Sequence record: LC727701.1
Reading direction: 5' to 3' (one strand)
DNA length: 64,000 nucleotides
The notes under the pieces are model-generated. The model saw only the letters and a list, made by a program, of their open reading frames with translations. It had not been told where the DNA came from and did not search any database. This document shows, in pieces, positions 1-64,000 of this stretch. Made by a program: the position numbers and the translations under genes. Numbering within the stretch: the first letter of the stretch is position 1; every line of letters starts with the position of its first letter.

Positions 1-94
1 TAAAAAGACAGGTAAACATGTAGTTACTAATGAAGTTATCACTATCCCAATTAATTGCTCTTTTGATAAGCAAATTTATTAAAGGTAAATAAGG

Positions 95-520
95 ATGAAT
101 AGTAAATGTAATGAATGTACTAAGCAAATCGATAATTCCCACGATGTACCAAAAACACTTGGTATCTGCCATAAGCATTATCGATTCAATGTATTTGGGG
201 ATAATGGTTTACTTAAAGATTCAGATAAACTAGTTACATTTAAACTTAATAAAGAAACTAATCTATTTGAATGTATTCTAGAAAATACTAAAGGTGAGTA
301 TGCGGGATTCCATCACCCTAAGTTTGGATTCCGTATTAAACATGATGATCCAATCACTATTGTGGTGACTGCACCTGAACATGACATCCATGTTGAATTA
401 ACTGTAACTGTTGAAGGTGTTACAAAAGCTATCAATTGGATCGGTCAGGAACTAGACACATTTAACCTACCTATACAACATCCGTTTAATCTATGTTGGT
501 CATATACGGCCAATAACTGA
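95..520 (+). CDS. Hypothetical protein, 141 aa, N-terminal CxxC...C-H cluster
   Basis: Open ORF with AAGG RBS; CNEC...ICHKH suggests a Zn-binding N-terminus; its C-terminal end is duplicated at 839-886. Confidence 0.7.
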   Translation: MNSKCNECTKQIDNSHDVPKTLGICHKHYRFNVFGDNGLLKDSDKLVTFKLNKETNLFECILENTKGEYAGFHHPKFGFRIKHDDPITIVVTAPEHDIHVELTVTVEGVTKAINWIGQELDTFNLPIQHPFNLCWSYTANN

Positions 521-938
521 AGTGTATAATGGTTATAGATACTCATGGTGTGGACCTATTGGACAGTTGCGCCGTGAAGTTATACTGAATTCAATTTCAG
601 ATTTATATCACTAAGGTGCAATAGTGATAAGGGGAATACCCAATGTCTAATATTCGTGAAATTATTCGACGTAACCCGGAATGTTTATCACAAGCTGAAC
701 GAGATGAACGTGAAGCCAGATCGGTAGCCATGATAACTGGGAGATATATTACTCGTGGGAATGGTGATGTAGTGGTAAACAGTAGGTTTGTCGATGCATA
801 TGTCGAAATGATCTCTAAGCTTTAAGGGGTAATCTATTATGCAACATCCATTTAATCTATGCTGGGTATATGAGTACAGTATCTGAGGTGAATAATGATT
901 GTAGATGCACATGGTGTAGACCTATTGGACATCTGTGC
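476..938 (+). repeat. Imperfect ~97-bp direct repeat (476-572 and 842-938) flanking ORF 643-825
   Basis: caacatccgtttaatctatg...gacctattggacagttgcgc vs caacatccatttaatctatg...gacctattggacatctgtgc; both copies encode QHPFNLCW and MxxDxHGVDLLDxCA. Confidence 0.85.
643..825 (+). CDS. Small hypothetical protein, 60 aa
   Basis: AAGGGG RBS upstream of ATG; lies between the direct repeats. Confidence 0.7.
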   Translation: MSNIREIIRRNPECLSQAERDEREARSVAMITGRYITRGNGDVVVNSRFVDAYVEMISKL

Positions 939-1506
939 AGGTGGCCATCTTACACAGCAAACAACCCAATGGTTGGGTGAGCGTAGTCAGGCACTGCGTT
1001 CAACTATGTCAACTGCTGCTGCTAGCTTTTTCAATACTGCACAAAATATGTACAGTATGATTAGTGAATCAGCTGCTGTTCAAGCACTGCGGAATCTAAC
1101 CACAAAGAAAGATAATTTATGGCAGTCGAACAACATTGTGTATCTTGAGACTTTAGCTGAACTACAAACAGCTGGTCCGATTATGCAACGTTGGGTTATG
1201 GCGCATGAGCGTCTAAGAACTATGTATCTTAATAATGAAGTTGATGGATATAGTGGTTCTTATAATAACATCCAAGGTGATGCAGTAGGTGAACGACAGT
1301 TTGATTATCGTCGCGTGATGGATGGAGTTATGTATACCGATAAGAAAGAATTCGGTTATAAAAACTATCACGAAGATATCAAGAGTGATCGTAAACTTAG
1401 TCTGCATGAAAAAGTTGACATCATCCGTATGTGGAATGCTATTGATGGGCATCTGGACGCAGGTGAAGAAGATCCAACTTCAGTCGTAGGTAATCTTCTA
1501 GGTTAA
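895..1506 (+). CDS. Conserved chimallivirus protein (phiKZ gp59 position; possibly the Imp3 import accessory)
   Basis: GAGGTG RBS; DYRRVMDG and C-terminal DPTS motifs typical of this conserved family. gp59/Imp3 comes from synteny counting and recall only. Confidence 0.55.
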   Translation: MIVDAHGVDLLDICAGGHLTQQTTQWLGERSQALRSTMSTAAASFFNTAQNMYSMISESAAVQALRNLTTKKDNLWQSNNIVYLETLAELQTAGPIMQRWVMAHERLRTMYLNNEVDGYSGSYNNIQGDAVGERQFDYRRVMDGVMYTDKKEFGYKNYHEDIKSDRKLSLHEKVDIIRMWNAIDGHLDAGEEDPTSVVGNLLG

Positions 1507-1512
1507 ATAAAT

Positions 1513-1540
1513 GAGAGTCCCGTACAGGGGCTCTCTTCTA
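1513..1540 (+). terminator. Intrinsic terminator-like hairpin
   Basis: GAGAG-TCCC GTACA GGGG-CTCTC followed by a T-rich stretch, just after the stop at 1506. Confidence 0.55.
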
Positions 1541-1557
1541 TCGTTTAGGAGAGATCT

Positions 1558-1893
1558 ATGTCAATTGATCTACTCGTACCAAATAAACTAAAGATGTTTC
1601 AAAAAAGTCCAGATGGTACGGGATATATGTATTTTAATAGTACAGATGGAATAGAACTTAAACACGATAATCAAACACGACTATTGTATCTTCCTGATAA
1701 TGTCTATGTAACTGGTGATTATGTTTCACCTGATACTAAATTTATTTTCACAGTTATTGAAGGTGAAGTGGTCTCTATTAAATTAGATACTGGCGAGGAA
1801 ATACATAGTTATAGTTTTTGTGATGAGAGTCCATTGTGGAACCATCCACATATTGCTTTTTACGTTAAGGAAAATACAGATGCTATTAATTAA
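1558..1893 (+). CDS. Hypothetical protein (gp60 position)
   Basis: 111-aa ORF with AGGAG RBS. Confidence 0.7.
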   Translation: MSIDLLVPNKLKMFQKSPDGTGYMYFNSTDGIELKHDNQTRLLYLPDNVYVTGDYVSPDTKFIFTVIEGEVVSIKLDTGEEIHSYSFCDESPLWNHPHIAFYVKENTDAIN

Positions 1894-2332
1894 GCGTAAT
1901 GACTCATCAATGCCACTACACCCTATTCTTAAATTAACTACTGCTGTAGTTGATTCAACTCGTTTTAATCTTGAAGAATATTCTTATCTTAAAGAAGCAT
2001 TTAAGAATGGCACTCTACGTATCTATGTGACTGGATATGACTATGCTTACCCATCTGAAGATGGTCATCTTGTTATTAAAGACGAATATCCTAAGGTGGC
2101 TAGCAGGCCACCATTTGTACATGTTGGTAGGGATCCAAATGGGTTAATTGATGATACCCAGTTATATGTAGCTACAACTCATTTTTCAGGGGCAGGTGCC
2201 GAGATTGCTACCAGACCCATTAGTGTACACGCATGTGTTACTGAACACGATATCGTTTTAACAAGTACACTCAAGAAAAAAGAAGGTACTGTTATCGTAT
2301 ACCACATTGAATTAATTGCAAGTAAATATTAG
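1880..2332 (+). CDS. Hypothetical protein (gp61 position)
   Basis: ORF track 1820-2332; ATG 1880 preferred because of the AAGGA RBS. Confidence 0.7.
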   Translation: MLLIKRNDSSMPLHPILKLTTAVVDSTRFNLEEYSYLKEAFKNGTLRIYVTGYDYAYPSEDGHLVIKDEYPKVASRPPFVHVGRDPNGLIDDTQLYVATTHFSGAGAEIATRPISVHACVTEHDIVLTSTLKKKEGTVIVYHIELIASKY

Positions 2333-2380
2333 TACACTAGTTAATATAAGTATTTAACTGTATGTATCAAGTAATATAAA

Positions 2381-2849
<469 letters not shown>

Positions 2850-3407
2850 ATGACTAGTGAAGTTGAACAAAATGAAAGCGAAGCTATGAACTCCATGCTA
2901 TTAAAACGAATTCATATGCTAGAAGTAACAGTTAGGAATCTAACGAAACATGCTAAAGTTATAGATGAGTCTTTCCAACAATTGGTAAAAGTTAAAGCTG
3001 AAGAAACTGCAACATTTAATATTCGCGTTAGTCGAGTTCTTGCAGATATTCTTTGCAATATGGGTGAAAGTATTCGGCGTGAAGTTGATGACGCAATGCG
3101 AGCTATCAATGGTGATACTAAACCAGTATTCTCACTAGTTGAAGTAGATGGAGTTAATCAGAAAGAACATATGGACTCGGTCATTGTTCGTAAAGGCGGT
3201 GATAAAGGTTATATGTTTGCTACTGTTGGAACACCTAATAAGTTCACTACTGAAAACTGCGATGCGTTGATTGATTACCTAAATAGTAATCCTCAACTAA
3301 TGGAAAACAAAGAAGAAGCTCGTTTTAATATCATCACTACTCTGACTAAACAACAGATTGAACAAGTTATGGGTAAAGAAGATGGCAACTCCGGAACCGA
3401 ACACTAG
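2850..3407 (+). CDS. Hypothetical protein with N-terminal coiled coil (gp63 position)
   Basis: 185-aa ORF directly after the previous stop. Confidence 0.7.
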   Translation: MTSEVEQNESEAMNSMLLKRIHMLEVTVRNLTKHAKVIDESFQQLVKVKAEETATFNIRVSRVLADILCNMGESIRREVDDAMRAINGDTKPVFSLVEVDGVNQKEHMDSVIVRKGGDKGYMFATVGTPNKFTTENCDALIDYLNSNPQLMENKEEARFNIITTLTKQQIEQVMGKEDGNSGTEH

Positions 3408-3990
3408 AGTTACAGATAGCGATAACATGATCATGGATGCAATGCAAGCCATGGTTAGCATTCATCAGAAAGAGATACCTATTGTCCATGAGGACGTTTT
3501 TGTAAAGAATATATTACCGTTACTTGAATGTCCATGGGCACCAGGTGCATTAGATGAATATCGTAAATATGTTCATGAGTTATCAAATCCATTACGTGTA
3601 GCAAGTGTTAATACCAAAGAAGCAGTTGTACTTTTTACAGTTCCAGCACTTTATCCTCGTCCAAGTGTTGCAATCTCATCTGGTGAGAATGTTGCTAGTA
3701 TTTCTAATGTAATGGATTATTATAATAAAGAACATAATCGCAATCCACGTGGTGGGTTTGCTAAAGAAGCGGCTCAATTCCTAGAGCGGTGTATTTATAA
3801 TGAACCATTAGAAAAACAACTTCTACAAGTGTTAATCCAAATCTTAGCAGCATATGGTCGGGTATTAAAAAATACTGATGGTACTCCGTTATATGAGTTA
3901 CCGAATGCATCTTCATCTAAATCTGGAGGTGTGCAAGTAGATACACCTGAGAATGATGAATGTGTTTACGGTGACGAATATGAAGACTGA
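3382..3990 (+). CDS. Conserved hypothetical protein (gp64 position)
   Basis: ORF 3358-3990, likely start MATPEP; overlaps its neighbours in an operon. Confidence 0.7.
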   Translation: MATPEPNTRVTDSDNMIMDAMQAMVSIHQKEIPIVHEDVFVKNILPLLECPWAPGALDEYRKYVHELSNPLRVASVNTKEAVVLFTVPALYPRPSVAISSGENVASISNVMDYYNKEHNRNPRGGFAKEAAQFLERCIYNEPLEKQLLQVLIQILAAYGRVLKNTDGTPLYELPNASSSKSGGVQVDTPENDECVYGDEYED

Positions 3991-5119
3991 TAAAACAAAG
4001 AAACCTGGCATATTTCGATATTTAACAGTAGGCGATGTCCATATGGGGCATCGCCAAACCCCTACTGAATTAATCATCAATAACTTTTGGAAAACTGTCC
4101 CTGATACAATTTTAAAAGATATTGATATGCTGATTATTACAGGGGATTTATTTGATCGTCAATTAAACAATGGCGATCCAGCTGCATACGCAATTGATAG
4201 ATTTATTACAATACTTCTCTACAAATGTGAAATGTATAATGTAATGATCCGTATTGTTGAAGGGACCCCATCACATGACCGTGGGCAAATGCAGTTTTTC
4301 GTAGAACAAAAAAATAATGCAAATATTAAAGTTGATTTGCATTATTCAAAGATTCTCGATATTGAGTATATTGAGAAACTAGATGCATATTTCCTTTATG
4401 TCCCTGATAAATGGAATCCATCCACATCAGAGACTTTAAATCAAGTAAAAGATTTAATGCATAAGAAAGGTATATCTCAAGTTGACTTTACTATTTTACA
4501 TGGTGCATTTAAACATCAGCTACCAAGTATTGTGGAAGAGCCAACACATGATCCAGACGAATATTTAGCATTAACTAAATATATGATCAATGGTGGACAT
4601 GTTCATGAGATGTCTATCTATGAACGCATTTTAGCTGCCGGTGGATTTGATCGATTAAGTCACAACGATGAAATTCCAAAAGGATTATTTGATGTTGTGG
4701 TAAAAGAAAATGGCGAATGGACTGCTACATTCCTTGAGAATAAGGGTGCGCGTAGATACGATACTTTGAATGTCCATGGAATGGATACTAAGCAACTTAA
4801 TTACACTGTTAAAGAACATATCAAGACACTACCAACTAACTCTGCAATTAGGTTAAGATGTAATCCAGGTGATGTAGCTACTGGTGATCTCGATACATTT
4901 CAAAATGAATATCCTAATTTTTCATGGAGTATCTTAATTGAAAAAGTTACTACAAAGAAAAATACTGTGTCAGATAGCCTAAAGAATTTTGATTTATCAG
5001 AATTTTTGGATATAACTCCAGAAAGTATTTCTGATTTAATTATTCCAGATATTGAAAAATTTACAGCGGACGCTGCTCAGATCCAACGGGTATTGGGATT
5101 ATTGACAGAGTTCAAATAA
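3980..5119 (+). CDS. sbcD: SbcD/Mre11-like metallophosphoesterase nuclease (gp65)
   Basis: Calcineurin-like motifs GDVHMGH, TGDLFD, EGTPSHD, LHG, GGHVH. Confidence 0.88.
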   Translation: MKTDKTKKPGIFRYLTVGDVHMGHRQTPTELIINNFWKTVPDTILKDIDMLIITGDLFDRQLNNGDPAAYAIDRFITILLYKCEMYNVMIRIVEGTPSHDRGQMQFFVEQKNNANIKVDLHYSKILDIEYIEKLDAYFLYVPDKWNPSTSETLNQVKDLMHKKGISQVDFTILHGAFKHQLPSIVEEPTHDPDEYLALTKYMINGGHVHEMSIYERILAAGGFDRLSHNDEIPKGLFDVVVKENGEWTATFLENKGARRYDTLNVHGMDTKQLNYTVKEHIKTLPTNSAIRLRCNPGDVATGDLDTFQNEYPNFSWSILIEKVTTKKNTVSDSLKNFDLSEFLDITPESISDLIIPDIEKFTADAAQIQRVLGLLTEFK

Positions 5120-5131
5120 AAGGCAATAATA

Positions 5132-5962
5132 ATGGATATTATCGAGAGAGATGTAGGTGCTAATATTCCAATTAGCATTGGAACTTCTTTTGCTCTCGAA
5201 GGGCTTATAGGAACACATCCACAAAAGCCTAGACAACCAACTGATGTTAAGTCTATTAAAGAAATATGGATTAATGTCCGTACTCTTGCAAGAAATATGT
5301 GGCAGGCTATGAAGTCTGAACAACAAACTAATATTAACTTGGTTGCAGCAGTCGATGTTTTATTTCAAGAAGCACAAACAATCCCGGTTGCTTTACGGCA
5401 ATCGGGGATAAAAGCAACTGTAAAATATTACATTACTGGTCGAGATGCAGTGAAGTGGTTATTCCCTAAAGCTACATTTAAAGTATCACGAACACCGCAA
5501 CAATTAGCTTATGATGTTTATGAACGATTTGTATCAATTGAACTATATCAGAAGTTAAAAGATACAGATTTAATTACAATGGAAATATCTAATAAACCTC
5601 CAAAGGTTGAAGGTACTGTTTTACTATTAACCCATTTCCCACATGAATTATTATGGAAACCCCATTTTAATAGACTTCTTTTATTGGAATCCCATACGGG
5701 CAAAATAAAGACATACAACATGTGGTATACTAAACTAAATGGTTTAAAAGAAGATACTCCATTTCCTTTTACATCATTTGCTATACAGATATTTGGCGAT
5801 AAACAATTACTTGAACCACAAGACAAAGCTATTCGTGCACAGTTAAAACAATTGGCACAATCTAGAAAATGGACAGGATTAACAACACCAGATAAAGTTC
5901 ATCATGACATTACTGCTTATGGTTCTAAAGAGTTAAAAGAAGCATACAAGAAATTCAAATAG
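5132..5962 (+). CDS. Conserved chimallivirus protein (gp66 position)
   Basis: 276-aa ORF between the SbcD-like gene and chmC; function not recognisable. Confidence 0.7.
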   Translation: MDIIERDVGANIPISIGTSFALEGLIGTHPQKPRQPTDVKSIKEIWINVRTLARNMWQAMKSEQQTNINLVAAVDVLFQEAQTIPVALRQSGIKATVKYYITGRDAVKWLFPKATFKVSRTPQQLAYDVYERFVSIELYQKLKDTDLITMEISNKPPKVEGTVLLLTHFPHELLWKPHFNRLLLLESHTGKIKTYNMWYTKLNGLKEDTPFPFTSFAIQIFGDKQLLEPQDKAIRAQLKQLAQSRKWTGLTTPDKVHHDITAYGSKELKEAYKKFK

Positions 5963-6049
5963 AAGAAATACTTGTTGCGATAATATTACGTAGAAATCAT
6001 TTCCCATCTAGTTAAAAAGAATCTAGTTTTAATTTGGAGTTATCACATC

Positions 6050-6790
6050 ATGTCACAACAGCAGTCTAATGCACCCGTAGTTAACCCTTTTAATGTAATG
6101 AATACTTGGCTACATGCCAAACCATGTGAGGGTTCTCAAAAACGACCGACGCTGCGTTTTGGTCTGTTTAAAAACCAACCACGGGTTACTGTTCGTACTA
6201 ATGTACCTGGTGATAAAGACCATGGTAAAATTGAGTTCAATACTGACCTAGCAACCTTTGCATGTTTCATTAAGTTTGCAATGGACTTAATTGAAGGTAA
6301 AACTGAAGATACTGAACGTGTCTTTGTTTACCGCAATAACTTCGTAGCTGGTAAGAAGCGTGATAATTTTATTGAGCTTTCTAAGCTACATGTTGGCCGT
6401 GCACAAGATGGTCGAATTTACATCGCAGTGCTAAGCACTCAACCTGATCGTCCAAAGATCAAATTCTTCTTTGGCCCATCCCAATTCCATGATATCCGCA
6501 AAGCAGATGGTAGTCAACTATCACCTAAGGAAATGTCCGATGCTTATGCATACGGTTTCCTAGACCCCGCATATAAACTAGTAATGCATCTTCTAGTAAC
6601 TGAATTCGATCCAGATGCTAAAGGTGTATCTAACCCTGCTAATTTCAATCAGGGTAATGGTAATAGCGGCGGTTACAATAACGGTGGTCAGCGCAATAAC
6701 TATAACAACGGCGGCAATAATAGTTATGCTAAGCCGGCTAATAATAGTTATAATGACTCAGCTTTTGATGAGGATATGCCTTCCTTCTAA
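6050..6790 (+). CDS. chmC: Nucleus-associated RNA-binding protein ChmC (phiKZ gp67; Whirly-like fold with N/G/Y-rich tail)
   Basis: Immediately upstream of gp68 and picA; tail NQGNGNSGGYNNGGQRNNYNNGGNN matches the described low-complexity C-terminus. Confidence 0.75.
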   Translation: MSQQQSNAPVVNPFNVMNTWLHAKPCEGSQKRPTLRFGLFKNQPRVTVRTNVPGDKDHGKIEFNTDLATFACFIKFAMDLIEGKTEDTERVFVYRNNFVAGKKRDNFIELSKLHVGRAQDGRIYIAVLSTQPDRPKIKFFFGPSQFHDIRKADGSQLSPKEMSDAYAYGFLDPAYKLVMHLLVTEFDPDAKGVSNPANFNQGNGNSGGYNNGGQRNNYNNGGNNSYAKPANNSYNDSAFDEDMPSF

Positions 6791-6874
6791 AACATATTTC
6801 GGTGCTTACTCTCGAAGTAGGCACCGATATGCCCTCAGTACTAAATGCCGTTGTACTAAAAAAAATTTGAGATC

Positions 6875-6882
6875 TATATTAC
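6875..6882 (+). promoter_or_regulatory. phiKZ-type early promoter TATATTAC upstream of gp68
   Basis: Exact match to the phiKZ early consensus, 34 nt before ATG 6916. Confidence 0.7.
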
Positions 6883-6915
6883 TAACATGTATCTACATTG
6901 GTAAAAGAGGTTAAA

Positions 6916-8481
6916 ATGCAAATCATCGTTACAGGAGTTCAAGGTACTGGTTTTACTGAAGTGGCTACAGAGCACAATGGTAAACGTTTAACTTGGACAA
7001 CTACGGCTTATAGTAAAATCCGTGTACAAGATCAACAACGAGTATTCCAAGAAATCAATGATTATTGGAGTGGCCTAAGTGCTGAGACACAACAACATAT
7101 CTGGAATTGTTATGTAGAAATTCGTAAGATCATGGATATGGCTATGGATCCGATGAGGATTGCAATGAGTCTATCCTATTACATCAAAGAGATGTATAAA
7201 GCCATGCCGATGAATAGTTTTCGGCGATGGCTACTAACTATTGGTAAACTTTATATTCCAGTAGATATTGAAGAAGTTATCACTGATGATTCACGATATA
7301 ATCGACCAGATCAAACATATCTGAAACATGACTATATTAACCTTGCATCTGTATCACTAGCTCTTCGTCCTTTAGTACCTATTTGGGGCGAGTTTATTGA
7401 TCAGGGCACTTCTCAGGAAATGCATAAAGAGTGTGAAGTAATTAGTCTCATCTCGGATTGTGAGGTTAACCATTGGCCTGTTGATGAAATATCAATTGAT
7501 GGAACTCCAGTAGAAACAGCTTATGATAAGCTAAGTGCATATGTTAAGTTTTGTGTAGAAGATGAAGCACCCACCTTAGCCAACCTTTATAGAGGTATGA
7601 GTTCAGCTGAAGTGCCGGATATCTTACAGGCTAAAGTTATGGTTAGGCGATTAACCATCCTACCATTAAACGATGCCACCTCACATTCCATCGTTTCAAA
7701 TATGTTTAGATATGTTAAGTCAAATCTAAACCCTGCTGAACGATCAACTGCTGACCGGGTTAATGATAAACGGCCAGATAAAGGTGGTATTGATGATGAT
7801 GATAAAACATCATTTATCGAATCGCATAAAACTAAACAGCGAGTTACTCCTGGTGATATCGTAGCTTATAACTTAGATGCTCTTGATGTAGTTAAACTGG
7901 TTCACAAAATCGATGACACTGTCCCAGTAGAGTTAATTCAGGAATGTCTAGATTGCGTTGCAGTTACAGCTACTAAAGATATCTATCCACACCAGATATT
8001 ACTTGCACAATGGGTGATGCACAAAGCTTTCCCTGCAAGAGCATTCAGCCACATTAATAAAAATGCAGTTAACCATTTGTTGGCAGCAGCTCAGTCACTA
8101 ATGTGGCATTGGGGTTTCCAACAAGTTGCTGTATTTATGCAAGTAGAGTTGTATTATAGTGGTGAACATGCAATGTCCATTCAACCACGTAATAGTACAC
8201 GTATTCAAATTAAATATAAGGACGTAATGGATGAGCTTTATCCACATCAACGACAACAGCGAGCTATTAATGGTGTTCCAGTAGCACCTGTAAATATTGC
8301 GGGCATTGCTGTGCAATCTGCACATGCATCCATTAGATCTAGTAACTGGATCTATCATGGACCCGATCGTTTATTCAAAGAAGCAGAACAGGTAACTCAG
8401 AATAAAGTCCTTGTTGTACCGGCCACAATTAAGTCGGTGATCACCGAACTGGTAATTCATCTGGGTAAACTTAATCAGTAA
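6916..8481 (+). CDS. Non-virion RNA polymerase promoter-specificity (sigma-like) subunit, gp68
   Basis: IIVTGVQGTGFTEVATEHNGKRLTW...LVIHLGKLNQ recognised as phiKZ gp68; GAGG RBS before ATG 6916 (521 aa). Confidence 0.92.
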   Translation: MQIIVTGVQGTGFTEVATEHNGKRLTWTTTAYSKIRVQDQQRVFQEINDYWSGLSAETQQHIWNCYVEIRKIMDMAMDPMRIAMSLSYYIKEMYKAMPMNSFRRWLLTIGKLYIPVDIEEVITDDSRYNRPDQTYLKHDYINLASVSLALRPLVPIWGEFIDQGTSQEMHKECEVISLISDCEVNHWPVDEISIDGTPVETAYDKLSAYVKFCVEDEAPTLANLYRGMSSAEVPDILQAKVMVRRLTILPLNDATSHSIVSNMFRYVKSNLNPAERSTADRVNDKRPDKGGIDDDDKTSFIESHKTKQRVTPGDIVAYNLDALDVVKLVHKIDDTVPVELIQECLDCVAVTATKDIYPHQILLAQWVMHKAFPARAFSHINKNAVNHLLAAAQSLMWHWGFQQVAVFMQVELYYSGEHAMSIQPRNSTRIQIKYKDVMDELYPHQRQQRAINGVPVAPVNIAGIAVQSAHASIRSSNWIYHGPDRLFKEAEQVTQNKVLVVPATIKSVITELVIHLGKLNQ

Positions 8482-8497
8482 TAATTGAGGTAGTTCT

Positions 8498-10171
8498 ATG
8501 TTAGGTTTTAATAATTCAGCAATGGGTGGTAATACTGAAGTACAGATTGAATCATTCATTCTAGTACAGACTGGTACTTATCAACCTGAGCATGTTCGAC
8601 CATTTACGGTAGAGGTCACTGAGAACTCTATTGAACGTTTAAAAGAAGCAACTAATGATGGTCGTAATCTAGGTGTTGCAGCTGTGCAGCAAATTGCAGC
8701 TGATGTGATTGCACCACGTGCTCAAACTCAAGGTGAAGTCCCTATCGTCAATGGTTGGGGTGAGCGCCGGTTTAGGTTCATGATGAAAGTATGGGAGAAT
8801 AACCGTTTCTTTGGTAATACCCGTACTTGCCGGATTCTATTTGGTTGCTCTGACCATTGCTCTATTAGTCCGCTTAGCAATAGTCTAGATCCTAACATGC
8901 GTATCTATTTTAATAGTGAAACTGTTATTGTAGAGCGCCAACGACCAACTGAGTTCGGTGTAGTCAAACAAGCACATATCCTAGGTTCTAACCAGATCCT
9001 TGCACCCGTCGATATCATGAGTGATATTACTATCCCTCAGAACGGGTTTAGCATGTATACTGGAACTTCATCATATCTCCAACGACCAGAAGATGTTTTC
9101 CAAATTCAGCAAACGATGCAAGTAGCTAAACGCATTGAATCAACTGGACTACATCAAGGCGTATTTGACCGGATCATTGACCAACGCTCCAGTGTTGGTG
9201 AAGCAGGCACTTTCCAATATTCAAATCGCCGTGATACTTCTCCTACTCGTTATCTATCTAGTACTCTTAATGCATGGCAGCATTCTGTTAAAGAAGCTGA
9301 GATGGCTAATAATGATAACGATAATATCTTTGGAGGTGTCTCTGATGAAGTGATGCTAGGCGATGCATCTGCTGTACTTCGAAATCAAGATATCCATTCC
9401 AATATGTTCATGCGCATTCTAAAAGAACGCTGCAATTACATGGAACGTGGCTTTGTTACACTGGCTGACCTACAACGAGTATTCCCTGAACTACTGGTTG
9501 ATGGTGTAGTTAAAGCTGGTATGGATAATGGTAATTCTCAACGCTTCGTTAACCGAGCAGAGCATTCCATGCATTGGGGTGGTGCAGATCATCACACTGT
9601 TGCAGCATCTCTACTTGCACAAGTAGTTCCAGCAATCATGATGGATAACTATTTCCGGGTAACCTCCTTTGCAATTACAAATGGACATGGAGCGAATAAC
9701 TATCTATTCGAAATGCATCCAAATGGTACCAGGAGTATCATGGATGGAATTGATATGACTCCACAGATTAATGACTTTGAACGTCGTCTTATTACCGATG
9801 CGATTAACAGTATCTCTTATGGTAACCAGATTCCGTTTAAAATTTCCATGCACTCTGACTTAGCTGGTGATACTGTTATTGATATCAGTCTAAATCATGA
9901 ATCGGTAGAACGATTCATCGCACCGACCTTCATTGATAGTCTGTTTAGTCCAGTCATTACTCGGGATGCATCTGCACCGGCTATGATCTCTAATGACCTT
10001 ACCTATCTTGTTAAGAATGTTATCCCAACTAAGACTCAACAAAACATTCTAAACAGTAGTGGTCAGCCGGTTAACATGCAACCGTATCAACATCCTGTAG
10101 CTCAACCTGCTCAAATCAATCCTAAATTTGGTGATAACAATGCCTACGATTTCTCTTTCCAAGTTCTATAG
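8498..10171 (+). CDS. picA: Phage-nucleus protein import factor PicA/Imp1 (gp69)
   Basis: 557 aa directly after gp68; this is the conserved position of gp69 in phiKZ-like phages. Confidence 0.8.
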   Translation: MLGFNNSAMGGNTEVQIESFILVQTGTYQPEHVRPFTVEVTENSIERLKEATNDGRNLGVAAVQQIAADVIAPRAQTQGEVPIVNGWGERRFRFMMKVWENNRFFGNTRTCRILFGCSDHCSISPLSNSLDPNMRIYFNSETVIVERQRPTEFGVVKQAHILGSNQILAPVDIMSDITIPQNGFSMYTGTSSYLQRPEDVFQIQQTMQVAKRIESTGLHQGVFDRIIDQRSSVGEAGTFQYSNRRDTSPTRYLSSTLNAWQHSVKEAEMANNDNDNIFGGVSDEVMLGDASAVLRNQDIHSNMFMRILKERCNYMERGFVTLADLQRVFPELLVDGVVKAGMDNGNSQRFVNRAEHSMHWGGADHHTVAASLLAQVVPAIMMDNYFRVTSFAITNGHGANNYLFEMHPNGTRSIMDGIDMTPQINDFERRLITDAINSISYGNQIPFKISMHSDLAGDTVIDISLNHESVERFIAPTFIDSLFSPVITRDASAPAMISNDLTYLVKNVIPTKTQQNILNSSGQPVNMQPYQHPVAQPAQINPKFGDNNAYDFSFQVL

Positions 10172-11519
10172 TGATCAAGTATTACCTGCTTTCCGATACA
10201 AAGTAGGTGAAGAGGATATGATCAGTATTCTCGATCCACTTGGTCGACCTGCACCTGCAAAGGTAGATGGTAAGCGACTAGTGGTACCTACTAAAGATTG
10301 GCTTCGTAAAGGGCTAGGCGATGATTACATCGCCTTCCACCCGCTATCTGAAAAGATCTCTCGGCTAGGTACTTCTCAAGTACTACAGCATATGCAGCGT
10401 CAAGTTAAGGCTAATCTAATGTTTACTGTGAAGTATCTTACTTCACGTATTTTAGAAGTAGCTGCCGACTCCACTCTGCATAAAGACATTCCACCAGAAT
10501 GTTCAGACTTCCTAAAGAAACTATCCGGTGCTAAGCCAGATACCATTGAGTGGTTTAATAAGGTTGTCAAAGCTGCTGAAAAACGTTCACGTTTTGTAAG
10601 CGTGTATCTAAAAGCAAATGGTAAATTTGATGGGAAGACAGTTAACCGTATCTGCGTTATTCGGTTCCCTATCGTAGAGGATCTTTATTCTAAAGATGAT
10701 ATCCTTGGAGTAAATGTACCTAAGAAACAGCGGCCAGTTCTAATCGAACTATTTAAACTAGTTGTACCATTTGGTGATTCACCAACTGAATATTCAGCAG
10801 GAACAGTTGAGCGGGTAGCACCTTATTTTGTATGTCTTATCCAGGCATTTAACAAAATCACTACTCAACTAAATAGTGTTATTGATAAGTATCGCCTGAT
10901 CTTCGATGATGCTATTCAACCTTATTCAAAAGTTGATGAGAAGGTGATTGCTGATTTTGCAAAGATGCAACGTGAGATCCCCTCTCTTGATGGTAATGAA
11001 GGAGTCAGCAATGAAGTAGAAGAAGAAGCTTCTGAAACTGTAAACCCAGTTGCCCAAATTCCTGTCCAGAAAAAGGATAGTGTAGTTAAAGTGGGTAATA
11101 CTGCTAAAGAACAAACTACTTCTACACGTGTACCAGTAGGCACAACTGTGAATGTTAATCCATCTATGAGTCAAGCTGTAGCAATGACTCAGGCACCTCA
11201 ACGTCCCGCACAACAAGTTCAAACTAGCAATAAAGCATCTATCCAAGATCTTCTAAACGCTGGGCAGAAAAACCAATTTGCTCAACCCGGAATGATGCAA
11301 CAACCTGTTATGATGAACAATAACTTTGCAATGCCTGGGATGATGCAGCCACAGCAACCAATGATGGCTAATATGCATCCGCAAATGATGCAACTCATGG
11401 GCAATCAAATGCCGATGGGTGGTGGATTTGCACAAGCACTAAACCCCGCTCTAGCTGGTAATGGTAACACCGCGATGATGAATCTAGGTGGAAACCAAAT
11501 GATGGGGCGTCTACTGTAA
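10140..11519 (+). CDS. Conserved protein gp70 with M/Q/P/N/G-rich disordered C-terminus
   Basis: Follows picA; the last ~110 aa are low complexity (QPGMMQQPVMMNNNFAMPGMMQPQQ...). Confidence 0.75.
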   Translation: MPTISLSKFYSDQVLPAFRYKVGEEDMISILDPLGRPAPAKVDGKRLVVPTKDWLRKGLGDDYIAFHPLSEKISRLGTSQVLQHMQRQVKANLMFTVKYLTSRILEVAADSTLHKDIPPECSDFLKKLSGAKPDTIEWFNKVVKAAEKRSRFVSVYLKANGKFDGKTVNRICVIRFPIVEDLYSKDDILGVNVPKKQRPVLIELFKLVVPFGDSPTEYSAGTVERVAPYFVCLIQAFNKITTQLNSVIDKYRLIFDDAIQPYSKVDEKVIADFAKMQREIPSLDGNEGVSNEVEEEASETVNPVAQIPVQKKDSVVKVGNTAKEQTTSTRVPVGTTVNVNPSMSQAVAMTQAPQRPAQQVQTSNKASIQDLLNAGQKNQFAQPGMMQQPVMMNNNFAMPGMMQPQQPMMANMHPQMMQLMGNQMPMGGGFAQALNPALAGNGNTAMMNLGGNQMMGRLL

Positions 11520-11530
11520 CACGGCATAAA

Positions 11531-11554
11531 CCAGGGGGCCTAAGGGTCCCCTGG
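11531..11554. terminator. Bidirectional terminator between convergent genes
   Basis: CCAGGGG-GCC TAA GGGT-CCCCTGG between the stops at 11519 (+) and 11561 (-). Confidence 0.65.
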
Positions 11555-11560
11555 CTTGCT

Positions 11561-11923
11561 TTAAAACTTTTTAGTTTGATATAGGCTAACGAGGTGTTGA
11601 ATCATGTCGTTATTCGGTATGATTAAATAGCTGGTGTAATCATTAGCTGAAGGATCCCTTAGAACTTTACCAAAATCATAAGGGCTAACTAAACCATTAA
11701 CACGCATTTGAATCCACCACATATCAGGATTGACACGGCGTTCTGCCATGTATCCATAAAAGTTTCCTTCGAACTGGTAATACAGTTCAGGTGGAATTTG
11801 AATACGTGTGGATCTGACATTACGTAAGATATTCAAATGAGTCTCAATAATTAATCTGAACCCTGGTTCATAATAAACAGATTCACCTGAATCTGGCTGA
11901 TTAGCTAACAGTGTGAATGCCAT
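11561..11923 (-). CDS. Small conserved protein, possibly T4 gp53/LysM-like baseplate wedge subunit
   Basis: WWIQMRVNGLVSPYDF resembles the WWxIxxxNxxxxP motif of gp53/LysM-type baseplate proteins; the family call is inference. Confidence 0.5.
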   Translation of the reverse strand: MAFTLLANQPDSGESVYYEPGFRLIIETHLNILRNVRSTRIQIPPELYYQFEGNFYGYMAERRVNPDMWWIQMRVNGLVSPYDFGKVLRDPSANDYTSYLIIPNNDMIQHLVSLYQTKKF

Positions 11924-11953
11924 AACAAATTCCAATAAATTTTATTTAAGATC

Positions 11954-11961
11954 TATATCAT
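11954..11961 (+). promoter_or_regulatory. Early-type promoter variant TATATCAT upstream of gp71-73
   Basis: Same GATC-TATATyA context as the gp68 promoter. Confidence 0.5.
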
Positions 11962-12099
11962 TGATTTGTAATTAGTAAACAGGAGGTATGTAATTGGTGA
12001 TACCAGACATTGAAGTCTTACAAAAGGCTATATCTAAAAACAGTGCAAATAAGAAATATAGTAGTACTGCATCTTGTCTAATTAATGGTGATAAACAAA

Positions 12100-13278
12100 A
12101 TGGCTGAACTAGGTAAACGTGAAATTGATCTAACCCTATTAGGGCATACTGGTTTAGATCCTTGGTATGGCACTACCTCATCTGCACGGGGTGCTATGTT
12201 TGTAACACATATTGGCCAGGCACCAGAAGTAAATGGAAATGAATCGCGTTATTTCCTAACGGGTGCTGAATTAGAGTATGCCAAGTATACACATGATGTT
12301 CGTTTTCCTGAGGATTGTCGTGTACTACATGTTCTTAGAAAATATCCAACGGGTATTGGTAAAGACAGTATTAGATCTAACCCGGTAACAACTATTATCT
12401 ACGAAAACTATTTTGACAAATATAAAACCATTGGTGTCTTACATGTTCCCGAGTACATGAGTCATCACCAAGACTTTGGTTATGAACTTGTAAAGAATCG
12501 AGAAGTGTGGGAAACCATTGCCCCAAATGAAATGTTCTCTAAAGACACAGTGATTGCACAGTCTGGTGCAGTTAAGAAAGACGGTACTTTAGGGATGGGT
12601 GTTAATGCTAATGTTGTATTCCTATCTGCCGCTGGTACCATTGAAGATGGATTCGTAGCTAATAAGAATTTCCTTAAAAGGATGATGCCAACTAGTTATA
12701 GCACGGCTGTAGCTAATGCTGGTAGGAAAGCTTTCTTCTTAAACATGTATGGCGATGATAAGGTCTATAAACCATTCCCAGACATTGGCGATGTTATCCG
12801 ACCAGATGGTGTAATCTTCGCCATCCGTGACCATGATGATGATCTAGCTCCTGCCGAGATGACTCCTAGGGCACTTCGTACACTAGATAGAACTTTCGAT
12901 AGAGCTGTTATTGGCACACCTGGTGCGAAGGTTATTGATATTGATATTTGGCGTGATGAGCGTGTAAATCCATCCCCTACTCCAACAGGAATGGATGCAC
13001 AACTAGTTAAATATCATACTCATCTTAGCAGTTATTATCGAGAACTATTAAAGATCTATCGTGGTCTATTAGCACGTCGTAAAGATGATCTACATATCAC
13101 TGAGGAATTTGAACGTCTTATTGTAACTGCACAGATGTTCCTACCTCAACCTGATAATGTCCGTAAACTATCTCGATTCTATCGACTAGACCCACTAGAT
13201 GAATGGCGAGTCGAAGTAACTTACAAAGCCCAAAAGATGCCTGCTGGTGCTTTCAAGATGACTGATTTTCATGGTGGT
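12100..13278 (+). CDS. nvRNAP beta C-terminal subunit gp71-73, exon 1
   Basis: REIDLTLLGHTGLDPWYG...AFKMTDFHGG recognised as phiKZ gp71; it breaks inside the conserved beta K..HG.KG motif. Confidence 0.92.
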
Positions 13279-13585
13279 AATTAATATCCATCCATCTCTC
13301 AGGAATGGATATTGTCAAATTGCCTGCTTGATCTCGAAAGAGTCAAGTAAATCCTCTCTAATTGCTGGGACATCTCAATGAGACAATCAGCAGCGAAGCT
13401 TTCCAGAAATGGATTGAACGTTCAACGACTATCCGGTTACGCGGAGTACACTCAAGCGAGTGGAAATGGGAGGGACCTGACCACCTAGGGTGAAGGTTAA
13501 GATATAGTCTGGTCTGCATGGTGACATGCAGCTGCCTGCAATACGAGAGGCGGGGTAAGCGTAGCGAACTTACCTGAACATAACG
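13279..13585 (+). ncRNA. Group I self-splicing intron, 307 nt, without a homing-endonuclease ORF
   Basis: Exon ends in U and intron ends in G; P AATTGCTGGGA 13360, Q AATCAGCAG 13385, R GTTCAACGACTAT 13420, S AAGATATAGTCT 13499; P1 GGU^AAUU pairs with AAUUGCC (13318-24) with a U-G pair at the splice site; removal restores the in-frame HGG-KGVICKVM. Confidence 0.93.
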
Positions 13586-14509
13586 AAGGGCGTCATCTGT
13601 AAGGTAATGGAAGATGAAGATATGCCTATTGACGAAAATGGTAATAGGGCAGATCTAATTATCTTTGGTGGTTCAACCATGCGTCGTTCAAATTATGGTC
13701 GAATTTATGAACATGGTTTTGGCGCAGCTGCACGAGATCTAGCTCAACGCCTACGCGTTGAAGCTGGACTAGATCGACATGCCAAACCAACCCAGCAACA
13801 ACTAAATAGTGTAATGGGTAATACGCAATGGGTTGATTATGCATTTAAAGAACTATTAGGTTTCTATGAGATCATTGCTCCAACAATGCATAGTAAAATG
13901 ATGGAACACCCAAATCCAGCAGAACATGTTAAAACAGTACTAATGGATGGATTCCCATATATCTACGCACCAGTTGATGATCCAGTGGATCTAATGGCAG
14001 CAGTCAACAAATTAATTAATAGCGATAAGTATCGACCACACTATGGGAAGGTATCTTATCGAGATCAAGCTGGTAAGTGGGTAACAACTAAAGATAATGT
14101 CTTAATGGGTCCACTTTACATGATGCTACTAGAAAAGATTGGTGAAGACTGGTCAGCAGCAGCATCTGTAAAAACACAACCATTTGGTCTACCTTCTAAG
14201 TTAAACAATGCTGATAGGGCTAGCACACCTGGTCGAGAAACAGCTATCCGGTCATTCGGTGAATCTGAAACTCGGTCATATAACTGTACAGTTGGTCCAG
14301 GTCCGACTGCTGAAATCTTAGACCAAACTAATAACCCATTGGCGCATGCTGCGGTTATCGAGTCTTGGCTAACAGCAGAAAAACCTTCATCTGTACCAGT
14401 TGCAGTTGATCGTGAAAAGATTCCATTTGGTGGATCTCGCCCAGTAGCTATGTTTGATCACCTGCTTGAATGTAGTGGTATTGCATTAGAATATGCCCCT
14501 GATCATTGA
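13586..14509 (+). CDS. nvRNAP beta C-terminal subunit gp71-73, exon 2
   Basis: KGVICKVMEDEDMPIDENGNRADLII matches the beta-subunit region; FGESE matches the beta clamp motif. Confidence 0.92.
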   Translation, partial: KGVICKVMEDEDMPIDENGNRADLIIFGGSTMRRSNYGRIYEHGFGAAARDLAQRLRVEAGLDRHAKPTQQQLNSVMGNTQWVDYAFKELLGFYEIIAPTMHSKMMEHPNPAEHVKTVLMDGFPYIYAPVDDPVDLMAAVNKLINSDKYRPHYGKVSYRDQAGKWVTTKDNVLMGPLYMMLLEKIGEDWSAAASVKTQPFGLPSKLNNADRASTPGRETAIRSFGESETRSYNCTVGPGPTAEILDQTNNPLAHAAVIESWLTAEKPSSVPVAVDREKIPFGGSRPVAMFDHLLECSGIALEYAPDH

Positions 14510-14539
14510 TCAGGGGTTTAATAATACAAGAGGTAAATA

Positions 14540-16573
14540 ATGAATCTTAATCGTTATAAAGCGCGTGATCTTCTAAATCTAAGTTATGATGATTTATGGT
14601 CACTCCCTTCAGAATGGCATCTAATCGAATTTGATGATGGTAAAACGGTTGTGTCAGTTGACCGTATTACCAAATTATCCGTTCTGTGTTGGTATCCTCT
14701 TAAACATTATAAAGATTGCCCAATTCCATCTGATCACCATATCGATTTCAATCGCATCTTAACTGATAACCCTAAAGATTATCTAAATGTTGAAGGTGGC
14801 CGAGTAACATCTAAGGCCATGGTTAAGCATTTAAATAAGGCTATTTGGAACATCTATGATTGGTCAGGTGAAACAGTAGATCCTGAAGTACTATCTAAAC
14901 TGGCTATTGAAGGTAAGAACTGGCTGTATAATCAGACCACTGTGAAACTGTCTGAATATCTAGCAACCTTGTCGATGTTTGATATTGCTGAAGTATATAA
15001 TCATCCCAAGGTACGTGAGGCTAACCATAATATCGAACCAACTACTTATGGTATCGAAAAAATTAGTTATGGTAAAGTCAAAGAAGTATTTAATGATCCT
15101 ACCCAATTCATTGGTAACAGCATCATTGAAGGTCTTCGTTCTGGTACTCAGAAAACTGAACAGCTTCTACAAGCATTTGCTTGGCGGGGCTTTCCAACTG
15201 ACATTAACTCAGATATCTTTAAATATCCGGTAACAACTGGTTATATTGATGGTATTTGGAATCTGTATGAGAATATGATTGAATCTCGTTCAGGTACTAA
15301 AGCGCTACTATATAACAAAGAACTACTGCGAGTAACTGAATACTTTAACCGGAAATCTCAGCTTATTGCACAATATGTCCAAAGGCTACATCCTGGTGAT
15401 TGTAAGACCACAATCTTAGCTGAGTATCCTGTAACTAAGTTAACTTTAAAAGCATTCAAAGGAAAATATTATCAAAAAGAAGATGGTAAACTAGACTGGA
15501 TCCATGGAAATGAAACACACCTAATTGGAACTAAACAGAAATTCAGGTCTGTATTTGGATGTAATCATCCAGATAGTCAGGGTATCTGTATGACTTGTTA
15601 TGGCCGACTAGGTATCAATATTCCAAAAGGAACTAATATCGGTCAGGTTGCTGCCGTATCGATGGGTGACAAAATTACTTCAGCAGTATTGTCTACTAAA
15701 CACACCGATGCGTCTTCTGCTGTAGAACAATATAAACTTGGCAAAATTGAAAGTAATTATTTAAGAACAGGTGAAATCCCAGAGACACTATATCTAAAGA
15801 AAGAACTTACTCAGAAGGATTATCGTTTAGTAATCGCACGGTCAGAGGCAGAAAACCTTGCTGACATTTTAATGATTGATGACCTTACTGCATATCCAGC
15901 TACTTCAGCTACTGAACTAACCAGCCTGGCCCTAGTCTATGATGATGAGGTGAATGGTGAATGTGGTGATGTTCTGACTGTGTCGCTGTATAACCGTAGG
16001 GCTAGTCTATCTATTGAAATGCTAAAGCATATTAAGATGGTCCGTTGGGAACTAGATCAGCGAGACAATATCGTCATTAGTCTTCGTGGTTTTGATTTTA
16101 ACCTACCATTCTTAACGCTACCAAATAAGCACGTAAACATGTATGAAGTAATGAAACGATTCCAAAGTTTCTTACATTCCGGTAGTGACTCAGCCGAGGC
16201 AGGTAAACTAAGCACTGAGAAAGTTGGATATACGTCTAAAACGTATCTTAAAAACTACAAGTCACCAATTGAAGCACTACCTGTATTTGCAACAATGGCT
16301 AATGAAAAGATTAGCCTTAATATTTCCCATTGTGAGATCTTGATATACGCTATGATGATCCGTTCAGCTCAATATCGAGACTATCGCTTACCTAAACCCG
16401 GTATTAATGGCCAATTTGAAAAATATAATAGGCTAATGCAATGTCGTAGTTTAGGTGGTGCGATGGCTTTCGAAAAGCAGCATGAGCCACTAAATAACCC
16501 AGGCAGTTTCCTTAACAAGATGAGGAATGACCATCCATATGACTTACTAGTTAAAGGTGGCAAACTGCTCTAG
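14540..16573 (+). CDS. nvRNAP beta' C-terminal subunit gp74
   Basis: 677 aa; Zn-binding C...C...CMTCYG; GQVAAVSMGDKITSAVLSTKH resembles the beta' trigger loop; recognised as phiKZ gp74. Confidence 0.92.
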   Translation: MNLNRYKARDLLNLSYDDLWSLPSEWHLIEFDDGKTVVSVDRITKLSVLCWYPLKHYKDCPIPSDHHIDFNRILTDNPKDYLNVEGGRVTSKAMVKHLNKAIWNIYDWSGETVDPEVLSKLAIEGKNWLYNQTTVKLSEYLATLSMFDIAEVYNHPKVREANHNIEPTTYGIEKISYGKVKEVFNDPTQFIGNSIIEGLRSGTQKTEQLLQAFAWRGFPTDINSDIFKYPVTTGYIDGIWNLYENMIESRSGTKALLYNKELLRVTEYFNRKSQLIAQYVQRLHPGDCKTTILAEYPVTKLTLKAFKGKYYQKEDGKLDWIHGNETHLIGTKQKFRSVFGCNHPDSQGICMTCYGRLGINIPKGTNIGQVAAVSMGDKITSAVLSTKHTDASSAVEQYKLGKIESNYLRTGEIPETLYLKKELTQKDYRLVIARSEAENLADILMIDDLTAYPATSATELTSLALVYDDEVNGECGDVLTVSLYNRRASLSIEMLKHIKMVRWELDQRDNIVISLRGFDFNLPFLTLPNKHVNMYEVMKRFQSFLHSGSDSAEAGKLSTEKVGYTSKTYLKNYKSPIEALPVFATMANEKISLNISHCEILIYAMMIRSAQYRDYRLPKPGINGQFEKYNRLMQCRSLGGAMAFEKQHEPLNNPGSFLNKMRNDHPYDLLVKGGKLL

Positions 16574-16631
16574 ACGTGGAGGACGTGAGGTTTGGGGAGC
16601 ACTGCTCCCCTTACCGATCGTTGATTTTTTT

Positions 16632-18170
16632 ATGAAACCGATTCTTACAGCAGAACGATACACCCATGGTGTTCGTTTATCCGGTTACGATCGGGAAACA
16701 TACTTAAAGATGACTGGATATCTTAATAAACTGGTTTTAAAAGAACCTAAGAAGATACCTGGTCAACGCACCATAATGGAAATAAAGAAAAAATACTATG
16801 GTGAAACAGAAGATGGTAAATCTGTATTCATCCATCGTGAATGTCTTCAAGAACTTATTAATTATCTAGCCGATAAGAATATACCATCTACTAGAATTGA
16901 AATTGTAGATATTCCTGTACCAACAGCTGTTAAAGTAGACTATACTTTATTTGAACATTATGTTCTAAGGGATTATCAGGAAACCATCCGCGAAGATATT
17001 CTAAGACCACATTTACATTCAGCACGTGTTGATTTACAGACTGGTAAAGGTAAAACCTTAACTAGTTTAGCTTCAGTTGCAGTAATGAAAGAACGTGGTG
17101 TTGTTATGATTCCACCTAAATATTTCGGTATTTGGGAGAAAGCATTAAAAGAAACATTTGTTGGTTATGAAGATCAGCTAGGTATAAAATATTTAAAAGT
17201 ATCTGGATCTGCTGAGTTACAGAATCTAATTAATCGCGGACTAGAGAATGATTTAGAGGGTGTTGAAATTATTCTCATTAGTTCTACAACATACCGTGCA
17301 TATATCGATACTTTTGAACGATTAGGTGAAAAAATCGATGTAGTTGGATTTAATGTACCACCACCTAGATTCCATGAGGTTATTGGAGCAGGTTGGCAGA
17401 TCAATGATGAGATTCAAGAAGATCCAGGATTAGTATTTCGTACTGATCTATATACCAATGTCAATAAACAAATCTATTTATCAGCTACTCCATACACTGG
17501 TAATCAGTTTGTTACTAAAATGATTGATGTCATGCTACCTGCCACTACAAAGTGTAGGTTACCTGCATATGACTCATACATCAATGTTATTGGCTTGTTA
17601 TATAGTGAACCAACTATTAAACCTAAGGACTATTTAACTCCATTTAAAAATACATATAACCATGCTCGTTATGAAACAGTAATGATGAAGAATCCTAGGC
17701 GACTAGACTTCTATTTAAAGATGGTTAAACGTATTGTAGATGGCGTTTATATAAAGGATCGTATTGAAGGTCAGAAATGTTTGCTATTATGCGCGACTGT
17801 AAACTTTATCGATGTACTGACAGCTTATCTTAAGAAACAATATCCAGATCTTCAGATTAATAGACATGTTTCGGGTAGTCCGTATGATAGATTAATGACT
17901 AATGATATCACTGTATCAACTATTAAATCATCTGGTACTGGTGTTGATATTAGGAATTTAAGGGAAGTTATTCTATTACAAGCAACTGACTCTAAAAAGG
18001 ACAGCATCCAAATTCTTGGACGACTAAGACCATTGAAGAACTGGCCTGATGTAATACCAAGGTTAACATTCATGGTTTGTAATAACATACCTCATCATTG
18101 CAGATACGCTAGAAATAAAGAAAATCATTTCATGGGTAAAACTAAAAGTATGCGCATGATGCGTTTATAG
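16632..18170 (+). CDS. Superfamily 2 (UvsW/DEAD-like) helicase gp75
   Basis: LRDYQ, QTGKGKT (Walker A), NDEIQ, LSATP, SSGTGVD, QILGRLR motifs; start uncertain (16557 GTG or 16632 ATG). Confidence 0.88.
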   Translation: MKPILTAERYTHGVRLSGYDRETYLKMTGYLNKLVLKEPKKIPGQRTIMEIKKKYYGETEDGKSVFIHRECLQELINYLADKNIPSTRIEIVDIPVPTAVKVDYTLFEHYVLRDYQETIREDILRPHLHSARVDLQTGKGKTLTSLASVAVMKERGVVMIPPKYFGIWEKALKETFVGYEDQLGIKYLKVSGSAELQNLINRGLENDLEGVEIILISSTTYRAYIDTFERLGEKIDVVGFNVPPPRFHEVIGAGWQINDEIQEDPGLVFRTDLYTNVNKQIYLSATPYTGNQFVTKMIDVMLPATTKCRLPAYDSYINVIGLLYSEPTIKPKDYLTPFKNTYNHARYETVMMKNPRRLDFYLKMVKRIVDGVYIKDRIEGQKCLLLCATVNFIDVLTAYLKKQYPDLQINRHVSGSPYDRLMTNDITVSTIKSSGTGVDIRNLREVILLQATDSKKDSIQILGRLRPLKNWPDVIPRLTFMVCNNIPHHCRYARNKENHFMGKTKSMRMMRL

Positions 18171-18185
18171 TAAATGGCATAAATG

Positions 18186-18230
18186 ATCCCTCCCTTAGTT
18201 GGGAGGGATTATGCTTTTTTTATTTTTTGT
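18186..18230 (+). terminator. Rho-independent terminator after the helicase
   Basis: ATCCCTCCC-TTAGTT-GGGAGGGAT then TATGC and a T-run. Confidence 0.75.
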
Positions 18231-18250
18231 ATTTAAAGCATTTTAAACAG

Positions 18251-18258
18251 TATATCAC
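18251..18258 (+). promoter_or_regulatory. Early promoter TATATCAC
   Basis: TTTTAAACAG-TATATCAC-AAATGTGA, the same context as 54787 and 55975. Confidence 0.7.
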
Positions 18259-18287
18259 AAATGTGATAAAACTATAGGGTATTTACA

Positions 18288-18353
18288 ATGAAGAAAAAAT
18301 TGATTATGATTACAATTGTAGTTATAGCTTATAAACTATGGGAGTGGAAATAA
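18288..18353 (+). CDS. 21-aa hydrophobic micropeptide (not in ORF track)
   Basis: MKKKLIMITIVVIAYKLWEWK; AGGGT RBS; TAATG-coupled to the next gene. Confidence 0.5.
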   Translation: MKKKLIMITIVVIAYKLWEWK

Positions 18354-18610
18354 TGTATACAGTTGATCAGATCTTTGGTGCAACATGGCTTCTAGTCAGT
18401 ACTTTGATCTTAGTTGATATTCTTCTAACATGCATGCTGATATTTATTATTAAAACATATCTTGAGTTTAAAGATATCTTTAATAAAAGTGCATGCCAGT
18501 ACGCTATGCTTTTTCTCTCCGTAAGCATTGTATTAGTTACCATATGGGTAAGTACTATTGTTAGTTGCTGGACTAACTATACACTGACATGTACAACTTA
18601 TCTATTTTGA
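18353..18610 (+). CDS. Small two-TM membrane protein
   Basis: Two hydrophobic stretches; ATG 18353 overlaps the previous TAA. Confidence 0.7.
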   Translation: MYTVDQIFGATWLLVSTLILVDILLTCMLIFIIKTYLEFKDIFNKSACQYAMLFLSVSIVLVTIWVSTIVSCWTNYTLTCTTYLF

Positions 18611-18622
18611 TGAGGTGTCTAT

Positions 18623-18814
18623 ATGGCTCGGGTATTGTTATTTTTAGTACCACTATTAATTGCATTTAGTGGATTAATAACTTCAATTATATTTCTTGCT
18701 GCTGCTAAAACAATCAAACAAAAAGCAATGATTGTAAGTGGCTTGATTTGCAGTATGTTTACCCTTATGTTAGGGTTGTGGTTATTTAATATGATAATCA
18801 TGCATATTAAATAG
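18623..18814 (+). CDS. Small two-TM membrane protein
   Basis: GAGGTG RBS; 63 aa with two hydrophobic helices. Confidence 0.7.
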   Translation: MARVLLFLVPLLIAFSGLITSIIFLAAAKTIKQKAMIVSGLICSMFTLMLGLWLFNMIIMHIK

Positions 18815-18869
18815 ACATGCTATGTAAGAACAATTGATCATTGTTCTCTAATAATAAGAGCATCCCACT

Positions 18870-19064
18870 ATGGTCTTTTTGTGTCAACTTATAGTAATAG
18901 CCCTTGTGGCTAGTATGGGATATAAAAGTTATCAGATTTATCTTTATGTCAAGTTTGACTTAGATAAAGATAGTATTAAATCCCGGTATGTTCGCCAAAA
19001 GACACTGCTTGTTGTTTTATATGGCTTCTTTGCTTTATTCCCATTAGGATATCTGATGGTTTAA
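18870..19064 (+). CDS. Small two-TM membrane protein
   Basis: 64 aa with hydrophobic N- and C-terminal helices. Confidence 0.65.
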   Translation: MVFLCQLIVIALVASMGYKSYQIYLYVKFDLDKDSIKSRYVRQKTLLVVLYGFFALFPLGYLMV

Positions 19065-19159
19065 TAAATATTACCCCGCCTTTTATTGGTGGGGTAATAT
19101 GCCATCTTTATATCAAAAGACTTTTGAATATCATATCCCACCCTGATAAGGAGTAGACC

Positions 19160-19303
19160 ATGCAAGTACGAATTGAGGTAATCAATAGTGAGGGCAATCT
19201 GGATATCGAAGAACGGGTTGATATCCGCCCAATGAAGGGGTTAACGGCCTGGATGGTCGCTCTAGCTATCAAAGGTCTTGTAGCTAGCTTTGCACGTAAG
19301 TAA
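19160..19303 (+). CDS. 47-aa hypothetical protein (not in ORF track)
   Basis: AAGGAG RBS; MQVRIEVINSEGNLDIEERVDIRPMKGLTAWMVALAIKGLVASFARK; followed by a hairpin. Confidence 0.7.
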   Translation: MQVRIEVINSEGNLDIEERVDIRPMKGLTAWMVALAIKGLVASFARK

Positions 19304-19352
19304 GGCGACATAAACCCCTCTCCACATGGAGAGGGGCCTGTCTTTATTTTTT

Positions 19353-19868
19353 TTATTTAGTTAACGGCTTGTTTAATTCATTTAACTGGTTATTGTTATT
19401 AACAGCTTCATTATGGGTAATATTTCTACATAATTCAATTATGTATTCTACCTCAGAATAAGCTAATTCAAAGAATTCAGTTAATGACATATTAGATAAG
19501 CTACCTACTTTATACTTGAAGAAATCTCTAGTCAGTCTCCTTCTCAACCCACCTTCGATAAAGTCCTCTTTAGGATTTACCTTATTTAACCACATGGGTC
19601 CGTTTTCTGGTGAACCGATATCGTAATCAAGTAGATATGCTTCTCTTGTTAAACGTGCTGCTGTAGACGGTCTTACTGCCCCTACTGTCGATAATAGTCT
19701 ATCTAAGTGTGTATCATCTTCAGTTAACTTATCATAACCAAAGTTTGGATGTAGGATGTGACCACTATCTTCCTTGAAAGTGGCCTCAAGACGACTATAT
19801 CTCAGATCATTAACTACACCATCCGGTTTGACTTCGAGGCCGCCAAAGTAAAAAAAGTTGACAGCATG
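19353..19868 (-). CDS. gp76-position frame: open for 171 codons with no start codon before 19595; probable -1 frameshift extension of gp77
   Basis: Open from a TGA at 19871-19869 to the stop at 19353 and overlaps the gp77 3' end across a T7 run; the first ATG/GTG/TTG is at 19595. Confidence 0.6.
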   Translation of the reverse strand, partial: HAVNFFYFGGLEVKPDGVVNDLRYSRLEATFKEDSGHILHPNFGYDKLTEDDTHLDRLLSTVGAVRPSTAARLTREAYLLDYDIGSPENGPMWLNKVNPKEDFIEGGLRRRLTRDFFKYKVGSLSNMSLTEFFELAYSEVEYIIELCRNITHNEAVNNNNQLNELNKPLTK

Positions 19869-21415
19869 TCAATAGGGATTAAGTGTGGGAAACGTTCTTT
19901 AAATTTAGTAGCAGCAGGTGACTCACATACTGGACAATTCCAACTTGTAATTGCAATCATTCCAATTAGTTGTGAATCAATGAAGTTACTCACCGCATTA
20001 ATAAAGCGGTCATTATATTCCGGTGTGGATAGAATATTAGTTAAGAACTTTTCAATAGTTTCACGATTAGTGGTTGCAGTACGAATATTGTCTTCAGAAC
20101 TTTCACCATCGTCATCTTCACGTACTTTAATTTCTTTAACAAAATGTGAGAACTGACGGGCAATAGAGATCTTTTGTAAACGTGCAATATACTGAGAACG
20201 TTGCGGACCATCGACTGGTTCATTAAAACTACCTTGAGTCATATCGATAATTGAGTTAATCCAACTATCACCAGACTCTCGGCGATCAGCAATTGTACAC
20301 ATCTCAAGAACAACACCAACGTCACCAAACATTTCAGTTACTTGAGTTTCAATACGGAATCCTTCTTTATAAGTCTTAAGATCAGATTCAGTACATGCAT
20401 TAAACTTACGTGCAATATATTTCTTTTGTTCTTCTGAGAATGCCAGTAGATCATATTGAACAAGCGTTGACATATTAAGTTTCGCTGTTTCAATATGGTT
20501 ACATGTATTGGCATCTGCAATGCATGGATAACTATAATTAAATCCATCTGGATACATAGTCGCCGCTAGTGCGTGATGCAAGAACGGCTCATCAGCTAAT
20601 GAGATAACATGCTCTAGATCAGTTGGGGTGTTGAACTTATAGTTGGATTGAATAACACATGCAAGTGCTAAACTACTAACCATGTTAAGTAACACAGCTG
20701 CCATGTTTGAGAACAGCATACCTTTTGATTCAGCGCCTAGCCGGATCTTTAATTGTGCTAGACGTGCTTGTAGGGCAGCTACTTCAGTACCAGTAGGTGC
20801 ACGTAGTTTTACCCAAATACCTGAATGAGGTAGGAAAGTATCATATGGCGTACCGATGTTAGCTTTACGTGTTAGGAAAACTAGAGTTTCATCATCGGTC
20901 ATTTTACGACCACTGGTATTAAATACAGGTCGTCCAGGTCGAATGATCTTTTCACCATAAGGAATTTCACTAGACCATTCAGAGCCTTCTCGGGCAGTTG
21001 CACCAATTGGCGAATCTTCAACAATAGAGTGAGCTAAGCCCTCCAGAATAGCAGCTGTCCACTTTACACCATCACTAGTGTCATCTACTTTATTATCAGC
21101 AAATGCTTTAAATAGTTCTTTATTGTGATCCAGGAAATCATAAACAGTCTGGGGGTTCTCACGTAGCAAAGTAAGAATGCTAGCACTGTCTTTAATAGCC
21201 GGTTCAGAAGCATCCCGAATATTTCCAGTTTTAGCATTACGTGGAATACGTAGTTTAATTTCTTTTTGATCAGGAACGAAAGGTGGAGTTTCCACCTCGT
21301 CATTATTTTCAATACTAGAGTCAGGATCGTGTTGCGCATTGATCTCATCAATTTGATCTAGTAGATTCTCTTCTGGAGTATCATCGTACTCATTATCGAA
21401 GTCAGCAGTAGCCAT
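19814..21415 (-). CDS. gp77, putative tail/baseplate-hub assembly chaperone (T4 gp26-like, inferred)
   Basis: 533 aa with acidic N-terminus and Cys pairs YPCIADANTCNH and WNCPVCES; the function is inference. Confidence 0.55.
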   Translation of the reverse strand: MATADFDNEYDDTPEENLLDQIDEINAQHDPDSSIENNDEVETPPFVPDQKEIKLRIPRNAKTGNIRDASEPAIKDSASILTLLRENPQTVYDFLDHNKELFKAFADNKVDDTSDGVKWTAAILEGLAHSIVEDSPIGATAREGSEWSSEIPYGEKIIRPGRPVFNTSGRKMTDDETLVFLTRKANIGTPYDTFLPHSGIWVKLRAPTGTEVAALQARLAQLKIRLGAESKGMLFSNMAAVLLNMVSSLALACVIQSNYKFNTPTDLEHVISLADEPFLHHALAATMYPDGFNYSYPCIADANTCNHIETAKLNMSTLVQYDLLAFSEEQKKYIARKFNACTESDLKTYKEGFRIETQVTEMFGDVGVVLEMCTIADRRESGDSWINSIIDMTQGSFNEPVDGPQRSQYIARLQKISIARQFSHFVKEIKVREDDDGESSEDNIRTATTNRETIEKFLTNILSTPEYNDRFINAVSNFIDSQLIGMIAITSWNCPVCESPAATKFKERFPHLIPIDMLSTFFTLAASKSNRMV

Positions 21416-21426
21416 TTAAAACTCCA

Positions 21427-21921
21427 TTATTGTTGAATTAGTTTTTCGTCCCAACCAGCTTCTCGAAGAGTGCCGATCATCGCTAGGATTACACCATCAA
21501 TACCGCGTTCAATAGCACCTTCAATACCAGTATATTTAGTAACAAGCTCACCGATGAGTTTTAGCTCATCTTCATTATTTGCCGGACCAACCTTACCTTG
21601 ATGTTGTGCATATAGGACACTGATAATTTTAGTTAGTCGATTAAGGTCAGCAATAACTGTTTGTAGGTTCTTTTGGAATCCAGTAGGATCAGATAACGTC
21701 GGAATAATTTCATTGATCTTATTAATAACTGGATTAATGAATACTTCAGTTTGTAGAATACGCTTACCTACAGAACCTGCTAGTACATTGACAACATCCC
21801 AACCATCGCGGTTAAGAATATGATCAGCTGCGGCAGCTGATGCTCCAACTGCACGTTCAAATAGACGTAGCGTCTTTTCCTGTTCTTTAGTTAGAGTTGG
21901 TTCTTTAGCTTTATTTGACAT
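21427..21921 (-). CDS. Helical hypothetical protein (gp78 position)
   Basis: 164-aa ORF with GGAG RBS, in an operon with gp77. Confidence 0.7.
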   Translation of the reverse strand: MSNKAKEPTLTKEQEKTLRLFERAVGASAAAADHILNRDGWDVVNVLAGSVGKRILQTEVFINPVINKINEIIPTLSDPTGFQKNLQTVIADLNRLTKIISVLYAQHQGKVGPANNEDELKLIGELVTKYTGIEGAIERGIDGVILAMIGTLREAGWDEKLIQQ

Positions 21922-22058
21922 CTTGTTATACTCCGATAGAGGCTTAATTTAATATTTGCCAATATAAATTGACAAATGAAAAAATGATTAGTTCAACATA
22001 TATTTAACACATTTGGTAATTTTACACTATATTAAAGAATAACTATCTGTCCAACCCT

Positions 22059-22949
22059 ATGTTAATAATTCCGTATAAAAAGGATATCGTCATGAAAGAT
22101 TTCATTGATAGTTATCTTACGCCTCTTATACATGAAGAGCGTAAAGAAGTTATCCTAGACTGCGTAGCATCTTTTGAAAAGATTAATTATGTTGCAGCTC
22201 TAGATGAACTAAATACAGTATGTCAGATTCAATCAGGTATCTCAGATAATGCAATGCTTCTTTCTCGCATTGATGATATCATTCGCATTGCACAAGATGA
22301 AATTCTAAATGAGCATCTTATTAAAATTAGTGATGAAGCAACTCAGGCTGAGCGGCAAGCTGTTGTTAATACACTCCTTAGTTTAGAAGATTACATTATT
22401 CCAGATGAAGTGAATGATATTCTGTTAGCTGAATATTCACCCGAAGAGACATTAGCGCATCTGGTAGAACTTATTGATACAAGTGTAGATTTCTTAAATA
22501 TCATTGACTTAATTGAAAGTGTATCGCCAACACTTATTAGTAATATTACATCATTTATTCAGTCAGTACTTACTATCCGTGGTCAAGCATATGGCAATGT
22601 AAGTAATGTTGAACGGATTAATTTAATTAATCGCCTTATTCGTATTCATACGCGCGCATCATTTAAGTTAGCTATGGAACTAGTTAATGCAGGATTACGT
22701 GTTGGTAAAAGGAATATTGATGACCTATTACAAATTTCATTTGGCCCATTAGATGCTATGACGCCTATTGAAGTTGCTAAAGAAATTGTCGGATTGGTAT
22801 TAATTTCAAATACTGAACAGAATGAAATTAGTAGAACGGTAATGGGTATTATAGATGATTTCACATCTAACAATATTGAACGATCTATTATGGAAAATGA
22901 AGCTAAAAAGATTTTAAATAGCATAGGTGATACTAATGAAATTACGTGA
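22059..22949 (+). CDS. Conserved hypothetical/virion protein (gp79 position)
   Basis: ~296-aa ORF overlapping the gp80 start. Confidence 0.7.
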   Translation: MLIIPYKKDIVMKDFIDSYLTPLIHEERKEVILDCVASFEKINYVAALDELNTVCQIQSGISDNAMLLSRIDDIIRIAQDEILNEHLIKISDEATQAERQAVVNTLLSLEDYIIPDEVNDILLAEYSPEETLAHLVELIDTSVDFLNIIDLIESVSPTLISNITSFIQSVLTIRGQAYGNVSNVERINLINRLIRIHTRASFKLAMELVNAGLRVGKRNIDDLLQISFGPLDAMTPIEVAKEIVGLVLISNTEQNEISRTVMGIIDDFTSNNIERSIMENEAKKILNSIGDTNEIT

Positions 22950-24285
22950 TTATTTTCTAATGGGTATCAATGCTGGATTAGATAAGAAACGAGCATGGGT
23001 TAACGTTTTATTTAATATCGTTTATAACCCAAATGATGGTGGTGAATATCTATACAAGCCATATTTCAAAGATGGTAAAATGTTCTTCTATAAAGAAGGC
23101 GATTCTAATGATGAAGTTGTTTATATCGACGATTATATTGAAGGTAAACAACCATTAGCATTTCGAGATGAATTCATTTTACAACCTGGTGAAATTGAAA
23201 ACTATAAAGGACCAGGTGCATTAAGAACAACTTATGGTAACGTTTTTGTTAACCATTTAGTATTATGTTTACCTTTCGGTGATCTGTTCCCATTCCAATC
23301 TGGTTATTTCGATATTGGTAAAGTTGAGAAAGAAATTCTTAACCGCATGATCGATGATCCAATTGATGATGATAATCCACCGCGTGCAACTGATGGTAAG
23401 TTATATGTATGGCAATATCGGATGTTTGCAGATCATTGTTTAGCATTGCCAGCATATGCTAGTACCTTGGTAACATCCATTACTGAGAAATCAATGACCT
23501 CTGCACCAGACAGAGATAAGTTACGCAAAGAACTAGAAGAGAAATATAAAGATCGGTTAGATGATCCGGCTGTTATTGCAGAGATGGGTAATGCATTAAT
23601 CAAGCTAGATGAGGACTATCTAAAAGACGATCCTTCTTATGAGTTCTATGACACTAAACATAGTAAATTATTTGGTGGCGTGCGTAAGAAAGTATTTGGT
23701 ATGTTTGGTGGGGAAGCGCCATTCCAAGATGGTACGTCAGTTGAATATATCGGTAAATCATTGGAAGAAGGCATTGACACTGACCATATGCCAGTAATGA
23801 ATAACTCATTACGTTATGGCTCATATAACCGTGGTGCACAAACAGCCCTTGGCGGTGAGTCAACTAAAACGATTTATCGAATGGTTGGTACAGTCAGGAT
23901 TATTATGGAAGACTGCAACACATGGATAGGTATTCCAACCAATGTTCATCAATTTAATAAGAAAGATTTCATTGGCTTGTCTTATGTTAAGAATGGGAAA
24001 TCTATCCTTATTGAAGAAACTAATATTGATGAACTAGTTGGCACTGAGATTGAACTACGTGGTCCAATGACATGTAAGGCCGGTGGTGATCCAGCTAATG
24101 GTGTAATAGGTAGAGGTAAGAACGTATGCGCTGTCTGTATGGGTAAACAAATGTCAGAGAACCCTAATGGCATACCGGCAGCGGCAGCAGGTGTTGGTGG
24201 TCGATTCCTATCCATCTTCATGTCTAAAATGCACAGTGCTGTTCTTAAGACTGTTAAATGGTCTTATCGCGATCGCATCAGTTAA
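22936..24285 (+). CDS. Virion RNA polymerase beta'-like subunit gp80
   Basis: SLRYGSYNRGAQTALGG (bridge helix-like), EDC, RGPMTC...VCAVCMG Zn site, FMSKMH (trigger loop-like); phiKZ gp80 position. Confidence 0.88.
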   Translation: MKLRDYFLMGINAGLDKKRAWVNVLFNIVYNPNDGGEYLYKPYFKDGKMFFYKEGDSNDEVVYIDDYIEGKQPLAFRDEFILQPGEIENYKGPGALRTTYGNVFVNHLVLCLPFGDLFPFQSGYFDIGKVEKEILNRMIDDPIDDDNPPRATDGKLYVWQYRMFADHCLALPAYASTLVTSITEKSMTSAPDRDKLRKELEEKYKDRLDDPAVIAEMGNALIKLDEDYLKDDPSYEFYDTKHSKLFGGVRKKVFGMFGGEAPFQDGTSVEYIGKSLEEGIDTDHMPVMNNSLRYGSYNRGAQTALGGESTKTIYRMVGTVRIIMEDCNTWIGIPTNVHQFNKKDFIGLSYVKNGKSILIEETNIDELVGTEIELRGPMTCKAGGDPANGVIGRGKNVCAVCMGKQMSENPNGIPAAAAGVGGRFLSIFMSKMHSAVLKTVKWSYRDRIS

Positions 24286-24347
24286 AATAGATGGAGAAGT
24301 TACTCAGCTTCTCCATTATTTAGATTATAACCCGAAAGGAACTAGTA

Positions 24348-25769
24348 ATGTCTAAAAAGAATCAACGATTTGGAAAGTTTCCTCAACTCAATCGTTTACC
24401 TGAAAAACCCATTGTCAAAGACGAAGTTTTATCAGAAGCAACTGAAGATAAGCCAACTTCTGAAATTGGTCGAGGATTAACAAATATTGAATTAGTATCT
24501 CCTGAGGAAGTATATGCTACAGCAGATGATATTAATTCTTCAGTTAATACAGATAACGATACCTCAGAATTAGCTGAAGTTAATGTAAATGCACTGCGTA
24601 CTGACTTCGATATTCCTGAAACATGGACAGATGAAAATGTCATTGAATGGTTTACCAATGATGGCATTGCTAAAGGTAAAACTGAACTCGGTAGCTTTGT
24701 ATTTGACCCAACCCGTAAATATCGTCCTTATGATGAATGGTCAGATGATGAACTAATCGATGCTGCTAACCATCGTCTAACTGGTGTAGTTAATGATATC
24801 GCAGATATTGCTGATGATATTTTAACTAAACGGGCTAAAGAGAATGAGACTACTGAGGAAGTAATTGTACCGGTAGTTAATGAAGATACTCTGAAACAAG
24901 ATATTCGCAATACTGAAGATAGTATCAAGCTTGAAGAATTAGTCAAGCAGCTACGTATTCACACTAGTGATATTCCACTAGATTGGTCTACCCAAGAAGT
25001 GGTTGATTTTGTTAAACAAGGTATTACTCCGCCAAAAACACTACGTGGTAGTTGGGTTAATAGTGTTATCCGTGATAATGCTCCACCTACCGATTGGACG
25101 ACAGCAGAGCTTGAAGACTGGGCTGAAGGACTTATTAAAAATAGTAATTTGATAAAAGATTTTAAAATTGCTATTGAGTTACGCGATCGTTTATTCTTAC
25201 CTACCACTAGTCAAGATATTGAAACTATTGTTGAACAATGGAAAGTATTCTCTGGTAAAGATGATATTAAACCAACCGGGGAAGTTAAAATCTTGAATAG
25301 TGAATCAACATCTAATGAACCTGTACTTCGTAAAGGTATGACCAAAATGAACCAAGTATTTATCGAATCTCGTCTAGAGCAGTTTGCCACTGGTGCTAAA
25401 CCTGGTGACTATATCACTATCGAACGTGGTGGAGATGCACAAAAGAAACTAGATGATGTATTCAACTACGTAATGACAATCGAAGATATTGAAGGCTTTA
25501 AATCAGGCATGGATATTATCTTTGATTTCGTTAAGAAAAATCGTAATACTCTATTTAGTGAATCTAACGCACTTCGCTTTGTTGCTACTCTACCTACTCA
25601 GAATAACCGTCAAGAAGCACACATTAATCTTCTTACTCTATTCTGCCTATTTACTAGTGATGTATCAGATGCGCTTTATCAGGTAGATATTAACTATCTT
25701 GCACGTTTCATCCCTGAAGGTAAACGGCAACTCGTTCTACACTTCTTCCGGCAGAAAGCTGGTATGTAA
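24348..25769 (+). CDS. Hypothetical protein gp81 with an internal tandem domain duplication
   Basis: DIP..W....V...G...KT..GS.V...R....W...EL occurs twice. Confidence 0.75.
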   Translation: MSKKNQRFGKFPQLNRLPEKPIVKDEVLSEATEDKPTSEIGRGLTNIELVSPEEVYATADDINSSVNTDNDTSELAEVNVNALRTDFDIPETWTDENVIEWFTNDGIAKGKTELGSFVFDPTRKYRPYDEWSDDELIDAANHRLTGVVNDIADIADDILTKRAKENETTEEVIVPVVNEDTLKQDIRNTEDSIKLEELVKQLRIHTSDIPLDWSTQEVVDFVKQGITPPKTLRGSWVNSVIRDNAPPTDWTTAELEDWAEGLIKNSNLIKDFKIAIELRDRLFLPTTSQDIETIVEQWKVFSGKDDIKPTGEVKILNSESTSNEPVLRKGMTKMNQVFIESRLEQFATGAKPGDYITIERGGDAQKKLDDVFNYVMTIEDIEGFKSGMDIIFDFVKKNRNTLFSESNALRFVATLPTQNNRQEAHINLLTLFCLFTSDVSDALYQVDINYLARFIPEGKRQLVLHFFRQKAGM

Positions 25770-25870
25770 ACATATCGCCTCCCCTAGGGGAGGCTTTATG
25801 CTGATTATTACTTTTACTAGGCACTAATATAGTACGTAGATAAATATCAATATGTGCTGAGGTTATAGCA

Positions 25871-27787
25871 ATGTCTAATGAACAACAGGTTACAAATAAG
25901 AAAAAGATTAAGGGCATTGAAGCCAAACATATTACTTATTGTACTGATCAATTTGGTAAGTTTACAGATGCGCATTTCGTTAAAGAACGAATTCATTTTG
26001 AAGATGGTACAACTGCAAATAATTTAAGGATGTGGGAAAACTACCAGCGTCCTTTTTGGATTACCTCAAAAGGAATGCGTAACCATAAAGAAAAGAAAGA
26101 TTACGAATATGAGCGTAACTTAGTTAAATACATGTCAACTCAAATTGACATGAAACGTAAGATTAGTAAAATCCTAGGTGACTATTCGGCTAGATCTCTT
26201 CGTCAACTAGCGCGTAGTCCTTACCTATATGGCAGTGATGTTAGTTCAACCTGTTATCTGAAGCATGATTATCAAGAACGTTATCCTGGTCTAATCTCTC
26301 TAAACACTGTTGCTGGCGGTGACATCGAAACCAACGTTTATGAAGCTGAGAACGATGGTCAGATTATCTGTATGTCAGTTACACATAAGAACAAAGCTTT
26401 CTTAGCCTATTTAAAACGATGGGTTAGTGATATTGAAGATCCAGTGAAAGAGACATTAGAACAAGCACAAAAAGAAGAGGTATTATCACATCTAATTAAA
26501 GAACGTGGTCTAGATATTGAAGTAATGGTTGTTGAAACACCAGTAGATATTATTATTGAATGTTTTAAACGACTACATACCTGGAAACCAGATTTCTTCG
26601 CATTCTGGAATATTAGCTTCGACATTGGTAGAATCTTAAAAACATTAGAACACTATGGTGTTAATCCAGCTGATGTTTTTTCTGATCCATCGGTACCTAA
26701 GAATTATAGGTATTTCCATTTTAAGATTGATGAACCTATGACCACCACTGCATCTGGGGTCACTAAATCTAAAGGACCGGAGGATCAATGGCATTGGATT
26801 ACAGCACCCTCTAGTTTTCAATGTATCGATTCTATGTCAACTTATCGAGTAACTCGATTAGCTAAAGGACGTGATCCTAACTATCGGTTAGAGTCTATTC
26901 TTAGAAAAGAACTAAACATCGATAAATCCACGACCATTAAAAATGATAAGGACTTAGAAGATTTTATTGAAGGTTTTAATAAACAACTAGTTGACCGACC
27001 AGGCGGCGTTATTACTAAATATATTAAAAATGTAGGTAGTAATGAATGGGTACCGGTGGATGATTTTATATTAAATGATAACTTTACCTATGGTGATTCT
27101 ATTAGATATGTAATGGAATTTGGTAAGTTAACCTTTAAAGAAACTGCACATCTTGGTGGTATCGATTGGCACCGTGAGATGCAGACTAAGCATAAAATCA
27201 AATATGGTCTTTATAACATCATCGACTCCATTCGACTAGAACAACTTGATGAACAAGTAAATGACCTTGGTCGCTCTATAAGTCTATTCTCTAAGGCATC
27301 TGACTATAAGAACTTTAGTTCTAACCCAAAACGACTATGTGACGATATGCACTTCTGGTATTTGAATAGACCAGAGCCATGTGTCATTGGTTCAAGTTCA
27401 GATCAGATGGTGCATGAACTTGATCAATATGTTATTGGCCATAATGATTGGATTGTTACACTACCATCATACATGGCAGGTCCAAATGGATTGCAGTGTG
27501 TTAAAGATTTACCGAATTATAAAACCTTAATCTTCTGTCATATCGCCGACCTTGACATCGTGTCGACATATCCTAACGTTAGTCAGATTCTAAATATTGC
27601 ACGTGAAACATGTGTGATGGAATTCTCAATGATGGAAGGAATTAGTGAACACCATCGCCGTGAAGTTGGCGTAAACTTAACAGGTGGTAGGGTTAATGCT
27701 ATTGAAATCACACAGAAGATCATGGGTGCTCCTAAAATGGACACCCTGCTAGAGAAGTTTATTAATACCTATAAGAACCCAAAGTAA
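25871..27787 (+). CDS. Split family B DNA polymerase, N-terminal part with 3'-5' exonuclease and motif A (gp82)
   Basis: Exo motifs GDIET, FWNISFD, IDSM, YNIID; motif A DLDIVSTYP at the C-terminus; motifs B and C absent, as known for the split phiKZ PolB (gp82 + gp50). Confidence 0.85.
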   Translation: MSNEQQVTNKKKIKGIEAKHITYCTDQFGKFTDAHFVKERIHFEDGTTANNLRMWENYQRPFWITSKGMRNHKEKKDYEYERNLVKYMSTQIDMKRKISKILGDYSARSLRQLARSPYLYGSDVSSTCYLKHDYQERYPGLISLNTVAGGDIETNVYEAENDGQIICMSVTHKNKAFLAYLKRWVSDIEDPVKETLEQAQKEEVLSHLIKERGLDIEVMVVETPVDIIIECFKRLHTWKPDFFAFWNISFDIGRILKTLEHYGVNPADVFSDPSVPKNYRYFHFKIDEPMTTTASGVTKSKGPEDQWHWITAPSSFQCIDSMSTYRVTRLAKGRDPNYRLESILRKELNIDKSTTIKNDKDLEDFIEGFNKQLVDRPGGVITKYIKNVGSNEWVPVDDFILNDNFTYGDSIRYVMEFGKLTFKETAHLGGIDWHREMQTKHKIKYGLYNIIDSIRLEQLDEQVNDLGRSISLFSKASDYKNFSSNPKRLCDDMHFWYLNRPEPCVIGSSSDQMVHELDQYVIGHNDWIVTLPSYMAGPNGLQCVKDLPNYKTLIFCHIADLDIVSTYPNVSQILNIARETCVMEFSMMEGISEHHRREVGVNLTGGRVNAIEITQKIMGAPKMDTLLEKFINTYKNPK

Positions 27788-28155
27788 TATATCAGTGGAA
27801 GCGCCGAGGAGGATATGAATGTTCATCTGTTGGTGACAAAAGATTCTCGGCTCTTTACGCAAGGCTTCCTGATGGCAGAACAATTGAGGAAGCTTGGCAG
27901 TTAGATTGTAAAGGATATCGCATATACTCCAACCATTGGAAAGCTGGTAAAGGAAAACCACCACTAGACGGGTATAATCCCAAATATGATGATTATAAAA
28001 ATCTGTGGAAAGTATGGGCGGTATCTAATAAACATCTAATGGATGAATTGCGTCAGAATGCAAAAGAACATGATAACTATCTTTCTGATGTTTTTGCTTC
28101 TACTGATATTTCACAGGCACGTGCTCTAGCAGAACTACTTAATGAAGGATATTAA
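27787..28155 (+). CDS. Hidden 122-codon ORF with an ATA start, putatively NADAR/YbiA-like
   Basis: IYQWKRRGGYECSSVGDKRFSALYARLPDGRTIEEAWQLDCKG...ISQARALAELLNEGY*; ATA overlaps the gp82 TAA; absent from the ORF track. Confidence 0.65.
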   Translation: MYQWKRRGGYECSSVGDKRFSALYARLPDGRTIEEAWQLDCKGYRIYSNHWKAGKGKPPLDGYNPKYDDYKNLWKVWAVSNKHLMDELRQNAKEHDNYLSDVFASTDISQARALAELLNEGY

Positions 28156-28228
28156 AAAATGGAAGGTATTCCTAATTAAATATTATCAATTGATCATTAC
28201 TGCTAACATAAACTTCGACACATCATAA

Positions 28229-28252
28229 AACCCTCCCATTACGGGAGGGTTT
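28229..28252. terminator. Bidirectional terminator
   Basis: AACCCTCCC-ATTAC-GGGAGGGTT between convergent genes. Confidence 0.7.
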
Positions 28253-28258
28253 ATTTCG

Positions 28259-29773
28259 TTAACTAATTTGGTATTTTAAATTCTGATTACCGTTTAGAAC
28301 ATAAATCTTACCGTCATTATTAAACGTATTGGCAAAACCTGCATCCACTAAACCAGTTTCTAAATTACCTAAATTTATCCATCGTGCTAATCGTGGTTCA
28401 TAATACTTAATTGGTGCGTTATTTTGATTTTCACCAGCGATTACATAAAGTTCACCAGATGGGCGTATATTAATAGCTGCACCAAGAGGTATACCTGTAG
28501 TTATTGGTTTGGACCAATTATTGTTGGTTTGATTGTACGATATGATTCCAGTATTAACACCAGCACCAACCGTACCACCAATAACGCATACGCTATTATT
28601 ATAAATACTCACTGAATAATCTTGGGTATATTCCCCAGTATCATTAAATGCTGCACCACTGGTATATGTATCTGTAGTTGGATTGTACATTAATGTAAAT
28701 CCACGATTATTTGTTGCAGTTGTATCAGCTGCACCTAATATGTAGATTAACCCATTAAGACTAGTTCCACGTGCATACCGACAAGCTATCGTACCTGGTG
28801 ATTTTATTTCCCATGTATTAGTTGCAGGATCATAACACTGCATACCTTTAGTGAGTACACCATCTGTGGCACTTTCACCACCATAGAAATATACTTTACC
28901 ATTAAATGCAACAGCCGAGCATTGTTTAACTGCTATAGGCGTACCAGTTGGTTGTAATGTTGTTAACTTACCCGTGACTAAATTCAGTGTACGTAGAGCA
29001 GTATTAGCATTATTCTTACCACCGTAATAATAGACTAAGTTACCTATTTGGGCACCTGCTGCCATTTCGTTATCAGTTTCAAAATCAGTAAGTTTAATAA
29101 CATTATCTTTAACGAATGGATATGTACCACTAGCATAAACCACTGGACGCCAACCTTGGGTTGCAGCACCCGTTTCACTACTTGACGAGCTAGTTATATC
29201 AATCGCATAGTAGCCACGATAGAGCTGGTCATTAACTGGATCACTACCTGGGTCTCTTCCCCAGTTAGTAGTACCATCAGTGCTAATACCACCAGCGACC
29301 GCTTGGTTAATACCTAAGTCATTATCTGTAAATTTATAAGGCCAGTTAGCACCATTTAAATTAGATACGTGAACATTATAAAGTAACCTTTGCCATTCTG
29401 ATGTGGCACCAGCCATTGTTAATAAACCAAATTTATAAATGTTCCCCATAAATCTAACTTCATAGTCACCATTACGGAGTCCGGCATTATTAAGCCGTGA
29501 TTTTTGTATTGATTTACGAGCTGGTTTCTTTGGTATGTAACAAGTAACATTTTTATTAGAGAACTTTAACCATGGTTGTCCATCATTGATTACTGTTCCA
29601 AATGTCATATTAACTAATTTAGCTGCATCATCATAACCAAATAATTCTGAAGATGTTGTTTCACCATACAAACCTAATTCCCTTGTCCCAGCTATCAGTG
29701 TTTTAGGACCTGGATAAGGATCGGAATATATAGGCGTATTTGTTAGTCCAGAAGACAACAATAACTCAAACAT
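28259..29773 (-). CDS. Virion-associated protein gp83: phiKZ tail-associated paralog N-domain plus C-terminal Kelch beta-propeller
   Basis: N-terminal GPKTLIAG...GLYGE; six Kelch-like blades (VYYYGG, VYFYGG...YDPATNTW, IYILGA...YNPTTDTY, VCVIGG...YNQTNNNW, LYVIAG...YEPRLARW, IYVLNG). Confidence 0.75.
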   Translation of the reverse strand: MFELLLSSGLTNTPIYSDPYPGPKTLIAGTRELGLYGETTSSELFGYDDAAKLVNMTFGTVINDGQPWLKFSNKNVTCYIPKKPARKSIQKSRLNNAGLRNGDYEVRFMGNIYKFGLLTMAGATSEWQRLLYNVHVSNLNGANWPYKFTDNDLGINQAVAGGISTDGTTNWGRDPGSDPVNDQLYRGYYAIDITSSSSSETGAATQGWRPVVYASGTYPFVKDNVIKLTDFETDNEMAAGAQIGNLVYYYGGKNNANTALRTLNLVTGKLTTLQPTGTPIAVKQCSAVAFNGKVYFYGGESATDGVLTKGMQCYDPATNTWEIKSPGTIACRYARGTSLNGLIYILGAADTTATNNRGFTLMYNPTTDTYTSGAAFNDTGEYTQDYSVSIYNNSVCVIGGTVGAGVNTGIISYNQTNNNWSKPITTGIPLGAAINIRPSGELYVIAGENQNNAPIKYYEPRLARWINLGNLETGLVDAGFANTFNNDGKIYVLNGNQNLKYQIS

Positions 29774-29874
29774 TTTGTGTGCGCCTCTTTTATAATACGT
29801 AGTGCATAAGATTGAATTCTATACAACGCAGCCTTATCTTTATGATTATAAATTAATACTGGTAGAGATATAAA

Positions 29875-31116
29875 ATGCTACATACGATAGAAATCTCTAA
29901 TGAAGTGTTAGATGTGAATGTTAAGCGTGACTTAGGTCCATTGATCGAAGAACATCTAACCAAGATTCGTGATAAATTAGATAATCAACAGAGAATAGAT
30001 ATTAATGATTTTAGGTCACTGAGTGATGATGTTTCTAAGATCCTCAATATGAATATAGAGTTTACACACCTGGATGATCAGGGTATAATGGGTGGTGCAT
30101 ACACATCCTTTACAGTTGGACATACTGGTAGTAAATTTGACAATATTAATCGAGTTACTTTAGCAACTGAGCAAGGTGTCAATACATTCATTAATATTGA
30201 TTTAACAAATTTAAAAGTTACGGGTGAGGCTGTTTCAACTTTTAAATACAAGGTCGGTTTATCTATTGGTTTATTATCGGCTATTAACCGTGTTAGTATA
30301 GCAGAAGCTACTGCCATTACATTACATGAAATTGGGCATTGTTGGGAAACACTGGCTACAATGGGTGACTACGTCTATCTTAACTATGCACTTACTGAAG
30401 GTATACTTATCTTACAGGGTAGGAAAGCTAATAAGTATAAGATTCAATTATTGGATGAAACATGGTTAAAGAAAAACGTTGATCCAGCCGATTATGAGAA
30501 GTTTGCTAATGATAGGACTGAAGGAAATATTCGTAAAGTCATTCTATCATCATTTAAGAAAGCGCAACGCCCGCATTTAACTGGTGATGTTCAATCACGT
30601 AAACGCGATGAACAATTAGCTGATTTATTCGCCACTCGATTAGGTTATGGAAGGCCACTGGCAACGGCATTAACTAAATCAGGTCGGTATTATAATGACC
30701 GTGAATATAAATCTGTTTCTAGCCATATTACTGCTGAGGTATTCAAAGGTCTATTTATGATCATTGGTTTACCTGTTACGCTAGGTATCATTGCCGGTAA
30801 TTTAAAAGTTGGATATGATCCAATTAGTTCACGTTATGACAAACAACGACAACGTTTAATGAAAATTAAACAAGATCTAGTAGCACAACTTAAATGGGTA
30901 AAGGACTCATCACTAAAACCAGGAATTGATGATGACATTAAAGTAATTGATTCATTGATAAATGATTTAGCTAATGAGTGGACCATTTTTGATAAAATTT
31001 TAGATTTCCTTAGTCCCCAGCGTCGTAAAGATAAACGGGCTACTGAATTAGAAGATACTTTAGAAAGTCTATTAAATAATGACTTATTTGTAAGAGCCTA
31101 CCGCTTAACTAAATAG
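29875..31116 (+). CDS. Virion protein gp84 with a zincin HExxH motif (M48-like)
   Basis: TLHEIGH plus downstream EQLADLFATRLGYG. Confidence 0.7.
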   Translation: MLHTIEISNEVLDVNVKRDLGPLIEEHLTKIRDKLDNQQRIDINDFRSLSDDVSKILNMNIEFTHLDDQGIMGGAYTSFTVGHTGSKFDNINRVTLATEQGVNTFINIDLTNLKVTGEAVSTFKYKVGLSIGLLSAINRVSIAEATAITLHEIGHCWETLATMGDYVYLNYALTEGILILQGRKANKYKIQLLDETWLKKNVDPADYEKFANDRTEGNIRKVILSSFKKAQRPHLTGDVQSRKRDEQLADLFATRLGYGRPLATALTKSGRYYNDREYKSVSSHITAEVFKGLFMIIGLPVTLGIIAGNLKVGYDPISSRYDKQRQRLMKIKQDLVAQLKWVKDSSLKPGIDDDIKVIDSLINDLANEWTIFDKILDFLSPQRRKDKRATELEDTLESLLNNDLFVRAYRLTK

Positions 31117-31127
31117 AGAGAAAAATC

Positions 31128-31577
31128 ATGCAACAATTAGGTTTTGAACTTTCCCGTATTCTAAAGCAACTGCCTAACTTAGGTGGTTCTGATCGTAAAA
31201 CCCGCGCAATGCTCCTAGCTAATGCGGTGGCATTACAGATTCCATTTGAGATTTTACTTGATTTCAATGAACAACAGGATAAAGCTGTTGCTAAATTTAA
31301 GAAAATCTTAAGTAAAGTTAATGAGAATATTGCAGTTGATACTAAACTAGCCGTAACATATTTTAACAATATTCTTCGCATTCGCCAAAGTCTTATCAAC
31401 GGTATTACTGATCCATGTCTTGTCAAAGCTGTACTGACATCTGATACCGCTAATGATTATCTAACTGTCGATGATATCAATATTGTCTCTGCCGTTGTTA
31501 ATGGCCCAGATTATAACCGTATCCAAGCAGACATGGGTAATGCATTAAATCAATTAATCGGTAGTATTGATGAGTGA
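31128..31577 (+). CDS. Putative virion protein (gp85 position)
   Basis: 149-aa ORF in the structural operon. Confidence 0.65.
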   Translation: MQQLGFELSRILKQLPNLGGSDRKTRAMLLANAVALQIPFEILLDFNEQQDKAVAKFKKILSKVNENIAVDTKLAVTYFNNILRIRQSLINGITDPCLVKAVLTSDTANDYLTVDDINIVSAVVNGPDYNRIQADMGNALNQLIGSIDE

Positions 31578-32856
31578 GGTTAAACCCATGTCTCATGTTA
31601 AAGAAGTAGATGTCAAAGAGGAAAAACTTTTCTTTGATGAGAACCAACCAGAGATGGTTGAAGGCGAAGAAGAGACTGTTTCAAGTGCCTCGGCTCCTGA
31701 AATTTTAGCTAAGATGTGTGTAGCTGTCGAAGCGATTCATCAGCTATCTGATATTTATGCAATCACTAAACTTGAAGGCGTATCAAAACCAGATGTTGAT
31801 GGTATTCGAGCATTAGTTAAGCGCATGAGCACTGAAGGGTTTGAAGCTCCTAAGAAAGCAGTAGCTTCACTTGAGCAATATGCTTCTATGTTTACACCAA
31901 CCCGTAGTACTCTTAATGTGACTATTTCTCAAGAGGCAGTGATGGCTACCATCATTAATACTCTTAAGACTTGGTTTGAGAAACTAATGGAACTATTTGC
32001 TAAGCTGATGCGTTGGATTAGTGATTTTAAGAAGCGCGATGTTGTTGTAGCAACTCGTTATGGAAAGATTGTCCGGGCAGTTGATCAAGCACGTACTCTC
32101 TTTCAAGAGTTACTAGTTAAAAATCGATTAGGTAATCGAAAGGATGCGCTACTAGAAAAGTTTGATGCAATTGCACAATCAATCATTGATGATCCTAAAA
32201 TCCTAGCTAGTCGTGTATATGCTGCTGCATTTGGTAGTGTATACTACCAGAAAGAAATCATTAATATTAATAATGAAGCACGTACTGAACTAGGTACAAT
32301 GGAAAAGCTAGTTGGCACTATCATTGAATATGTTAATTACAATGGTGACGATTATCGTGCACTTATGCCTATCGCTAATATCCGTGAGATTGGTAAACTA
32401 GCTACCCGGTGCAATGAACTATCTACAGTGTATCCTGATCGTTCAAGCATTCCAGATTTCCCTGATAAGAATTTCTGGAAAAACTCACATCTGTTAAAAG
32501 ATCGTTTTGTCGCACCACTTGATGATTTGTTAAAAGCATATCGCAATAGCAGTGATACTCTACGTAAGTTAAAGCAACTATCACGTAATTATAGTCAAGA
32601 AACTATTGATGCTATTGGTGAGTCTGTTCAATTAATCAACACTTCCCTTGAAGGTATGCGTCGTATTACTGATACGATGTTTGAATATTCTCAAGCACAA
32701 TATCTAGCAGCTAGTTGCGTACTTAACTATTATGGTAAGTGTGCACAAGTAGTTAGTGAAGATTATAAGATCCATGGCTTCAATGATGCTATTCGCGAAT
32801 GGCAGCGTCGATTTGATAAAGTCATCGATGACTTTAAACGTGGTTATGCAATGTAA
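31567..32856 (+). CDS. Virion head protein gp86 (inner-body-like, probably processed)
   Basis: Acidic N-terminus; STE, SLE and ISQE motifs like the gp93-97 paralogs. Confidence 0.7.
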   Translation: MMSEVKPMSHVKEVDVKEEKLFFDENQPEMVEGEEETVSSASAPEILAKMCVAVEAIHQLSDIYAITKLEGVSKPDVDGIRALVKRMSTEGFEAPKKAVASLEQYASMFTPTRSTLNVTISQEAVMATIINTLKTWFEKLMELFAKLMRWISDFKKRDVVVATRYGKIVRAVDQARTLFQELLVKNRLGNRKDALLEKFDAIAQSIIDDPKILASRVYAAAFGSVYYQKEIININNEARTELGTMEKLVGTIIEYVNYNGDDYRALMPIANIREIGKLATRCNELSTVYPDRSSIPDFPDKNFWKNSHLLKDRFVAPLDDLLKAYRNSSDTLRKLKQLSRNYSQETIDAIGESVQLINTSLEGMRRITDTMFEYSQAQYLAASCVLNYYGKCAQVVSEDYKIHGFNDAIREWQRRFDKVIDDFKRGYAM

Positions 32857-32869
32857 AATACAACATAAT

Positions 32870-32889
32870 GCCCTCCCCTAGGGGAGGGC
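32870..32889. terminator. Bidirectional terminator
   Basis: GCCCTCCCC-TA-GGGGAGGGC between convergent stops. Confidence 0.75.
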
Positions 32890-32897
32890 TTATGACC

Positions 32898-36869
<3,972 letters not shown>

Positions 36870-36905
36870 TTATAACTCTCTGCAAACCCATATAGGAAGA
36901 GAAAA

Positions 36906-38069
36906 ATGCCATTACCTGTAATCGCCGGAGCAGTAAGTTCTGCTCTGATGACTGTTGCTGCTGATCAAGGTGTACGTGGTCTAATGCAGACTGTCCTACA
37001 AGCCACTAAAAATGGTGTAGAGATTTCTTCTCTAACCGATCTAGCACGTCCAACTCGTGTTGAACCATTGGTCATCGTAGACCAAACCTTAGTTGATCAA
37101 CCTTACATGAAAGACGTTATGAAATTTGTTTCATCGTCTTTTACTGGTTATTATCTACAAGCTGTTAATATGCTTCTAGGTGTGGATAAGATTGATACTT
37201 TAAAAGTATTCGATACTATTAATCCTAACCGTACAGGTGTAACTCGCACTAGTGTATTCTCTGCCGAAGAGTATTCTGATGGTCTTCCTTCATTAGAGTC
37301 TTTTGAGAAGCCTGTGCATTTACCAAATATCGTCGCTGAACACTCACATGAGCGTTGGGTAGCTTCAATGGAAGCGAATGACGAAAGTACAAGTGCACAA
37401 AGTATTTCTAGTGGTGATACACAAAAGATTTATGAAGTTGAAAACCTTGCCGTTGGTAAGCTGGTTAACGTTGATGTTAAATCAGGAAAGCAGAAAGCTA
37501 AAATTCCTGTTATGATCCGTTTAATTCCAGCCGCTGTTAGTCCTCAGATTATTGCGCACATCTTTAGTGCTGGTGGACGAGATACTTGGCTACATCGCCT
37601 ATTTCTAGTAAAAACTGGTCAAATTAAATTCTGGCGTGACTTCGTTCTAGGTCAAGATATGATCGATGAACATTATCGCATTCTAATGAATGATAAATCA
37701 GGTGTTTATAAACAAATCACCGATCGCCGCCGTAACAACTGGAAACAATCAGTTCGCAGTGGTACGGTTTCATTAGCAGATGCATCAAATATCGCGATTG
37801 TATCAACTTCAACTCTTAAAGCTGCTTCTAATTCTCTTTATGGTCGTATTGATGATTTCGCCACTCGGCAAAAGATCTTTGACAATAGCTATCTAATGAT
37901 GCTTGTTGTTATTGATGACCGTTATGAGCGAGTAACTATTTATCATCGTGGGGTTGATCTATCTACATCTCACCGACTTGATGAAATTAAAATGGCTGAA
38001 AAGAATAAAGGTCCGGATATCACTGAGATCTTTAAAATGATGAATAAAACCATGTCTACCAATATTTAA
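36906..38069 (+). CDS. Major inner-head virion protein gp89
   Basis: 387 aa with SLE/SME candidate protease sites; assigned by synteny. Confidence 0.7.
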   Translation: MPLPVIAGAVSSALMTVAADQGVRGLMQTVLQATKNGVEISSLTDLARPTRVEPLVIVDQTLVDQPYMKDVMKFVSSSFTGYYLQAVNMLLGVDKIDTLKVFDTINPNRTGVTRTSVFSAEEYSDGLPSLESFEKPVHLPNIVAEHSHERWVASMEANDESTSAQSISSGDTQKIYEVENLAVGKLVNVDVKSGKQKAKIPVMIRLIPAAVSPQIIAHIFSAGGRDTWLHRLFLVKTGQIKFWRDFVLGQDMIDEHYRILMNDKSGVYKQITDRRRNNWKQSVRSGTVSLADASNIAIVSTSTLKAASNSLYGRIDDFATRQKIFDNSYLMMLVVIDDRYERVTIYHRGVDLSTSHRLDEIKMAEKNKGPDITEIFKMMNKTMSTNI

Positions 38070-38076
38070 GGACTGA

Positions 38077-39009
38077 GTGATGAGAATTATTGATTATGTA
38101 CGTGAACTCGCACCAGTTACTGAACGTCGTGAACTATTAAATCAAATCCGTTCATTACGTGAAGAATATGATGCAACTCTCGCACCAATTATTGACGATG
38201 TAGGTGAAGTATTTGGTAATATGCAACTTAAATCAGATTTAGGTATGCGGTTATCTACTGAACTACGGCGAGCGATTAGTTTTAATACTGAACCGATTAA
38301 ACTAGTACTGGATACTCTTTCAAATATTCGTGGTAGCTTTGATATGATCGAAAGCGAAATCCGGCGTTTATTTGCTATTCAGTTTACTAACTCTAATCTA
38401 ACCTTTGACCGTGCAAACATGTTACGTTTTGTTGATGGTCTTAGTTTCTATATTCGTTATGGCCGTAAACTACTACTAAATCTAATTGCACAAGAAGCAA
38501 TGAAATTAGGTAAGGCTACAGAATTAAAATCATCTCGTGCTGAGAAAGAATGGCTATACACTAATATGGCGCAATTCATTACTCTGTATCCAGCAATGAG
38601 TCTTAAGACTAATGAACTGAAACAACGCTTAAGTCGTGCATCTAGTGCTGAAGTCAATGAAGGTACTTATGATGTAGCTGTGAGTGCTCTCTCTATAGCT
38701 CAACGTGATCCACTTAACATGGATGGCTTCTCACCTCGTCAGAACCCGTTCGTGCTATTTGGCAAGTTCTTAGCTGAGTATCAGGTTGAACGTTTTAAAG
38801 AAGCTGAGCAAGAATTCCTTGCACTTCAACTACGTTTACAAGAAATGCGGGAAATGCAAAGTAATGGTAAAGTGGATGCACGCCTACAGAAGCTTATTAA
38901 AGAGTATGAAATTCGTATCTCTGATTATAACTATCGCCTAGGTATGATCCAAGATCGCGCATCTGAGTTCTTTGCTAACCATCGTGATCTACTATCTCTT
39001 GGTCATTAA
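38077..39009 (+). CDS. Virion head protein gp90
   Basis: Helical ~310-aa ORF; assigned by synteny. Confidence 0.7.
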   Translation: MMRIIDYVRELAPVTERRELLNQIRSLREEYDATLAPIIDDVGEVFGNMQLKSDLGMRLSTELRRAISFNTEPIKLVLDTLSNIRGSFDMIESEIRRLFAIQFTNSNLTFDRANMLRFVDGLSFYIRYGRKLLLNLIAQEAMKLGKATELKSSRAEKEWLYTNMAQFITLYPAMSLKTNELKQRLSRASSAEVNEGTYDVAVSALSIAQRDPLNMDGFSPRQNPFVLFGKFLAEYQVERFKEAEQEFLALQLRLQEMREMQSNGKVDARLQKLIKEYEIRISDYNYRLGMIQDRASEFFANHRDLLSLGH

Positions 39010-39554
39010 TGGAGGGCATTGATATGCCAGCAACTAATGCTGTACGCCCATTTGGTCGTAATTACTCAGGTGGTCAACAACAGGCCATTTCACGGTTCAC
39101 TGCTCGTCCCGGTGATCCTCAAGTTGAAGAACTATATCTTATCTTTACCAACTTTCCTGCACAAACTGCATATTGGGAATTCCATAAGAAAGTTCTAGCT
39201 TGTGCTATTCGTCTTTTTAGCGGAAACTATAATTGGTTTATTCTACAGGACAATAATAGTAATATTGATAGTTATAATTATCAATTCCTATTAGATACTG
39301 TTCGATACATTGCTACGGGTCATCGACGTATTTCAATTACCCAATGGCCAATGTTACTAGCTACTGAACCAGATGCTGGTGCACAACTCATTGAACCGCG
39401 CGCTGAAATTGCTACTCTCTTTAATGAGTTAAAATTAGATCTAGATACTGTTTCAATGATCCAGAATTGGGTTAAACACAAAAACGGTATGAATGATCTA
39501 ATGTATACCCTACATCTACTATTTGGATCTGTAGAAGTAATAGATAAGGACTGA
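39009..39554 (+). CDS. Conserved hypothetical protein gp91
   Basis: TAATG-coupled 181-aa ORF (an alternative start is ATG 39024). Confidence 0.7.
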   Translation: MEGIDMPATNAVRPFGRNYSGGQQQAISRFTARPGDPQVEELYLIFTNFPAQTAYWEFHKKVLACAIRLFSGNYNWFILQDNNSNIDSYNYQFLLDTVRYIATGHRRISITQWPMLLATEPDAGAQLIEPRAEIATLFNELKLDLDTVSMIQNWVKHKNGMNDLMYTLHLLFGSVEVIDKD

Positions 39555-39563
39555 GGACTATCT

Positions 39564-40886
39564 ATGACTAATAATTCACTTAGTCATTCGGTCTTACTTG
39601 AATCAATCGACGGGGACAGCCCCGTCGATATGATCGCTACATGCGATGGATATCTAAAAGAATTATTGCCATCAATTGAAGATATTCAAAGTAGATTAGA
39701 ATGCACTGAAAAAGACATTTTAGTTAAAACCTATACCGATGGCTTATTTCAAAAATATGCAGATAACCAAGATGTTGTTAGTGAACACATTCTAAAAACT
39801 GAGAATGTGTCATTAGAAGACCTATCTAAGACAGCACGAAATACCTGGGATGAAATGAAAAAATCCCAAGCAAAGCATCGAGATGAGTTAAAAGAGTATG
39901 CACGTGTTATTACACAAGGTAATCAACGTACTCTTGAACGAATAAACATGCTTTTAGAAAGAGCTGAAAATATTAAGCATGAGCCATTTAAGCAAGAATT
40001 AAAATTTAAAAATACTAAACGATTTAGTATTGATGGTAAATTCGAACCGACTACAGTTGATCCGATACTCATGCAAGTTAACAACTTGATAGCTTTCTAT
40101 GATAAATCCCTACTCTTGTATATCCAATCTGTAGCGGATATCCTTAGGAAATTATCATTTGATGAAAAATGGACTGATAGAGCTGCACAAGACTTTAGTA
40201 AGTTTAATGTTAAGAACTGGATGAAGGGTGCAGTACCTATTAAGAAAGATGATAGATTTAGAGTAAGTTCTACAGTTTATCGTAGTATGCCAGTTCAAGG
40301 TAATAAGACTTTATTTGGCGCAGGGCCAACTGAAACACAGACTGAAGAGATCAGGGATTGGGATTTTTTAGTAAATACTGTCCGTGATTTTGCCTTTAAG
40401 TTTTATACTATTCCTACTATGAAGGATGCACCTGAAGGTAACAATACCTTTAAGGTTAATGATACGAGTTCAATTGGAAGACGGTTAGTATTATTAAGCG
40501 AAATGGCTAAACGTATAGATGCTAGAAAAGATTATGCAACTAAACTAGATTTTGAATTTGGTAGGTTAATGCAGTTAGCCGAGACTAATCGTCAACAAGC
40601 TGGTAGGATTCGGGCACAACAATCTAATATGCGAAATCGTCAAGCAAAAGTTCAAGATCCGGATGCACCTGATGGCATCCCTGCTATCTCAAATATAATT
40701 AATTCAATTACATTAATGATCAATAATGTAAGTCGCGTTGTAACAGATTTTAGTAATGCTCTTGCTGGTTTAGTCAGAGTAATGGGTCGACTAGTATTCG
40801 TGACCGAGTTAGAATTAAAAGCTTACCAGCGTCCAATTCAAAGACCTACGCAAGAACAAGTAAATAATCCCTCCCAGGTAAGGTAA
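39564..40886 (+). CDS. Virion head protein gp92 (inner-body paralog)
   Basis: VSLED site after an acidic N-terminal region. Confidence 0.7.
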   Translation: MTNNSLSHSVLLESIDGDSPVDMIATCDGYLKELLPSIEDIQSRLECTEKDILVKTYTDGLFQKYADNQDVVSEHILKTENVSLEDLSKTARNTWDEMKKSQAKHRDELKEYARVITQGNQRTLERINMLLERAENIKHEPFKQELKFKNTKRFSIDGKFEPTTVDPILMQVNNLIAFYDKSLLLYIQSVADILRKLSFDEKWTDRAAQDFSKFNVKNWMKGAVPIKKDDRFRVSSTVYRSMPVQGNKTLFGAGPTETQTEEIRDWDFLVNTVRDFAFKFYTIPTMKDAPEGNNTFKVNDTSSIGRRLVLLSEMAKRIDARKDYATKLDFEFGRLMQLAETNRQQAGRIRAQQSNMRNRQAKVQDPDAPDGIPAISNIINSITLMINNVSRVVTDFSNALAGLVRVMGRLVFVTELELKAYQRPIQRPTQEQVNNPSQVR

Positions 40887-40891
40887 TTAAC

Positions 40892-42199
40892 ATGTCTCTA
40901 CTTAAAATGCTAGACAAACTATCACTTGAATCAATTGAAGATCAAGGCACTACGATTCATGGTGATGTTGAATTAGTCGTTGAAAATGAAACTTCTGCTG
41001 ATGTATCATCCGTTTTAGCAGAAGTAGATCAGATTGAGAATAATCCCGTAGAAGAAGTTCTTGATGCAGATGATGCTGTTCAACCCACTGCATTAGATAC
41101 TGAAGTGACTATTGTTCAAGCTGAAGATGAATTAGGGCTAATTGAAGATGCTAAAGAAGCACTTGAAAAGTTCCAAGGTCTTTTACTTCAAGCTGGTGAA
41201 GATGGTATCTCTCGACAAGCAGCTGCCTTCATGCATGTTGGCATGGAATCAATCGATCGTATCCTAGGTATTGAAAAATCTGGACTCACTGCCGCGCTTG
41301 AGAATTACGATGCTTCTCCACGCAGCGCTATTCAGAAAGCAGCTGTTATCTCTCTTGAGGATCTCAAAGAGAAACTAAAAGAAGCAGGTAAGAAAGCTTT
41401 AGAGATTATCAAGAAAATTGTTGCAATGATAAAGCAGAAGATTAAAGATTTTAATCCTAAGCTGATTGCACTCGATATGCGTATTACTAAAACTATTGAT
41501 GCTATTAAATCACTCAAAGCCGGTGATCTAAAGAAAGAAGAGATTAAGTTCACTCCTTCTGAGTATATGGTATCTAGTAGTGGCTTTATTGCAAATAATC
41601 CGAAGACTATTGCAGACTTCATGACTGTATTCTCAACTCAGTATGTATCTGCTCTTAGGAAATATGGCGAACTTGGAGTACGTTATCTCAAAGGTGACAA
41701 GTCTATTGATATTGATCAAGTCACCAGTGATTTACAAGCTAAGATGGCTGAAGATATTAATAAAGCCGTTGAGAAAGCTCCTGGTAATGTTAAGTTAGAA
41801 GTTACTTCTTCTAAGTCAGGTGTGAATAAGTGGGAAGTTGTTGAGGGTGATGGGGAAACGGATCTACATGAAGTTGAAGTTGATGTCCGTGCACCGAGTA
41901 AAATCTTAGCACATCTTAATATTCTTAAAGGTCTTGTTATTAAACTACAGGACTTTAATAAGATTGATTACAAGATTGCTGAGAATCTTGAAAAGGCCCT
42001 AGCTGATTGGAATCCTGACGAAGCAGGCATGTCAAAAGAAACAGCGCGTGATGCACTGAATATTGGTGGTATTGATAATAGTGCACTAGTTAACTATATT
42101 GCTAAATGCATCGCTGCGCAGTATACATTTATTGTTAAACATGAATTAGCTGCGTACGGCAAAGAAACTTCTAAAGCACCTGAGAATGATGAGAAGTAA
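40892..42199 (+). CDS. Inner-body protein gp93
   Basis: Acidic propeptide; AG..GI..Q.AAFMH...ISLED paralog motif. Confidence 0.8.
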   Translation: MSLLKMLDKLSLESIEDQGTTIHGDVELVVENETSADVSSVLAEVDQIENNPVEEVLDADDAVQPTALDTEVTIVQAEDELGLIEDAKEALEKFQGLLLQAGEDGISRQAAAFMHVGMESIDRILGIEKSGLTAALENYDASPRSAIQKAAVISLEDLKEKLKEAGKKALEIIKKIVAMIKQKIKDFNPKLIALDMRITKTIDAIKSLKAGDLKKEEIKFTPSEYMVSSSGFIANNPKTIADFMTVFSTQYVSALRKYGELGVRYLKGDKSIDIDQVTSDLQAKMAEDINKAVEKAPGNVKLEVTSSKSGVNKWEVVEGDGETDLHEVEVDVRAPSKILAHLNILKGLVIKLQDFNKIDYKIAENLEKALADWNPDEAGMSKETARDALNIGGIDNSALVNYIAKCIAAQYTFIVKHELAAYGKETSKAPENDEK

Positions 42200-42209
42200 C
42201 AAACATAAT

Positions 42210-42231
42210 GAGGAACCCTTCGGGGTTCCTC
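42210..42231 (+). terminator. Terminator-like hairpin after gp93
   Basis: GAGGAACCC-TTCG-GGGTTCCTC, followed by TTATG. Confidence 0.65.
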
Positions 42232-42268
42232 TTATGCTATGTAATTAAGTATTCTTGAGGAATTGTAA

Positions 42269-43786
42269 ATGAACTTAAATAAGTTACTTGATAGTTTAGA
42301 AGGTTATGGTGTTGTCGAAGTAAAAGAAAAAGTCGCGAAAGCCAAACTAAAGCACGCTGCTACAGACGACAAGCAAATATCTAAAGAACCAGAAGAAGCT
42401 GCCAAATTAATTGATGAATTACCAAATGATGTAAAAGCAACTAATAATGGGTTAGATGTTGAAGAAGCACATAAACCTAATATCCATTGGAAATCAGATC
42501 GTGGTTTAGTTACTGAAGTTGATTCATTTGGTAAAACATACGTCGCATCAGAAGAATATCCAGCATCACCCCATGATACCCGAGAAAGTCCTGATAATAG
42601 ACCTACACCAGTGGATGGTAAAGATTTAGATAGTGATGATGATCATTTAAATATCTTTGCGTATGATACACCTCCATCTCAAAACATGACATATCAGCTA
42701 AATCAATTACTGCATGCGCGTACTAGTTTAGAATGTTTTATAGATTTATTAAATACCGCTGGTGATAGAGGTATTACTAAACAATCAGCTGCTTTTATGC
42801 ACGTTACATTAGAATCAATTGATAAGCTTATCGGCTTTGAAAAGATTAGTATTGAAGATTTTAATGCAACCCCTAGCAGCGCTATGCGTTTTGTAAATAT
42901 TTCTCAAGAAGAAATAAAAGAACGTATTGAAAGTATAGGTAAAAAGATACTTGCTTTAATAGTCCATGTTATTGAACAAGCTAAAGTAGCGGCACAGCGT
43001 GTACTAACTGGAATCAAATCAGTTGAAGATAAAACTGATGAGTTAATTGAAAAAGCGAAAAGTTTAATCAATAAGCCAACTGTATCAAATGAAAGGGTAA
43101 CACCTGATTTTGATATGTCAATTAAAATTGACAATCCTAAAATGTTATTCATTGGTGATGAATTTGTTTTAGACGATTTAACTAATGAAACAAAAGTTAG
43201 TCAATTTCTAGCTAAAGAATGGCCAAATATAGCTAGATCAAACATTGATAAAGTAGTTAAATTAATTAAAGACTACGACTTAGAAGATAATGAACTAGAT
43301 AAGTTTAAAGAGGCTTTTGAATTTATTGGTGAAGCTAATCAGTTAGATAAAGTAAAAGATACTTCTCTACCTGGTAATAGTAAACTTATATTCCAGAAAG
43401 ATAAATATGCTCCACGACTTGGTGAAGATAAACATGGTGATGGTCCAGATACAATCACGATCGAGCCAAGGCCGCCTGTTGAAGTGCGTAAAACATTAGA
43501 AGTTAATAAAGAAGCTATTCGTCGTTTAGGTGATCTATTTAAAGCTGAAAAAGATGTCCTTGAACAACTGAAGAAGGTTGCACAGGGCATTGAGGACATG
43601 GAGCTACGTAGGTCTAAAGCTATTTGGAAAGGTGCTCGTGATGATGCAAATGAGATTATATCTTTAGTTAATGGCTTTATTACCGATATGTCACCAGAAT
43701 ACGCAACACTAATTAGTTACCTATTACGTATTGCAAAGCAACGAAATGCTGTTTGTAATATGGAATTAGAAAGATATGGCCAATAA
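42269..43786 (+). CDS. Inner-body paralog gp94
   Basis: AGDRGITKQSAAFMH...ISQEE motif. Confidence 0.78.
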   Translation: MNLNKLLDSLEGYGVVEVKEKVAKAKLKHAATDDKQISKEPEEAAKLIDELPNDVKATNNGLDVEEAHKPNIHWKSDRGLVTEVDSFGKTYVASEEYPASPHDTRESPDNRPTPVDGKDLDSDDDHLNIFAYDTPPSQNMTYQLNQLLHARTSLECFIDLLNTAGDRGITKQSAAFMHVTLESIDKLIGFEKISIEDFNATPSSAMRFVNISQEEIKERIESIGKKILALIVHVIEQAKVAAQRVLTGIKSVEDKTDELIEKAKSLINKPTVSNERVTPDFDMSIKIDNPKMLFIGDEFVLDDLTNETKVSQFLAKEWPNIARSNIDKVVKLIKDYDLEDNELDKFKEAFEFIGEANQLDKVKDTSLPGNSKLIFQKDKYAPRLGEDKHGDGPDTITIEPRPPVEVRKTLEVNKEAIRRLGDLFKAEKDVLEQLKKVAQGIEDMELRRSKAIWKGARDDANEIISLVNGFITDMSPEYATLISYLLRIAKQRNAVCNMELERYGQ

Positions 43787-43873
43787 ATATATCTAAGTGT
43801 TCATTTTTATCTAAGTACCTAATTCTATGGTTTATTGTTAAACGCGCGCAAAGAAATTCCTTGAGGAAATAAC

Positions 43874-45517
43874 ATGACATTTAAACTCAATGAGTATCTA
43901 GATAGTCTAGAAGACTATACTGAGGTACCTATTCCTGAAACAGCAGTTGATAAAGTAGCAGCCATGACTAGTGGCGATTGTATTTCTGAAGACGCTGTAC
44001 CTGAAAATACTATTCAAGATGTGACTGACAATAATGTTGGTGTAACACCAACTGCACCAGTGGATGCAGATACCACTATTGTTAATACTCCTAATAATGG
44101 CGTTATTGTTGAGACTCCAGCTGCTACTCTAGTTGAACAACCAGCTGTACCAGTTACCGTAGTTGAAACAGATGTAGTAACAGAAGTACCCCCTATTCCT
44201 GAACAACCTAATATTGCTGTTGAAACAGTTATTCCAGCAGGTGCCGAAGGAGAGGAACCACAAGGTGGTGAAACAGTAACTCAGCAAATCGCTGATCAGG
44301 CTGCCAAAGATAGTTCTATTCCACTAGCGCATAATGGCGTGGTGCCACAGATCGCTGTTGCAGTGGATATGGATAAACCTACTGATTTCATGGACATTGG
44401 TAATGCACAAGTAGTTACTACAGCAGTGCAAGATATTAATCAAGGTCTAAATACCGCATATGCCCTAGAGTCGATTAAAGCTCTTGTTCGACAAGCTGGT
44501 ATTAATGGTATCAGTCAAAGTACAGCTGCATTTATTCATTCTGCACTCTTACCACATCGTCATGTACTTGGTGATAATACTTTAACTAGCTCATTAGAAA
44601 ACTATACGACTGGTGGTAAAAGTCATTTATATCCAGTTAAGATTTCAACTGAGGATATTAAAGAGTTAAGTCGTAAGGCGCTTGCTTATATCAAGAAAGC
44701 TATTGCTAAACTACGTGAAATTATTAGCCACGTATGGGATAGTCTTAAGAATAGTGTACCGCGTGTGAGTGTAAAAGTTGATGAACTCATTTTAGCTATC
44801 CAAAATGCTAAGTTTGAAAATATACCCAGTGAATTAACGGTTCCTGTTAAAAATGGTGGACCCGTATTTGCTAATGGTAAATTCATTCAGCCTTCAGCTA
44901 ACGTTGGATATGGCCCTATCGTTAAATGGATGGCATCTGTATATGCAAAAGACTATGCTACCTACCTAACGAATATTGGTACTGTGCTTAAAGCTTGGGA
45001 TCCAGAGCGTAATGATGCTAGTGAACTAGTTGAGAAGATGGACAAACTTCAAGATGGCCCTCTCAAACACTACGCTAGTACATCTAACACTTTACCGGGT
45101 AATAAGCTTGTAACTACGACTGCTACTCAAGTATATCTAACGGATGATGTGACAGCCGCAGAACCTGGCACTGAAGTGACTTTAAAGAACTTTGATAAGA
45201 GTCAAGCTAAGAAAGAAGCGGTAGCTCTACGTAATCTGGTTGATGATGCAGCTGATGTTATCACTGGCGGTCGGAATATTGTTAAAGCCATTAAGCAACT
45301 TGAAGATGATGTTGATCAACTTTCACGGAAACTAGAGAGCGATAAAATCGACGATGTTTCTAAAGAACAGATCGAAGAAGTATCACGTAAGGTAGCATCT
45401 ATTATTACAGATAGTGCACCTAAACATGACTCCATTATTCGTGAAGCAATGCGTTACGCAAATACTGCAACTGGACTTTATAATAGTGTAATTAACACTA
45501 AATTCCAAGCAGAATAA
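43874..45517 (+). CDS. Inner-body protein gp95
   Basis: Long acidic P/V/T-rich propeptide; AGINGISQSTAAFIH...ISTED motif. Confidence 0.78.
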   Translation: MTFKLNEYLDSLEDYTEVPIPETAVDKVAAMTSGDCISEDAVPENTIQDVTDNNVGVTPTAPVDADTTIVNTPNNGVIVETPAATLVEQPAVPVTVVETDVVTEVPPIPEQPNIAVETVIPAGAEGEEPQGGETVTQQIADQAAKDSSIPLAHNGVVPQIAVAVDMDKPTDFMDIGNAQVVTTAVQDINQGLNTAYALESIKALVRQAGINGISQSTAAFIHSALLPHRHVLGDNTLTSSLENYTTGGKSHLYPVKISTEDIKELSRKALAYIKKAIAKLREIISHVWDSLKNSVPRVSVKVDELILAIQNAKFENIPSELTVPVKNGGPVFANGKFIQPSANVGYGPIVKWMASVYAKDYATYLTNIGTVLKAWDPERNDASELVEKMDKLQDGPLKHYASTSNTLPGNKLVTTTATQVYLTDDVTAAEPGTEVTLKNFDKSQAKKEAVALRNLVDDAADVITGGRNIVKAIKQLEDDVDQLSRKLESDKIDDVSKEQIEEVSRKVASIITDSAPKHDSIIREAMRYANTATGLYNSVINTKFQAE

Positions 45518-45578
45518 TGATAAGTGACGACATATCGACGGGGCTCGGAAGAGTCCCGTCTTATGTTAGGAGTTAGCA

Positions 45579-46694
45579 ATGGAATTAATTGATATTTATA
45601 AAGATACTCCAGATGAAATGATTATTGATCTTGATGAACCTAAAAGACTTGCAGATTTATTATCAGGCGATGAAGCGTTAGCTAGGCGAGTGATGGATCT
45701 ATTAGGCGGTATGGAAGATTATAATCAGATCCAAGGGGTTATCAAAGAATTAGAGGATGTTGTATCTACTGAAGATATTAGTGATACTATTAAACATGTT
45801 ATTGATCGAGTTATAAAACTATTTGTTACCACTATTGAGAAACTGATGGATAGTGGAGTAGTGCTAGCAGCTACTGCTGAATATGTTGCAATTCGAGCAG
45901 AAAACTTACGAGTTAACAGTCGTGCTAGAACTCGTAAAAATAAGAATCCTACATTTCTAATTACAACTCGTATTCAGAACTTAAGTGTTAGATATAAACC
46001 TATTACCAATAGTGCTAATTTGTTATCTCACTTACGCGTATTGGAGACAGTAGTTGATGGGTATATCAATGGATTAGACAATGTGATTCTAAGGCCAGCT
46101 AATATCATACCTTCGTATATGAATCCAAATGCTAGTCCAGATGCTTTAGCAGAACTACTATTAAATAGTGCCCCAACTAAAATAACCACACCATCTGTTT
46201 ATCGCGATCAAGGTAATCGATTTGTATCATTGCATTTGCTAGGTAATCATCAAATTGTAATTAACTATAATCCCGATAAGAATGCAAGTGCTTATGATCA
46301 GTGTAGGGATATTTCTTCACGGTTAGTTCCATCTGAAGAAACCCCTAGACCACTACCAGTCGAAATAGAATTTGAACATTTCAACCATCAAGTTACTGAA
46401 AGTATTATTGATCGAGTTGTTAAGGTAGTTGATAAGATCAATCGTGCAAATGCTGCATCAATGCGTACTCGTCGAAATGAACGGTTAAGGACTCTTAAAG
46501 GTGCATTAATCAGGTTTAGAGATGAACTAACACGTGCTCGTAATGAAGGGCGACCTGATAGAGAAATACAAGAACTTGTTTCATTGGTAGAAACATATGT
46601 TGATTGGTTGGCTATTCCTTATCACGACCTATTTAAATTAACATGTCGTAATTTGACTGCCATACTCAATGTATGCGATGAAAATCTAAAGTAA
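45579..46694 (+). CDS. Inner-body paralog gp96
   Basis: VSTED site; assigned by synteny. Confidence 0.72.
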   Translation: MELIDIYKDTPDEMIIDLDEPKRLADLLSGDEALARRVMDLLGGMEDYNQIQGVIKELEDVVSTEDISDTIKHVIDRVIKLFVTTIEKLMDSGVVLAATAEYVAIRAENLRVNSRARTRKNKNPTFLITTRIQNLSVRYKPITNSANLLSHLRVLETVVDGYINGLDNVILRPANIIPSYMNPNASPDALAELLLNSAPTKITTPSVYRDQGNRFVSLHLLGNHQIVINYNPDKNASAYDQCRDISSRLVPSEETPRPLPVEIEFEHFNHQVTESIIDRVVKVVDKINRANAASMRTRRNERLRTLKGALIRFRDELTRARNEGRPDREIQELVSLVETYVDWLAIPYHDLFKLTCRNLTAILNVCDENLK

Positions 46695-46793
46695 GATTCC
46701 AGCGCAATATTTTGAATGTTAACGTTCGTCGCTTGGAGTTATGACTAAGACGAATAGCATAACTCATAAACTCTGTACAGAAGGTATATTAAC

Positions 46794-49244
46794 ATGATGG
46801 TAAATATTCACAAATATGTAGCCAGCCTTGAGAACCAAGATGGTACGGCTGTGGAACAGGATGTATCCAAAGTCGAGACATCTGTTAAAGATGATCATGA
46901 ACTAGTTCAAGATTTAAAGAAAGATAATGATGCATCTGCAACTATTGAGAATGAAACTGTTAAAACAGATACTGATATTATCTCTGCTGAAGAACATGAA
47001 GAAACAGCACATGCTGCTGATAAGTCAGCAGTAATTGTTGAAGAAGTTGTACCAGAAGAAACTGTTGTTGAGGAAAGTATTCCTGAACCGCTAGCTACCA
47101 CTAGTGTCGAAGAAGGCGAAGAAGCAGTTAAAGTTGCTGAAGCTGAAATCGCTGAAGAAATCGGTACAATTTCTGAAGGCGGTAAAGAGGTTTTAGATTC
47201 AACCACTGAAATTATTGAAGCTGCACAAGATGCGGCTGATGATACTGAACTAGTACCTGTTGCAGAAGCACCTGGTGAAACAGCAGTGGAATTAACCCCC
47301 ACTGAAGAAACCCCACTTGGTGACGAAACTCCACCGCCTGCACCACTATCTGAGGAACTTCCAGCTGGTGATGAACCTGTTTCATCAACCATGGATACAC
47401 TACCAGATGAAGTGTTAGATGCTGGTGAAGTTGTAAGTGAAGCAGTCCCTGGTATTGATGACGATGTAACTCCTGAAGAAGCCGGTGCTGAGCAAACAAC
47501 TGCTGATGAAAGTTCCAATGATGAACCTGAGACAGAGATCACTGAAACAGAAGAAGTCGAAATTACTGAACCAGCTGTAGCTGATGCTGAAACAGAAGTT
47601 GTTGAAACCGTAGAAGATACGCCGGATACAACTGATAGTGAAGTAGCTGAAGTAGTAGAGGCGGAATCTGAAAGTGTTCCTGCTGAAGCTGAACCAGATG
47701 AAATCGTAGCAGTTGATGAAGAAGTAGCTGTAACTGATCCAATTGTAGAAGAAGCTGCCGAAACAGCAGAAGTAGCTGAAGAAGGCTTAAGCGAATTGGA
47801 AGAAGTTCGGGATGAAGCTGAAGAAGAATTAACTAATGATGACAGTGATTCTACTGATGTATTAATCAATGAAGCTGAAACTGAAGAAACAGTTGCTGAA
47901 ACCGAAACGGCATCTACTATTTCCGAACCAACAATTGAAGAAGGTGCTGTTGAAGACGACAGTGAAACAATTGTTGCAGAAACAGATGATGACGTTTCAG
48001 AAGATGACATCGAAGAAAAGTTAGCTGAAGGTGAAATTGACATCCCGGATGTTGACGTAGAAGTAACTGAAGATGATGTTGAAGAAGCTGACGAGACTGC
48101 TGATGAGGCAGTTGAAGAAGCCGATAAGCTTGAAGATGACATTGAAGATGGTAAGAAAACCATTGGTCAATTACTTGAAGAGCAGGCATCAAATGAATCC
48201 ATGCTTGAGATTCTACATTATGGCCTAGAACATAAGCAATATAGTCCTCAGTTCATCGTACATGCTAATAGCTGTTTAGAACGCCTGCATAACGCCTTTG
48301 ATGTCTATTCACCTGGTGTTCCAGCAATGGAAGATTATGGTTATGGTAATCTAGAAGATTACTATAAGGCGATGGTTACTTCGCTAGAATCATTTAATAG
48401 CACTATTGGTAAGTTTGTTCGAAATATTATCGACAACATTGCTGAAGGTGCAAATGCATCCATCCATGTTAAAGCTAACCAAAAAGAACTAGCCGCAGCT
48501 AATACTAAAGCTGACCAACTTCTAGTTAAGCTTAAAGATACTGATAATTTTGAAAATAAAGAAATCAAAATTAATGGTATTCTAAAAGGTGATGATAATC
48601 TAGTACGCGGTGTTGCTGGAGAAGTTCGTCGTATTAGCGATATTATTAACAAATGCTTCAAAATCGATGGTGAATACATCGAACGTTTAGTTGGTCACCT
48701 ATCAACTGCTATTGAAGCTGATAGTGAAGAAGCTATTGATAAGGCTCTAGAAGAAGCAACTAAATTAGAAGTACCTGTTAAGAAATATCCTGAGAGTTCA
48801 TTTATCAGTGGAAAACTAGAAGGTAGTTTTACCTTCGAGAAGTCTGGCCGTGATGTAACTGGTCGCACTAGTAAAGATATTGAACGATTAGCTGCTATTG
48901 CACTTCCAACTGGTGAATGGGGTGCTACCGGTACTGCTACTGCTAAAGTTAGCCGTAAGGACGTTACTGAACTAATGAAACTTTCTAAAGTTCTAATTGG
49001 TCTTGGTAATGCCTCTCTAAAAGTTAGCGGTAACCGCGGTGTACGTCGTCTTGACCAAGCTAACCGTGATATCTCTAAAGTGGCTAGCATGGATAGTAAA
49101 GCCGGTAAAAAGAAAGTCCGGCAACTAGCTAGTGCAGTATGGGAAGTTGTTGGCCAATCGGCTGAAAACCACACCGTTCTAGTTGATTACATTGTAGCTC
49201 TTACCAATGCAATTAACACTGCTGTGAATCGTGCCATTAAGTAA
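46794..49244 (+). CDS. Inner-body protein gp97 with a very long E/D-rich propeptide
   Basis: 816 aa; roughly the first 460 aa are E/D/A/T/V-rich; SLE, AME and SLE sites. Confidence 0.8.
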   Translation: MMVNIHKYVASLENQDGTAVEQDVSKVETSVKDDHELVQDLKKDNDASATIENETVKTDTDIISAEEHEETAHAADKSAVIVEEVVPEETVVEESIPEPLATTSVEEGEEAVKVAEAEIAEEIGTISEGGKEVLDSTTEIIEAAQDAADDTELVPVAEAPGETAVELTPTEETPLGDETPPPAPLSEELPAGDEPVSSTMDTLPDEVLDAGEVVSEAVPGIDDDVTPEEAGAEQTTADESSNDEPETEITETEEVEITEPAVADAETEVVETVEDTPDTTDSEVAEVVEAESESVPAEAEPDEIVAVDEEVAVTDPIVEEAAETAEVAEEGLSELEEVRDEAEEELTNDDSDSTDVLINEAETEETVAETETASTISEPTIEEGAVEDDSETIVAETDDDVSEDDIEEKLAEGEIDIPDVDVEVTEDDVEEADETADEAVEEADKLEDDIEDGKKTIGQLLEEQASNESMLEILHYGLEHKQYSPQFIVHANSCLERLHNAFDVYSPGVPAMEDYGYGNLEDYYKAMVTSLESFNSTIGKFVRNIIDNIAEGANASIHVKANQKELAAANTKADQLLVKLKDTDNFENKEIKINGILKGDDNLVRGVAGEVRRISDIINKCFKIDGEYIERLVGHLSTAIEADSEEAIDKALEEATKLEVPVKKYPESSFISGKLEGSFTFEKSGRDVTGRTSKDIERLAAIALPTGEWGATGTATAKVSRKDVTELMKLSKVLIGLGNASLKVSGNRGVRRLDQANRDISKVASMDSKAGKKKVRQLASAVWEVVGQSAENHTVLVDYIVALTNAINTAVNRAIK

Positions 49245-49254
49245 CAAACATAAC

Positions 49255-49281
49255 GGGGAGCCTTCATGGCTCCCTTTTATG
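49255..49281 (+). terminator. Terminator-like hairpin after gp97
   Basis: GGGAGCC-TTCAT-GGCTCCC-TTTT. Confidence 0.7.
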
Positions 49282-49309
49282 CTGTTAGACCATGATCTTA
49301 TGATCTTAA

Positions 49310-52365
<3,056 letters not shown>

Positions 52366-52369
52366 TACC

Positions 52370-54335
<1,966 letters not shown>

Positions 54336-54359
54336 GTGGAGGGTTTATTTAGGTGTATT

Positions 54360-54782
54360 ATGGAACAACTATTTATACGAGTTGATGTGAGGTGGTCACA
54401 ACAATTCTTTTCTGAATTAAAACAATACTTTAATTATACCGCAAAAGATGAAGATGATCTTAACTACTTGATCATTCTTTATATTAAAGAACGACATAAT
54501 TTCTTTTGGACATGTGTTCCAGATAGATACAATGATGTAATGTGTAGTTTCTATAAATCAATTTGTGGTTATCCAATAAATCCTAATATCATTGCAAATA
54601 GATTTGATCAACTCTATCGTGAGATTATGAATAGCTTATTACAAATAAAAGGTATTATCAAAGATATAGTTGCTGTTAAAACAAAAGAAGGGGATATCGA
54701 GGGATTCATTATACATTCTGAATCACTACCTAGGTCCTATCCAAGACCTACTAATTGGAAAGGTGTATTTGAAAGATCTTAA
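54360..54782 (+). CDS. Hypothetical protein gp102
   Basis: ORF 54336-54782; ATG 54360 preferred because of the AGGTG RBS. Confidence 0.65.
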   Translation: MEQLFIRVDVRWSQQFFSELKQYFNYTAKDEDDLNYLIILYIKERHNFFWTCVPDRYNDVMCSFYKSICGYPINPNIIANRFDQLYREIMNSLLQIKGIIKDIVAVKTKEGDIEGFIIHSESLPRSYPRPTNWKGVFERS

Positions 54783-54786
54783 ACAG

Positions 54787-54794
54787 TATATTAC
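54787..54794 (+). promoter_or_regulatory. Early promoter TATATTAC
   Basis: TTAAACAG-TATATTAC. Confidence 0.75.
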
Positions 54795-54821
54795 ACATAT
54801 GAACTAATGTGGAGTATATAC

Positions 54822-54947
54822 ATGGAAAACATCCCTTTAAATAAACCTAAACAACCGGTAGTACCTGAAACATGGATAAAACTTCATCATGTGGTCGTGT
54901 TATTCATTCTCTCACTAATAGGAACTTTAATCTTCAATGGTATTTAG
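54822..54947 (+). CDS. 41-aa single-TM peptide (not in ORF track)
   Basis: GGAG RBS; MENIPLNKPKQPVVPETWIKLHHVVVLFILSLIGTLIFNGI. Confidence 0.65.
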   Translation: MENIPLNKPKQPVVPETWIKLHHVVVLFILSLIGTLIFNGI

Positions 54948-54955
54948 GAGGACAT

Positions 54956-55348
54956 ATGTCATTTATAATTGCTATATGTCTAGCAGTAATGGTAATAGGT
55001 ATTTTTACTATTGGATCTAAAGTTAGAGCTTTATGGTATCTTATAAATGGTAAAACTTTAAATGAGCATAAGAAATGGCGCGCAGACTTCAATGAAGTAA
55101 TTCAATGGCTTCATGAAGGTGCTTTCTTTACTAAATCAGGTTTATTTAAAGATCAAGCTATCTCGATTAGATTGTGTGAGCTATCGCGCAGTAAGAAATT
55201 ATTCCCAATGCTACGGCGTTCTAAGTTCGAAGTTATAACTGCTAAGGTATTTAGGGAAATAACTGGTGAGCCTTCAGAGTATAATTATTACTTGAAATTT
55301 AATAAGGCTTATATTGGCTTCTACAACGCTAATCCAGAAATCCAATAA
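54956..55348 (+). CDS. N-terminally membrane-anchored hypothetical protein gp103
   Basis: GGAGG RBS before ATG 54956; hydrophobic N-terminus. Confidence 0.7.
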   Translation: MSFIIAICLAVMVIGIFTIGSKVRALWYLINGKTLNEHKKWRADFNEVIQWLHEGAFFTKSGLFKDQAISIRLCELSRSKKLFPMLRRSKFEVITAKVFREITGEPSEYNYYLKFNKAYIGFYNANPEIQ

Positions 55349-55428
55349 GCCTGGAAATGCACCCAATCTAATGAGAAGGTCTATGTTTTGATCTTCTCAT
55401 TAGTACTCTTGTAGAAGGAGCCATTATC

Positions 55429-55917
55429 ATGGCTGAATTTATTATAGGTAAAGATATATTCAATGTACCTGGTGATCTTTATCTAATCACTGTTAATGTT
55501 GTTGGCGTCATGGGCGCTGGTTTAGCCAAATCGTTTAAAGAAAAGTATCCTGAACTTTTTGAAAGATACAAACACGATTGCAAAAAGAGAATTATTACTA
55601 TTGGTAATCCGGTTATTTACAAAGCATCCGATGGTAAACGTTTCATGATGTTTCCTACTAAGGATAACTGGCGGAACCCATCTCAAATTAGTTTCATTGA
55701 ACGTGGTCTAGAGTGGATGATGGAGAACGTATCGGATTCTGCGGAAAATGAAGAAGACTGTATTCATCCAGATTGGAAAATTATCATACCACCTCTAGGG
55801 TGTGCTAATGGTGGATTAGATTTCTCTGATGTTAGAACTATCATTGAAGATTGGTCTAATCACATGCCTAACCAGATTGTGGTTGTTTATCCACCGTGGA
55901 TAGATTCATCGGTTTAA
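55429..55917 (+). CDS. Macrodomain ADP-ribose hydrolase, DarG/TARG1(Poa1)-like (gp104)
   Basis: GKDIF, TVNVVGVMGAGLAKSFKEKYP, FPTKDNWRNPS and PPLGCANGGLDF motifs. Confidence 0.88.
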   Translation: MAEFIIGKDIFNVPGDLYLITVNVVGVMGAGLAKSFKEKYPELFERYKHDCKKRIITIGNPVIYKASDGKRFMMFPTKDNWRNPSQISFIERGLEWMMENVSDSAENEEDCIHPDWKIIIPPLGCANGGLDFSDVRTIIEDWSNHMPNQIVVVYPPWIDSSV

Positions 55918-55921
55918 CATT

Positions 55922-55948
55922 GGCCTTCCCTCAGGGGAAGGCTTTATG
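55922..55948 (+). terminator. Terminator-like hairpin after the macrodomain gene
   Basis: GCCTTCCC-TCAG-GGGAAGGC-TTTATG. Confidence 0.65.
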
Positions 55949-55974
55949 TCGTATATTCAAACCATTTTAAACAG

Positions 55975-55982
55975 TATATTAC
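55975..55982 (+). promoter_or_regulatory. Early promoter TATATTAC
   Basis: TTTTAAACAG-TATATTAC-ATTTGTGA heading the accessory operon. Confidence 0.78.
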
Positions 55983-56040
55983 ATTTGTGACAATACTGTA
56001 AACATTATCATACAACTTAATGTAAATAGGTGGAAATAAA

Positions 56041-56487
56041 ATGGCAAAGACTAAAAAGCAGAAAGTGCAAGAGGCGATTACTCGTAAATTGATCAAGTTC
56101 TATAGTGATACATTTCCGGAGTTGATGAAAGCTATTGAAAACTGTGATAGCAGTGGCGAAGAGCATAACCTCCACAATGTATTTGATAATTATAAGAAAA
56201 CCATTAAAATGGCAGAAGAAGCCAAGGTTGACCTTAGTCTTTATGGAGTAAATTTAATTGACAAGGATACATACACGAGTCTTTTGTGGTTTATCGAAGG
56301 TTGCTATGTATGGGACATGATTAAAAAACTTAACAAAGCAAAATATGACAATGTTCCTGAACTGGCCAGAATTACACAATGGGATGAACTGGATGACGCA
56401 AAGAAACTTCAATTCAATAAAAGTCGAGATTACATCATCAAACGACTGAAAGAAGTAACGACTTGTGAACATTTCAGAAACTATTAA
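56041..56487 (+). CDS. Early hypothetical protein
   Basis: 148 aa with AATAGG leader. Confidence 0.7.
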   Translation: MAKTKKQKVQEAITRKLIKFYSDTFPELMKAIENCDSSGEEHNLHNVFDNYKKTIKMAEEAKVDLSLYGVNLIDKDTYTSLLWFIEGCYVWDMIKKLNKAKYDNVPELARITQWDELDDAKKLQFNKSRDYIIKRLKEVTTCEHFRNY

Positions 56488-56521
56488 ATAGTTTTAATAT
56501 TAGTAAATAGGAATATTTATT

Positions 56522-56860
56522 ATGAAATTCAATACGATTGCAAAAGGTGTATCTTTTCTTCTGGCCACTGCATCACTGGCTGGAACTGGGTATGTTATCT
56601 ACAAGAAGGCTAAAGAGACTAAAGCCAACTTTGACAAACTCATGGGTTTCAGGGATCAGTTTAAAAGTATTTCAAAAGAGTATGGTGAATCAGATGAGTT
56701 CATGATGTTCGTCAATGCTGCAATGACTGAGACAATGGATAGTGCTGTTGCTGAGAGCAATATTGAAAAACATCGACTGGATGTAATTCGTAATAAGCTG
56801 TCGATCATTTATGGCGATGACTATACGAATCAAGTATTCGATACAGTTCGTAAGATGTAA
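56522..56860 (+). CDS. Early protein with an N-terminal membrane anchor
   Basis: GVSFLLATASLAGTGYVIYKK. Confidence 0.7.
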   Translation: MKFNTIAKGVSFLLATASLAGTGYVIYKKAKETKANFDKLMGFRDQFKSISKEYGESDEFMMFVNAAMTETMDSAVAESNIEKHRLDVIRNKLSIIYGDDYTNQVFDTVRKM

Positions 56861-56968
56861 AAATGGATAGGGCCTCACTGAGGCCCCATTCAAATATAAT
56901 TACGATAATAAAATTATATTTGAATGAGTTTGTTAAACCTTCAATTAATCGTAAAAAGGAAAATACAA

Positions 56969-57130
56969 ATGAATATTGATAAAGTTAAACTTCAAAAACT
57001 TATCGCGGATGTGCCCGAGGCACCTAAACATAAGAAGATTAAAAACGTCATCACCAAATATGCGGAGATAGCACTAGGAGTATATGTTGGTATTATAATA
57101 GCTAAACGTGTTCTAAATATCAAGTTTTAA
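56969..57130 (+). CDS. Small early protein with a C-terminal TM helix
   Basis: AAGGA RBS; IALGVYVGIIIAKR. Confidence 0.65.
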   Translation: MNIDKVKLQKLIADVPEAPKHKKIKNVITKYAEIALGVYVGIIIAKRVLNIKF

Positions 57131-57175
57131 TATAATCAAAATAAATCTACATTCATTAACTAATAGGATATTATC

Positions 57176-57493
57176 ATGCTTTCCATTATCGGTAATGTTG
57201 TAAAAACTGGTCTCATGCTGGCTGGTACCATCTATGTGTTCGAAGTCAGTGTGACTGTTTATAATGAGATTAAATTAGAAAAGAATATCCGTGAAAAAGT
57301 AAAGGACTATTCCGATTATATCAAATCTAATTCAGATAATACCACCGTGGAAGTAATGACGGACTTTATTGAAGTAGAGCTTATATACGTTATTAATGAT
57401 GGATTGGATATGTTTAACACCATCAGTGATAAACATCGAATTAAATCAAAAATCCGTAACTGGATTAAGGATGCAATTAACAATGAACTCTAA
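57176..57493 (+). CDS. Early protein with an N-terminal membrane anchor
   Basis: AATAGG leader; TGLMLAGTIYVFEV. Confidence 0.7.
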   Translation: MLSIIGNVVKTGLMLAGTIYVFEVSVTVYNEIKLEKNIREKVKDYSDYIKSNSDNTTVEVMTDFIEVELIYVINDGLDMFNTISDKHRIKSKIRNWIKDAINNEL

Positions 57494-57923
57494 GCTATCT
57501 CTTACATTAGGGATGGTAAGTGGAGCCGTACTCGGTAAGCTTGCTTGGGATTCTAGAGAAAAACTCTATGAATTCTATTATGGACGAATTATTATCCATA
57601 AACTGAAAGCTTATCAAAAGACCATGGATGTCGATAAACTACCGTTCCATCCAGCAACAGCAATGGCCCATTATCTTAAGGCTAGCATTAATGCATCCAA
57701 GGAGACACTTGTGTCACTGGATCTTCTTGAGAGCATTAATGAAGTAGGGCTTAAATATATTGAATCAGTGCGATGCCGTTATGATACTGCATGGCAAATG
57801 AGTCTGCACAGGAGGCTTGTCAAACGGCAGAAAGAGATTGAAGAAGAGAATCGTCGTATCGAAGAAGAAGAACGACGTAATCGGAAACAACTTGATCTGT
57901 TCGATGATGTGTCAGATGTGTAA
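57483..57923 (+). CDS. Early protein with a hydrophobic N-terminus and charged C-terminal coil
   Basis: LSLTLGMVSGAVLGKLAW; ATG 57483 overlaps the previous gene. Confidence 0.7.
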   Translation: MNSKLSLTLGMVSGAVLGKLAWDSREKLYEFYYGRIIIHKLKAYQKTMDVDKLPFHPATAMAHYLKASINASKETLVSLDLLESINEVGLKYIESVRCRYDTAWQMSLHRRLVKRQKEIEEENRRIEEEERRNRKQLDLFDDVSDV

Positions 57924-57930
57924 CTGATAA

Positions 57931-57958
57931 TGGGAGTCTTCGGACTCCCTTTTATTTT
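57931..57958 (+). terminator. Rho-independent terminator
   Basis: GGGAGTC-TTCG-GACTCCC-TTTTATTTT. Confidence 0.8.
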
Positions 57959-58010
57959 CTACATCGTATTATTTTTTAATCACTTCAATAAACGTAAATA
58001 GGTATACAAA

Positions 58011-58367
58011 ATGAATATTGATAAAGTATCACTCTGTCTTGGTATTTTTGTTGGTTCAGTTACAATGTGTGCAGTTGGTAAAATCTATCATAAAACTGTT
58101 ATTGATGTAAAAATCAATAAGTTGCGTAATGCTGCTTCAGTGTCTAATGAAATTCTTACAATGCTTTCTAAGCGTGCCTCTGTTATTCGCGCTGAGGTTA
58201 TGCCAACCGCAGAAGACTTTATCGATTGTGAAGGTAAAGTACACAACAAACTCACTGAAGAGTTACAGGACATCGTCGCTGGTTTTAAAGTAGCGCCTGA
58301 ACACGGGGCTAGTGTTAATACACGTATTAATGATTGGTTCCTACAAACGTTCCCAACTGTTTACTAA
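58011..58367 (+). CDS. Early protein with an N-terminal membrane anchor
   Basis: AATAGG leader; SLCLGIFVGSVTMCAVGKIY. Confidence 0.7.
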   Translation: MNIDKVSLCLGIFVGSVTMCAVGKIYHKTVIDVKINKLRNAASVSNEILTMLSKRASVIRAEVMPTAEDFIDCEGKVHNKLTEELQDIVAGFKVAPEHGASVNTRINDWFLQTFPTVY

Positions 58368-58377
58368 TAGGTGATAT

Positions 58378-58800
58378 ATGTCAAAAGTAGTATTTCCTAA
58401 TGGTCTACTAATAGCGCTCATGCAAAACTTCGATCACACTCTCGAATGTTTTGATCATGATGTTAGTGTTTTTAAAAAGGCACTCAGTGACCTAGATAAT
58501 AAAATTAAAGGTGGTATTAAGTCACTTGATAATGATTACCCTAATGCTAAAATTGCATTAGAACGCATTCTTGAAGAACTTTTTAAAAGAGGATTACATA
58601 TCCCTGGGCCTTCTGGAAAAGCATTTGTCATTGAAAAAGTTCACATTGTAGATAGCACAGGTGTGGCTAAGGCATACCGTGTCAGTTACAATGATGAAAA
58701 AGCTATGCCTGAATATGTATCAGCCGATAATGTATGGGGTGCACTAATTTCATATCAAAAACGTAGTCGTAGTGCAAATCCATTCAAACCAACTGCGTGA
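58378..58800 (+). CDS. Hypothetical protein
   Basis: 140 aa with AATAGGTG leader. Confidence 0.7.
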   Translation: MSKVVFPNGLLIALMQNFDHTLECFDHDVSVFKKALSDLDNKIKGGIKSLDNDYPNAKIALERILEELFKRGLHIPGPSGKAFVIEKVHIVDSTGVAKAYRVSYNDEKAMPEYVSADNVWGALISYQKRSRSANPFKPTA

Positions 58801-58871
58801 AAAGGATCTGATGGTTAAAGCCATAATCCATTATCGTATTACATAATACCTGCAAAAGAAGGAATAAGTCA

Positions 58872-59123
58872 ATGAGCGAATCTAAAGAAGTTATCAACAT
58901 GGTGGAATGTTTTATCAGTGAATCTTACATGGAGCCAGGTGTTGACCACAATCGTCGGATTTTGATGCGTGAATACGGGATCAACCCTAACAGCGGTATA
59001 CCACTTCGGGGGAACTGGGTTCTGCGTAACATGCTCACTGGGGAATTTATCGACAATGATAAATACCTCAACGATATTGTTGAACGTAATTCCATCCAAT
59101 TCGAACGCAATACCTTCGTCTAG
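58872..59123 (+). CDS. Hypothetical protein, REYGINP paralog 1
   Basis: AAGGA RBS; shares a motif with 60117-60392. Confidence 0.7.
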   Translation: MSESKEVINMVECFISESYMEPGVDHNRRILMREYGINPNSGIPLRGNWVLRNMLTGEFIDNDKYLNDIVERNSIQFERNTFV

Positions 59124-59158
59124 CTATAATTAATCCAAATCTGAAAATAGGTCAAACC

Positions 59159-59542
59159 ATGAACGAACACATTCAAAAGAAAATCAACCAGGGTACTGGC
59201 AGACTGGCTATGTGCAACTTCGACAAAATGAACTATGTTCAGGGTCGTGAGTACTATGCCATCTCAGATAGTGGTTTACTTGAACAAATCGTTGCTCTAT
59301 GCGCAGTTCAGTGGCCTCAGGAAATGGCCAACTACCTGCATGATGAAAGCGCTCTGTTCTGGGCTCTTTTCGACCGTGGTATCGTAGCTGATGGTAAACC
59401 TCGCGCCGACCGTAAAGACTTCATCTACGAACGCCTTGGTTTCATCCACAAGAAGAAGTTCAAAAAATACGGCTTGTCTATTCTACAGCGTGCGCGCACC
59501 CGCTCGATGGCTAGTTTTGAGAAAGCTCAAGAGACTTGCTGA
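59159..59542 (+). CDS. Hypothetical protein (C-ending, host-like codons)
   Basis: 127 aa with AATAGG leader. Confidence 0.7.
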   Translation: MNEHIQKKINQGTGRLAMCNFDKMNYVQGREYYAISDSGLLEQIVALCAVQWPQEMANYLHDESALFWALFDRGIVADGKPRADRKDFIYERLGFIHKKKFKKYGLSILQRARTRSMASFEKAQETC

Positions 59543-59577
59543 GCTATGCTGCAACACCAATACGAGGATCGTTAATT

Positions 59578-60075
59578 ATGAACCGCATGATTCCTGCAAA
59601 TGAGCGTGACAGTGAACTCAGTCTCTATGGCTATTTGACCTCTGTTGTAACTGGTGGGGTTGCTTGGGATTATAACCCTATCGTTCTGCTGGAGAAGATG
59701 TGTAATCGTGATGATGAGGCCATCTGCATGGGTGAACCCAATTACGATCAATTACGTTTGATCGGTGCAAGGGGTATGTTCGAACAGATCTCTGAAAACA
59801 TCCTGTCTCGCAATGAACAAATCATGGATGGTGTTCGTGATTTCTTCAAAGATGGTCTCCAGTTGAAAACCAATGTAGATGACATGTTGGTGAGACTGAA
59901 TTATCAAACTGTGCATAACGGGACTGATATGGGTGAGGTGATCATGGTAAACTTGTTCAAAAAAATTGATGGTGATTATGTGGTTGCTCATAAGTGCACA
60001 TATGACCCTCAAGATTGGAAACATGCGTTATATTACTTCACCAATGCCTCCATGATCAGTCAAAAACAAAAATAA
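59578..60075 (+). CDS. Hypothetical protein
   Basis: GAGG RBS before ATG 59578. Confidence 0.7.
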   Translation: MNRMIPANERDSELSLYGYLTSVVTGGVAWDYNPIVLLEKMCNRDDEAICMGEPNYDQLRLIGARGMFEQISENILSRNEQIMDGVRDFFKDGLQLKTNVDDMLVRLNYQTVHNGTDMGEVIMVNLFKKIDGDYVVAHKCTYDPQDWKHALYYFTNASMISQKQK

Positions 60076-60116
60076 ATATCATGCATATCCCTTCAGGTAA
60101 TTTTAGAGAGGTTATT

Positions 60117-60392
60117 ATGAGCAATAAAGATGTATCAATGATCCCAGTTTATGAAAATCACTTTGTCACTACTGGTGCTACTCCACGACATGAAGCAATT
60201 GTGGTATGTCGTGAATATGGTATTAATCCATTAGATGATGCACCATTTCGGGGTTCATGGGTGATGCGCTACCGAGAGACTGGAAAATTCATTGATTGTT
60301 CCAGGGATATTGATGATTTAGCTAAGAAATATAATCTGACCATTCATAAACCAACCATTGAATTATACACCAGCACGTATATTGGTCAATAG
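60117..60392 (+). CDS. Hypothetical protein, REYGINP paralog 2
   Basis: GAGG RBS before ATG 60117. Confidence 0.7.
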   Translation: MSNKDVSMIPVYENHFVTTGATPRHEAIVVCREYGINPLDDAPFRGSWVMRYRETGKFIDCSRDIDDLAKKYNLTIHKPTIELYTSTYIGQ

Positions 60393-60437
60393 AAAAAAAC
60401 CACCCTATATAAGGGTGGTTTATAAAAGAGGTGAAAT

Positions 60438-60701
60438 ATGCATAAACTTAATCCTGGTTGTTATCCATTAACTATAAATCCTAATGGTAAGTTTCTGAAT
60501 AAAGACGATTTACGGAATCTTCCCAATGGGATTTATGTAACTTCTCCGTTACATGGTCCTAGGGTATATAGCCATGATCGACGCGTTATGGTTGATGGTG
60601 ATTATTGTTATCTAATCACTGCACCGAACATAAAATTCAAGGTAAGTGATTTCTTTAAATATAATGTAGTTTATTATCCGAGCATTTACCTCAAGAGGTA
60701 A
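60438..60701 (+). CDS. Hypothetical protein, NLPxG/HGP paralog 1
   Basis: GAGGTG RBS. Confidence 0.7.
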   Translation: MHKLNPGCYPLTINPNGKFLNKDDLRNLPNGIYVTSPLHGPRVYSHDRRVMVDGDYCYLITAPNIKFKVSDFFKYNVVYYPSIYLKR

Positions 60702-60708
60702 TAAATAA

Positions 60709-60993
60709 ATGGCAAACGAATGCACTCCCGGTGTCTGGGATACACTAGTTGACTCGACAAAAGAAACTGAAAACCTACGTATCCGTTCCCAACTCATGCG
60801 GGCTCTCACCCGTACTATAAAGGGCTGGGATCTTCCGCAAAAAGACGCTGCTGCTCGCCTACATGTTACGCAACCGAGATTGAATGATCTTCTCAAAGGC
60901 AAGATTGACAAGTTCTCTCTAGACGCCCTGGTAAACCTACTGGACGCGGCTGATCTGACTCTTGAGATATCAGTGATCCCACGTGCAGTATAA
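60709..60993 (+). CDS. XRE-family helix-turn-helix protein, HigA-like antitoxin type
   Basis: QKDAAARLHVTQPRLNDLLKGKIDKFSLDALV is a typical XRE/HigA-type HTH signature. Confidence 0.82.
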   Translation: MANECTPGVWDTLVDSTKETENLRIRSQLMRALTRTIKGWDLPQKDAAARLHVTQPRLNDLLKGKIDKFSLDALVNLLDAADLTLEISVIPRAV

Positions 60994-61056
60994 ACCATGG
61001 GGACGCAGCTTGATACGGCCACCGGGTGGTTTCATGACAGCAAGGAAATAAAGAAA

Positions 61057-61284
61057 ATGACAACTGATAAAAAGTTTAGCATTAAAGAACTCGGATGGGA
61101 AAAAGCCACTAATCTACCCGATGGTGAATACTACACTATTCCTAAACATGGACCACAAAACTGGCGGTATGATCGCAAGATTATCAAAACCAAGAACAGT
61201 GTAAAACTGGTAAATGAACCAGATTATAGCTGGTCAGCCCCATTCTTTTTCGAGGCAAATAACTTGTTAATCGAAGAACCATGA
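61057..61284 (+). CDS. Hypothetical protein, NLPxG/HGP paralog 2
   Basis: AAGGA RBS before ATG 61057. Confidence 0.65.
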   Translation: MTTDKKFSIKELGWEKATNLPDGEYYTIPKHGPQNWRYDRKIIKTKNSVKLVNEPDYSWSAPFFFEANNLLIEEP

Positions 61285-61442
61285 CTATGAAACGATCACC
61301 AGGTTATTTTAAAAGAGTAGTAAAAGAACTAACTGAGCGAGAGAATATTATACATCAGAAAGTTCTTAAATACATCAATGATAATCCGAATATTTCTTAT
61401 AAAGAAGCACGTCAGATAGTAACTAAGGAGATTATAAAGTGA
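61281..61442 (+). CDS. 53-aa basic protein (not in ORF track)
   Basis: ATGA and GTGA overlaps couple it to both neighbours. Confidence 0.6.
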   Translation: MTMKRSPGYFKRVVKELTERENIIHQKVLKYINDNPNISYKEARQIVTKEIIK

Positions 61443-61651
61443 CTATTTCAATTCCTGCATCAGTTCGTGGTGAGTTTGGAATTTATTACAAAAATAATAA
61501 GAATCTTCGACTGGGTCAGGCATGGCATAATTACATGCGTCTTGAAAATATCCAAAATGAAATGGATAAAGAATGGGCTGATAAACTCTGGAATGCTTCT
61601 GATAAAGAAGCAGCTGATATGGTTGATGAAGCCACTAATTGGACTATGTAA
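61439..61651 (+). CDS. Hypothetical protein
   Basis: GTG start with AAGGAG RBS; LRLGQAWHN motif. Confidence 0.7.
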   Translation: MTISIPASVRGEFGIYYKNNKNLRLGQAWHNYMRLENIQNEMDKEWADKLWNASDKEAADMVDEATNWTM

Positions 61652-61690
61652 CTAAACAATATTTACTATAGTAAATAAGGAGAAATACAA

Positions 61691-61834
61691 ATGACTAATG
61701 AAGAAATTATCGTAGATGAAAGTAAATGGGCCGATGACAGCGAGATGGTTGGCTGTAAACCAGTTGATCTGTTTATTGATTTTTACTGGGTAGAGCCCAC
61801 TCATCATACTCAAGAAGGAAAAGAGGATAATTAA
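61691..61834 (+). CDS. 47-aa acidic protein (not in ORF track)
   Basis: TAAGGAG RBS. Confidence 0.6.
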   Translation: MTNEEIIVDESKWADDSEMVGCKPVDLFIDFYWVEPTHHTQEGKEDN

Positions 61835-61835
61835 C

Positions 61836-62111
61836 ATGGGTGAATATACACAGAATGGTATTCGTCATTTTCGTCCGGATGATACCGAAGATACCTTTTA
61901 TATCTTGGGTGATTGTTATGTAGCCAATACTATCGCCGATATTATCGAGATGGCAACTAAGAAATGGGGTGATGGTATTACTCTTGATATGATTAATATC
62001 AGTACTGAATATATTCATACAAGTTGTCTAGGGTATGATGAGTACGACCCCAGCGATTACAGTAATTATTTATGCATCTCTCGTGTTAGGGAAACATCGC
62101 TGGTTAAATAA
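61836..62111 (+). CDS. Hypothetical protein
   Basis: GAGG RBS; C-terminal HTSCLGYDEYDPSDY motif. Confidence 0.7.
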   Translation: MGEYTQNGIRHFRPDDTEDTFYILGDCYVANTIADIIEMATKKWGDGITLDMINISTEYIHTSCLGYDEYDPSDYSNYLCISRVRETSLVK

Positions 62112-62124
62112 ATTAACGACATAA

Positions 62125-62152
62125 GCCCTCTCCTTCGGGAGAGGGCATTTAT
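62125..62152 (+). terminator. Terminator hairpin
   Basis: GCCCTCTCC-TTCG-GGAGAGGGC. Confidence 0.75.
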
Positions 62153-62276
62153 TCAGTTAAACTTTTAAGAATAAAAGAATTAGCCCTACTGCTGTAACAG
62201 TAGGGCTATATGCCGTTGAGTAAAAAATACTCAACATTTTCGCCCAAGTGGGCTTGGATTAACAAGAGGAACAATC

Positions 62277-62582
62277 ATGTTAATTCCAGTTACCGCTAAC
62301 AATGTTAGCCCTGACCTGCACAGAATGCAGGAAGTAGGTTTCTTTTTCAAGAGACCCGATGAATCAACCCATAGCATGTCGGTTGCGAAAACGCAAGCCG
62401 ATAATGTTATCCAATGTCGAGATCGTAGAGGTAACTTCATTGGTTATTGGGCTGGCCCTACAATAGGATACGTCAACAACGCAGGTTTAGCCGTATCCAT
62501 CAACCCCTTCGACAATTTCATAGTAACATACACTGACATGGATCAGAAGAAGTTCTATGTAACCGAAAGGAGAAGCCTATGA
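62277..62582 (+). CDS. Hypothetical protein
   Basis: GAGGA RBS; 101 aa. Confidence 0.7.
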   Translation: MLIPVTANNVSPDLHRMQEVGFFFKRPDESTHSMSVAKTQADNVIQCRDRRGNFIGYWAGPTIGYVNNAGLAVSINPFDNFIVTYTDMDQKKFYVTERRSL

Positions 62583-62589
62583 TAAACAA

Positions 62590-62632
62590 CCCCTCTCCTA
62601 AAGGAGAGGGACTTATCTGAATTCTTTTTTTT
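62590..62632 (+). terminator. Rho-independent terminator ending the rightward early block
   Basis: CCCTCTCC-TAAA-GGAGAGGG then a T8 run. Confidence 0.7.
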
Positions 62633-62639
62633 GTTTAAG

Positions 62640-63190
62640 TGAGAGCCGCCCGCTAAAGCGGCTCCCAAGTGGAGTTAAGTCTCCCGCTAAAGAGAAACTC
62701 CAGAATACATGGGGTAGCGACTCCTCATGTAGATATCCTAATTAATCTCTTTAGCTAGTAATCAATACCAGTTATCACTCGTTGATAATTGATTTGTTTA
62801 TTAGCTAATTTGACTTAATCAGAATGATCAATACATATTGTTAATAATCTAGTATATTATTACCAGTATCATTGAGTAATACTGGTAATCAAATATTACT
62901 CATGAATCTTACCTAATGTGGAACTGAGGAATCGGATCGCCCCGTAGGGGCTTTTATTTCATAATAAACTATACCGAAGGTATATCCTTATTCTAATAAT
63001 AAACAATATTAGCATTATTCTAATAGCGTTAGCTAATACATACTGTCTCCCTAAAAGGAGACACAGTATAGATTATATTTTTTTTAATTAAAAATAATAA
63101 GTCTAGAGATAGACTTTCTTTATGCCTTTAATACCTTCTAATTTGCTCTATAATCGATTTTATTCGTTATTCACTAGCATATTAGCCATA
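62640..63190. other. Hairpin-dense non-coding region (structured RNA or DNA cis-element)
   Basis: About ten inverted repeats in ~550 bp and no credible ORF. Confidence 0.55.
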
Positions 63191-63301
63191 CGACATAAAA
63201 GCCCTCCTAAGAGGGCTAAAATGCTTTATTTTTCATTAGTTGGATATAGGAGTACAATAGACTCTGCGCATACTTTAATAACTTGGATATTTTCACTGTC
63301 A

Positions 63302-63463
63302 TTATTTTTTTGATTGTTTATTTTTAACGCAGTATTCAAATTGTTGGGATTTGAGTTTATATACGTTATTGTTCTCTTCTCCCAGTATTCCTCCAAATAC
63401 CAATCCTAGGATAAATATTAATAAACCACCAATAAAGATAATATAAACATTACCATAGTACAT
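63302..63463 (-). CDS. Small TM-anchored protein (53 aa; possibly frameshift-truncated)
   Basis: MYYGNVYIIFIGGLLIFILGLVFGGILG...; TAATG-coupled to the upstream gene, AAGGAG RBS. Confidence 0.55.
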   Translation of the reverse strand: MYYGNVYIIFIGGLLIFILGLVFGGILGEENNNVYKLKSQQFEYCVKNKQSKK

Positions 63464-63464
63464 A

Positions 63465-63833
63465 TTACATTAACTCCTTTACATCATCTGGAATAGATTC
63501 ACACCGATCTAAATCCCAGTAGATGTGTGTATAGTGATCTTGGTTTACGATACTGATAAAATCCCCATTAGGATCGGGTAATGGTTTACGGATAATATCA
63601 ACGTAAATAGTGTAATATAAATAAAGATCACTGATGAGTTCATCAATGTTTAAATTATTACCCTCTGCATATTTCCCATATTTAAAATAATGGGCTTCTT
63701 CTGCTACAGCATAACGGATTTTATCGTAATTTTGTGATGCGGCATATACACGTGCAAATAGAGGGCGATTAAACTTTCTACATTCACTAATATTTTTTCT
63801 TAAAGTATTTACTAAATTATCAATTGCACTCAT
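63465..63833 (-). CDS. Hypothetical protein
   Basis: 122 aa with AATAGG leader on the minus strand. Confidence 0.7.
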   Translation of the reverse strand: MSAIDNLVNTLRKNISECRKFNRPLFARVYAASQNYDKIRYAVAEEAHYFKYGKYAEGNNLNIDELISDLYLYYTIYVDIIRKPLPDPNGDFISIVNQDHYTHIYWDLDRCESIPDDVKELM

Positions 63834-63858
63834 TTAGATTACCTATTAAAATTATAGT

Positions 63859-63884
63859 GCTCTCCCCGAAGGGAGAGCTTTATG
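63859..63884. terminator. Terminator-like hairpin
   Basis: GCTCTCCC-CGAA-GGGAGAGC-TTTATG. Confidence 0.65.
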
Positions 63885-64000
63885 TTGTTAATATCCCCAG
63901 TCATCTCCACCAGTGGCTTGCATATTGCTAAGACTTGGTACAAAGTCCATGTAATTGTTTTCTTCTTTATCGATATCCCATCTAATACCACCAATACGGT

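Follow-up and report, generated by a model that had tools for sequence, protein, structure and literature searches.

A single mRNA of the gp77 gene of a phiKZ-type Pseudomonas phage is probably translated into two proteins, through programmed -1 ribosomal frameshifting at a T (U) run near the 3′ end of the gene. The gene was found in 226 phage records, across chimalliviruses infecting many hosts, and is a core gene of nucleus-forming jumbo phages. Comparison of its homologues indicates that both the putative slip signal and the relation between the two reading frames are conserved over the whole family.

Two overlapping frames at the gp77 locus

The window is a stretch of 64,000 nt from the phage sequence LC727701.1. 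Within it, the gp77 ORF (0 frame; 19814..21415, minus strand) encodes a 533-aa protein that belongs to phrog_4585 and contains a pair of C..C and CxxC motifs. Inspection of the locus confirmed the arrangement described in the initial annotation. On the minus strand, a run of seven Ts gives ACT TTT TTT ACT in the gp77 frame (codons 520-523), 11 codons ahead of the TAG stop. In the -1 frame, a TGA lies just ahead of 19868, and from there 171 codons are open up to a stop ending at 19353 (19353..19868, minus strand); this stretch encodes a conserved extension, phrog_12109. Its first ATG, GTG or TTG is at 19595, leaving approximately 85 codons without a start. The two frames overlap at 19814..19868 (minus strand), the sole stretch that permits a shift, and the T TTT TTT within the seven-T run is the sole slippery motif inside it. 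Gp77 and its extension would together form one recoded gene (19353..21415, minus strand), a single expression unit with a predicted product of 533 aa when no slip occurs and, by codon count, of 522 + 165 = 687 aa when it does.

In the phiKZ annotation, the -1 frame appears as a small ORF, PHIKZ076.4 (19353..19595, minus strand; 80 aa), which begins at the first -1-frame ATG. This ORF accounts for just the C-terminal half of the conserved extension, and two conserved blocks are missing from it. Directly past the extension stop, between convergent genes, is a terminator-like hairpin (19315..19336) that is rich in G+C and bears T tracts on both strands. Directly upstream of gp77 is gp78 (21427..21921, minus strand), and the same-strand gp78-gp77 pair recurred in the inspected relatives that have an annotated gp78 homologue.

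Conservation of the run and frame layout

An alignment of gp77 homologue loci had been proposed as a check on the frameshift. We assembled 64 distinct junctions out of 81 loci, spanning 23-100% amino acid identity to gp77, and found that the run and the open -1 frame were kept in all 64. The run consists of five Ts in 6 junctions, six in 22, seven in 25 and eight in 11, and codes for an invariant Phe-Phe near the 3′ end of gp77. The 0-frame stop lies 8-17 codons past the run. The -1 frame opens 0-213 nt upstream of the run (13 nt or less in 20 junctions) and continues for 148-180 codons in 62 of the 63 junctions that were complete. The same layout was present outside this set, in Goslar, PCH45, Ea35-70, DT01, Kwan, CR5, Machina, JM-2012, Yong XC32, LAh10 and SPN3US. 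Between the run and the 0-frame stop, the -1 frame contained no stop codon in any of the 64 junctions, while the +1 frame, examined as a control, was interrupted in 36. The uninterrupted -1 frame across the overlap is far beyond chance.

A full T TTT TTN heptamer was present in 42 of the 64 junctions, as T TTT TTT (29), T TTT TTC (11) or T TTT TTG (2); the remainder carried N TTT TTY (21) or T TTT ACG (1). The first Phe codon within the run was TTT in every junction, against an average TTT share of 30% among the remaining Phe codons of these genes. This codon usage indicates that the run is under synonymous-site constraint.

The extension encoded in the -1 frame

Using tblastn, we found that matches to the -1 product begin at residues 1-10, directly after the run, and that in records matched by both frames the two matches overlap by an identical 31 nt. 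Residue F37 of the extension is invariant, and in phiKZ it precedes the first start codon. The first ATG, GTG or TTG of the -1 frame occurs anywhere from +23 to +407 nt past the run, often beyond conserved protein blocks. Between the 0-frame stop and this first start, pN/pS was 0.21 (pooled over eight disjoint pairs), indicating that the start-less part of the -1 frame is under purifying selection. With the run, the frame relation and the -1 protein all conserved family-wide, the proposal that a -1 slip fuses gp77 to the start-less frame has strong comparative backing.

In its structure model, the extension has a linker of approximately 45 residues that leads into a helical domain. Its likely contribution to the long form is an interaction domain. 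Searches of Pfam, of BFVD with Foldseek, and of the PDB by profile matched no named function or family; the PDB profile search returned a single weak, unrelated match. The suggested likeness to T4 gp51 was not borne out, as Foldseek on BFVD recovered only the extension's own chimallivirus family and Pfam gave no match. A word-indexed protein search yielded one partial match. An exhaustive HMMER search yielded 39, all of 45-175 aa and none fused in frame to gp77; in-frame fusions were also absent among 20 gp77 homologues in a large protein collection, all of 485-633 aa.

Proposed mechanism and search for stimulators

In the model we favor, ribosomes that stay in frame would terminate after 11 more codons to give the 533-aa form. 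In other ribosomes, one or both Phe-tRNAs would re-pair one base back, and translation of 165 further codons would give the 687-aa form. Re-pairing could occur by a tandem P- and A-site slip on T TTT TTY, or by a single P-site slip where just T TTT or N TTT TTY exists. The extra part of the long form would comprise a flexible linker and, at the C terminus, a helical domain, and both isoforms would be functional.

The junctions display a slippery motif, an overlapping, start-less, conserved ORF and synonymous conservation, all hallmarks of programmed -1 sites. Another hallmark, a stimulator in the form of a hairpin, a pseudoknot or a Shine-Dalgarno-like element, was not found. A 6-bp hairpin noted in the initial annotation does occur within the predicted minimum-energy fold, but the predicted fold of the region is no more stable than that of shuffled sequence (z = -0.09). 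Over the 64 junctions, the 70 nt downstream were not significantly more structured than controls (mean z of -0.56 versus -0.32, p = 0.58), and a Shine-Dalgarno-like element was absent upstream in 62. Thus, we found no conserved stimulator.

When -1 motifs were measured in E. coli, U_UU.U_UU.Y heptamers and U_UU.Y tetramers were among the more efficient, yet even the best heptamers (V_VV.A_AA.G) gave only approximately 0.3% shift without stimulators (PMC4066793). The yield of the long form could therefore be very low, or an unrecognized stimulator exists. One speculative possibility is that the stimulator-free shift is driven by a phage-specific factor and that the short-to-long ratio of this core protein is regulated during infection. 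Equally tentative candidates for such a driver are the conserved nascent peptide before the Phe-Phe, a phage ribosome-binding factor and the phage polymerase.

Alternative explanations

The long protein could also arise by transcriptional slippage, in which stuttering of RNA polymerase, of either phage or host origin, on the run produces mRNAs of variant run length whose ordinary translation yields the fusion. Chimalliviruses have their own multisubunit polymerases, the run is T7 or T8 in 36 of the 64 junctions, and a missing ribosomal stimulator fits a signal made of the run alone. In addition, enterobacterial genes contain fewer UUUUUUU heptamers than expected in each of the three frames, and slippage may be the reason (PMC4066793). 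However, the run is just T5 or T6 in the other 28 junctions, and its phase relative to the 0 frame is restricted to N TTT TTY or T TTT TTN. Runs of five or six Ts are short for stuttering by known cellular polymerases. The constraint on phase also counts against slippage because re-pairing of tRNAs requires a particular phase and a polymerase does not. We consider slippage unlikely and infer that the shift is due to the ribosome rather than to RNA polymerase.

Alternatively, the two frames might encode separate proteins, with the downstream frame translated through non-canonical initiation or through re-initiation after the gp77 stop. Many records annotate a separate small ORF, phrog_12109 is a family of its own, and in 201phi2-1 a TTG overlaps the gp136 stop. 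Against this, the first canonical start lies at widely differing positions (+23 to +407 nt past the run), and in several lineages it follows most of the conserved domain. Re-initiation would also not need the -1 frame to be open and conserved upstream of the 0-frame stop, as it is in all 64 junctions. In several loci the -1 frame opens only 0-1 nt from the run, which implicates the run itself, and the synonymous constraint on TTT would be left without explanation. Separate translation is therefore improbable.

It is scarcely credible that the layout reflects a miscounted homopolymer or a recently broken gene with a functionless downstream part: homopolymers are error-prone on some sequencing platforms and one genome, SEGD1, has a one-base net difference from its relatives, but the frame relation is constant at 23-100% identity and over run lengths of T5 to T8, all 47 phiKZ-type GenBank records, independently sequenced, are gapless over a 121-nt stretch across the run, with 100% identity in 30, and the purifying selection indicated for the downstream frame argues against decay. 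With sequencing error ruled out by the 47 gapless records and the family-wide layout, artefact and decay are already effectively refuted.

In SEGD1, both parts lie within a single 795-aa ORF. In an hhalign comparison, the C terminus of this ORF matched the profile of the extension (probability 96%, E = 3e-9). The net one-base difference in length falls in the junction stretch. At least 34 close relatives have two ORFs, making SEGD1 an outlier that may therefore be a sequencing error. As the other members of the clade have two ORFs, we downgraded the fused ORF as proof of fusion.

Context, fold and function of gp77

The initial annotation regarded the two products as a lambda G/GT-style tail/hub chaperone pair. 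This assignment fails on gene context, size and fold, and on the early detection of the protein. Gp77 does not lie between tail tube and tape-measure genes, the location expected of a chaperone pair; its neighbors are gp75 (a helicase), small ORFs, gp78, gp79 (a head protein) and genes for RNA-polymerase subunits. With 533 aa, gp77 is also several-fold larger than a tail assembly chaperone, and the best Foldseek matches under that label were at noise level (E of 2.0-5.2). By proteomics, the homologue in Churi was among the early-expressed proteins. In the 201phi2-1 record, a mass-spectrometry mark is present on the neighboring gp138 and on neither gp136 nor gp135. Gp77 was not found in the Goslar virion model.

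The AlphaFold model of gp77 (pLDDT 78, pTM 0.81) has a disordered N terminus (residues 1-41). For the likeness to T4 gp26 that had been suggested, Foldseek gave a weak fold match in BFVD, and no sequence match in Pfam or the PDB was found. The BFVD hits were models named "Baseplate hub assembly protein, T4-like" (E of 3e-5 to 4e-3), with TM scores of 0.5-0.59 when normalized to the target and just 0.25-0.33 when normalized to the query. One GenBank record (DT01) bears a gp26 note. A fold search of the PDB with the gp77 model gave no match, PDB searches by sequence and by profile gave nothing informative, and Pfam gave no significant family for gp77 or for nine distant homologues. The PHROGs families that gp77 matches are labelled "unknown function". 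In our reading, gp77 is a non-virion, early-detected and probably zinc-binding protein; the model hints at a fold distantly like that of T4 gp26-type "hub assembly" proteins. Function is the weakest part of our account of gp77.

Discussion

Frameshifting by -1 is a known kind of mechanism, and the arrangement at gp77 has parallels in several systems. In lambda gpG/gpGT, P2 E/E′ and Mu, ribosomes slip by -1 on a heptamer close to the 3′ end of the first ORF, so that one mRNA yields a short protein and a longer version with a C-terminal extension; the same is proposed for gp77, which would share this property of chaperone pairs. Both the lambda-type chaperone frameshift and the putative one in gp77 are kept by position, not by sequence, across many phages. 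However, lambda-type chaperones are approximately 100-150 aa and occur in a tail context, whereas gp77 is 533 aa, has a non-tail context and lacks a chaperone fold. Moreover, gp77 is detected early in infection, unlike lambda-type tail assembly chaperones, and the lambda slippery motif is G GGA AAG rather than a U run.

In E. coli dnaX, the tau and gamma forms share a long N-terminal body and differ in the presence of a C-terminal interaction domain, and their relative amounts are determined by -1 slippage at a homopolymeric heptamer, much as we envisage for gp77. The outcome is reversed, since slipping generates the short form in dnaX and would generate the long form in gp77, and dnaX frameshifting is driven by a Shine-Dalgarno-like element and a hairpin, neither of which we found for gp77. 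The OrfA/OrfAB transposases of IS3 and IS911 likewise join two overlapping ORFs by -1 frameshifting. Their sites have pseudoknots or hairpins, and their proteins and biology are unrelated to gp77. U_UU.U_UU.C is among the heptamers seen in insertion-sequence (IS) elements (PMC4066793). As for the T4 gp26-type family, gp77 is approximately twice as long and has no match to it at the sequence level. T4 gene 26 itself is not known to us to contain a frameshift.

In the literature we searched, we found neither a description of a frameshift in gp77 nor a trans-frame peptide, ribosome profiling or protein-size data for it, and PHIKZ076.4 and SPN3US gp39/gp40 were not discussed. Papers on Goslar, PhiPA3 and PCH45 also use the name "gp77", for unrelated genes that have only the number in common. 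A protein of approximately 690 aa was absent from all of the approximately 25 GenBank annotations we inspected. These show instead a small, truncated ORF whose start is arbitrary, no ORF, or spurious ORFs on the opposite strand.

If the frameshift is real, gp77 would be a phage example from outside the tail-chaperone genes, and one whose conservation extends to homologues with 23% protein identity. As the signal would be a bare U run with no recognizable stimulator, gp77 would be a useful natural case for understanding what sets frameshift efficiency. Cloning "gp77" or "gp76.4" from current annotation would miss the long isoform in over-expression, localization and interaction screens of this core protein of nucleus-forming jumbo phages.

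The gp77 locus

The initial annotation proposed that a -1 slip on a run of seven T near the 3′ end of phiKZ gp77 (21415..19814, minus strand, 533 aa) produces a second, longer protein. The run was correctly placed: the gp77 frame reads ACT TTT TTT ACT at codons 520-523 and stops, as claimed, 11 codons past the run. The -1 frame is closed by a TGA just before 19868 and is then open up to a stop ending at 19353, with its first ATG, GTG or TTG at 19595, also as claimed. By count alone, the product of a slip would comprise 522 + 165 residues. Within the -1 frame lies a small ORF, annotated in phiKZ as PHIKZ076.4 (19595..19353, minus strand). Over the surrounding 2.2 kb, the sequence matches Pseudomonas phage NK1 at 100% identity, and 47 phiKZ-type genomes match it at 95-100%.

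Two other features of the locus were observed. The acidic N-terminus of gp77 (residues 1-41, 21293-21415) has a pLDDT below 50, which predicts disorder; homologues vary widely in N-terminal length (485-720 aa overall), and those of SPN3US-type phages have >100 additional residues there. A strong hairpin of 9 base pairs, 7 of them G-C, occupies 19315-19336, between the convergent gp77 unit and small plus-strand ORFs; both strands carry T tracts there, and the site looks like a bidirectional terminator.

The two-frame layout in related phages

Searching with the -1 frame product (tblastn) revealed matches in Pseudomonas chimalliviruses, including PhiPA3, 201phi2-1, Psa21, Phabio, Noxifer and PA1C-type phages (32-41% identity, E down to 1e-24). 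The alignments begin at residues 1-10, directly past the run, ahead of the annotated starts. At each of nine such loci, the gp77 homologue ends a few codons past a run of T5-T7 and is followed by an ORF in the -1 frame. Other genera share the layout, as seen in Goslar, PCH45, Ea35-70, DT01, Kwan, CR5, Machina, SPN3US, Halocynthia phage JM-2012, Vibrio phage Yong XC32 and Aeromonas phage LAh10.

A profile built from 20 gp77 homologues was used to collect 71 loci from IMG/VR; the junction set comprised 81 loci, which reduced to 64 distinct junctions with 23-100% identity to gp77. In all 64, a run of T5 (n = 6), T6 (n = 22), T7 (n = 25) or T8 (n = 11) codes for a family-invariant Phe-Phe, and the 0-frame stop lies 8-17 codons past it. 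The -1 frame becomes open 0-213 nt before the run (≤13 nt in 20/64) and continues for 148-180 codons in 62 of the 63 complete junctions. From the run to the 0-frame stop, no junction has a stop in the -1 frame, compared to 36/64 in the control +1 frame.

Two phages show variations on this layout. In Serratia phage PCH45 (NC_091964, 566-2766), the 0 frame extends ~45 codons beyond the run, versus 8-17 elsewhere, so that the private tail of the short isoform would be much longer there. Pseudomonas phage RVTF4 (PQ015378) has a -1 frame that is shut only 57 codons past the run, with the remainder of the extension (the -1 frame product) annotated as a separate ORF, the sole such interruption among the 63 complete junctions.

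Coding signal and codon constraint

Canonical starts in the -1 frame are scattered: the first lies +23 to +407 nt past the run and, when 62 extensions were aligned, came after at least one conserved block in many lineages. In an alignment of 50, F37 is invariant and G38, Y72, P85, E95 and P130 are nearly so; here two conserved blocks precede the first ATG of phiKZ. Between the 0-frame stop and the first start, a stretch that standard annotation would treat as non-coding, pN/pS was 0.21 (8 disjoint pairs, pooled). A 96-aa database entry, 'hypothetical protein, partial [Klebsiella pneumoniae]', from a 288-nt contig is 90% identical to extension residues 22-112, i.e. the start-less stretch; the contig is probably phiKZ-type phage DNA within a bacterial data set.

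Codon choice in the run is also constrained. The first in-run Phe codon is TTT in 64/64 junctions, while TTT makes up a mean of only 30% (range 0-94%) of the other Phe codons in the same genes, whose G+C content is 33-62%. Since the junctions are not phylogenetically independent, the nominal probability of this constancy (1e-53) should be read as an indication. A complete T TTT TTN heptamer is present in 42/64 junctions, the remainder having N TTT TTY or T TTT. The pattern is what a slippery site would predict, and amino-acid conservation alone is insufficient to explain it.

One record carries both parts in a single frame. SEGD1 (Enterobacteria phage, SPN3US-type; KU726251, 1057-3444) is annotated with one 795-aa ORF, in which the gp77 profile matches residues 212-618 and the extension profile residues 691-779. 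Support from this fusion for a long product is weak, because at least 34 close relatives, SPN3US among them, have the two-frame layout and the 351-nt junction stretch of SEGD1 shows a net difference of one base from that of SPN3US. The fused ORF may be a natural in-frame variant or a record error.

Mechanism of the probable shift

The zone in which a shift could occur is limited upstream by -1 frame stops, which directly adjoin the run in some loci, and the 0-frame stop limits it downstream; inside it, the only shared element is the run. In the proposed mechanism, a Phe tRNA would re-pair one base back on the run and translation would continue in the -1 frame. RNA polymerase stuttering on the run, which could also be the source of the shift, is less favoured: because 28/64 junctions have short runs of T5-T6 and the phase of the run is constrained, we favour re-pairing of tRNA on the ribosome. 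A homopolymer miscount is excluded, since the 121 nt spanning the run align without gaps in 47/47 phiKZ-type records and the two-frame tblastn matches overlap by an identical 31 nt in every record present in both listings.

In E. coli, U_UU.U_UU.Y heptamers and U_UU.Y tetramers rank with the better -1 motifs measured, and without a stimulator the three best heptamers, V_VV.A_AA.G, gave ~0.3% frameshifting (PMC4066793). At the junctions we found neither a conserved downstream structure nor an upstream Shine-Dalgarno-like element. The missing stimulator, together with the ~0.3% figure, counts against an efficient site. The strong conservation of residues that precede the Phe-Phe (E507, R508, P510, H511, L512, P514 and D516) may reflect protein structure only or a nascent-chain effect.

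Nature of gp77 and the extension

Three PHROGs families, each labelled 'unknown function', cover the two products: phrog_4585 and phrog_8054 for gp77, phrog_12109 for the extension. Pfam and PDB sequence searches revealed no relative. The predicted gp77 model (pLDDT 78, pTM 0.81) matched no PDB fold, and its best BFVD matches were its own family. The extension model (pLDDT 83) consists of a ~45-residue low-confidence linker followed by a helical domain with a terminal long helix, and its fold matches were confined to its own family.

The suggestion that the two products form a tail assembly chaperone pair does not fit: the neighbouring genes encode a helicase, RNA-polymerase subunits and a head protein, and the Churi gp77 homologue is listed among proteins detected by proteomics in early infection. 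In the 201phi2-1 record, neighbour gp138 carries a mass spectrometry mark and gp136 and gp135 do not; gp81 and gp82 go unmentioned in the Goslar virion paper. The proposed likeness to T4 gp26 drew weaker BFVD matches to several 'Baseplate hub assembly protein, T4-like' models (E 3e-5 to 4e-3) and a note in one GenBank record, against the lack of any Pfam or PDB sequence relative. A gp26-kind assembly factor is a possible, weakly founded reading of gp77. A 47-aa ORF (phiKZ 076.3; 19160-19303, plus strand) is labelled 'baseplate hub protein' in Churi (5199-5342); the label is implausible for 47 aa and may have shifted over from gp77, its neighbour.

Annotation and novelty

None of ~25 GenBank annotations inspected joins the two frames, and we found no description in the literature of a frameshift in this gene. 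In phage MKR2 (PV565008, 3375-3632), the annotation places two small ORFs on the opposite strand within the conserved -1 coding stretch (window counterpart, about 19400-19660); these are probably spurious calls filling an apparent intergenic gap. -1 frameshifting is itself an already known kind of mechanism. Its occurrence in the gp77 family, conserved family-wide and without a recognisable stimulator, seems not to have been described before.

Follow-up and report, generated by a model that had tools for sequence, protein, structure and literature searches.

The NADAR superfamily, which includes YbiA, the BC4488-type DarT1-linked antitoxins and T4 AdfN/gp30.3, comprises alpha+beta domains of ~150-230 residues, with small beta hairpins on either side of the core helices, that stand alone or beside DarT1. 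They are also found in phages, where DUF4326 and SLOG domains have been reported as their partners (PMC9503650, PMC7824862). Each has an N-terminal F-S-x-x...D-G motif followed by a Glu/Gln/Lys helix with the spacing E-x3-Q-x2-K. The Glu and Lys of this active-site helix (E-x6-K) are essential (PMC11543638; PMC11825919) and correspond to E88/K95 in E. coli C7, E43/K50 in P. nicotianae and E36/K43 in AdfN, whereas the charged residue of the last strand varies from Glu in YbiA to Asp in the DarT1-linked members and His in gp30.3 (PMC11125620).

In the phage G/GT genes, a conserved -1 frameshift near the 3' end of the first gene yields a C-terminally extended minor product, and the arrangement is kept while the heptamer varies among relatives. 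The frameshift of the lambda tail assembly chaperone G/GT uses the heptamer G_GGA_AAG. A single dnaX mRNA gives rise to both forms of a replication protein through -1 slippage at a site of the X_XXA_AAG type (A_AAA_AAG in dnaX itself). Among bacteria with variant dnaX arrangements, the shift produces a longer tau with extra domains, and the stop codon of gamma directly follows the site (PMC5009743). Concerning ADP-ribose, the chimallivirus protein AdfM, a DarG2-like macrodomain, was shown experimentally to remove DNA ADP-ribose inside the phage nucleus (PMC13309987), and the replicase polyproteins of RNA viruses embed NADAR or macro domains (PMC9503650).

Here we analyze the 3' end of a DNA polymerase subunit gene, homologous to phiKZ gp82, in a 64,000-nucleotide stretch of record LC727701.1 (hereafter the window), and we use "domain X" for the product of the unannotated 122-codon frame at 27787-28155. 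Like NADARs, X possesses a predicted alpha+beta fold and the F-S-x-x...D-G motif; its invariant Glu/Gln/Lys helix and invariant acidic residue on the last strand are candidate equivalents of those in NADARs. By contrast, it has only 122 residues, its helix spacing is E-x3-Q-x3-K, it gives no significant HMM or profile-profile match, and it would be attached to a DNA polymerase subunit, with a predicted activity. Compared to dnaX, gp82-X would likewise provide two forms of a replication protein, but it involves another gene, another added domain and another organism, and the dnaX stimulators (an upstream Shine-Dalgarno sequence and a stem-loop 6 nt downstream) are not apparent at this locus. 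The G/GT pair has a structural-assembly role and involves different genes. AdfM sets a precedent that nucleus-forming phages still need de-ADP-ribosylation; however, it is a macrodomain encoded by a separate gene and of demonstrated activity, whereas X is NADAR-like and would be tied to the polymerase, with a predicted activity. The replicases physically join an ADP-ribose-processing domain to a viral polymerase, as proposed for gp82-X, yet they belong to animal RNA viruses and achieve this within a polyprotein rather than by frameshifting onto a DNA polymerase subunit.

A conserved reading frame behind the polymerase gene

The source of the window is a phiKZ-like nucleus-forming Pseudomonas jumbo phage. 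The polymerase ORF (Table 1) is annotated in related records as DNA polymerase or PHIKZ082, and gp82 is the exonuclease-bearing DNAP-N subunit (bioRxiv 10.64898/2026.09.30.755723). The initial annotation had reported a hidden 122-codon frame, overlooked by the ORF track, that overlaps the gp82 stop as TAATA. Both observations hold: direct reading of 27785-27789 revealed that the stop TAA and the ATA at 27787-27789 share one A, and the frame is intact, conserved and under purifying selection. Its nearest upstream in-frame stop lies at 27772-27774, and its first ATG, GTG or TTG is the ATG at 28039, corresponding to codon 85. In phiKZ-like records the frame is unannotated except as fragments. The G-rich GAGGAGGA is the Arg-Gly-Gly coding sequence of domain X; the two ATGs behind it, at 27815 and 27819, were rejected as starts, being in other frames and giving ORFs of 29 and 5 codons, respectively.

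Table 1. Features at the polymerase-X locus (positions in the window)
Feature	Position	Strand	Basis or remark
DNA polymerase N-subunit gene, phiKZ gp82 homologue (DNAP-N); zero frame of the proposed recoding	25871..27787	+	638 codons + TAA; ORF list
Slippery heptamer C_CCA_AAG	27778..27784	+	CCA is polymerase codon 637, AAG codon 638
Linker codons GTA ATA (Val-Ile), -1 frame	27784..27789	+	-1 translation ..EPKV-IYQWKRRGG..
Zero-frame stop TAA, possible "shifty stop" context	27785..27787	+	directly 3' of the heptamer
Domain X reading frame (predicted NADAR fold, phrog_9995)	27787..28155	+	122 codons + TAA, no internal stop
Hairpin from Gly-Gly and Ser-Ser codons of X, role uncertain	27802..27835	+	17 nt past the heptamer; weak here, -10.5 kcal/mol
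Out-of-frame ORF of 29 codons, present in the annotation of some relatives	27815..27904	+	spurious call within X
Candidate active-site helix, E-x3-Q-x3-K; invariant E34 (27886-27888), Q38 and K42 (27910-27912)	27886..27912	+	49-sequence alignment
PHIKZ082.1 (38 aa), sole portion of X annotated in phiKZ	28039..28155	+	in-frame C-terminal fragment, not a separate gene
Invariant D101 on the last strand (LSD), candidate equivalent of the NADAR last-strand Asp/Glu/His	28087..28089	+	alignment; model
Intrinsic terminator closing the polymerase-X transcript	28228..28252	+	sequence; RNA contigs end at 28217-28254

The X frame lies far beyond chance: it matches phrog_9995, a family of unknown function, with an E-value of 1.6e-55 in the PHROGs search, and also 502 database proteins and 840 representative clusters. 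A 61-base stretch across the junction matches in 47 phiKZ-like records, 42 of them at an identity of at least 99%, and the heptamer, the stop and the ATA are kept in phiKZ and KEN49, both of which were read directly. Across X, the window differs from phiKZ by nine synonymous substitutions and one non-synonymous substitution, and dN/dS is ~0.03 for X within the ATA clade. Positions 27778-27789 show neither change nor indel in RNA contigs from three studies and in one near-identical DNA run. RNA contigs also cross the polymerase-X junction, showing that the two are co-transcribed. X is almost certainly a real and functional coding sequence.

Three other readings of the locus bear on this evidence. 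The initial annotation had allowed for a base error at 27787 or a recently inactivated gene, and the lack of a canonical start, together with the at most fragmentary annotation in phiKZ-like records, would fit an X left unexpressed in the phiKZ group by a recent ATG-to-ATA change or a sequencing error. The junction matches in 47 records and the concordant RNA and DNA contigs exclude a base error, and phiKZ and KEN49 likewise read ATA. Inactivation is at odds with the nine-to-one excess of synonymous changes and with several deeply diverged lineages that are also start-less but retain intact ORFs, so that the reading as a whole is scarcely credible. Equally improbable is translation confined to the C-terminal piece from ATG 28039: PHIKZ082.1 has an ATG and matches the phiKZ annotation, but the preceding 84 codons are equally conserved and carry most of the invariant residues, and the confident single-domain model requires the full length. 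Transcriptional slippage or editing is not supported either: the RNA contigs contain no indels or changes at the junction, which is weak evidence because contigs drop rare variants.

The junction between polymerase and domain X

Relative to the polymerase gene, X is read in the -1 frame. From 27775 this frame is open to 28155, for 125 codons beyond the heptamer, while the zero frame stops after two codons. The heptamer C_CCA_AAG conforms to the X_XXY_YYZ type in the zero frame, permits cognate re-pairing after a -1 shift, and is the sole in-frame heptamer of this kind with a long -1 extension in the 64-kb window. In E. coli, C_CCA_AAG, G_GGA_AAG and A_AAA_AAG rank above all other -1 heptamers in efficiency, and without stimulators they yield ~0.3% shifting (PMC4066793).

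Comparison of relatives revealed the same heptamer-plus-stop arrangement in PhiPA3, PS119XW, HPP-Temi, Phabio and Viktualia, as well as in loci L016, L018 and L019. All 17 loci with the -1 frame relation contain exactly one of the three heptamers in the polymerase frame within the open junction window; the remaining 9,434 in-frame positions in these polymerase genes hold none of the three. The A_AAA_AAG sites occur at six different offsets, and in L019 the entire motif is replaced by G_GGA_AAG. Moreover, the codon preceding the heptamer may encode N, P, S, A, L or V, yet it always reads NNC. The heptamer signal is conserved among relatives beyond the requirement of the protein. At the polymerase end of six chimalliviruses that lack X, none of the three heptamers was found. 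In the Psa21-like group, which has a G_AAA_AGA_AG site, X sits in the +1 frame, which -1 slippage does not explain.

RNA folding and comparison of relatives yielded no convincing downstream stimulator at the junction and no base pair with a compensatory change. The junction hairpin is conserved; in PS119XW, HPP-Temi, PhiPA3, L016 and L018 it is stronger (-18 to -19 kcal/mol). A long-range RNA fold beginning 5 nt past the heptamer has a z-score of only -1.5 to -1.8. In two lineages the polymerase and X form one ORF (P0229, locus L096; P0147, locus L097), and in loci L080 and L081 they share a frame interrupted by a single TAG.

The initial annotation had instead considered a coupled start at the ATA, as the TAATA occupies a place where this genome elsewhere uses TAATG; its TAATG junctions at 39009, 50956 and 18353 are all present. 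A separate 122-residue X would then start at ATA 27787 by termination-reinitiation at TAATA, with the initiator tRNA on a near-cognate codon. The homologous site is TAATG in PhiPA3 and GTG in 201phi2-1 and Viktualia, which favors such a start, as do many other phages whose family member is a free-standing protein of ~125 residues carrying Met here. Residue 1 of X aligns with the annotated starts of PhiPA3 gp084 (ATG) and 201phi2-1 gp143 (GTG). The sequence data and relatives confirmed ATA in the phiKZ group. Across relatives the aligned codon is ATA, ATG, ACA, ACT, GTT, GTA, GTC, AGC or another, and many lineages have no canonical start until 22-40 codons into the domain. Since this position varies across relatives, it behaves as an internal sense codon (I/M/T/V). 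Close relatives with ACA, ACT, GTT or GTA, which are unusable for initiation, keep both the ORF intact and the overlap with the stop. No Shine-Dalgarno sequence precedes ATA 27787, and an ATA start would leave the conserved, covarying heptamers and the one-ORF fusions unexplained. We consider it unlikely as the source of X, though ATA initiation could still run at a low level alongside frameshifting. Given the ATG or GTG that opens X in PhiPA3, 201phi2-1 and Viktualia, a free-standing X may be produced as well. Judging from the sequence comparisons, X is likely to be expressed mainly as a -1 trans-frame fusion to the polymerase.

Fold and candidate active site of domain X

The AF2 model of X (pLDDT of 96.6) was compared with known structures. 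In a fold search other than Foldseek, the best PDB matches are all NADARs, namely 8bat_A with a Z-score of 8.6 over 113 of the 122 residues, 2b3w with 7.2 and 8bau with 6.9, whereas the next match has a Z-score of 3.5. The top match in the ESM Atlas (TM-score of 0.73) is a viral cluster, 21% of whose members have PF22397 NADAR-DarT1; the ESM Atlas feature search with X gave weak leads only. By contrast, Foldseek against PDB, AFDB and BFVD found no significant named match beyond the own family of X, with NADARs appearing at E-values of 0.5-10.

At the sequence level, hmmscan of X and 49 family members at E-values up to 1 detected none of PF08719 NADAR, PF22397 NADAR-DarT1 and PF08010 Phage_30_3, and PF08719 and PF22397 were likewise without a match in all six frames of the nearest phage genome. 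Searches of Pfam, PHROGs and PDB sequences for a named family yielded only phrog_9995 and chance matches such as uL3 and GAUT_1. Comparing the family profile by hhalign, in local and global modes, with T4 gp30.3 and with a 96-sequence YbiA profile gave non-significant E-values of 0.3-0.7, for profiles of low diversity (Neff of 2.3-3.3). Only short stretches were aligned, without significance: RFSAL..DGRT with DFSNF..DGKT of YbiA, and LSD with LKH of T4 gp30.3.

The NADAR-like signature proposed in the initial annotation is thereby sustained for the fold, with NADARs as the top three PDB matches of the model, but not for sequence membership in the Pfam and hhalign comparisons; its motif line-up is the sole YbiA stretch that hhalign aligned, though without significance. 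Based on the model, X very likely adopts the NADAR fold. The X domain defines a widespread NADAR-fold family, the 840 representative clusters noted above, that is missed by current profile libraries. Elsewhere in this family, X is fused to DUF4326, YAcAr SLOG, RNase H and guanylate kinase, often within giant proteins of 2,000-6,000 residues.

In the model of X, a helix at residues 33-41 carries the E34/Q38 region. The spacing from Glu to Lys is one residue longer than in NADARs; E34 and K42, compared without superposition, are candidate counterparts of the catalytic NADAR Glu and Lys. D101 follows the model strand 98-100, and its pairing with T4 gp30.3 derives from the non-significant hhalign alignment. 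By analogy with NADARs, X may be a DNA de-ADP-ribosylase, which we regard as a serious possibility rather than an expectation. Alternatively, the polymerase-fused X might be a nucleic-acid-binding or other catalytic accessory domain on a NADAR scaffold, devoid of ADP-ribose glycohydrolase activity. This would accord with the absence of a sequence-level NADAR link, with a length ~30-100 residues below that of characterized NADARs, with the Glu-Gln-Lys spacing being off by one residue, and with fusions to RNase H and polymerase that are as suggestive of replication as of ADP-ribose. However, NADARs take all of the first three places in the structural search and are well separated from the next match, the invariant Glu, Lys and last-strand Asp appear to be placed as in NADARs, and X shares the partners DUF4326 and SLOG with phage NADARs. 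We consider such an accessory role somewhat unlikely.

Proposed recoding and its implications

Taken as a whole, the locus is probably best explained by programmed -1 frameshifting that yields a 761-residue polymerase-NADAR-like fusion. An inferred fraction of the ribosomes would slip back one base on C_CCA_AAG, before the TAA, and read on through GTA ATA TAT in the -1 frame. They would thereby make a predicted protein of 761 residues, composed of polymerase residues 1-638, one Val and the 122-residue X, whereas non-slipping ribosomes would produce the ordinary 638-residue subunit. As the frameshift is placed at the end of the polymerase gene, some polymerase molecules would therefore carry a repair-type domain. 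Following the NADAR analogy, X is proposed to be an N-glycosidase that removes ADP-ribose or a similar adduct from DNA bases, and its attachment to the polymerase would bring it into the phage nucleus, to the replication fork.

A broader proposal, possible but doubtful, is that Pseudomonas chimalliviruses tether a divergent mini-NADAR DNA de-ADP-ribosylase to a fraction of their polymerase by recoding, through a -1 frameshift or, in some lineages, stop readthrough or fusion. Such tethering would provide nucleus entry and a fork-sited, replisome-bound counter-defence against DarT-type ADP-ribosylation.

A frameshift in gp82 is not mentioned in the literature searched, and the preprint on the phiKZ polymerase structure (bioRxiv 10.64898/2026.09.30.755723) does not mention a longer form of gp82. 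Literature searches on phiKZ proteomics and ribosome profiling, PHIKZ082.1 and PhiPA3 gp084 returned nothing relevant to the X region.

phiKZ is the model nucleus-forming phage, and its polymerase complex has a cryo-EM structure in that preprint, while the X frame is missing from its annotation. Dozens of deposited genomes have gene calls that the findings on X put right. If the frameshift is true, there would be two forms of the replicase, one with an enzyme-like domain, and polymerase purifications, knock-downs and structures would have to reckon with the longer form. It would also offer a clear-cut example of recoding, open to test, that is conserved across a phage family and draws on three interchangeable heptamers. 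Altogether, the junction would then represent an overlooked recoding event in phiKZ and would hint at a new route for a counter-defence enzyme into the phage nucleus.

Coding frame behind the polymerase gene

The window derives from a phiKZ-like Pseudomonas aeruginosa jumbo phage of the PA7/SL2 subgroup; across 27400-28400 it has 100% identity to many Phikzvirus records, compared with 96.9% to phiKZ. The ORF preceding the frame under study (termed X) is homologous to phiKZ gp82. A recent preprint identifies gp82 as DNAP-N, the N-terminal subunit of a B-family polymerase that is split; DNAP-N bears the exonuclease, and its partners are gp50 and gp155, an RNase H-clamp protein (bioRxiv 10.64898/2026.09.30.755723). 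The initial annotation described X as a 122-codon frame missed by the ORF track, whose ATA overlaps the gp82 stop as TAATA; this observation is confirmed, and the TAATG junctions cited for comparison are present in the window.

Translated X matches phrog_9995 over the full length (E 1.6e-55), in addition to 502 proteins in a large protein collection and 840 representative clusters. PhiPA3 gp084 and 201phi2-1 gp143, both annotated with 122 residues, are 88% and 69% identical to X, and the ATA of the window aligns exactly with the initial ATG of the former and the initial GTG of the latter. Compared to phiKZ, which also has ATA, X carries nine synonymous changes and one non-synonymous change (dN/dS ~0.03). 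The 61-base junction stretch is matched in 47 phiKZ-like records, with at least 99% identity in 42, and direct reading of phiKZ and KEN49 revealed that the heptamer at the polymerase end, the stop and the ATA are all kept. Moreover, phiKZ-type infection RNA contigs from three studies cross the junction without change or indel at 27778-27789. X is a real coding sequence under selection. Recent inactivation and a base error at the ATA, both considered initially, are excluded because of the selection pattern, the conserved junction and the unchanged RNA contigs.

In related GenBank records only fragments are annotated at this locus, either the tail of X or a 29-aa ORF in a different frame, and PS119XW, Psa21, Phabio, Noxifer, D6 and Viktualia have shortened versions that start at internal ATGs. 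All these deposited annotations lack the conserved N-terminal region of the domain. The phiKZ-type RNA contigs stop at the intrinsic terminator between the convergent X frame and kelch-repeat gene, and a loose poly(T/A) end occurs nearby in a nanopore record, at 28225. In these contigs the A-run across the X stop codon is one A shorter (28154), a strain difference that leaves the reading frame unaffected.

The polymerase gene of the window has no interruption. In several relatives, the gene is disrupted at a single point, between ..HIADLD and VSTYPNVSQ.., suggestive of an intron or a hot spot for homing endonucleases; the annotated PhiPA3 CDS stops at 1659 of its locus.

Coordinates of features in the window and in homologous loci (L-numbers; named phages and IMG/VR)
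Sequence	Position	Strand	Feature
Window	25871-27787	+	DNAP-N gene, 638 codons and TAA
Window	27772-27774		Upstream in-frame stop of X
Window	27778-27784		C_CCA_AAG heptamer
Window	27785-27787		Polymerase stop TAA
Window	27787-27789		ATA
Window	27787-28155	+	X, 122 open codons
Window	27802-27835		Hairpin
Window	27815-27904	+	29-aa ORF, annotated in related records
Window	28039		First ATG, GTG or TTG of X frame (codon 85)
Window	28039-28155	+	PHIKZ082.1, 38 aa, tail of X frame
Window	28228-28252	+	Intrinsic terminator
Window	28259-29773	-	Kelch-repeat protein gene, 504 residues (phiKZ gp83, annotated structural head protein)
L005	1968-2255		Fragmentary/N-terminally truncated X annotation
L007	773-1066		Same
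L008	767-1069		Same
L009	758-1057		Same
L010	767-1072		Same
L011	720-1069		Same
L004 (PhiPA3)	1660-2239		Unannotated 3' part of DNAP-N gene
L012 (HPP-Temi)	1-390		HNH endonuclease gene at DNAP-N interruption site
L080/L081	1727-2150		Gap at interruption site, full of polymerase-frame stops
L080/L081	2495-2503		Junction of last polymerase exon and X

Heptamer at the polymerase-X junction

The ATA was initially proposed as a coupled non-AUG start. In relatives with a heptamer followed by the stop, the aligned codon is ATA, ATG, ACA, ACT, GTT or GTA (Ile, Met, Thr, Thr, Val and Val), and in those with A_AAA_AAG it is GTC, AGC, CCC, CAA or AAA. The suggested comparison of ATA and ATG returned ATA in phiKZ and KEN49 and ATG in PhiPA3, but not these two codons alone. 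Many of these lineages have no canonical start until 22-40 codons into the domain. Because the aligned codons vary and the canonical starts lie so deep, the position evolves like an internal linker residue rather than an initiation codon; judged from these alignments, ATA is probably no start codon, and what is conserved instead is a -1 heptamer. PhiPA3, 201phi2-1 and Viktualia possess both the heptamer and a usable start, and may additionally make free X.

X occupies the -1 frame of the polymerase gene, whose last two codons, CCA AAG, form C_CCA_AAG together with the preceding C, with the stop directly 3'. C_CCA_AAG, G_GGA_AAG and A_AAA_AAG are the most efficient -1 frameshift motifs reported in E. 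coli, where C_CCA_AAG yields 54% shift with a pseudoknot and ~0.3% without a stimulator (PMC4066793). A survey of annotated relatives and 80 IMG/VR loci yielded 17 loci in which an upstream DNAP-N gene has X in its -1 frame. Each of the 17 carries exactly one of these heptamers, in the polymerase frame and within the short overlap in which X can already be read without a stop; across 9,434 further in-frame positions in these polymerase genes, none of the three is present. The C_CCA_AAG group includes phiKZ, PhiPA3, PS119XW, HPP-Temi, Phabio, 201phi2-1, Viktualia, L016 and L018, in which the preceding codon encodes Asn, Pro, Ser, Ala, Leu or Val, yet always ends in C. In L019 the entire motif is replaced by G_GGA_AAG. 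A_AAA_AAG is found in seven loci (L024, L025, L028, L048, L057, L066/Noxifer and L067), at six different distances of 3 to 39 nt before X, and the polymerase frame continues 6 to 81 nt beyond the first X codon. None of the three is present at the polymerase end of six chimalliviruses without X behind DNAP-N (RAY, SPFM4, RP12, EL, pVp-JHP1101 and FBKp24). Elsewhere in the 64-kb window, no long ORF combines such an in-frame heptamer with an extended -1 frame.

A search for a downstream stimulator at the junction gave no convincing candidate. A hairpin between Gly-Gly (GGAGGA) and Ser-Ser (UCCUCC) codons of X starts 17 nt after the heptamer; it is weak in the window, at -10.5 kcal/mol, and reaches -18 to -19 in several relatives; the homologous stretch is found in L005, L012, L015, L016 and L018, and Phabio has a different pairing (CGACG/CGUCG) at this position. 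A long-range fold beginning 5 nt after the heptamer was not significant.

The Psa21-like group, comprising Psa21 (L037), D6 (L010) and five metagenomic loci of four lineages (L021, L026, L030, L032 and L035), does not fit the -1 frameshift account. Here X lies in the +1 (-2) polymerase frame and overlaps the last 19-22 nt of the polymerase, and the junctions have no -1 heptamer. All share G_AAA_AGA_AG in the X frame (GAA AAG AAG in the polymerase frame), ~10-25 nt before a first X codon of GTG, TTG, CTG, ACG or CGG, some of which can initiate normally and others cannot. This junction may hold a recoding site of another type, or X may simply begin here at a conventional overlapping start.

In two lineages, a single ORF covers both polymerase and X. 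In P0229 (L096; P-numbers denote proteins carrying an X-type domain), of 698 aa, a Gly-rich linker connects a DNAP-N homologue with X, and the gene of P0229 adjoins a phiKZ-type major capsid gene; in P0147 (L097) the last part of the polymerase is joined to X, with GAA CCC AAA GAC in the X register. In L080/L081, the last polymerase exon and X share a frame with one TAG between them (GAT TAG CTA ACC), and the first canonical start is 11 codons into X; the TAG could reflect stop readthrough, a suppressor tRNA or a TAG-recoded phage. These fusions and L080/L081 are independent indications that the functional product is a polymerase-X fusion protein. Altogether, a conserved programmed -1 frameshift appending X to DNAP-N is the better-supported reading at the sequence level and replaces that of an ATA start.

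Fold of X and its relation to NADAR

The X family is very conserved, with 29 invariant columns among 49 sequences, including Y10, E11, S13, G16, D17, R19, S21, D29, G30, R31, E34, Q38, D40, K42, K55, D101 and Q110. Structure search independent of Foldseek, using an AlphaFold2 model of X (mean pLDDT 96.6), placed three NADAR structures first, namely Geobacter lovleyi NADAR (8bat, Z 8.6, 113/122 residues aligned), E. coli YbiA (2b3w, Z 7.2) and Phytophthora NADAR with ADP-ribose (8bau, Z 6.9), with the next match at 3.5. Foldseek gave no significant match in the PDB; in AFDB and BFVD, its weak matches include NADAR proteins. In the ESM Atlas, a viral cluster ranked first (TM 0.73), and 21% of its members carry Pfam NADAR-DarT1.

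By sequence, Pfam NADAR models matched neither X nor its 49 relatives nor the nearest whole phage genome, and hhalign of the X family against T4 gp30.3 (AdfN) and a YbiA profile was not significant. The non-significant alignments pair X RFSAL..DGRT with YbiA DFSNF..DGKT, the stretch on which the initial annotation had based its motif, and X LSD with gp30.3 LKH; these short stretches are those that NADAR topology predicts. NADARs share a conserved Glu and Lys on one helix, and a charged last-strand residue separates their subfamilies (Glu in YbiA, Asp in DarT1-linked members and His in gp30.3) (PMC11543638, PMC11125620, PMC11825919). In X, the invariant E34, Q38 and K42 sit on helix 33-41 and the invariant D101 directly follows the last strand; E34, K42 and D101 are plausible candidates for the counterparts of these NADAR residues.

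Among 20 scanned proteins, the X-type domain is fused to DUF4326 in four and to RNase H in two; other partners are a YAcAr SLOG domain, DUF488-N3a and guanylate kinase. DUF4326 and SLOG are described partners of phage NADAR domains (PMC9503650, PMC7824862), and this context agrees with the NADAR reading. Fold and context support a NADAR-like X, as initially proposed, but the sequence comparisons do not confirm membership.

The domain also resides in giant proteins of 2,000-6,000 residues (P0136, P0142, P0152, P0155, P0162, P0174, P0233 and others) and in long ORFs extending beyond locus ends (L041, L051, L055 and L059). Pfam scan of four giants (P0136, P0142, P0155 and P0159) gave no match. 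The giants resemble the 'polyvalent' proteins of phages and conjugative elements, which are large and have many domains.

Proposed recoding and function

We propose that ribosomes on the polymerase mRNA reach C_CCA_AAG, where the Pro and Lys tRNAs would shift their pairing to CCC and AAA, either in the course of translocation or with the stop codon positioned in the A site. Reading would resume at GTA ATA TAT and continue into X, giving a product of 638 + 1 + 122 = 761 residues; ribosomes that do not shift would end at TAA. Such recoding would be of the same kind as dnaX or G/GT type -1 frameshifting, and the NADAR fold is likewise a known kind. X is not mentioned in the papers and supplements searched, and within this literature neither the combination of the two nor its occurrence in phiKZ appears to have been described.

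NADARs remove DarT1-placed ADP-ribose from guanine, by which T4 AdfN defeats DarTG1 (PMC11543638, PMC11125620, PMC11825919), and chimalliviruses need AdfM, a nuclear macrodomain enzyme, against DarTG2 (PMC13309987). By analogy, X would act on ADP-ribose linked to a DNA base and cleave the N-glycosidic bond that joins them. A shift at low efficiency would be adequate for an accessory repair function, and attachment to the polymerase would bring X into the phage nucleus, near the single-stranded template.

Follow-up and report, generated by a model that had tools for sequence, protein, structure and literature searches.

What do consecutive hairpins encode when they lie, clear of any credible gene, between two converging blocks of phage genes? 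In the window analysed here (a 64,000-nt stretch of sequence record LC727701.1, to whose first letter all positions refer), such a cluster occupies positions 62640-62760, and an initial annotation had offered several readings of it: a structured non-coding RNA with repeated protein-binding loops, a pseudoknot or switch, or a single-stranded DNA signal such as a primase or origin hairpin. The window belongs to a phiKZ-type jumbo phage. Identity over the 1-kb stretch around the hairpins is 100% with Pseudomonas phage NK1 and 99.6% with phiKZ, and matches are present in 55 Pseudomonas phage records, 47 of which span at least 80% of the query. The hairpins sit in a gap of ~540 bp that separates a plus-strand block (gp110-gp116 together with a 101-codon ORF at 62277-62582) from a minus-strand block (the DnaB-like helicase gene gp118, 117.4 and 117.3). 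No tRNA or tmRNA genes were found in the 64-kb window. The initial annotation held that no ORF covers the hairpins, which stands insofar as no credible ORF does so; two frames that we do not regard as credible nevertheless overlap them, namely a 37-codon TTG frame (62555-62668, minus) over hairpin 1 and a 29-codon plus-strand frame (62668-62757) that is annotated in two relatives. Throughout, phiKZ coordinates equal window positions plus 52089 up to 62624 and plus 52088 to the right of 62625 (a T of the run at that point is missing from phiKZ, hence the shift), and genome-wide counts were taken from the nearest record, the 267-kb genome of a relative (G001).

Identity, ends and strand of the transcript

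The region 62640-62760 lies wholly within a published phiKZ transcript, known as TU089 or '5'UTR_p40', and the RNA itself, its ends and its reading as a product of premature termination are already in the literature. Grad-seq yielded two phiKZ ncRNA candidates, one of them '5'UTR_p40', and a Northern blot confirmed the latter as a species of ~180 nt, which was called highly structured, was found not free but in RNA-polymerase-sized and 30S fractions, and has a second stem-loop that 'might promote premature termination' (Gerovac et al. 2021, mBio, PMC8545117). The RNA was remapped by ONT-cappable-seq (Putzeys et al. 2024, microLife, PMC10914365). In the accompanying tables (bioRxiv 10.1101/2023.10.13.562163), TU089 is a minus-strand unit of 197 nt without genes, with its start site at phiKZ 114922 and its termination site at 114725 (T053), and Table S7 equates this 197-nt species with the RNA of Gerovac and colleagues. 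Converted to the window, the two ends fall at 62834 and 62637, with 62640-62760 between them; the non-coding leader (197/198 nt; Tables S5 and S7) occupies the minus strand between these two positions, which puts the hairpins in the 3' two-thirds of the RNA. Over its length the window and phiKZ differ at 2 of 198 aligned positions, and the phiKZ haplotype folded here gives -65.1 kcal/mol, which is the RNAfold value published in Table S7.

Upstream of the start site lies the phiKZ middle promoter P060 (62835-62882, minus), with TACT at 62851-62854 and transcription starting from G 62834 of CAATATG. The long-read map lists P060 as a 'middle promoter' with its TSS at phiKZ 114922 (-) (Table S3, bioRxiv 10.1101/2023.10.13.562163); it was found by Wicke 2021 as well, who placed TACT ~22 nt upstream of middle-promoter start sites, and its published upstream sequence is that of the window. 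The p40 of the RNA's name is locus tag PHIKZ_p40, or PHIKZ117.2 (minus, window 62444-62539). The strand can be read from the Northern probe JVO-18831 (62769-62797, plus; Table S2 of PMC8545117), which matches the plus strand of the window apart from one SNP at 62770, a known polymorphic site: because the probe has plus-strand sequence, the RNA that it detected is of the minus strand. The proposal of a structured non-coding RNA, for which the initial annotation had suggested a Northern blot or RNA-seq as a check for a discrete transcript and its strand, is thus borne out by a published minus-strand species of 197 nt whose 5' and 3' ends are mapped and which gives a Northern signal (PMC8545117).

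Traces of the RNA are also apparent in public data. RNA libraries of three studies contain contigs over 62118-63221, with a depth 8 to 90 times that of flanking gene contigs in the two runs whose flanks could be measured: in run X1 the depth is 6396 (62118-62565) and 3345 (62536-63221) against 72 and 801 in the flanks, and in run X5 it is 658 (62118-63084) against 27 and 30. A further run (X12) gave a low-depth contig over 62140-62818, and the sole raw-read run, a RIP-seq experiment (X24), was without phage reads. The stretch is an abundant transcript. The contigs of X1 and X5 both stop at 62118, the published end T051, and in one of them an Illumina adapter is attached there, which is compatible with a minus-strand 3' end; as contigs carry no strand information, the assignment of strand rests on the published papers. 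A permissive-threshold search of Rfam over 60000-64000 gave best overlapping matches of only 17-20 bits, against thresholds of 37-70, with E values of 6.7-8.7. A 2026 review speaks only of 'potential roles' for the RNA and does not state a function.

Fold of the leader and the apex common to two of its stems

Viewed as DNA, hairpin 1 has a 7-bp stem (62643-62649 with 62658-62664) around the loop CCGCTAAA at 62650-62657. Hairpin 2 consists of GGAGTT (62671-62676), AAG, TCTC, a second CCGCTAAA loop (62684-62691), GAGA and AACTCC (62696-62701); hairpin 3 pairs TACATG (62706-62711) with CATGTA (62726-62731); and a 10-nt perfect inverted repeat links 62686-62695 to 62746-62755. All of the stems, both loops and the inverted repeat are where the initial annotation had put them. 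Folded at full length, the window RNA reaches -68.5 kcal/mol and its minimum free energy structure has four stems, SL1-SL4. SL1 (62732-62829) is a long 5' domain of 39 pairs that takes up 62746-62758; SL2 (62706-62731), the third stem, carries GAGGAG in its apical region, has pair probabilities of 0.88-1.0 and is invariant in 12 genomes; SL3 (62670-62702) corresponds to hairpin 2 and SL4 (62640-62667) to hairpin 1. The three stems first described are SL2, SL3 and SL4 of the 197-nt non-coding leader made from P060 on the minus strand.

The 186-nt stretch folds better than its shuffles on both strands (z = -5.4 plus, -5.3 minus), and SL2 alone favours the plus strand (-12.1 versus -8.0 on the minus). 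Support for the minus strand comes from the twin hairpins, each of which gains two U.G pairs there: on that strand each CCGCTAAA loop reads UUUAGCGG, and the two U.G pairs close it to a UAGC tetraloop. SL4 thereby has a 12-bp stem with three G.U pairs, the apex UU-UAGC-GG and a loop at 62652-62655, at -19.5 kcal/mol on the minus strand versus -14.6 on the plus strand; SL3 combines an outer stem of 6-7 bp, a 3-nt bulge and an inner stem of 6 bp beneath the same apex UU-UAGC-GG, with its loop at 62686-62689. In the full-length RNA the pair probabilities of the twin hairpins range from 0.53 to 0.99, most of them at least 0.9. The complete fold includes nine G.U pairs, which become A.C mismatches if it is read from the other strand.

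The segment common to the two hairpins is longer than first noted, being a 10-nt exact repeat (CCCGCTAAAG) nested in a 15-nt repeat with 87% identity and a spacing of 34 nt. Close direct repeats built on a 10-nt exact seed number only nine in the 64-kb window, this one included; of the others, five belong to the GAA/GAT-rich repeats at 47.5-48.2 kb, and those left are isolated pairs, at 33.5 kb and at 49.5-49.7 kb. The octamer CCGCTAAA occurs three times in the window against 1.1 expected, and nine times in the 267-kb relative genome; because it is so infrequent, two copies 34 nt apart are not a matter of chance. Two of the six inner-stem pairs are not the same in SL3 and SL4, each owing to compensatory changes at both bases (U-A to C-G in one, U-A to G-C in the other); the apex C-UU-UAGC-GG-G and one further pair are identical. 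On this comparison of sequences, SL3 and SL4 would fit two copies maintained as hairpins with a specified apex. Among the seven other sites of the octamer in the relative genome, one forms the same hairpin apex, and that one is the published terminator T003. Of the three hairpins that have this apex, SL4 and T003 are thus mapped RNA 3' ends, and SL3 lies directly upstream of the former. A scan of IMG/VR for two TTTAGCGGG copies 15-40 nt apart returned 80 matches in unrelated contigs, a number close to the chance expectation for 18 fixed bases and therefore uninformative.

The initial annotation had also seen in the 10-nt complementarity a possible pseudoknot or switch. When 62585-62770 is folded alone, the pairing of 62686-62695 with 62746-62755 does win on both strands; in the full RNA its probability is ~0 and forcing it costs 5.7 kcal/mol, because the arm 62746-62755 is paired inside SL1, which is transcribed ahead of SL3. 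The pairing is therefore not favoured in the real transcript, and we infer from the predicted ensemble that the complementarity would amount to at most a minor alternative conformer. Neither pairing state disrupts SL4, so that the RNA has no built-in anti-terminator. The RNA contains five GGA triplets, of which four are buried in stems of the minimum free energy structure and one (62724, in the SL2 apex) is partly exposed; we rejected an RsmA/CsrA sponge of the RsmY/RsmZ type on this ground.

The mapped 3' end and conservation among relatives

T053, the 3' end of the RNA, is window position 62637, three bases past the SL4 stem, and SL4 is the hairpin of this experimentally mapped end. Transcripts that pass T053 continue to T051 (62118-62146, minus), a terminator consisting of a hairpin at 62125-62146 followed by TTATGTCGT and listed as intrinsic with its TTS at 114207 (Table S4); its end at 62118 is seven bases beyond its hairpin, and the resulting transcript is the 715-nt TU088 (bioRxiv 10.1101/2023.10.13.562163; journal version PMC10914365). 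T053 itself (114725, minus) is entered in the same supplement without an intrinsic-terminator call (bioRxiv 10.1101/2023.10.13.562163). As long-read 3' ends cannot separate termination from processing, T053 could stem from processing.

The published phiKZ terminator motif, with 61 members, is BCCYCCCC-HWWD-GGGRRGGB-YTTATKYYGT (Putzeys 2024, PMC10914365). Like terminators of this kind, SL4 is a hairpin rich in GC, has a loop of 4 nt and stands at a mapped 3' end, and its apex recurs in the mapped terminator T003. It differs from them in having neither the YTTAT tail nor a U-tract (its tail is ACUUAAAC followed by an A-run), in its UAGC loop, which falls outside HWWD, and in that the published ARNold run did not call T053 intrinsic. 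Moreover, the listed minus-strand 3' ends do not include that of a better-fitting, terminator-like hairpin (62588-62613) located 24 nt beyond T053 in the direction of minus-strand transcription. This hairpin fits the motif on both strands, with phiKZ-type tails on the plus (CTTATCTG) and on the minus (GTTTATCAT), and the published tables contain no minus-strand TTS between phiKZ 114207 and 114725 (bioRxiv 10.1101/2023.10.13.562163).

We note in passing an (AAN)5 tract, AAC AAA AAA AAG AAU (62621-62635, minus), just past the 3' end of the 197-nt RNA and hence belonging only to read-through transcripts; on the plus strand the same positions are the T-run after the plus-strand terminator hairpin. 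A-rich motifs of the (AAN) type are of the kind bound by the distal face of Hfq.

Conservation was followed across twelve genomes, whose RNAs fall into six haplotypes; the relatives are at least 96% identical, and counting covariation among the six haplotypes found no pair changed on both sides, which leaves that count without power. The density of variable sites is more informative: the RNA has 7 in its 198 nt (3.5%), about half the 7.5% of the 1 kb around it (P = 0.016). Invariance across all 12 genomes extends over the blocks 62626-62695 and 62705-62769, which include the twin loops and SL4. Two substitutions bear on the fold. At 62804, C to U opposite G 62755 in SL1 turns a C-G pair into U.G in five of the six haplotypes; it is the only paired-site substitution that keeps pairing, and it does so only in a minus-strand RNA. 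At 62696, U to G in 5 of the 12 genomes costs SL3 an outer A-U pair, but bulge base 62679 then joins an inner G-C pair, and SL3 persists, re-registered rather than broken; on the minus strand this change would also give the long-range 10-bp helix an additional G.U pair.

In three neighbouring hairpins the loops behave differently from the invariant twin loops, varying mostly by inversion. Among the 12 phiKZ-like genomes these loops differ by exact inversion while their stems are fixed: CTGTAA or TTACAG at 62192-62197; TAAA or TTTA, and also TTCA or TGAA, at 62599-62602 (within the hairpin 62588-62613); and CATTGAGTA or TACTCAATG at 62870-62878. Such 'flip-flop' inversion of hairpin loops is known from chloroplast genomes. 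The last of the three is the 9-nt loop of a 20-nt inverted repeat (62850-62898, 85% complementary) that lies over the upstream part of P060 and might be an operator or a plus-strand structure.

Beyond these genomes, a distant BLASTN search with 62560-62960 returned nothing outside Phikzvirus except short chance matches, and a covariance model of SL2-SL4 (R1) run on the whole genomes of BRkr, Psa21 and phiPA3 gave no candidates. With filters off, the best match at the syntenic loci scored 17.6 bits (E = 0.019) in a phiPA3 intergenic gap; we rejected it as a homologue, as it consists of one palindromic GC hairpin and scores on the other strand too. That syntenic gap of 800 bp (between phiPA3 genes 129 and 128), downstream of the helicase block, holds (9738-9885 of phiPA3 locus L101) the palindromic hairpin GGGAGAAGCGG ... 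CCGCTTCTCCC, which is probably a bidirectional terminator rather than a homologue.

Competing readings, known systems and neighbouring genes

The reading that we favour, with a probability of about 0.6, is that two terminator-type hairpins in tandem form the end of a leader RNA produced by premature termination, which they probably also stabilise. SL3 and SL4 would then constitute a duplicated terminator-type hairpin module, with C-UU-UAGC-GG-G as its common apex, that brings the non-virion RNA polymerase of the phage to a stop or a pause without the help of a U-tract, or else marks the limit of trimming. The module would also shield the 3' end, allowing a stable, highly structured short RNA to accumulate, and only part of the transcription would get to the region downstream, through limited read-through.

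The main rival to this reading would make the leader a trans-acting, protein-binding RNA, in which the twin apexes are paired sites (of a decoy, sponge or assembly platform) and the role of SL4 at the 3' end is secondary. We consider it possible but rather doubtful. It would account for apexes that are identical and invariant next to terminator hairpins whose loops drift or flip, for stems that differ compensatorily below those apexes (as expected if shape and apex sequence are read), for the RNA-polymerase-sized and 30S fractions in which Grad-seq found the RNA (PMC8545117), and for the low density of variable sites. However, no partner protein is known, the same apex tops the ordinary mapped terminator T003, two sites are few for a sponge, a single GGA of five (62724) is free of a long stem, unlike in a CsrA sponge of the RsmY/RsmZ type, and no relative outside the genus carries the RNA (BLASTN; BRkr, Psa21, phiPA3). 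A related and more tentative proposal, which we would not expect to hold, is that inside the phage nucleus either the non-virion RNA polymerase or an RNA-binding protein of the phage reads the apex C-UU-UAGC-GG-G as a specific recognition module, SL3-SL4 being a factor-dependent terminator or pause site that dispenses with a U-tract. If true, the site would set how much transcription, antisense or downstream, gets across the disputed gp117 region, and this non-canonical phage polymerase would have its first described control element encoded in RNA.

Other explanations carry little probability. The hairpins could be functionless by-products that insulate convergent transcription units, with the twin apex a recent local duplication; this is improbable, although the locus does sit between convergent, terminator-rich gene blocks, is confined to one genus of near-identical genomes, and has no phenotype reported in the literature, the 2026 review included. 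Against it stand a dedicated promoter (P060), a variable-site density half that of surroundings that include coding sequence, an apex that is invariant while neighbouring loops change, and an RNA that is abundant and sediments in complexes. It is likewise quite improbable that the leader acts as a conformational switch, 62746-62755 pairing either in SL1 or with 62686-62695 (which opens SL3) and so altering SL4 formation or binding: the 10-bp complement is perfect, prevails on both strands when 62585-62770 is folded alone, leaves 62746-62755 with two mutually exclusive partners and would gain a G.U pair on the minus strand from the 62696 change, but in the mapped full-length RNA it has the near-zero probability and the 5.7 kcal/mol cost given above, SL1, made first, would capture the segment, SL4 is intact in both states and hence no anti-terminator arises, and by our estimate ~0.1 such 10-mers are expected by chance in a 570-bp stretch. 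A DNA-level role, with single-stranded hairpins serving as an origin or primase-loading site beside the DnaB-like helicase gene, is the least credible of all. The hairpins do lie in the largest non-coding island near that gene and fold well on both strands; yet the fold needs nine G.U pairs of a minus-strand RNA, which are poor in DNA and are A.C mismatches on the opposite strand, and the abundantly transcribed stretch is bounded exactly by a mapped promoter and an RNA 3' end. Accompanying repeated protein-binding boxes are absent, and the phiKZ literature examined reports no origin here. An ssDNA origin signal is accordingly unlikely, and the origin or primase idea of the initial annotation is left without support.

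Compared with the published phiKZ '5'UTR_p40' or TU089 (PMC8545117, PMC10914365), our locus has the same position, strand, ends and sequence, and is nothing different in kind; the 2021 paper drew two stems for ~180 nt, whereas the fold obtained here has four. What we add is the four-stem fold with its conservation profile and the cost of the alternative 10-bp pairing, together with the twin UAGC apex and its closing U.G pairs, the compensatory differences between the copies and the correct strand. One of the twin hairpins is thereby identified with a mapped, tail-less 3' end, and the proposed 10-bp 'switch' is disfavoured in the real transcript. This anatomy supplies precise mutants with which to study how the phiKZ non-virion polymerase terminates without a U-tract in the phage nucleus, and lets one ask whether the leader gates transcription antisense to a plus-strand ORF of modern annotations.

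In its general logic, with one start giving both a short abundant RNA that stops at a hairpin and a longer read-through transcript, the locus matches premature-termination 5' leaders such as attenuators and those of the riboswitch type, of which phiKZ offers further examples (T102 upstream of PHIKZ221 and T131 upstream of PHIKZ302). Unlike attenuator and riboswitch-type leaders, it yielded neither an alternative fold lacking SL4 nor a match in Rfam. In phiKZ the phage nucleus is the site of middle transcription, apart from ribosomes (reviewed in PMC13282480), which makes coupling to a leader peptide implausible and ribosome-coupled attenuation unlikely. Like lambda nut boxB and HK022 put, the leader carries hairpins in pairs on the nascent RNA, at terminators or ahead of them, and the stems vary beneath an apex that is conserved. 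The analogy is functional only: there is no similarity of sequence or loop type, the phiKZ polymerase is non-canonical, and the phiKZ hairpins coincide with termination rather than with anti-termination.

Several features of the RNA and its neighbourhood are worth recording in their own right. Within the leader, a 7-codon frame (MYSGVSL, 62687-62710, minus) begins 10 nt after the GAGGAG of the SL2 apex (62719-62727), and terminates at the UAG in the SL3 tetraloop; being exposed and similar to a Shine-Dalgarno sequence, GAGGAG might explain the partial sedimentation of the RNA with 30S. Downstream, the annotations of 62231-62582 conflict. Newer records give the 101-codon plus-strand ORF (62277-62582), which has a good AAGAGGA ribosome-binding site and matches phrog_25431. 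The phiKZ reference has instead the minus-strand p40 and p39, a single frame split by a conserved TAA and without visible ribosome-binding sites, and the published long-read map shows only minus-strand units there, TU087 and TU088 (bioRxiv 10.1101/2023.10.13.562163). Codon-position and dN/dS comparisons of the plus ORF with p39/p40 leave the matter undecided, as wobble positions are common to the two frames. Should the plus ORF be genuine, it would be covered in antisense over its full length by the 715-nt read-through RNA.

On the other side of the leader, the homologue of PHIKZ117.3 (63226-63463, minus) is frameshifted by an extra T in a T-run at 63305, which is absent from all 11 relatives compared; its product is cut to 53 residues where that of phiKZ has 78, and the change is either a sequencing error or a real truncation. 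The genomes of ANB1, T2P and SL2 carry a strongly diverged, partly deleted 117.3 region at 63231-63460, where the other genomes are near-identical, which places the start of a mosaic replacement just to the right of the terminator at 63200-63217.
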